A stretch of DNA of 15,834 nucleotides from Promethearchaeota archaeon (lineage in GTDB: Archaea; Asgardarchaeota; Lokiarchaeia; Sigyniarchaeales; SOKP01). Each line of letters opens with the position of its first letter. Position 1 is the stretch's first letter. Made by a program: the position numbers and the translations under genes. The notes below the pieces were generated by a model. That model did no database searches. It saw only the letters and a program-made list of their open reading frames with translations, and had not been told where the DNA came from. Positions 1-15,834 of the stretch are shown one piece after another. Where the stretch lies: positions 1 through 15,834 of the forward strand of contig JBHLNZ010000066.1 in the NCBI GenBank assembly GCA_048941015.1. The letters run 5' to 3'.

Positions 1-82
1 AGAAGATGAGTTTGTATATATCGAGGATTTAATTAATACAACTAAATTATATGCTTTAACCGCTTTGAATTATTTAATATAA
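1..82 (+). CDS. 3' end of a probable M20-family metallopeptidase/deacylase (ArgE/DapE-like), truncated by the window edge
   Basis: Frame from nt 2 reads EDEFVYIEDLINTTKLYALTALNYLI*, resembling the M20 C-terminal pattern (H)xxDExVxxxDLxxxxxxY. Stop TAA at 80-82. Confidence 0.6.
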   Translation, partial: EDEFVYIEDLINTTKLYALTALNYLI

Positions 83-113
83 TTCTCTCTTACTTCTTAT
101 TGATTTTTTTTTT
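83..113 (+). terminator. Possible archaeal oligo-T terminator
   Basis: Pyrimidine-rich tract ending in a T10 run (104-113) directly after the stop at 82. Confidence 0.35.
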
Positions 114-194
114 AAAAGCGCATTCTTTATATACCGCAATCACAGAACAGAGAATTTTTTTTGTAAAAAAGGTGATTGATTTTATATAATAATA

Positions 195-398
195 TTGCAG
201 AAAATTATGTATAAGAAAATAATATTGGTGATAAAAATTAAAAAAAAGGTTCAAATAGGAACATGTGAAATCTATGGGAAAGAATATGACAAAAATATGA
301 GAGGTTCTCGTTCTCAGGGTGAGAAATTAACCTGTTCTATTGAATGTGAGACTAAATACAATAGAGAACATCAAAATACACAACAAAATGCAAAATGA
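195..398 (+). CDS. Small hypothetical protein with a degenerate Zn-finger-like motif (start uncertain)
   Basis: CEIYGKEY-x15-CSIEC resembles CxxCGKxF...CSxxC with one Cys replaced by Tyr. Its stop overlaps the next start (ATGA, 395-398). Confidence 0.4.
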   Translation: MQKIMYKKIILVIKIKKKVQIGTCEIYGKEYDKNMRGSRSQGEKLTCSIECETKYNREHQNTQQNAK

Positions 399-631
399 AG
401 AATATTTTGCAAAAAAAATGGAAATATTTATTTCTCAGTGCCGTTGTTTGTTCATTGTTTTGCGGTTTAATCGCAGTTGCAGCCTATGTTAATTACCTCG
501 TTTCGTTCGGGGTTTCCCTCTCAGATACTGAAAAATTGCAGAAAGGTATGAGTATCCCCCTTGCTTTTATTTTTGGCTTCCTTGCCCCTTATCTGGCAGC
601 AATTATACAAAAAATTCCTAAATATCTCTAG
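395..631 (+). CDS. Small membrane protein with two predicted TM helices
   Basis: Hydrophobic segments YLFLSAVVCSLFCGLIAVAAYV and MSIPLAFIFGFLAPYLAAII, basic N-terminus, ATGA coupling to the upstream ORF. Confidence 0.6.
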   Translation: MKNILQKKWKYLFLSAVVCSLFCGLIAVAAYVNYLVSFGVSLSDTEKLQKGMSIPLAFIFGFLAPYLAAIIQKIPKYL

Positions 632-636
632 GTATT

Positions 637-1119
637 TCAACGTATCAACAGAACATCGCAGGGTGCTTTCTCAAACACTTTCTTTGCTATTGAACCAGAA
701 AAAAATTCTTCAATCTTTTCTAGAGTTGAGTGAACCCCCTTAAACCCTAATACAACTAGATCAAAACCTTCTTCTTTTACCATACGAGTAATATAATCAT
801 CAGCATCTTCATCCATTACTAATCTCACTTCAATATCTAATCCATACTCCGCAAATAATCGCTCTGTTTCCTCAATAACTTCTCTTCCTTTAACTTCATA
901 TTCTTCACGAATACGTTGATAATCTTGTGGAGGTATTTCATATGTTCTAGTAGTAACAAAAGGATATCCTAAGTCTAAACCCGAAGGTATCGCATGATGT
1001 TCAACCGAATGAAATGCCACGACTTGTGCATCATTCAATTTCGTAAGTTCAATAACTTTTTGCGCTGCTCGAAGCGAATAATCTGATCCATCTGTTCCAA
1101 GTAGAATTTTTTTATACAT
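637..1119 (-). CDS. Universal stress protein (UspA family)
   Basis: N-terminal YKKILLGTDGSDYSLRAA, DLVVLGFKG...GSIA and C-terminal APCDVLLIR are typical USP motifs. Confidence 0.93.
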   Translation of the reverse strand: MYKKILLGTDGSDYSLRAAQKVIELTKLNDAQVVAFHSVEHHAIPSGLDLGYPFVTTRTYEIPPQDYQRIREEYEVKGREVIEETERLFAEYGLDIEVRLVMDEDADDYITRMVKEEGFDLVVLGFKGVHSTLEKIEEFFSGSIAKKVFEKAPCDVLLIR

Positions 1120-1312
1120 ATTTAATCATCTCTTTTGTTTTAATTATGAAGTATCAACTTACGATTATAAGGATGATCTCTAAAAAATATTAATAAAAGC
1201 TATTCTAAAGTTTATTCGATTAACTTAAGGGGTCATCTTTTTTACATTTTTTAAATTTTATCTCAAAAATAATGAAACTTCAAAAAAAGAGTATAATAAA
1301 AGAAATTTTTAA

Positions 1313-2080
1313 TCATTCTTCTTCGGCAGTTTCTTTGCCAAGTAATCTTACCACAGCATCAGCCAATTTATTTTGACTTCGACTCATGATGCCTTTAATT
1401 TTTCCTTCTTTTCCCAACACTCTAAGCATAATTCCGTTCCAAACTGAAGAAGGATCTCCTTTAATTTTTTTAAACCTGTCTCGAAATACTTTCACATCAA
1501 TATTTTTATAATCCTTCGCAGCTTCAGTACACTTAAAGCATAAGATACATTTATCTTTATCTACAACTATCTCTGTCCCGTCTCGAGACATAGCTCCAAC
1601 AGAACATTCATCCGCATATGCATCTAACACTTTGGTATCCTTTTCACTAGAAGTAATAGTGATCGAACCTTCTACAACTTTCCGAACTTTTTTCCCATTC
1701 TCTAATTCTCTAACTTCCTCTTCAAATTCTGGCAAAGAGCCATTCTCTACTAAAAGTACTTTCTTCTCACCGTTAATGAATAATTCTAATGTATACCCAG
1801 GACATATCCAAGTACAACTACCACACCAAATACACTTTTCCGTGTCAACAACTATTTTCTTATCAGATTCAATGCCCATTTCTTCTGGCGTCCCAATAGC
1901 TGTTTTTTTTAAAGGTTCATCATAAATAGATATTGTAACTGGGCAAACTCTATGACAAAAACCACATTGAATGCATTTATCTTCATGATAGCGCAATATC
2001 ATCTCATGATTAAGCATTTTATATACATAATCTGTGGTATTTTCATCAACTTGAATTGATTTTTTTGCTGGTAACGACAA
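1313..2080 (-). CDS. 4Fe-4S polyferredoxin-like protein (FwdF/FwdG-like)
   Basis: CIQCGFCHRVCP and CIWCGSCTWICP full motifs, plus ECSVGA and CILCFKC partial motifs. TTG start. Confidence 0.85.
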   Translation of the reverse strand: MSLPAKKSIQVDENTTDYVYKMLNHEMILRYHEDKCIQCGFCHRVCPVTISIYDEPLKKTAIGTPEEMGIESDKKIVVDTEKCIWCGSCTWICPGYTLELFINGEKKVLLVENGSLPEFEEEVRELENGKKVRKVVEGSITITSSEKDTKVLDAYADECSVGAMSRDGTEIVVDKDKCILCFKCTEAAKDYKNIDVKVFRDRFKKIKGDPSSVWNGIMLRVLGKEGKIKGIMSRSQNKLADAVVRLLGKETAEEE

Positions 2081-2132
2081 TTTAACTCACTTTTTTTTGT
2101 ATAAAATTATTTTTTTTAATTATTATTAAAAT

Positions 2133-3272
2133 TTATGTTCTTTCTAATTCCATCTCCCTGATTGCTTTTCCAGATCTGAATGGAACATCATCGACGCTTT
2201 CTCCTGCCGTATATTTAAATATTTCCTTAAATGCTTCATTTAATGACTGAAAGTATAGAGATAATGGTAAATGTTGTGGACAATTATTATCACAATTCCC
2301 ACATTCAACACATCGATCTGCTACATGAGCTATACGAGTAAGTTGATATGTTTCTTTATTAATTACTTTATCTTTTCTTTTCTGCTGAAGTATACAATCT
2401 ACACAATAACAAACGGGACATCCCCTAATACACATTCCACACATTGTGCATGCTTGAAGGCGTTCAAGCTTTTCTGTTTGAGAAAGTTTATCCCATTCTT
2501 CTAAATCTTTGGCTCTTTTCTCAATTGCTTTTTGCTTTATTGCCTTTACCATATCATCTTGTTTAGTTTTGATATCATTAGGAAGGCTTTTTTTAGCTAT
2601 ACCCGATTTTTCTAATAAATCATTTCCTTTATCAGAATAAACCTTTAAGATTATTTCATCAGAATTGATAGGAATTGCTAAGTCACTAATACCTAAGTCA
2701 GCTACCACTGGAATTTTTCTCAGACATCGAGAACAGTTTTCAGCTATATCTAAACTTACCTCTTTAGTTTTACCATCCTTTAAAAGAAGGACTAATCCCT
2801 TATCACCAATTTTTTCCTTAACTACTTGTGTTAGATCAAGATCTTTTACTTTTTTCATTTCACGTGAGGCATTGATAATCATTCCCCGATCCTCAAACGC
2901 GATTATAAAAAGATTCTCTAGGTTTATCTGTTTTATCTTTACTAACTCAATAATCGCTCTGGTATCACATGGCCGAGCAATTAGTCCCACTTTTTCTTTT
3001 AATGCCCCATCAACAGATTTATGCAAATATTTAGCTGCAGAATCTGTTCTCGCATAACCATAAGAAATTAGGTTGGTTAGCGGAAAACCTGAAATATCTT
3101 CAGGTTTACTATATAATTTAGGAGTTACTGTAAAACGATCTTCTTCATTTGTTTTTTTATCAATTCTCGTTTCTGCTCCGATGATCTTATCAACAACTTT
3201 TTCTTTTAAAAGAGTTGCTAATAGCTTCGGAAAATCTTCTACTTTTATTAAGTAATCTGCTATTGCATCCAT
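2133..3272 (-). CDS. FdhB/FrhB-family (F420-dependent dehydrogenase beta subunit-like) Fe-S protein
   Basis: Motifs ARPCDTRAIIELVK, NCSRC, CTMCGMCIRGCPVCYCVDC and RIAHVADRCVECGNCDNNCP match the methanogen FdhB architecture. Confidence 0.85.
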   Translation of the reverse strand: MDAIADYLIKVEDFPKLLATLLKEKVVDKIIGAETRIDKKTNEEDRFTVTPKLYSKPEDISGFPLTNLISYGYARTDSAAKYLHKSVDGALKEKVGLIARPCDTRAIIELVKIKQINLENLFIIAFEDRGMIINASREMKKVKDLDLTQVVKEKIGDKGLVLLLKDGKTKEVSLDIAENCSRCLRKIPVVADLGISDLAIPINSDEIILKVYSDKGNDLLEKSGIAKKSLPNDIKTKQDDMVKAIKQKAIEKRAKDLEEWDKLSQTEKLERLQACTMCGMCIRGCPVCYCVDCILQQKRKDKVINKETYQLTRIAHVADRCVECGNCDNNCPQHLPLSLYFQSLNEAFKEIFKYTAGESVDDVPFRSGKAIREMELERT

Positions 3273-3380
3273 GTCTTTCCAACTCTCAATAATAAATTTT
3301 TTTCTTAAATGAATATAATATTAAATTTTCTTCCAATGAAGTTTTTTAAATATATTTTTTATAAATTTTTATTTATTTTT

Positions 3381-3453
3381 ATGTGTTTTATGGTGCTCCC
3401 ATTTCTTCAACTGAGCTCTCATTTTTTCAACTCAGTATCATTAGTTAACACAT
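3381..3453 (-). promoter_or_regulatory. SECIS element, eukaryote/Lokiarchaeota-type
   Basis: Minus-strand RNA reads AUGUGUU-AACUA-AUGAU-ACUGAGUU-GAAAAAAUGAG-AGCUCAGU-UGAA-GAAAUGGGAGCACCAUAA-AACACAU. This gives a 7-bp helix I, an AUGA/GA core, an 8-bp helix II and an A-rich apical loop. It starts 6 nt after the stop of a gene with two in-frame UGAs. Confidence 0.85.
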
Positions 3454-3459
3454 TAATTT

Positions 3460-3921
3460 TTAAGCTTTAGCTTTCGCTTTAGCTTCGTCTTTTTTTGGTG
3501 TGCCGCTTTTTGGTCTTAAAGGACTAGGACCTAATTCGCGAATTGTTTTATCAAATTCCGTTGCTTCTTTTTGAAATTTCTGACCTTCAGCTGCGGTACA
3601 GTACCCGAACTTCAATCTTTTTTCACTAAGCCCCATAGATTTTAATACTTCTTTAAGATATTCTACTTGACGATATGCAAAATAGTTACCCGTCTCATAA
3701 TCGCATTCTTTTGGGTATCATCCAATAATCATAACGCCATCAGCACCTCGTCCGAAAGATCTCATTACTACATCGTCGCCTACTCTGCCTGTGCAAGGTA
3801 CTAAAATAGTTCTTATCGATGATGGATATTGTGCGCGAATTGTTCCAGCCATATCAGCGGAACCATAACCTCATTTCCAACAGAGAAATGCAATAATCTT
3901 AATATCTTCTTTTTCTGCCAT
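3460..3921 (-). CDS. mvhD: MvhD/VhuD [2Fe-2S] subunit; selenoprotein with two Sec residues (U17, U68); 153 aa
   Basis: Manual translation: MAEKEDIKIIAFLCWK-U-GYGSADMAGTIRAQYPSSIRTILVPCTGRV...GADGVMIIG-U-YPKECDYETGNY...RLKFGYCTAAEGQKF...ELGPSPLR...AKAKA*. TGA at 3873-3871 and 3720-3718 align with MvhD Cys positions. Stop TAA at 3462-3460. Missing from the ORF track. Confidence 0.95.
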
Positions 3922-3928
3922 TTTTTTC

Positions 3929-3934
3929 CACCTC
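3929..3934 (-). promoter_or_regulatory. Shine-Dalgarno site of mvhD
   Basis: GAGGTG 7 nt upstream of ATG 3921, inside the 14-nt hdrA-mvhD spacer. Confidence 0.7.
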
Positions 3935-3935
3935 T

Positions 3936-5912
3936 TTACTCCTCGATTGGTAATAACTCGTCAATTAAAGCCATATATTGATCATCTCTATAATATGTTA
4001 GTTCTATTGCTTTCGAAGGACAAATCGCTGCACACGTTCCACATCCTCGGCATCGGATTAAATCAACGACAATATTTCCTTTTTCATTCACAGATATTGC
4101 TGTATATGGACAGGATTCAATACATTTATAACATTTCGCACATCTCTCATCTGAAGGGGTTGCACGTATTAATTCCATAGTATACTCTCCCTTACTCATT
4201 GGAATGCCAGCTGTAGATGCCGCTCCTTTTGCTTGACTTACTGCTTTATCAATTTCTTTCTGTCCTTGAGCAGAACCACAGATATATATTCCTGGAACCT
4301 TAGTACTAATAGGATCAAGTCGAGCGTGATATTCTTTTAAAAATCCATCAGGACTTTTTTCCATGTTTAATACTCGAGCAATCTCCACAGTTCCTTGAGA
4401 GGGTAAAGATGCTGGTGAAGTAACAATCATATGAACTTCCATAGTTACTACTGTATCAGTCCCAACAGGTTCAAATTGAACAATTAAATTCTTTGTTAAG
4501 GGATCTTCTTCTACCTTTCCCACAAGACCTTTAACGAATATTATTCCGGCATCCCTAGATCTCCTATAATATTCTTCGTAATCCTTGCCCGCACATCTCA
4601 TATCAATGTAAGTACAGACAATTTGGGAATCAGGATACTCCGATTTTATTAGTTTTGAATTTTTTAAAGAGAGATTGCAGCAAATCACAGAACACCATGG
4701 ATTTTTATTTATATCTCGACTGCCTACACAGTTTATGAATAATATTTTTGTTGGTCGTTTTCCATCAGAAGGTCGTTTTAAGTGTCCAAAAGTGGGGCCA
4801 TTAGGAGCAATAATTCGTTCTAGCTGAATTTGATTGATTACATTATCATATTTTCCATAACCATAATCATCACCTTGATATAGGTCCCACCCGGTAGCAA
4901 CAATTATTGTTCCCACTTCAATTTCTTCTTCTCTATCTTGAATACTAAAGTCTATCGCATCCTCTTCGCAAGAATCAACACAAGCAAAACATTCCACACA
5001 AGACTGCCGTGCGATATCGTAAATTGCGGGTACAGCTTGAGCAAATGCAATGTCAATACATTTTCTCGCCGAAAGATTCTCATCGAAATAATTTGGTAAA
5101 TAAATCGGACATACTTCAGTACACGCACTACACCCAGTGCATTTAATTTCATCAACGAATCGTGTATGCCGTGTAACTTTCACTTTAAAATTTCCAATAT
5201 ACCCATCTACTTGAGTAACTTCACTTAGAGTCATAATCTCAATATTTGGATGGCGATTTGCCTCTAACATTTTAGGACCGAGAATTCATATCGAACAATC
5301 ATCGGTTGGAAACGTACGGTCAAGTTGGGACATACGGCCTCCAATAGTGGTATTTTTTTCAACCAAATAGACTTTAAATCCGGCATCACCTAAATCAACA
5401 GCAGCTGTTAATCCTGCAATACCGCCTCCAACAACTAGAGCAGCACGCTTAACAGGTACAGTCTTGGTTGGTACATCCTCTAAAAGTCTTGCTCTAGAAA
5501 TACCTGCTTTGATAAGTTCAACTGCTTTCTGAATCGCTTTTTCACGAACTTCAGGAGCTTGATGAACGAAACTACAATGTTCTCTGATGTTAACAAACTC
5601 CAAATATCTTGGAGGTAAACCTGCTTCGCTTAGAATAGCATGAAAGACTGGTTGATGTGTTTTAGGTGTACAAGCCGCGACAACAATTCTTTCAAGTTTA
5701 CTTTCTTCAATTTGTTCTTTAATATATGAGCTTCCACCTTCAGTACACATACTTAAGTATTCGAATGCTTTAACCCCATCTAATTTATTGAGCTCTTCTA
5801 CAATCCGTGGTACATCCAAAATTCCAGCAATGTTAATACCTCAGCGACACACAAATACGCCAACAATGGACTTTTTAGCTTCATTATTGTCCTTGGTCTG
5901 TTTTTCAGACAA
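3936..5912 (-). CDS. hdrA: Heterodisulfide reductase subunit A (flavin/Fe-S, electron-bifurcating family); selenoprotein with two Sec residues (U24, U209); 658 aa
   Basis: One continuous frame from TTG 5912: MSEKQTKDNNEAKKSIVGVFVCR-U-GINIAG...VAACTP...NIREHCSFVH...GGGIAG...DRTFPTDDCSI-U-ILGPKMLEANRHPNI...CVGSRD...WCSVICC..., with inserted and C-terminal ferredoxin domains. TGA at 5843-5841 and 5288-5286. Joins track ORFs 5286..5819 and 3936..5270 in frame. Confidence 0.95.
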
Positions 5913-5918
5913 TATTTA

Positions 5919-5923
5919 CACCT
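5919..5923 (-). promoter_or_regulatory. Shine-Dalgarno site of hdrA
   Basis: AGGTG 6 nt upstream of TTG at 5912, supporting a start upstream of the first UGA. Confidence 0.65.
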
Positions 5924-6298
5924 TTGATTATATATCCTCCTAATTAGTTAAGAGTTTTTTTATCTTATTCATTTAATCTATTGTAGGTTATACAATAATT
6001 TTATGATCTTGTAAATAGTTCTTCTTATTAAAGTTCAATTGTTATTTAATTTGATTTAGTGCTTTTTAAAATCGGATAATATATCATTATTTTTTAAATA
6101 TCATCTCGACAAAATTTAAATAAATAAACTAGATTGACACTGTTATGATACGGAATTATTTCATTAGACAAATCCAGTTAACTTAGTAATTGAATTCTTA
6201 CTATATTTTTGAAAATTTTATATATTTTAATTGGTTAATTTTTATCTAACAAATCTTAATCTCGATATATTTTTTATTTAAATCAGAAAAGGATCTTT

Positions 6299-7000
6299 AT
6301 GGAAGAAAAAACAGAAAATGAGAATTTTCAAAAGACCAAACAAAAACTCTCTGACTTATTAAAAAGAAGACCACCCCAAGGACAGTTTCGAGACCAATTA
6401 TTTTGGCTAGTTGATATAATACATGTTTGTAAGGCGAGTGGAAATCTATTCTTAATGCAAGAAGCTAAACTTATGGAAAAAGCTTTAAATAATCTCTCTG
6501 AATTCTTAAAGACAGGTGATACTCAAGTATTAAATGATGCAACTAAACACGTTGAACAATTTGCTCGTATTGTGAAAGCAATAGCCACTGGTGGTTTAGT
6601 TGAATTTAATGTATTTTTAAGTTATGCTACCAGAGACAATGATTTTTTCAGAATCGCGGAAACGGCTAGACGGTTGGAAGAATATCCTGAAATTACAAAG
6701 GTATTTTATTGGGAACAAGACAGTGGTCAAAATATAATCGAATATATGGAAGCAAATCTTGAAAGATCTAAGGTTTTTGTCCATTTCTGTTCTCAACATT
6801 CTAAAACTTCAAAATCGGTCAAACTAGAGCGGGAAGCTGCAATACAATTAAATCAAGAAGAAAGAATAAGAATTCTTCCAGTATTTGAAAATCCTTCTGA
6901 TATCCCATTACTCATAAAACCCTACTTAGGTGTTGAATATAATCCTAACGATTTTGAGGGATTTATTGAAAATCTTTATAGAGAAATTTTACGGAAATAA
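6299..7000 (+). CDS. TIR-domain protein (C-terminal TIR_2) with an uncharacterised helical N-terminal region
   Basis: FNVFLSYATRD, VFYWEQDSGQNIIEYMEANLERSKVFVHFCS, SKSVKLEREAA and RILPVF follow the TIR beta/alpha pattern. Confidence 0.85.
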   Translation: MEEKTENENFQKTKQKLSDLLKRRPPQGQFRDQLFWLVDIIHVCKASGNLFLMQEAKLMEKALNNLSEFLKTGDTQVLNDATKHVEQFARIVKAIATGGLVEFNVFLSYATRDNDFFRIAETARRLEEYPEITKVFYWEQDSGQNIIEYMEANLERSKVFVHFCSQHSKTSKSVKLEREAAIQLNQEERIRILPVFENPSDIPLLIKPYLGVEYNPNDFEGFIENLYREILRK

Positions 7001-7037
7001 TATAAATTTTCTTTAGCATAAAAATAATTGAATTATT

Positions 7038-8222
7038 ATGAATTCTTTTACTTTAGACCACGTCAATAATTTCGTTTTAAAAAAAAATCATTTAACTAAC
7101 GATTCTAAAACTGAGAATATTCTTCAAATTGTAGAAGATTTATGCGGATTACACGCAACCGGTACTTTAGAACCTTATATTCAACTTTTTATAAGAAGTA
7201 ATAATTTTGAAAAGCAAGATTTAAATCGAGAACTCTACGAGAAAAATTCTTTAGGAAGAATACGAGGAATGCGAAAGACTTTGTTTATAGAAGTGAAAGA
7301 AATGATACCAATCGTATATAATGCCGTTAAATATTTAACAGATAGTCTCGAAAAGAAGTACTTAGAATACCGAAATGTCTCAATAGAAGAATATAAAAAA
7401 ATATCAACAGAAATCTTAAACTTATTAAACCAAAATGAAATGTCCACGTCTCAAATAAAGAAAACATTAAACTCTCAAAAGAATATCTCTGCAATTGTAT
7501 CAGTAATGTGTGATAGAATGGAATTAATACGAGGAAGACCCTTAAAAAGTTGGAAGGATCGAAGACTCCTTTATGCTCCTTTTAAAAAATATTTTCCTAA
7601 TATGGATCTTGGAAAATATACAGAAGAACAAGCTTTAGAACTTCTAATTCATAAGTATATTAAAACATATGGTCCATGTACAGAAAATGATATTGTTTGG
7701 TGGACTGGAATAACTAAAGGAAAAGTTAATAATGCTCTTCATAATTTAACAAGTAATATTCAAAAAGTTCACATCGAAACTCTGAACCATATATTCTATA
7801 TAAACAATATTGATATCAACAAACTAAACAATAATATTTCAATACATCAGAGTCATGTTAACTTATTGCCAATTCTTGATCCTTATGTTATGGGATACAA
7901 AAATAGAGAGAGATATATTCAATCAAAGAACTATGGTTATATCTTTGATAGAAGTGGTAATGCAACATCTACTATTTTATTAAATGGAAGAATTATTGGT
8001 GTCTGGGATATTTTAGAGAAACCTTATCCTAAGATTAAGCTTCTTCTCTTTGATTTTGTAGAAAAACAAATATTAGAAAAGATAAAGAAAGAAGCTAAAT
8101 GTATAGGAAGATTTATTATAGGGGACGATGTGCAAATAACAGAATGCGAAAGAATGCTTCCTTTATCTAAAAGAACAGCTGGAGGCTTTATGACACCTTT
8201 AAAGGATTCAGAGACTATGTAG
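7038..8222 (+). CDS. AlkZ/YcaQ (HTH_42) family winged-helix DNA glycosylase-like protein
   Basis: GLHAT, RGMRKTL, YIKTYGPCTENDIVWWTG, LLPILDPYVMGYKNR and ILLNGRIIGVW motifs, and a length of 394 aa. Confidence 0.85.
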   Translation: MNSFTLDHVNNFVLKKNHLTNDSKTENILQIVEDLCGLHATGTLEPYIQLFIRSNNFEKQDLNRELYEKNSLGRIRGMRKTLFIEVKEMIPIVYNAVKYLTDSLEKKYLEYRNVSIEEYKKISTEILNLLNQNEMSTSQIKKTLNSQKNISAIVSVMCDRMELIRGRPLKSWKDRRLLYAPFKKYFPNMDLGKYTEEQALELLIHKYIKTYGPCTENDIVWWTGITKGKVNNALHNLTSNIQKVHIETLNHIFYINNIDINKLNNNISIHQSHVNLLPILDPYVMGYKNRERYIQSKNYGYIFDRSGNATSTILLNGRIIGVWDILEKPYPKIKLLLFDFVEKQILEKIKKEAKCIGRFIIGDDVQITECERMLPLSKRTAGGFMTPLKDSETM

Positions 8223-8308
8223 TAAAAAGTGAGAATAAATTAACAATTTTAAATTATCTAAATAAAGAAAATTCAATAAAAAAGTAAAAGAAAATAAAAA
8301 TTAGTTTT

Positions 8309-8428
8309 TTAACCTTGAGATTCTGCTATAATATCCCCAAATACCCTTTTAACTGCTTCGATTCTTGTCTCTTCCCCAATTTGTTCGTTCCAATTATTAC
8401 GTACAATCGAAAAGCCAAAAATGGATAA
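8309..8428 (-). pseudogene. Possible orphan 3' gene fragment
   Basis: 39 sense codons (LSIFGFSIVRNNWNEQIGEETRIEAVKRVFGDIIAESQG*) with protein-like composition but no ATG/GTG/TTG start. Confidence 0.25.
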
Positions 8429-8705
8429 TTAATGGATATGAAAGTTATGCCTATATTTAGAATCTAATTCTTTATTTGGTAATTTCCTAAGTTCTGTTAG
8501 AATAAAAACTTTAAGGATAACTATGTTACATAAAAAGAAATAATTAAAATGTGATATGGTAATACTTCAAGAGATATAGTTTGACTTAGTTGATGATCCG
8601 ATTGCGGAAAGATTTTAGTTTTCTCATTCATTAATTTCTTTTAGAAGGCCTATATTAGAACCTAAAAATCCATTTATACTTATTATTAATGATAATAGTA
8701 TAAGA

Positions 8706-9728
8706 TTATCTATTTTTATATTGTCTCTCATAATATTTTAAATACTCTTTAGTTATTACATTTTCTAACCACTTTGTATTAGAAATATACCATTCAACAG
8801 TCATTTTTAATCCCTTTTCAAAATCTACTTCAGGTTTCCAATGTAACTCTTTTGTTATTTTATCGTGATTCATTGCGTATCTTAAATCATGACCTGGTCT
8901 ATCTTTTACAAATTTTATTAATGATTGGGGTTTATCTAAAAATTTTAATAACTTATCAACCAATTTAATATTAGCAATCTCTGAATCTCCTCCTATATTG
9001 TAAATCTCTCCAATTCTTCCTTCTATTAATACTTTTAGAATAGCTTTGCAATGATCTTCTACGTAAAGCCAATCTCTCACATTAATTCCTTTACCATAAA
9101 CGGGTAAACTTTTGTTGTTCAAAGCATTGTTAATCATTAGGGGTATCAATTTTTCTGGGAATTGGAAAGGTCCATAGTTATTTGAACAACGAGTAATATT
9201 TACAGGAAGGTTAAAACTCTTGTAATATGACCTCACTAAAAGATCGGCAGAAGCTTTACTTGCAGAATAAGGACTATTCGGTGCTAATTGATGATTCTCG
9301 TCAAAAGGAGGATCAGTAAAGTTTAAAGATCCATAAACCTCGTCCGTAGATATTTGAAGATATTTCTTAATATTATTTTTTTTCGCAGAGTTTAATAAAC
9401 TTATTGTCCCTGATATATTTGTATCACAAAACAAAGAAGGATTATTAATTGAACGATCAACATGGGATTCCGCAGCAAAATTTATGATATAATCTATATC
9501 GTTCTTGCGAATGATCTCATCAACAGCCTTAAAATCACATATATCCATTTTAATGAATTTGTATTGATTAGGGTGCTTTTCTTCAATATCTTTCAGATTT
9601 TCAGGATTTCCCGCATATGTTAATTTATCTACATTAATAACTTTAAAATCTACATTAGATTCGAATAGATATCTTATAAAATTACTTCCGATAAATCCCA
9701 TCCCGCCAGTAACAAGACAGATTTTCAT
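8706..9728 (-). CDS. rfbB: dTDP-glucose 4,6-dehydratase
   Basis: VTGGMGFIGSNF, DKLTYAGN, FAAESHVDRSI, STDEVYG, PYSASKA, NNYGPFQFPEKLIP and DRPGHDLRY. Confidence 0.97.
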   Translation of the reverse strand: MKICLVTGGMGFIGSNFIRYLFESNVDFKVINVDKLTYAGNPENLKDIEEKHPNQYKFIKMDICDFKAVDEIIRKNDIDYIINFAAESHVDRSINNPSLFCDTNISGTISLLNSAKKNNIKKYLQISTDEVYGSLNFTDPPFDENHQLAPNSPYSASKASADLLVRSYYKSFNLPVNITRCSNNYGPFQFPEKLIPLMINNALNNKSLPVYGKGINVRDWLYVEDHCKAILKVLIEGRIGEIYNIGGDSEIANIKLVDKLLKFLDKPQSLIKFVKDRPGHDLRYAMNHDKITKELHWKPEVDFEKGLKMTVEWYISNTKWLENVITKEYLKYYERQYKNR

Positions 9729-10044
9729 AATATCATTGACTCATTAAATTAATTTATTGCTATTAATATTGCTTCAATTTAATTTCCTAAAGCATATAAA
9801 ATTATAATCAAAGGTTTTTCTTAACACTTATTAATGACTTAAAGGAATAATATTATCATTTTAACCATATTATTTCTTTTAATCAGTTGCTATGCACTTA
9901 TATTAGCGCAAGTGATAATTTCTCCGATAATTAGGATACTTGTATTTCTGGTAAATTCCGTGGTCACTCCCACTTATATCATCTTTTAATTATAGTTGTT
10001 TTTAAAATGAGAATTTTTTTTTAAAGCTATTATTTTTGTTATTC

Positions 10045-10911
10045 TTATTCGTCGGAAATCCTTTTTAGGTACTTCCCATAATCTGTGTTTGATATGGTAT
10101 CTGCGATCTTTTGCATATCTTGTCGAGTAATATATCCTTTATTATAAGCAATCTCTTCGATACATGCGATATATAGGCCTTGTCGTTTCTGTATTGTTCC
10201 CACAAAATTGGAAGCTTCAAGTAATCCATCATATGTTCCCGTGTCAAGCCAAGCGAATCCTCTTCCTAAGAGTTGTACTCGCAATTTCTCCTTTTTAAGG
10301 TATTCTTTAAGCAAATCAGTTATTTCAAGCTCCCCTCTTGGTGATGGTTCTAAACCCTTTGCAATATCTACAACCTCCTCGTCGCAAAAATAAAGCCCGG
10401 GAATGGCATAATTTGATTTTGGATTGTCTGGTTTCTCCTCCAAGGATATAACTTTTCCGTTTTTATCGAATTCAATAATCCCAAATTCTTCAGGATTATT
10501 AACATAATAACCAAAAATTACTGCTCCTTCTTTTAACGAGGATGCTTCGATTAATACAGGTGTGAAACCTTGACCAAAAAAAACATTATCACCAAGAATA
10601 AGAGCAACCTTTTCATCAGCAATAAATTTTTCGCCAACAATAAAAGAATCTGGCAGCCCACGAGGTTCAGATTGAATCTTATAAATAAATTTAAGACCCA
10701 CCTTACTTCCGTCTCCCAGAATCATTTTGTAATAATTTATATGCTGTGGTGTTGAAATAATAAGAATTTCTCTAATACCAGCAAGCATTAGCACAGATAA
10801 CGGGTAATAGATCATCGGTTTGTCATAAATAGGAATAAGATGTTTACTTATTGTTTGTGTAATCGGATAAAGCCTAGAGCCACTTCCTCCTGCTAAGATG
10901 ATTCCTTTCAT
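10045..10911 (-). CDS. rfbA: Glucose-1-phosphate thymidylyltransferase
   Basis: MKGIILAGGSGSRLYP, PIYDKPMIYYPLS, EEKP, PSPRGELEITD and GRGFAWLDTGT. AGGTGG RBS upstream. Confidence 0.97.
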   Translation of the reverse strand: MKGIILAGGSGSRLYPITQTISKHLIPIYDKPMIYYPLSVLMLAGIREILIISTPQHINYYKMILGDGSKVGLKFIYKIQSEPRGLPDSFIVGEKFIADEKVALILGDNVFFGQGFTPVLIEASSLKEGAVIFGYYVNNPEEFGIIEFDKNGKVISLEEKPDNPKSNYAIPGLYFCDEEVVDIAKGLEPSPRGELEITDLLKEYLKKEKLRVQLLGRGFAWLDTGTYDGLLEASNFVGTIQKRQGLYIACIEEIAYNKGYITRQDMQKIADTISNTDYGKYLKRISDE

Positions 10912-11212
10912 ATTCCACCTTCTGATAAATTACAATTCCAGCTAATTTTTCACTTTTTATAGAAATTAAAGGTTTTATAACTTTTAAATTAGATTATGAT
11001 TCATAATTTTTGACTCCATATTTTATTTTCTCTAATATGTTTGGTAAAATGATAATAGGGGATTTCCAACCAATTGAAGTTATATATCTGTAAACTCATT
11101 ATGGAACTTGAATAGGAGAAGATCATTCCATCTTAAGAGTTTCTTGATTGATCAAAGTTTTTAAATTAGCTAAATCTAGATTATATAAAAAAGATTAAAT
11201 GGTTTATAATTC

Positions 11213-12346
11213 TTGAAAAGTATTCAACCTTTTAAAAAGCCAATTTACATCACGAGACCATTATTACCACCAATCAAATTGGTTTATAAAAAGTTAAAAG
11301 AAATCTGGAATTCTAAATGGTTAACAAATATGGGAAACCAACATCAAGAATTAGAATCTGCATTAATGGAATATCTTAATGTTCCTTTTTTAAGCCTTTT
11401 TTGCAATGGAACATTAGCACTTCAAATAGCTTTTAAAGCACTTAAATTAAAGGGTGAAGTAATTACTACACCATTTACATTTCCTGCTACAGTGAATGCT
11501 TTATATCAAAATAATTTAGAACCTATTTATTGCGATATTAAATTTGATGATTTTAATTTAAATCCAGAAATGATTGAGGAATTAATTACATCAAAAACAT
11601 CAGCAATATTACCTGTACATGTTTTTGGTAATCCTTGTAATATAGAACAAATTTCAAAAATTGCAGAAGATTGCAATTTGAAAGTAGTTTATGATGCTGC
11701 TCATTGTTTTGGTGTTAAATATAACAATAAAGGAATTGGAAATTATGGTGATATAAGCATGTTCAGTTTTCATGCTACTAAGATATTTCATACTCTAGAG
11801 GGAGGTTGCCTTACTTACAATAACCAAGAATTTAAACAACAATTATCTCTCTTAAAAAATTTCGGAATTAAAAACGAAGAAGAAGTAATTCTTCCGGGAA
11901 CTAACGCTAAAATGAATGAGTTACAAGCAGCAATTGGACTCTTAAATCTAAACTTAGTTGAAATGGAAATTAAGAAGCGGAAGAATTTATCATCTATTTA
12001 TCGAGAAAATCTAAAAAACATTGAAGGGATTAAATTTTTCGATGAAAAAAAAGATGTTAAGCATAATTATCAATATTTTCCAATATTAATTAATGAGAGT
12101 GAATTTAAAGTTAATAGAGATTATGTTTACGAGTTTTTAAAAAAATATAATATTTTCTCCCGGAAATATTTTTATCCATTATGCACTGACTATAGCTTTT
12201 CAAAAAAAGAAGAAGAATACAAAATTCCAAATGCGAGAAAAATTGTGAATCAAATTTTATGCTTACCATTATATGGTGAATTAACAGGTGAAAATGTTGT
12301 GAAAATTTGTGATATACTGTTATATTTACAAAACAATTCGAATTAA
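11213..12346 (+). CDS. DegT/DnrJ/EryC1/StrS PLP aminotransferase, VioA-like (dTDP-4-amino-4,6-dideoxy-D-glucose transaminase)
   Basis: IYITRPLLP, NGTLAL, TTPFTFPAT, YDAAHCFG, SFHATKIFHTLEGG (PLP lysine), NAKMNE and RKYFYP. Confidence 0.9.
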   Translation: MKSIQPFKKPIYITRPLLPPIKLVYKKLKEIWNSKWLTNMGNQHQELESALMEYLNVPFLSLFCNGTLALQIAFKALKLKGEVITTPFTFPATVNALYQNNLEPIYCDIKFDDFNLNPEMIEELITSKTSAILPVHVFGNPCNIEQISKIAEDCNLKVVYDAAHCFGVKYNNKGIGNYGDISMFSFHATKIFHTLEGGCLTYNNQEFKQQLSLLKNFGIKNEEEVILPGTNAKMNELQAAIGLLNLNLVEMEIKKRKNLSSIYRENLKNIEGIKFFDEKKDVKHNYQYFPILINESEFKVNRDYVYEFLKKYNIFSRKYFYPLCTDYSFSKKEEEYKIPNARKIVNQILCLPLYGELTGENVVKICDILLYLQNNSN

Positions 12347-12382
12347 ATTAAAATCGAATCTAAAAATTGGAAATAGAATAAA

Positions 12383-13084
12383 ATGCCTATGAAACTTGGG
12401 ATAATGCAACCGTATTATTGTCCATATATTGGCTATTGGCAGTTAATGAATGCAGTAGATGAATTTGTTGTATATGATAATATTAAATATACAAAAAGGG
12501 GATGGATTAACAGAAATCGTTTCTTACAAAATGGTAATGACGCTTTCTTTACTATTAACTTGAAAAAAGATTCAGATTTTCTAGACATAAAAGATAGGAT
12601 AATATCTAATACATTCGATAAAAAAAAAATGCTTCATTTATTTGAACTATCATATAGAAAAGCCCCATTCTTCAATGAGACAATATCGTTGTTTAAAAGT
12701 ATTTTATTCTATGATGAGACAAACCTTTTTAAATATATTTATCATTCAATAAAAAAAATCCGCAAATTTTTAGCTATTGAAACAAAACTGATAATATCTT
12801 CAGAAATTGATATAAACCATAATTTAAAATCTCAAGATAAAGTTTTAGCGATTTGTAATAATCTTAGAGCAACAGAATATATAAATCCAATCGGAGGGTT
12901 AGAGCTTTACTCAAAAGAAACATTTAATAAGCAAGGAATTGAATTAAAATTTATAAAATCAAAACCAATTGAATATACACAATTCAAAAATGAATTTATT
13001 CCATGGTTGTCTGTTATAGATGTAATGATGTTTAATTCAAAAGAAGATATTTATAAATTTTTAAACCAGTATGAATTAAAATAG
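12383..13084 (+). CDS. WbqC-family protein (putative glycyl transfer to an amino sugar)
   Basis: IMQPYxxPYIGYWQL, YDNIKYTKRGWINRNR, YINPIGGLELY and F.PWLSVIDVMMFN. Confidence 0.92.
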   Translation: MPMKLGIMQPYYCPYIGYWQLMNAVDEFVVYDNIKYTKRGWINRNRFLQNGNDAFFTINLKKDSDFLDIKDRIISNTFDKKKMLHLFELSYRKAPFFNETISLFKSILFYDETNLFKYIYHSIKKIRKFLAIETKLIISSEIDINHNLKSQDKVLAICNNLRATEYINPIGGLELYSKETFNKQGIELKFIKSKPIEYTQFKNEFIPWLSVIDVMMFNSKEDIYKFLNQYELK

Positions 13085-13094
13085 CACTTATAAC

Positions 13095-13538
13095 ATGAAT
13101 ATTGAATATAAAATCGGAGTGGGTTCTCAGAATGAAATTTACCTTCACTTATTAGATTGTGACAAATTTTTTATTCCAAAGCTAAGTGAAAAGATTAATA
13201 TTTCTGAATATTCAGAAAAAATATTTAATAAAGCAATTAATTTTGAAGCTTGGGATAATGAGAGATTAATTGGCTTGTTGTCAATGTATATTAACGAGGA
13301 AGACACTTCATTTGGATATATAACAAATATTAGTATCATAAATGAATATAAAAATAGAGGAATTGCATCAAATTTATTAAAAAAGTGTATTAAATATTCA
13401 AAGGACATTAATCTCAATTGGATTAGTTTAAAAGTAGATACAAAAAATGTTTCAGCGGTTAATTTATATAATAAGTTCAATTTTATTAAAGAAAAACATA
13501 AAAATTCTTCAAGTTTTTTAAAGTTAGAATTAATTTAG
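13095..13538 (+). CDS. GNAT-family N-acetyltransferase
   Basis: YITNISIINEYKNRGIASNLL (acetyl-CoA motif A) and NVSAVNLYNKFNF. Confidence 0.88.
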   Translation: MNIEYKIGVGSQNEIYLHLLDCDKFFIPKLSEKINISEYSEKIFNKAINFEAWDNERLIGLLSMYINEEDTSFGYITNISIINEYKNRGIASNLLKKCIKYSKDINLNWISLKVDTKNVSAVNLYNKFNFIKEKHKNSSSFLKLELI

Positions 13539-13549
13539 GATAATTAATA

Positions 13550-14509
13550 ATGTTTAGTTGGAGAAAATTAGGTAGAATTTTTAACCCCGCAGATGTGAAG
13601 GGTAAGTTTTGGCTGAATGAGTATTCACAAGCTCCAGCTACATTGATATTTGATAATTACGTAAGAGTTTATTTTAGTTGTCGTTCTAAACGAGATAAAT
13701 TAGGACAAATGGTAAGTTACTCCGCCTATGTAGATTTAGATAGAAAAAATCTATTCAATATTTTAAATATTGCCCAAGAACCTGTTCTTAAACTTGGAAA
13801 GAGGGGTTGTTTTGATGAGTTTGGTACTTTTTCAATGTCAGTTATAAAAAAAAATAATGAGGTATGGGGATATTATGCAGGTATGACTAGATGTGAATCA
13901 GTTCCATTTAATACCGCAATTGGTGTAGGGATAAGTAGAAATGGTGGAGTAAAATTTGATAAACTGGGAGATGGACCAATTTTATCCTATTCTCCAGACG
14001 AACCATTTATTATTAGCGGACCTAAGATACGTAATTTTAAGGACCATTATTACTTATTTTATCTTTGTGGTCGTAAGTGGTTATTAGTAAATGGAAATCC
14101 TGAAATGTTAGTGAAAATTCGAATGGCTAAATCAACCGACGGATTAACTTGGGTAAAAAATAATAGAAATCTTATCTCAGACGAAATTGACAAAAATGAG
14201 TGCCAAGCAAGTCCGGATGTATTCTATAAAAACAGGAAATATCATATGTTTTTCTGTTATTGGAATCCTACTACATTTAGAGAGAGTAAATCAAGAAAAA
14301 TTGGATATGCTTATTCAGATGACTTGATCAATTGGACTAGAAATGATTTTAAAGCGGGAATTGATGTATCAGAGGAAGGCTGGGATTCTGAAATGGTAGC
14401 TTACCCCCATGTATTTGAATTAGATGGTAAAATTTATATGCTTTATCTTGGCAATGAAGTCGGACGTTATGGATTTGGATTAGCTGAACTCGTAGGTGAA
14501 CTCAAATAA
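13550..14509 (+). CDS. Five-bladed beta-propeller, glycoside hydrolase-like protein (paralog 1)
   Basis: Repeated blade motifs such as SxDGLxW, AYSDDLINW and WDSEMVAYPHV, resembling GH32/43/130-type propellers. No signal peptide visible. Confidence 0.72.
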   Translation: MFSWRKLGRIFNPADVKGKFWLNEYSQAPATLIFDNYVRVYFSCRSKRDKLGQMVSYSAYVDLDRKNLFNILNIAQEPVLKLGKRGCFDEFGTFSMSVIKKNNEVWGYYAGMTRCESVPFNTAIGVGISRNGGVKFDKLGDGPILSYSPDEPFIISGPKIRNFKDHYYLFYLCGRKWLLVNGNPEMLVKIRMAKSTDGLTWVKNNRNLISDEIDKNECQASPDVFYKNRKYHMFFCYWNPTTFRESKSRKIGYAYSDDLINWTRNDFKAGIDVSEEGWDSEMVAYPHVFELDGKIYMLYLGNEVGRYGFGLAELVGELK

Positions 14510-15477
14510 TGAACTGGAAAAAATTAGGAAAAATATTTGATCCTTTAGCCTATGAGCTATCAAGCAAATACTTTGGATTTGCTCAATCACCTCAAGCAAT
14601 AGTCTTTGATGATTTTATAAGAATTTATTTCTCAATAAGGAAATTGGATTTAAAAAACAAATTTATTAGTCATATAGAATTTGTGGATATGAGTTTGGAC
14701 TTCAAAACTGTTTTAAATACATCAAAAAGAGAAGTAATTTCTGTTGGTGAATTGGGATGTTTTGATGAACATGGTATCTTTCCATTTAGTCCAGTTAGAA
14801 TAAATGATATGATTTACGCGTATACAAGCGGTTGGTCAAGGAGAAAATCAGTTTCAATTGACAACAGTATTGGTCTTGCAATAAGTAAAGATAATGGTTT
14901 AACTTTTAAAAGATATGGTAATGGACCAGTGTTAACTTCATCACTATACGAACCTTTCTTAATTCTTGATGGGTTTGTACGAAAATTCAACAAAAAATTT
15001 TATATGTTTTACATTTTCGGACAGAAATGGTATAAAGATAATGAAATAGAAGAACCCGAAAGAGTTTATAAAATTGGATATGCAATTTCAAATGATGGTA
15101 TAAATTGGAAAAAGATGAATAGATGCATTATCGAAAATAAAATTGATGAAAATGAATCCCAAGCATTACCAACCGTTATAAAAATTGGCGAGCGTTATCA
15201 TATGTATTTCTGTTTTCGTCACATGATTGGTTTTAGAAAAGAAAGAGAAAAAGCATATCGTTTAGGATATGCTTATTCAGATGATTTAATTAATTGGATA
15301 AGAGATGATGATAACGTTGGAATTACTACAACACCGGGTGATTGGGATTCTTCTATGATGTGTTATCCAAATCTCGTTGAAGTTAATGGTAAAATTTATT
15401 TATTATATAATGGTAATGAGTTTGGTAAATTCGGTTTTGGAGCTGCAAAATTAATGGGAGTAGATAATGAAAGATAA
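14509..15477 (+). CDS. Five-bladed beta-propeller, glycoside hydrolase-like protein (paralog 2)
   Basis: Colinear with the upstream gene (WKKLGKIF, GCFDEHG, EPF, YHMYFC, GYAYSDDLINW, GFG). TAATG stop/start overlap. Confidence 0.72.
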   Translation: MNWKKLGKIFDPLAYELSSKYFGFAQSPQAIVFDDFIRIYFSIRKLDLKNKFISHIEFVDMSLDFKTVLNTSKREVISVGELGCFDEHGIFPFSPVRINDMIYAYTSGWSRRKSVSIDNSIGLAISKDNGLTFKRYGNGPVLTSSLYEPFLILDGFVRKFNKKFYMFYIFGQKWYKDNEIEEPERVYKIGYAISNDGINWKKMNRCIIENKIDENESQALPTVIKIGERYHMYFCFRHMIGFRKEREKAYRLGYAYSDDLINWIRDDDNVGITTTPGDWDSSMMCYPNLVEVNGKIYLLYNGNEFGKFGFGAAKLMGVDNER

Positions 15478-15759
15478 TTTAGGAAGAAAATATGCCCTCA
15501 GGCATAAGGAAGGATGCTATGTGTTTTTCTGTGTTATCCTTTTACTTATCTTGAAAATTGGTTAATAGAACAAAAACAATATAATAGGATTTTGATAAAA
15601 ATAATAATAAGTCTAATAGTATATGGAATTATAGCAAATCTCTTATTATTGAACCGAATGATATGTTTTTATTCTTATTGTACCTTATTATTATATCTAG
15701 TGTATTTCTAATTACTTATCTACTTAAATATAAATAATCAATAAATTTTCATACCAGAA

Positions 15760-15834
15760 CTAGAACTCAACTTTATCATCAATTTTTACGATTCGTCCGT
15801 GAGTATTAACATTATTATCACATATTAATTCAAT
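15760..15834 (-). CDS. 3' end of a gene entering from the right edge, possibly an SDR-family oxidoreductase
   Basis: Open frame IELICDNNVNTHGRIVKIDDKVEF* loosely resembles the SDR C-terminal pattern xxTGxxIxVD. Confidence 0.35.
   Translation of the reverse strand: MELICDNNVNTHGRIVKIDDKVEF

Follow-up and report, generated by a model that had tools for sequence, protein, structure and literature searches.

The hdrA and mvhD (vhuD) genes of this lokiarchaeial locus are intact only when four UGA codons are read through. We consider it very probable that all four encode selenocysteine (Sec), that both genes lie on one mRNA, and that a single lokiSECIS element 3' of mvhD serves all four codons; the case for co-transcription and for sharing of the element draws on the anatomy of the locus and on comparison with related loci. 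The arrangement as such was already published for Lokiarchaeota in 2016. The initial annotation of the window (the whole 15,834-nt stretch analyzed here) had put forward the shared SECIS as its own inference, yet Mariotti et al. (2016, Mol Biol Evol, PMC4989117) had described Lokiarchaeota HdrA-VhuD pairs with one lokiSECIS shared over about 2 kb, including both that inference and the word "polycistronic," and Huang et al. (2024, ISME J, PMC11227280) extended the arrangement to Asgard archaea. Given this published record, which goes back to 2016, the present locus contributes a further example but no new concept.

Table 1. Features of the hdrA-mvhD locus and its surroundings, in window coordinates
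Feature	Position	Strand	Description	Basis
hdrA	3936-5912	minus	658 aa with TGA=Sec; TTG start, TAA stop	ORF read with TGA=U
Predicted UGA-Sec codon 24 of HdrA	5841-5843	minus	motif VFVCR-U-G, N-terminal Fe-S domain	
Predicted UGA-Sec codon 209 of HdrA	5286-5288	minus	motif DDCSI-U-ILGPK, canonical HdrA Sec position	
hdrA-mvhD spacer	3922-3935	minus	14 nt, AGAGGUGGAAAAAA, GAGGUG ribosome-binding site	
mvhD/vhuD (FlpD family)	3460-3921	minus	153 aa with TGA=Sec; ATG start, TAA stop	
Predicted UGA-Sec codon 17 of MvhD	3871-3873	minus	motif FLCWK-U-GYG	
Predicted UGA-Sec codon 68 of MvhD	3718-3720	minus	motif MIIG-U-YPKEC	
Full conserved element, predicted three-way junction	3381-3453	minus	~73 nt	MFE fold, conservation
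lokiSECIS core	3407-3441	minus	AUGA, helix II, 11-nt loop, GA	sequence, fold, covariation, model R1
FrhB/FdhB-like Fe-S protein gene	2133-3272	minus	379 aa, without TGA	Pfam PF04432, Fer4
Poly-ferredoxin-like gene	1313-2080	minus	255 aa, ordinary TGA stop	Pfam Fer4 families

Translated with TGA as Sec, HdrA aligns with PDB entry 9sfi_A over residues 17 to 654 (E = 2e-206) and with 5odc_A (E = 1e-189), and its Pfam matches comprise FAD/NAD-binding and 4Fe-4S domains. MvhD matches Pfam PF02662 (E = 2.4e-43) and the PDB chains 8rvu_F, 9sfi_K, and 5odc_D (E values from 1e-33 to 1e-35; 5.5e-35 for 8rvu_F). Residue 209 of HdrA aligns with the modelled Sec197 of 9sfi_A (given as X at chain position 197), a residue known from Methanococcus maripaludis HdrA (PMC13518236), and residue 24 aligns with a Cys of the same chain; on the MvhD side, residue 17 corresponds to the second Cys of CNWC and residue 68 to the Cys of GGCHIGDC in 8rvu_F. 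These full-length matches and Cys/Sec columns bear out the claims of the initial annotation that homology continues past each TGA and that all four TGAs occupy Cys positions, and the four in-frame TGAs, the TAA stops of both genes, and the 14-nt spacer holding a ribosome-binding site can be read directly from the sequence. The expectation that gene callers would fragment both genes was likewise correct: translation table 11 splits hdrA into pieces of 177 and 444 aa and leaves a fragment of 58 aa from mvhD. At its length, the spacer could not accommodate a 3' UTR or SECIS element belonging to hdrA.

We compared the locus with 25 orthologous loci, all from metagenome-assembled genomes (MAGs) of Promethearchaeota (Lokiarchaeota), giving 26 sequences with the window included. 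Protein identity through the TGA columns ranges from 51 to 90% for hdrA and from 56 to 87% for mvhD. When each column is counted only over loci whose contig covers it, TGA is kept at HdrA codon 24 in 24/24 sequences and at HdrA codon 209, MvhD codon 17, and MvhD codon 68 in 26/26 each, so that the conservation in relatives that the initial annotation had proposed to check was found in every covering sequence. Judging from these alignments, the four conserved TGA columns are not a product of chance. The stop codons behave differently in the two genes: hdrA ends in TAA or TAG in all 26 loci and never in UGA, whereas mvhD ends in TGA in six of the 26. The TTG start of hdrA is kept in most orthologues that align at the first codon (ATG in one), and GGAGG/AGGUG motifs recur upstream of it in most. 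The spacer measures 8 to 19 nt in the 26 loci and nearly always begins with AGAGG. As a separate observation, three relatives (L030, L031, and L033) carry a 30-nt insertion. We rejected a bulge-helix-bulge intron as its explanation, as only the fold in L031 is somewhat similar to one and those in L030 and L033 are not, and also a ribosome hop, for which the frames do not fit.

The genome encodes tRNA-Sec, PSTK, SepSecS, SelD, and SelB, and thus the complete Sec-decoding trait of the archaeal/eukaryotic pathway, whose presence the initial annotation had suggested verifying. The tRNA-Sec scores 61.4 bits against Rfam, over the cut-off, and is called tRNA-SeC with anticodon tca by ARAGORN; the SepSecS gene (E = 5.8e-111) adjoins it, and SelB lies 3 kb away. 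PSTK and SelB fall below the curated NCBIfam cut-offs, but the best PDB match is the right protein for each (M. jannaschii PSTK, E = 5e-27; archaeal SelB 4ac9, E = 2e-90). SelD itself contains one in-frame TGA and would be a Sec-containing protein. Three paralogous Sec-type hdrA-mvhD pairs are found on other contigs of the genome (C44, C137, and C131), each with one SECIS after mvhD, and the order hdrA-mvhD-SECIS is invariant across the four pairs. On the other side of the element, about 115 nt of A+T-rich sequence is followed by the same-strand FrhB-like gene, which lies 142 to 219 nt past mvhD in 23 of the 25 orthologous loci; a poly-ferredoxin-like gene is also found downstream in several of them. 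The FrhB-like gene may be co-transcribed with hdrA-mvhD. Given this conserved neighbor, the SECIS may lie between cistrons of a longer operon and not in a terminal 3' UTR.

The element was identified with the published lokiSECIS descriptor and with a purpose-built covariance model, R1. Pattern scans for AUGA-stem-loop-GA had returned many A+T-rich false positives in this genome of 29% G+C and were replaced by homology-anchored searches and R1. An Rfam scan at E values up to 10 gave no SECIS match of any kind, eukaryotic SECIS models included, which is uninformative since lokiSECIS is not a curated family. As in the published description, AUGA (3441-3438) stands directly 5' and GA (3408-3407) directly 3' of the main stem, helix II, whose nine positions comprise a basal U.U (3437/3409) and eight Watson-Crick or G-U pairs (3436-3429 with 3417-3410). 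The 11-nt apical loop GAAAAAAUGAG (3428-3418) is A-rich in its first five bases and ends in AG, and the element is placed just past a selenoprotein coding sequence, only after VhuD/MvhD. It begins 18 nt past the mvhD stop and, measured from the four UGAs, about 2.40, 1.85, 0.43, and 0.28 kb further downstream; the distance to the mvhD stop is 12 to 20 nt in 22/25 orthologues by script, and the remaining three were placed by eye. The layout 4+9+11+9+2 holds in 21/25 orthologues (one has a 12-nt loop, and three were aligned by hand) and also in three paralogues. Across 29 aligned elements, neither UGA nor the second A of GA varies, and loop positions A21 to A23, A28, and G29 are likewise invariant in alignment A2. 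Seven of the nine helix II pairs show compensatory changes among the 26 sequences, and the observed covariation was reached by none of 500 shuffles.

Taken together, we infer that Sec is inserted at all four UGAs as follows. hdrA and mvhD would be translated from one mRNA, given that nothing but a ribosome-binding site is found in the 14-nt spacer, and the single 3' SECIS, together with SelB carrying Sec-tRNA(Sec), would recode the four UGAs over 0.28 to 2.4 kb, reaching past the cistron boundary for the two in hdrA. At 18 nt from the SECIS, the stop of mvhD would be too close to be recoded, and that of hdrA must not be UGA; its being UGA in 0/26 loci is what is expected if the distal element acts on every upstream UGA. 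The products would form a flavin-based electron-bifurcating HdrA-MvhD module in which Sec209 would correspond to Sec/Cys197 of methanogen HdrA, while Sec24 would sit in the N-terminal Fe-S domain.

Alternatively, the UGAs, at a minimum the two in hdrA, might each have their own local signal within the coding sequence, similar to a bacterial SECIS or a eukaryotic SRE, leaving the element after mvhD to serve mvhD only. Such an arrangement would suit a gene lacking its own 3' UTR, and 2.4 kb far exceeds any experimentally shown archaeal SECIS distance. Run with filters off, R1 returned 3403-3446 on the minus strand as the only strong match in the window (66.4 bits), with nothing above 17.6 bits in the rest of it and nothing above 10.7 bits inside hdrA or mvhD. 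The matched sequence is in the training set of R1, so the informative part is the absence of other matches; this agrees with the initial annotation, which saw a single convincing SECIS about 2.4 kb from the first UGA and had proposed the scan for internal copies. R1 detects lokiSECIS-like shapes only, so that a structurally different element inside hdrA would escape it, and it is the folding and synonymous-site checks that oppose one. The 66 nt from each UGA show no excess folding (z = 0.40, 0.01, 0.78, and -0.77), and synonymous-codon diversity over the 20 codons after each UGA is not reduced among 24 to 26 orthologues (0.50 to 0.58, against gene medians of 0.51 and 0.57). We thus see no sign of a local element beside any UGA. 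RNAz analysis by Mariotti et al. of coding sequences with 200-nt flanks also gave downstream elements only (PMC4989117), and the avoidance of UGA at the hdrA stop speaks against local signals as well, which makes this explanation very unlikely.

If hdrA and mvhD were instead carried on separate mRNAs, through a promoter in the 3' end of hdrA or processing of the spacer, the hdrA UGAs would have to be decoded in trans or otherwise. No sequence feature proves co-transcription, and internal promoters are common in archaeal A+T-rich DNA; but the short spacer with its AGAGG start is typical of coupled cistrons, and the gene order is invariant in the four paralogous pairs as well as in the literature (PMC4989117), so that we find separate transcripts as hard to credit, if not slightly harder. 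Fragmentation of the genes under table 11 would also be seen if the TGAs were true stops, as in pseudogenes, split genes, or assembly errors, or if UGA were reassigned throughout the genome. These readings are contradicted by TGA at identical columns in every covering locus of 25 independent MAG loci, and by the Cys or Sec found at these columns in solved structures. Two neighboring genes end in TGA as an ordinary stop, none of the remaining genes in the window carries a TGA inside its frame, and the genome holds a dedicated tRNA-Sec and pathway. On the strength of the conserved columns and of the neighbors' TGA stops, we rejected the pseudogene and reassignment readings, and the whole group is scarcely credible.

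Returning to the single shared element, we found that its conservation extends beyond the published core and ends abruptly past a closing helix I (26 sequences), formed by AUGUGUU (3453-3447) and AACACAU (3387-3381). Besides helix I and helix II, the element comprises a 2-bp stem (C3444-G3405 and U3443-A3406), the bulge AAU (3442-3440), and a G.A/A.G kink-turn core, and a side hairpin on the 3' side pairs AUGG (3402-3399) with CCAU (3393-3390). The MFE fold of 3381-3453 is exactly this three-way junction (-17.7 kcal/mol, z = -3.76). The stem of the side hairpin does not vary, pairing in helix I stands at 92%, and the U-A pair of the 2-bp stem is replaced by U-G in five sequences and by C-G in one. 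The architecture is shared by paralogues whose sequences differ, and all six SECIS elements examined in the genome show it despite their unrelated sequences; in a 75-sequence paralogue family, the side hairpin covaries. RNAalifold called helix II only on the alignment of this family, since a 1-nt linker indel puts helix I and the side hairpin into different columns from sequence to sequence, and the sequences were parsed one by one in place of its consensus. Counts for the kink-turn C-stem in this family are noisy, as AAUGAAUGA misled the register in about 12 sequences, and we make no strong claim for the 2-bp C-stem beyond the C5-type alignment. The C137-type mvhD has three relatives in the species-level genome set, too few for covariation.

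Helix I and the 3' side hairpin around the core were not found in the main texts of PMC4989117 and PMC11227280, and their conservation is the one possible addition to the published lokiSECIS. It is tempting to speculate that the functional element is larger than the published 35-nt hairpin, namely a three-way junction of about 73 nt made up of helix I, a kink-turn arm with helix II, and a short hairpin on the 3' side whose loop contains GC, an idea that we hold tentatively and lean slightly against. If true, the side hairpin could provide a second site of contact with a protein or the ribosome, standing in for SBP2, which is not known from Lokiarchaeota (Mariotti et al. 2016, PMC4989117), and the junction would set the Asgard element structurally apart from the eukaryotic SECIS. 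The outcome is a well-defined 73-nt element with covariation support, suited to a reporter test of cross-cistron long-range recoding.

Compared with known systems, hdrA and vhuD of Methanococcales and Methanopyrus encode orthologous proteins with Sec at HdrA position 197 (here 209), share the hdrA-vhuD synteny, and include a VhuD with two Sec residues served by one 3' SECIS. In contrast to the present locus, each gene has its own euryarchaeal-type SECIS (with a GAA_A bulge), HdrA has one Sec only, and sharing across cistrons is not proposed (PMC4989117). The eukaryotic SECIS and SELENOP resemble our element in the AUGA..GA kink-turn core, the unpaired adenosines of the apical loop, the 3' location, and, as predicted for our element, the service of several distant UGAs with a minimal-distance requirement; they differ in that eukaryotic mRNAs are monocistronic and SELENOP has two SECIS elements, and the stem described here is shorter and unmatched by the eukaryotic Rfam models even at E values up to 10. 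The Lokiarchaeota HdrA-VhuD pairs differ in nothing essential (PMC4989117; PMC11227280): they have the same gene order and very short spacer, an HdrA with several Sec residues, one of them at the canonical position, a VhuD with two Sec residues about 50 codons apart, a single element of AUGA, 9-bp stem, 11-nt A-rich loop, and GA just past vhuD, no case of UGA as the hdrA stop, and a proposed polycistronic mRNA with recoding over about 2 kb (PMC4989117). Our analysis confirms the published regularities on independent genomes (an hdrA stop that is never UGA, a SECIS 12 to 20 nt past vhuD, and no internal copy) and shows that such loci are recognizable from raw sequence. The biology is striking in that, within the archaeal lineage nearest to eukaryotes, a single RNA element appears to recode as many as six stop codons spread across two cistrons and 2 kb.

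Direct reading of the sequence and alignments with solved structures agree, so every coordinate and statement of the initial annotation regarding the four in-frame TGA codons, the TAA ends and the 14-nt hdrA-mvhD spacer is correct. The window is the entire 15,834-bp contig C5 of a 3.59-Mb assembly with 29% G+C, and the spacer (AGAGGUGGAAAAAA) has room for a ribosome-binding site and nothing more. As had been anticipated, gene calling fragments both genes: translation table 11 splits hdrA and mvhD into pieces of 177 and 444 aa and of 58 aa, respectively. With TGA read as selenocysteine (Sec), the proteins align with their proposed homologs. HdrA has 658 aa, with FAD/NAD-binding and several 4Fe-4S domains (PDB 9sfi_A, E = 2e-206, residues 17 to 654; 5odc_A, E = 1e-189), and MvhD/FlpD has 153 aa (PF02662, E = 2.4e-43; PDB 8rvu_F, E = 5.5e-35). 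In the alignment with 9sfi_A, HdrA residue 209 falls on the X at position 197, the selenocysteine of Methanococcus maripaludis HdrA (PMC13518236); the solved homologues have cysteines opposite residue 24 of HdrA and opposite residues 17 and 68 of MvhD.

An MvhD search of one-genome-per-species contigs yielded 25 orthologous loci, all from MAGs and most labelled Promethearchaeota or Promethearchaeia, the present names of Lokiarchaeota. hdrA lies immediately 5' of mvhD in all 25, with identities to the window proteins of 51 to 90% for HdrA and 56 to 87% for MvhD. The TGAs are kept as TGA in every sequence covering each of the four Sec columns (24/24, 26/26, 26/26, and 26/26), as expected of selenoprotein genes in the initial annotation. 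Some relatives carry one or two further hdrA TGAs, at the columns of the window's Cys56 and Cys81, in agreement with the published “five possible Sec positions.” The hdrA stop is TAA or TAG in 26/26 sequences, and the mvhD stop is TGA in 6/26. Within the window, two neighbouring genes end in an ordinary TGA stop, and no internal TGA was found in the other genes. In-frame TGAs could also stem from a pseudogene, an assembly error or a reassigned code, but their column-wise conservation in relatives, together with the use of TGA as a stop in neighbouring genes, excludes these readings.

Two features of the orthologues deserve mention. The leader motifs and TTG start of hdrA are common to most of them, a few having other leaders or ATG. 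In three uncultured-archaeon MAGs, mvhD carries a 30-nt insertion in the context W-[10 codons]-K-U-G (U, Sec), with the direct repeat AAUGAGG on either side; it folds into a 7- to 9-bp hairpin, whose sequence is unique to each genome and whose arms vary through compensatory changes. The insertion of L031 holds an in-frame TAA, and only there is a bulge-helix-bulge intron vaguely suggested; for a ribosome hop over the insertion, the frames do not fit.

The Sec machinery, proposed as a check, is present in the same genome: tRNA-Sec (Rfam RF01852, 61.4 bits, over the cut-off; ARAGORN tRNA-SeC, anticodon tca), the adjoining SepSecS gene (E = 5.8e-111), SelB 3 kb further on that contig, SelD with one in-frame TGA, and PSTK. 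Among solved structures, PSTK is closest to the M. jannaschii PSTK entries (E = 5e-27), and SelB has archaeal SelB 4ac9 as its top match over the full length (E = 2e-90), with human eEFSec next.

The SECIS begins 18 nt past the mvhD stop and agrees in each respect with the lokiSECIS of Mariotti et al. (2016): an AUGA 5' of a nine-position stem, an 11-nt loop with A-rich first bases and a final AG, a GA 3' of the stem, and a position shortly downstream of the coding sequence. In 22 of the 25 orthologues a script placed it 12 to 20 nt after mvhD, and inspection by eye located it at a similar distance in the remaining three. Compensatory double changes affect 7 of the 9 stem pairs, a covariation matched by 0 of 500 shuffles, and shifting the partner by 1 to 3 columns lowers pairing from 90% to 29 to 49%. 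An Rfam scan gave no match for the element, and since Rfam has no model of the lokiSECIS, we trained a covariance model (R1) on 29 elements, 26 of them orthologous and 3 paralogous. With filters off, R1 gave one strong match in the window, whose 66.4 bits follow by construction because the sequence belonged to the training set; the runner-up (17.6 bits) lies on the opposite strand within a sugar-metabolism gene.

Could the UGAs instead be served by signals of their own? Internal SECIS copies, sought with R1 (filters off), were not found in hdrA or mvhD, where no match exceeded 10.7 bits. Folding of the 66 nt that begin at each UGA is no stronger than that of shuffled sequences (z = +0.40, +0.01, +0.78, and -0.77). 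In codon alignments of 24 to 26 orthologues, synonymous diversity over the 20 codons past each UGA is 0.50 to 0.58, against gene-wide medians of 0.51 and 0.57, and depressed windows occur only at the extreme N terminus of hdrA and the low-complexity C terminus of mvhD. Because folding and synonymous diversity are thus ordinary, nothing points to bacterial-type or SRE-type elements by the UGAs. Genome-wide, R1 also recovered three other Sec hdrA-mvhD pairs (contigs C44, C137, and C131), each with one SECIS, always after mvhD, and one element on C20. All computational tests available support one SECIS shared by both genes.

Features of the hdrA-mvhD locus and related elements (window positions unless a contig or locus is named)
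Feature	Position	Strand	Description
hdrA	5912 (TTG)-3936 (TAA)	minus	Open save TGA at 5843-5841 and 5288-5286
mvhD	3921 (ATG)-3460 (TAA)	minus	Open save TGA at 3873-3871 and 3720-3718
SECIS core	3441-3407	minus	AUGA-U-ACUGAGUU-GAAAAAAUGAG-AGCUCAGU-U-GA
R1 match	3403-3446	minus	66.4 bits (training sequence)
Conserved block	3453-3381	minus	73 nt
Helix I			AUGUGUU with AACACAU (MFE fold)
Short stem			2 bp, C-U with A-G, then AAU bulge and G.A/A.G core (MFE fold)
Helix II			Often-unpaired first position directly behind G.A/A.G core (MFE fold)
Side hairpin			AUGG-N5-CCAU (MFE fold)
hdrA leader	5913-5960	minus	Shine-Dalgarno-like GGAGG (~-28) and AGGUG (~-10) before TTG
Divergent from hdrA	6299-8222	plus	TIR-domain protein (PF13676, E = 2e-14); AlkZ-like DNA glycosylase (PF06224, E = 2e-37)
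Sugar-nucleotide/glycan cluster	8706-15477		Ordinary; RmlB-like 4,6-dehydratase, RmlA-like nucleotidyltransferase, DegT aminotransferase, WbqC, GNAT, two weak glycoside-hydrolase-like proteins
lokiSECIS-like element	C20:3781-3824	minus	Outside hdrA-mvhD pairs
lokiSECIS-like element	C31:43545-43579	minus	Outside hdrA-mvhD pairs
mvhD insertions	L030:3540-3580; L031:3537-3577; L033:3540-3580		30 nt just before first Sec codon
Half SECIS plus complete SECIS	L124:840-960		Promethearchaeota MAG 9R3_44

Conservation extends over 73 nt around the core and drops abruptly beyond. The predicted MFE fold of this block is a three-way junction in which the short stem, bulge and G.A/A.G core are laid out as in a classical kink-turn. 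All 26 orthologues have an identical side-hairpin stem, pairing in helix I reaches 92%, and in the short stem U-A is replaced by U-G in five sequences and by C-G in one. The three paralogous elements and those on C20 and C31 can be drawn in the same architecture from unrelated sequences, although helix I and the side hairpin of the latter two were read off the sequence and their computed MFE folds differ. Helix I reads CCGA/UCGG across 75 sequences related to the C44-type element, with one compensated GCGA/UCGC, and a side hairpin of at least 5 bp occurs in 81% of sequences versus 22% of shuffled tails, with compensated stem variants (ACCAU/AUGGU, ACCUU/AAGGU, AGCUU/GAGCU, and CCCGU/AUGGG).

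For both the C20 and the C31 element a 3' side hairpin can be drawn; upstream of the former are short frames with several TGAs and no obvious gene. In L124, a C44-type mvhD precedes the 5' half of an element of its own type (ACCGAAUAGAAUGA), behind which stands a complete C5-type element resembling that of the window; the arrangement suggests either an exchange of SECIS elements between paralogous loci or a chimeric assembly.

Together, these data establish two intact selenoprotein genes, one SECIS and a complete Sec pathway. A single mRNA would bear hdrA, mvhD and the SECIS, and the 3' element would recruit SelB with Sec-tRNA(Sec) to ribosomes pausing at whichever of the four UGAs, which lie 0.28 to 2.4 kb 5' of it, two in the first cistron. 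Recoding of the mvhD stop would be prevented by its closeness to the element, which may be why relatives can use UGA there; the stop of hdrA, at a recodable distance, would for that reason never be UGA. The same-strand genes that follow encode an FrhB/FdhB-like Fe-S protein and a poly-ferredoxin. As the FrhB-like gene is kept in 23 of 25 loci, 142 to 219 nt after mvhD, the SECIS may lie between cistrons of a four-gene operon and not in a terminal 3' UTR.

Sec209 is the counterpart of Cys/Sec197 in methanogen HdrA. Crystallography of the methanogen complex (summarised in PMC9012536) shows that residue as a ligand of the partner HdrA's N-terminal [4Fe-4S] cluster, and 2026 cryo-EM work (PMC13518236) places it in a Cys-Sec pair near FAD. 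Sec24 is located in the N-terminal cluster domain and may meet Sec209 at one cluster.

The window locus is organised as Mariotti et al. (2016; PMC4989117) described. In their catalogue of 1,439 Asgard selenoprotein genes, Huang et al. (2024; PMC11227280) state that hdrA and frhD are adjacent without exception and that nearly all of them have one eSECIS-like structure in common. Because both papers describe the same arrangement, the shared-SECIS hdrA-mvhD phenomenon is already in print and not new. The side hairpin is mentioned neither in their main texts nor in the results of a full-text literature search, and with it the 73-nt architecture may go slightly beyond both papers.

Follow-up and report, generated by a model that had tools for sequence, protein, structure and literature searches.

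The window, by which we mean the whole 15,834-nucleotide stretch of DNA analyzed here, is an entire contig of a 3.59-Mb MAG with 29% G+C. Its minus strand carries two adjoining genes with in-frame UGA codons, and a compact RNA element follows the second of them. The two genes and the spacer between them are as follows:

3936..5912, minus strand: hdrA, heterodisulfide reductase subunit A, 658 aa, TTG start
3922..3935, minus strand: spacer between hdrA and mvhD, 14 nt, contains GAGGUGG
3460..3921, minus strand: mvhD (vhuD), delta subunit of F420-non-reducing hydrogenase, 153 aa

The hdrA frame is open over this length if TGA is read as selenocysteine (Sec), and it contains two in-frame UGA codons, at 5843–5841 and 5288–5286. 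The best match of its product is the solved chain 9sfi_A (E 2e-206); the first UGA aligns to a Cys, and the second falls on the canonical Sec site of HdrA, shown as X in the "DDCAMXIL" of this chain. The mvhD product matches Pfam FlpD (PF02662, E 2.9e-43), and its gene contributes two further in-frame UGA codons, at 3873–3871 (Sec17) and 3720–3718 (Sec68), ahead of a TAA stop at 3462–3460. Both mvhD UGA codons align to Cys residues of the solved MvhD chains 8rvu_F and 8rvv_F, and mvhD orthologues in relatives retain both TGA codons. Gene callers split or truncate such UGA-containing hdrA and mvhD genes at the UGA.

Several other genes lie nearby. Downstream on the same strand are an FrhB-like Fe-S protein gene (window 2133–3272, 379 aa, ATG at 3272) and a gene for a 2x[4Fe-4S] ferredoxin-like protein (window 1313–2080, 255 aa). 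The FrhB-like gene is syntenic at orthologous loci (L003, L006 and L010), so the element behind mvhD may be intercistronic rather than located at a true 3' end; the 109-nt spacer also has a TATA-like box, TTTATAAAA. On the opposite strand are a TIR-domain protein gene (window 6299–7000, plus strand, 233 aa, TIR_2 E 2e-14) and then a gene for an AlkZ-like DNA glycosylase-family protein (window 7038–8222, plus strand, 394 aa), a pair that could be defence-related.

The element itself starts 6 nt past the mvhD stop, and in the 5' to 3' direction of the minus strand its parts are as follows:

3381..3453, minus strand: complete SECIS, a three-way junction (RNAfold; 102.4 bits with covariance model R1, below)
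3447..3453, minus strand: helix I 5' arm, AUGUGUU, corresponding to the C helix of a kink-turn; pairs with AACACAU (RNAfold)
3442..3446, minus strand: 5' junction strand, AACUA; "CU.AUGA" does not vary among the 10 orthologues of alignment A1 and hardly varies among the 33 of A3 (below)
3438..3441, minus strand: AUGA core, 5' half of the tandem G.A/A.G pairs; invariant in 33/33 orthologues
3429..3437, minus strand: helix II 5' strand, UACUGAGUU, nine positions, of which the first forms a U.U mismatch (sequence, RNAfold, covariation)
3418..3428, minus strand: apical loop, GAAAAAAUGAG, 11 nt, with an A-rich start and an AG end, as in the lokiSECIS description (below)
3409..3417, minus strand: helix II 3' strand, AGCUCAGUU (sequence, RNAfold, covariation)
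3407..3408, minus strand: GA, 3' half of the core; GA in 32/33 orthologues and AA in one (L053)
3403..3406, minus strand: linker AGAA, from the core to the third helix; C, CU or CUA takes its place in other SECIS families
3390..3402, minus strand: third helix (T), with AUGG (3402–3399), loop GAGCA (3398–3394) and CCAU (3393–3390); present in the MFE fold, its loop with the recurrent GC(A) motif
3388..3389, minus strand: linker AA, 2 nt, from the T helix to helix I; 0 nt in 23/31 other vhuD SECIS
3381..3387, minus strand: helix I 3' arm, AACACAU (sequence, RNAfold, covariation)

Helix I, an AUGA(U)/(U)GA(A) core, an 8-bp helix II with one G-U pair, the loop and the side hairpin had all been drawn in the original prediction, and every one of its coordinates and pairings was reproduced from the minus-strand letters of 3200–3700 and by RNAfold. 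In helix II, ACUGAGUU (3436–3429) pairs with AGCUCAGU (3417–3410) over 8 bp with a single G-U pair (U3430-G3416), and the U.U pair 3437/3409 extends this to a stem of nine positions. When RNAfold was run without constraints, the MFE and centroid structures both consisted of exactly helix I, helix II and the side hairpin. The MFE of –17.7 kcal/mol compares with –9.0 ± 2.4 kcal/mol in 200 dinucleotide shuffles (z –3.57), and 0 of the 200 shuffles was as stable.

The AUGA of the element lies 18 nt past the mvhD TAA codon, and the four UGA codons are 277, 430, 1845 and 2400 nt upstream of this core. The hdrA-mvhD spacer is only 14 nt long and therefore leaves no room for a separate hdrA SECIS; the core pattern had no match between hdrA and mvhD, and no other core was found nearby. 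The bacterial type of SECIS is a hairpin within the coding sequence, directly 3' of each UGA, and is bound by SelB; the conserved element here sits in the 3' region, 277–2400 nt from the UGA codons. This arrangement predicts that this Loki MAG makes a Sec-containing HdrA and a Sec-containing MvhD from one common signal.

An element of this kind has been described before. The lokiSECIS of Mariotti et al. 2016 (PMC4989117) has an AUGA, a 9-bp stem, an 11-nt loop and then a GA, and is located close to the end of the CDS; the first five nucleotides of its loop are A-rich, and the last is an ultraconserved G that usually follows an A. In hdrA-vhuD tandems there is always one such element, after vhuD, and it was inferred to serve up to six UGA codons over ~2 kb; standard SECIS tools fail on it (PMC4989117). 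Huang, Xiao & Zhang 2024 (PMC11227280) extended the survey of this Asgard type I "eSECIS-like" structure to >400 Asgard genomes, with a model that allows a stem of 7–15 bp with ≤2 mismatches and a loop of 8–20 nt. The window element has every one of the lokiSECIS features of sequence and position (AUGA, nine-position stem, 11-nt loop, GA, and a site after vhuD), so that its main finding is already known and the locus is one more example. The element class, including the common SECIS of hdrA-vhuD pairs, was published in 2016.

The genome fits such a signal. The closest vhuD relatives are in Promethearchaeota (Loki) MAGs, including Loki_b32 and bin41. A tRNA-Sec gene is present (61.4 bits against a 47-bit cut-off, with the same call by ARAGORN) and is adjoined by a SepSecS gene (370.9 bits); an EFsec-like gene ~3 kb from the tRNA-Sec gene falls slightly short of the cut-off for bacterial selB, at 238 bits. 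A SelD gene with one in-frame TGA is on contig C48, and a full-length PSTK-like gene on contig C91 scores 135.6 bits, below the curated cut-off. By the lineage of its relatives and by this machinery, the host is a Sec-using Asgard archaeon, as the hosts of lokiSECIS are. The Sec genes form a cluster at C119:15220–20805, with the tRNA-Sec gene immediately upstream of SepSecS on the same strand and the EFsec-like gene ~3 kb off. No SBP2-like gene was found in the genome, where Pfam L7Ae (PF01248) matches only two short genes, those for ribosomal L7Ae and L30e; SBP2 is absent from Asgard archaea according to the literature (Mariotti et al. 2016, PMC4989117). Taken as a whole, these features indicate on comparative grounds that the element just after mvhD/vhuD is very probably a functional lokiSECIS, and the expectation of an Asgard-type, eukaryote-like SECIS behind the UGA-containing mvhD is borne out by the Loki relatives, the Sec machinery and the lokiSECIS features.

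How close is it to the SECIS elements of other lineages? With the eukaryotic, SBP2-bound elements (SECIS_1 and others) it shares a 3' UTR site, action at a distance, the AUGA/GA quartet of sheared pairs, unpaired adenines in the apical loop and two helices that flank the core. It differs from them in its shorter helix II (nine positions), in the extra 3'-strand helix inside the "internal loop", in the two cistrons that it serves, and in that neither a match to Rfam nor an SBP2-like gene was found. Across the whole window Rfam gave no match at the gathering threshold, and at E ≤ 10 the region 3330–3500 gave no SECIS family, only non-SECIS matches at chance level. The identification of the element with the "eukaryotic SECIS consensus" therefore stands for the core and the loop adenines and not for the rest, which the Rfam SECIS models do not match at E ≤ 10; the shorter helix II noted in the same prediction is real, at nine positions, and was already published in 2016. 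The vhuD SECIS of Methanococcales and Methanopyrus (GAA_A type, with flanking AUGA...GAC/AAC and a short extra stem; PMC4989117) has the gene and the 3' site in common with the window element, and resembles the Asgard elements in its 5' AUGA, in a closing extra stem and in a C after GA or AA, which is found in 30/34 Asgard vhuD SECIS. The window element differs from it in having no GC-rich 10-bp stem, no GAA_A bulge and no 3-bp GC upper stem, and in having A after GA. That it is not of the Methanococcus GAA/A type, as had been said at the outset, is borne out by its sequence and fold, which show none of these three features. Two other arrangements were considered and rejected. A composite with an embedded euryarchaeal GAA_A SECIS (helix I, GAA, T, A) fails since the GAA/A flanks occur only in the window's family and most families have no spacer between T and helix I, and pairing of the UAG at the loop end with the CUA linker is sterically implausible across a 9-bp helix.

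The comparison suggested in the original prediction, with orthologous mvhD genes and with the 3' regions of other UGA-containing genes, was made for the orthologues with covariance model R1, built from alignment A1 (10 vhuD orthologues). R1 finds a full-length element behind 33/33 orthologous vhuD genes searched (47.9–103.5 bits, E ≤ 1e-9). In the alignment of these 33 (A3), 98.4% of pair cells are paired, against 30–50% with slid partners, and compensatory changes are found in 7/8 pairs of helix II and 4/7 pairs of helix I. The apical loop ends in AG in all 33 and has at least three A among its first five nucleotides in 32 (the other, L049, has two). Over the whole genome R1 matches the window copy only; it is too sequence-specific for the SECIS of paralogues, and for this reason the core pattern and a second model, R2, were used. 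The core lies within ~25 nt of the end of 4/4 UGA-containing MvhD paralogues in this genome (C5, C44, C131 and C137) and within 400 nt after 0/5 paralogues with Cys. R2 matches 41 elements full-length, including non-vhuD candidates (C20, C32 and C130) and vhuD SECIS of other Asgard families; owing to the different linkers, it does not recover the family of the window element at E ≤ 0.01. These comparisons show that the element exceeds chance and is associated exclusively with UGA-containing genes; the motif is present at orthologous mvhD loci and at genes for other selenoproteins, and absent from the Cys paralogues.

The side hairpin lies on the 3' side of the "internal loop". Published texts give the core, the upper stem and the loop, or describe in general terms an "internal loop + lower stem" without conserved nucleotides (PMC4989117, PMC11227280). 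With the published lokiSECIS the window element shares an identical core, the stem, the loop, the site 3' of vhuD, the use of one element for four UGA codons over 2.4 kb, and a Loki host with Sec machinery of archaeal/eukaryotic type and no SBP2, and differs in the 3'-strand hairpin and in the closing helix that makes a three-way junction. This third arm is not described in the main texts of Mariotti 2016 (PMC4989117), Huang 2024 (PMC11227280), Sun 2021 or a 2026 review; a term search of the Huang 2024 supplementary files did not find it, and a literature search on SECIS as a three-way junction returned nothing relevant. In the window's family the T helix AUGG/CCAU is nearly sequence-invariant, with a compensatory change in 1/4 pairs in A3, so the evidence for its pairing in this copy comes mainly from the fold and from comparison with other families.

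Those families provide the covariation. In the relatives, all vhuD paralogue families have a hairpin of different sequence at the same place, followed by the 3' strand of the closing helix, and examples of their T stems are:

AACCAU/AUGGUU
AUCCU/AGGAU
AACUCA/UGAGUU
ACUC/GAGU
UACCC/GGGUA
AACUUUU/AAAAGUU
GCCC/GGGC

RNAalifold predicted the same three helices from a plain MAFFT alignment of nine C137-type elements, and compensatory changes were found in 4/6 T pairs of such elements (alignment A4). In the 41 diverse SECIS matched by R2 (alignment A6), 21/21 pairs have a compensatory change, including 6/6 in the T helix; 91% of T cells are paired, whereas sliding the 3' partners leaves 38–47% paired over the whole structure. 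The A6 covariation score is 0.726, compared with 0.221 in shuffles (0/500 of which reach it) and ≤0.141 with slid partners; A6 was fitted to the model structure, which favors pairing, but the controls are far lower. The same layout is seen in selD (type II), where RNAalifold on a MAFFT alignment of 14 3' regions gave helix I, helix II and a T helix abutting helix I, with compensatory changes in three T pairs and four helix I pairs. A mixed MAFFT alignment of all SECIS families (A5) misaligned the window's family and was left out of these counts. A rule-based detector of three-way junctions fires on 31/34 vhuD SECIS, 23% of shuffled flanks and 34% of 711 random core-like sites of this AT-rich genome, and is thus too permissive; such occurrence counts are weak, and the case for a third helix rests on covariation. 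The original prediction had suggested that the side hairpin may be a structural variant; the covariation in other vhuD, selenoprotein and Asgard families supports instead the reading that Asgard SECIS have it as a third helix, which is conserved and covaries. The third arm is in this sense a refinement of the published lokiSECIS model and is not peculiar to the window.

Its surroundings are also regular. The linker between T and helix I is 0 nt long in 23/31 vhuD elements and ≤1 nt in 30/31, and the T loop contains GC, often as GCA, in 26/31, where the frequency of the GC dinucleotide in the flanks is ~0.008. The window's family departs from the others in having AGAA before T, AA after T and A instead of C after GA.

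The secondary structure resembles that of a k-junction, in which a C helix, a loop and the G.A/A.G pairs that open an NC helix are combined with a third helix in the non-bulged strand (PMC4005666, PMC10573300); TPP riboswitches are an example (Wang, Daldrop, Huang & Lilley 2014, PMC4005666; 2023, PMC10573300). In the Asgard elements the AUGA strand is the bulged one, helix I takes the place of the C helix, the G.A pairs and helix II take that of the NC helix, and the T hairpin, adjacent to the C helix, interrupts the non-bulged 3' strand, an arrangement that fits a k-junction at the level of secondary-structure topology. The likeness extends to the position of T beside the C helix, with the 0–1 nt linker of 30/31 elements being what coaxial stacking requires (the window copy has 2 nt). 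The SECIS differ in a longer 5' loop (2–7 nt plus AU), in 1–4 nt between GA and T, and in function, which is translational recoding rather than ligand sensing, and the resemblance is one of secondary structure only.

These observations can be joined in a single proposal. The Asgard SECIS, as a pre-eukaryotic form, would be a three-way junction of the k-junction type rather than a two-helix kink-turn hairpin; its third arm would be stacked on helix I, with the conserved GC(A) loop as a second recognition determinant for a factor that takes the place of SBP2, and the eukaryotic SECIS would have arisen by loss of the arm when SBP2 took over. We put this forward tentatively, as a possible account that falls well short of a probable one.

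The same helices could have a humbler role. The element would still be a functional SECIS in which only the published part matters, and helix I together with the side hairpin would form no more than a passive clamp against mispairing of the core with the A/U-rich flanks, having neither a specific recognition role nor k-junction geometry. In favor of this, the published models need the core only, the sequence of the T stem varies widely among families, and the linker 5' of T ranges from 0 to 6 nt. Eukaryotic SECIS elements, moreover, are active without such a third helix. A clamp leaves unexplained, however, the GC in 26/31 T loops against its low frequency in the flanks, the near-constant spacing of 0–1 nt between T and helix I, and the near-invariant AUGG-GNGCA-CCAU of the window's own family, and we judge this explanation rather unlikely.

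Could the element have nothing to do with UGA recoding, and be a stabilizing or terminator hairpin at a 3' end or an intercistronic processing signal? Such a role would suit its site in the A/U-rich spacer that separates mvhD from the following gene (ATG 3272). Yet a terminator scan gave no terminator-like site, the element stands behind the UGA-containing paralogues and none of the five Cys paralogues, a stability hairpin needs no invariant AUGA and GA, and the same architecture is found behind unrelated selenoprotein genes; we regard this explanation as very improbable. Chance occurrence of a box C/D-like sRNA or of a kink-turn operator for L7Ae autoregulation is extremely improbable. In its favor, AUGAU facing UGA resembles boxes C and D (including the U.U after the G.A pairs), and there is a weak Rfam match to sR52 (10.8 bits, E 4.4). 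But that score is far under the 50-bit gathering cut-off and the match is offset (3439–3489); C'/D' boxes and a guide region are absent, orthologues differ freely at the U.U position, and the linkage to selenoprotein genes is strict.

If the element is a lokiSECIS with a third arm, it might work as follows. hdrA and mvhD would be transcribed together, and in the transcript the sheared AUGA/GA pairs at the base of helix II would probably adopt a kink-turn-type core. This core, the A-rich loop and perhaps the third helix would be recognized by an archaeal SECIS-binding activity, for which EFsec itself, ribosomal L7Ae or L30e, or another protein are candidates; binding of the element by L7Ae, which had been raised in the original prediction, is a reasonable hypothesis. 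The binding activity would bring EFsec-GTP-Sec-tRNA(Sec) to ribosomes that have paused at any of the four UGA codons, and Sec would enter the chain where homologues have Cys. Hidden in the "internal loop" of Asgard SECIS is a conserved, covarying third helix with a conserved loop motif. This helix may be one reason that search tools for eukaryotic and archaeal SECIS fail to detect these elements, and it could give a better search model for Asgard selenoproteomes, and the loop of the third arm may serve as a handle for finding the archaeal SECIS-binding factor and for tracing the evolution of the eukaryotic SECIS.

Some of the other SECIS-bearing loci of this genome and its relatives have features of their own. 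In this genome's second vhuD paralogue (C44:40624–41138, minus strand; L135), which has two Sec-UGA codons, the apparent UGA stop abuts the gene's own AUGA core (...GAA UGA AUGA...), so that within 0.5 kb the same codon would mean Sec at two sites and stop at a third. A SECIS with a third arm (C32:3047–3082, minus strand; L140:164–251, minus strand; R2 34.1 bits, E 7e-5) lies ~100 nt past a beta-grasp/ubiquitin-like ORF; this ORF ends in ...QPDVGC followed by two tandem in-frame UGA codons, which could give a Ubl with a Cys-Sec-Sec tail, or the first of them could be the stop. Another three-armed SECIS (C20:3785–3819, minus strand; L138:153–235, minus strand; R2 46.4 bits) is 38 nt past a 37-aa CxxC...CxxC ORF whose only UGA is the last codon before TAA, and this UGA could encode Sec at the C terminus or serve as an ordinary stop. 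A 63-aa ORF with a G-U-P-C motif and one in-frame UGA (C130:6317–6351, minus strand; L141:205–396, minus strand) ends 2 nt before a three-armed SECIS (R2 39.8 bits); it has a hydrophobic N-terminal stretch, is possibly membrane-anchored and may be a small redox selenoprotein. A 77-aa zinc-ribbon-like frame (C31:43545–43579, minus strand; L139:218–451, minus strand) has four internal in-frame UGA codons and is a candidate multi-Sec microprotein; a fifth UGA is supplied by the AUGA core of the SECIS. In a relative of the same family, two R2-type SECIS lie on opposite strands within 1.4 kb (L159:57–141, plus strand, and 1430–1515, minus strand), which implies convergent selenoprotein genes.
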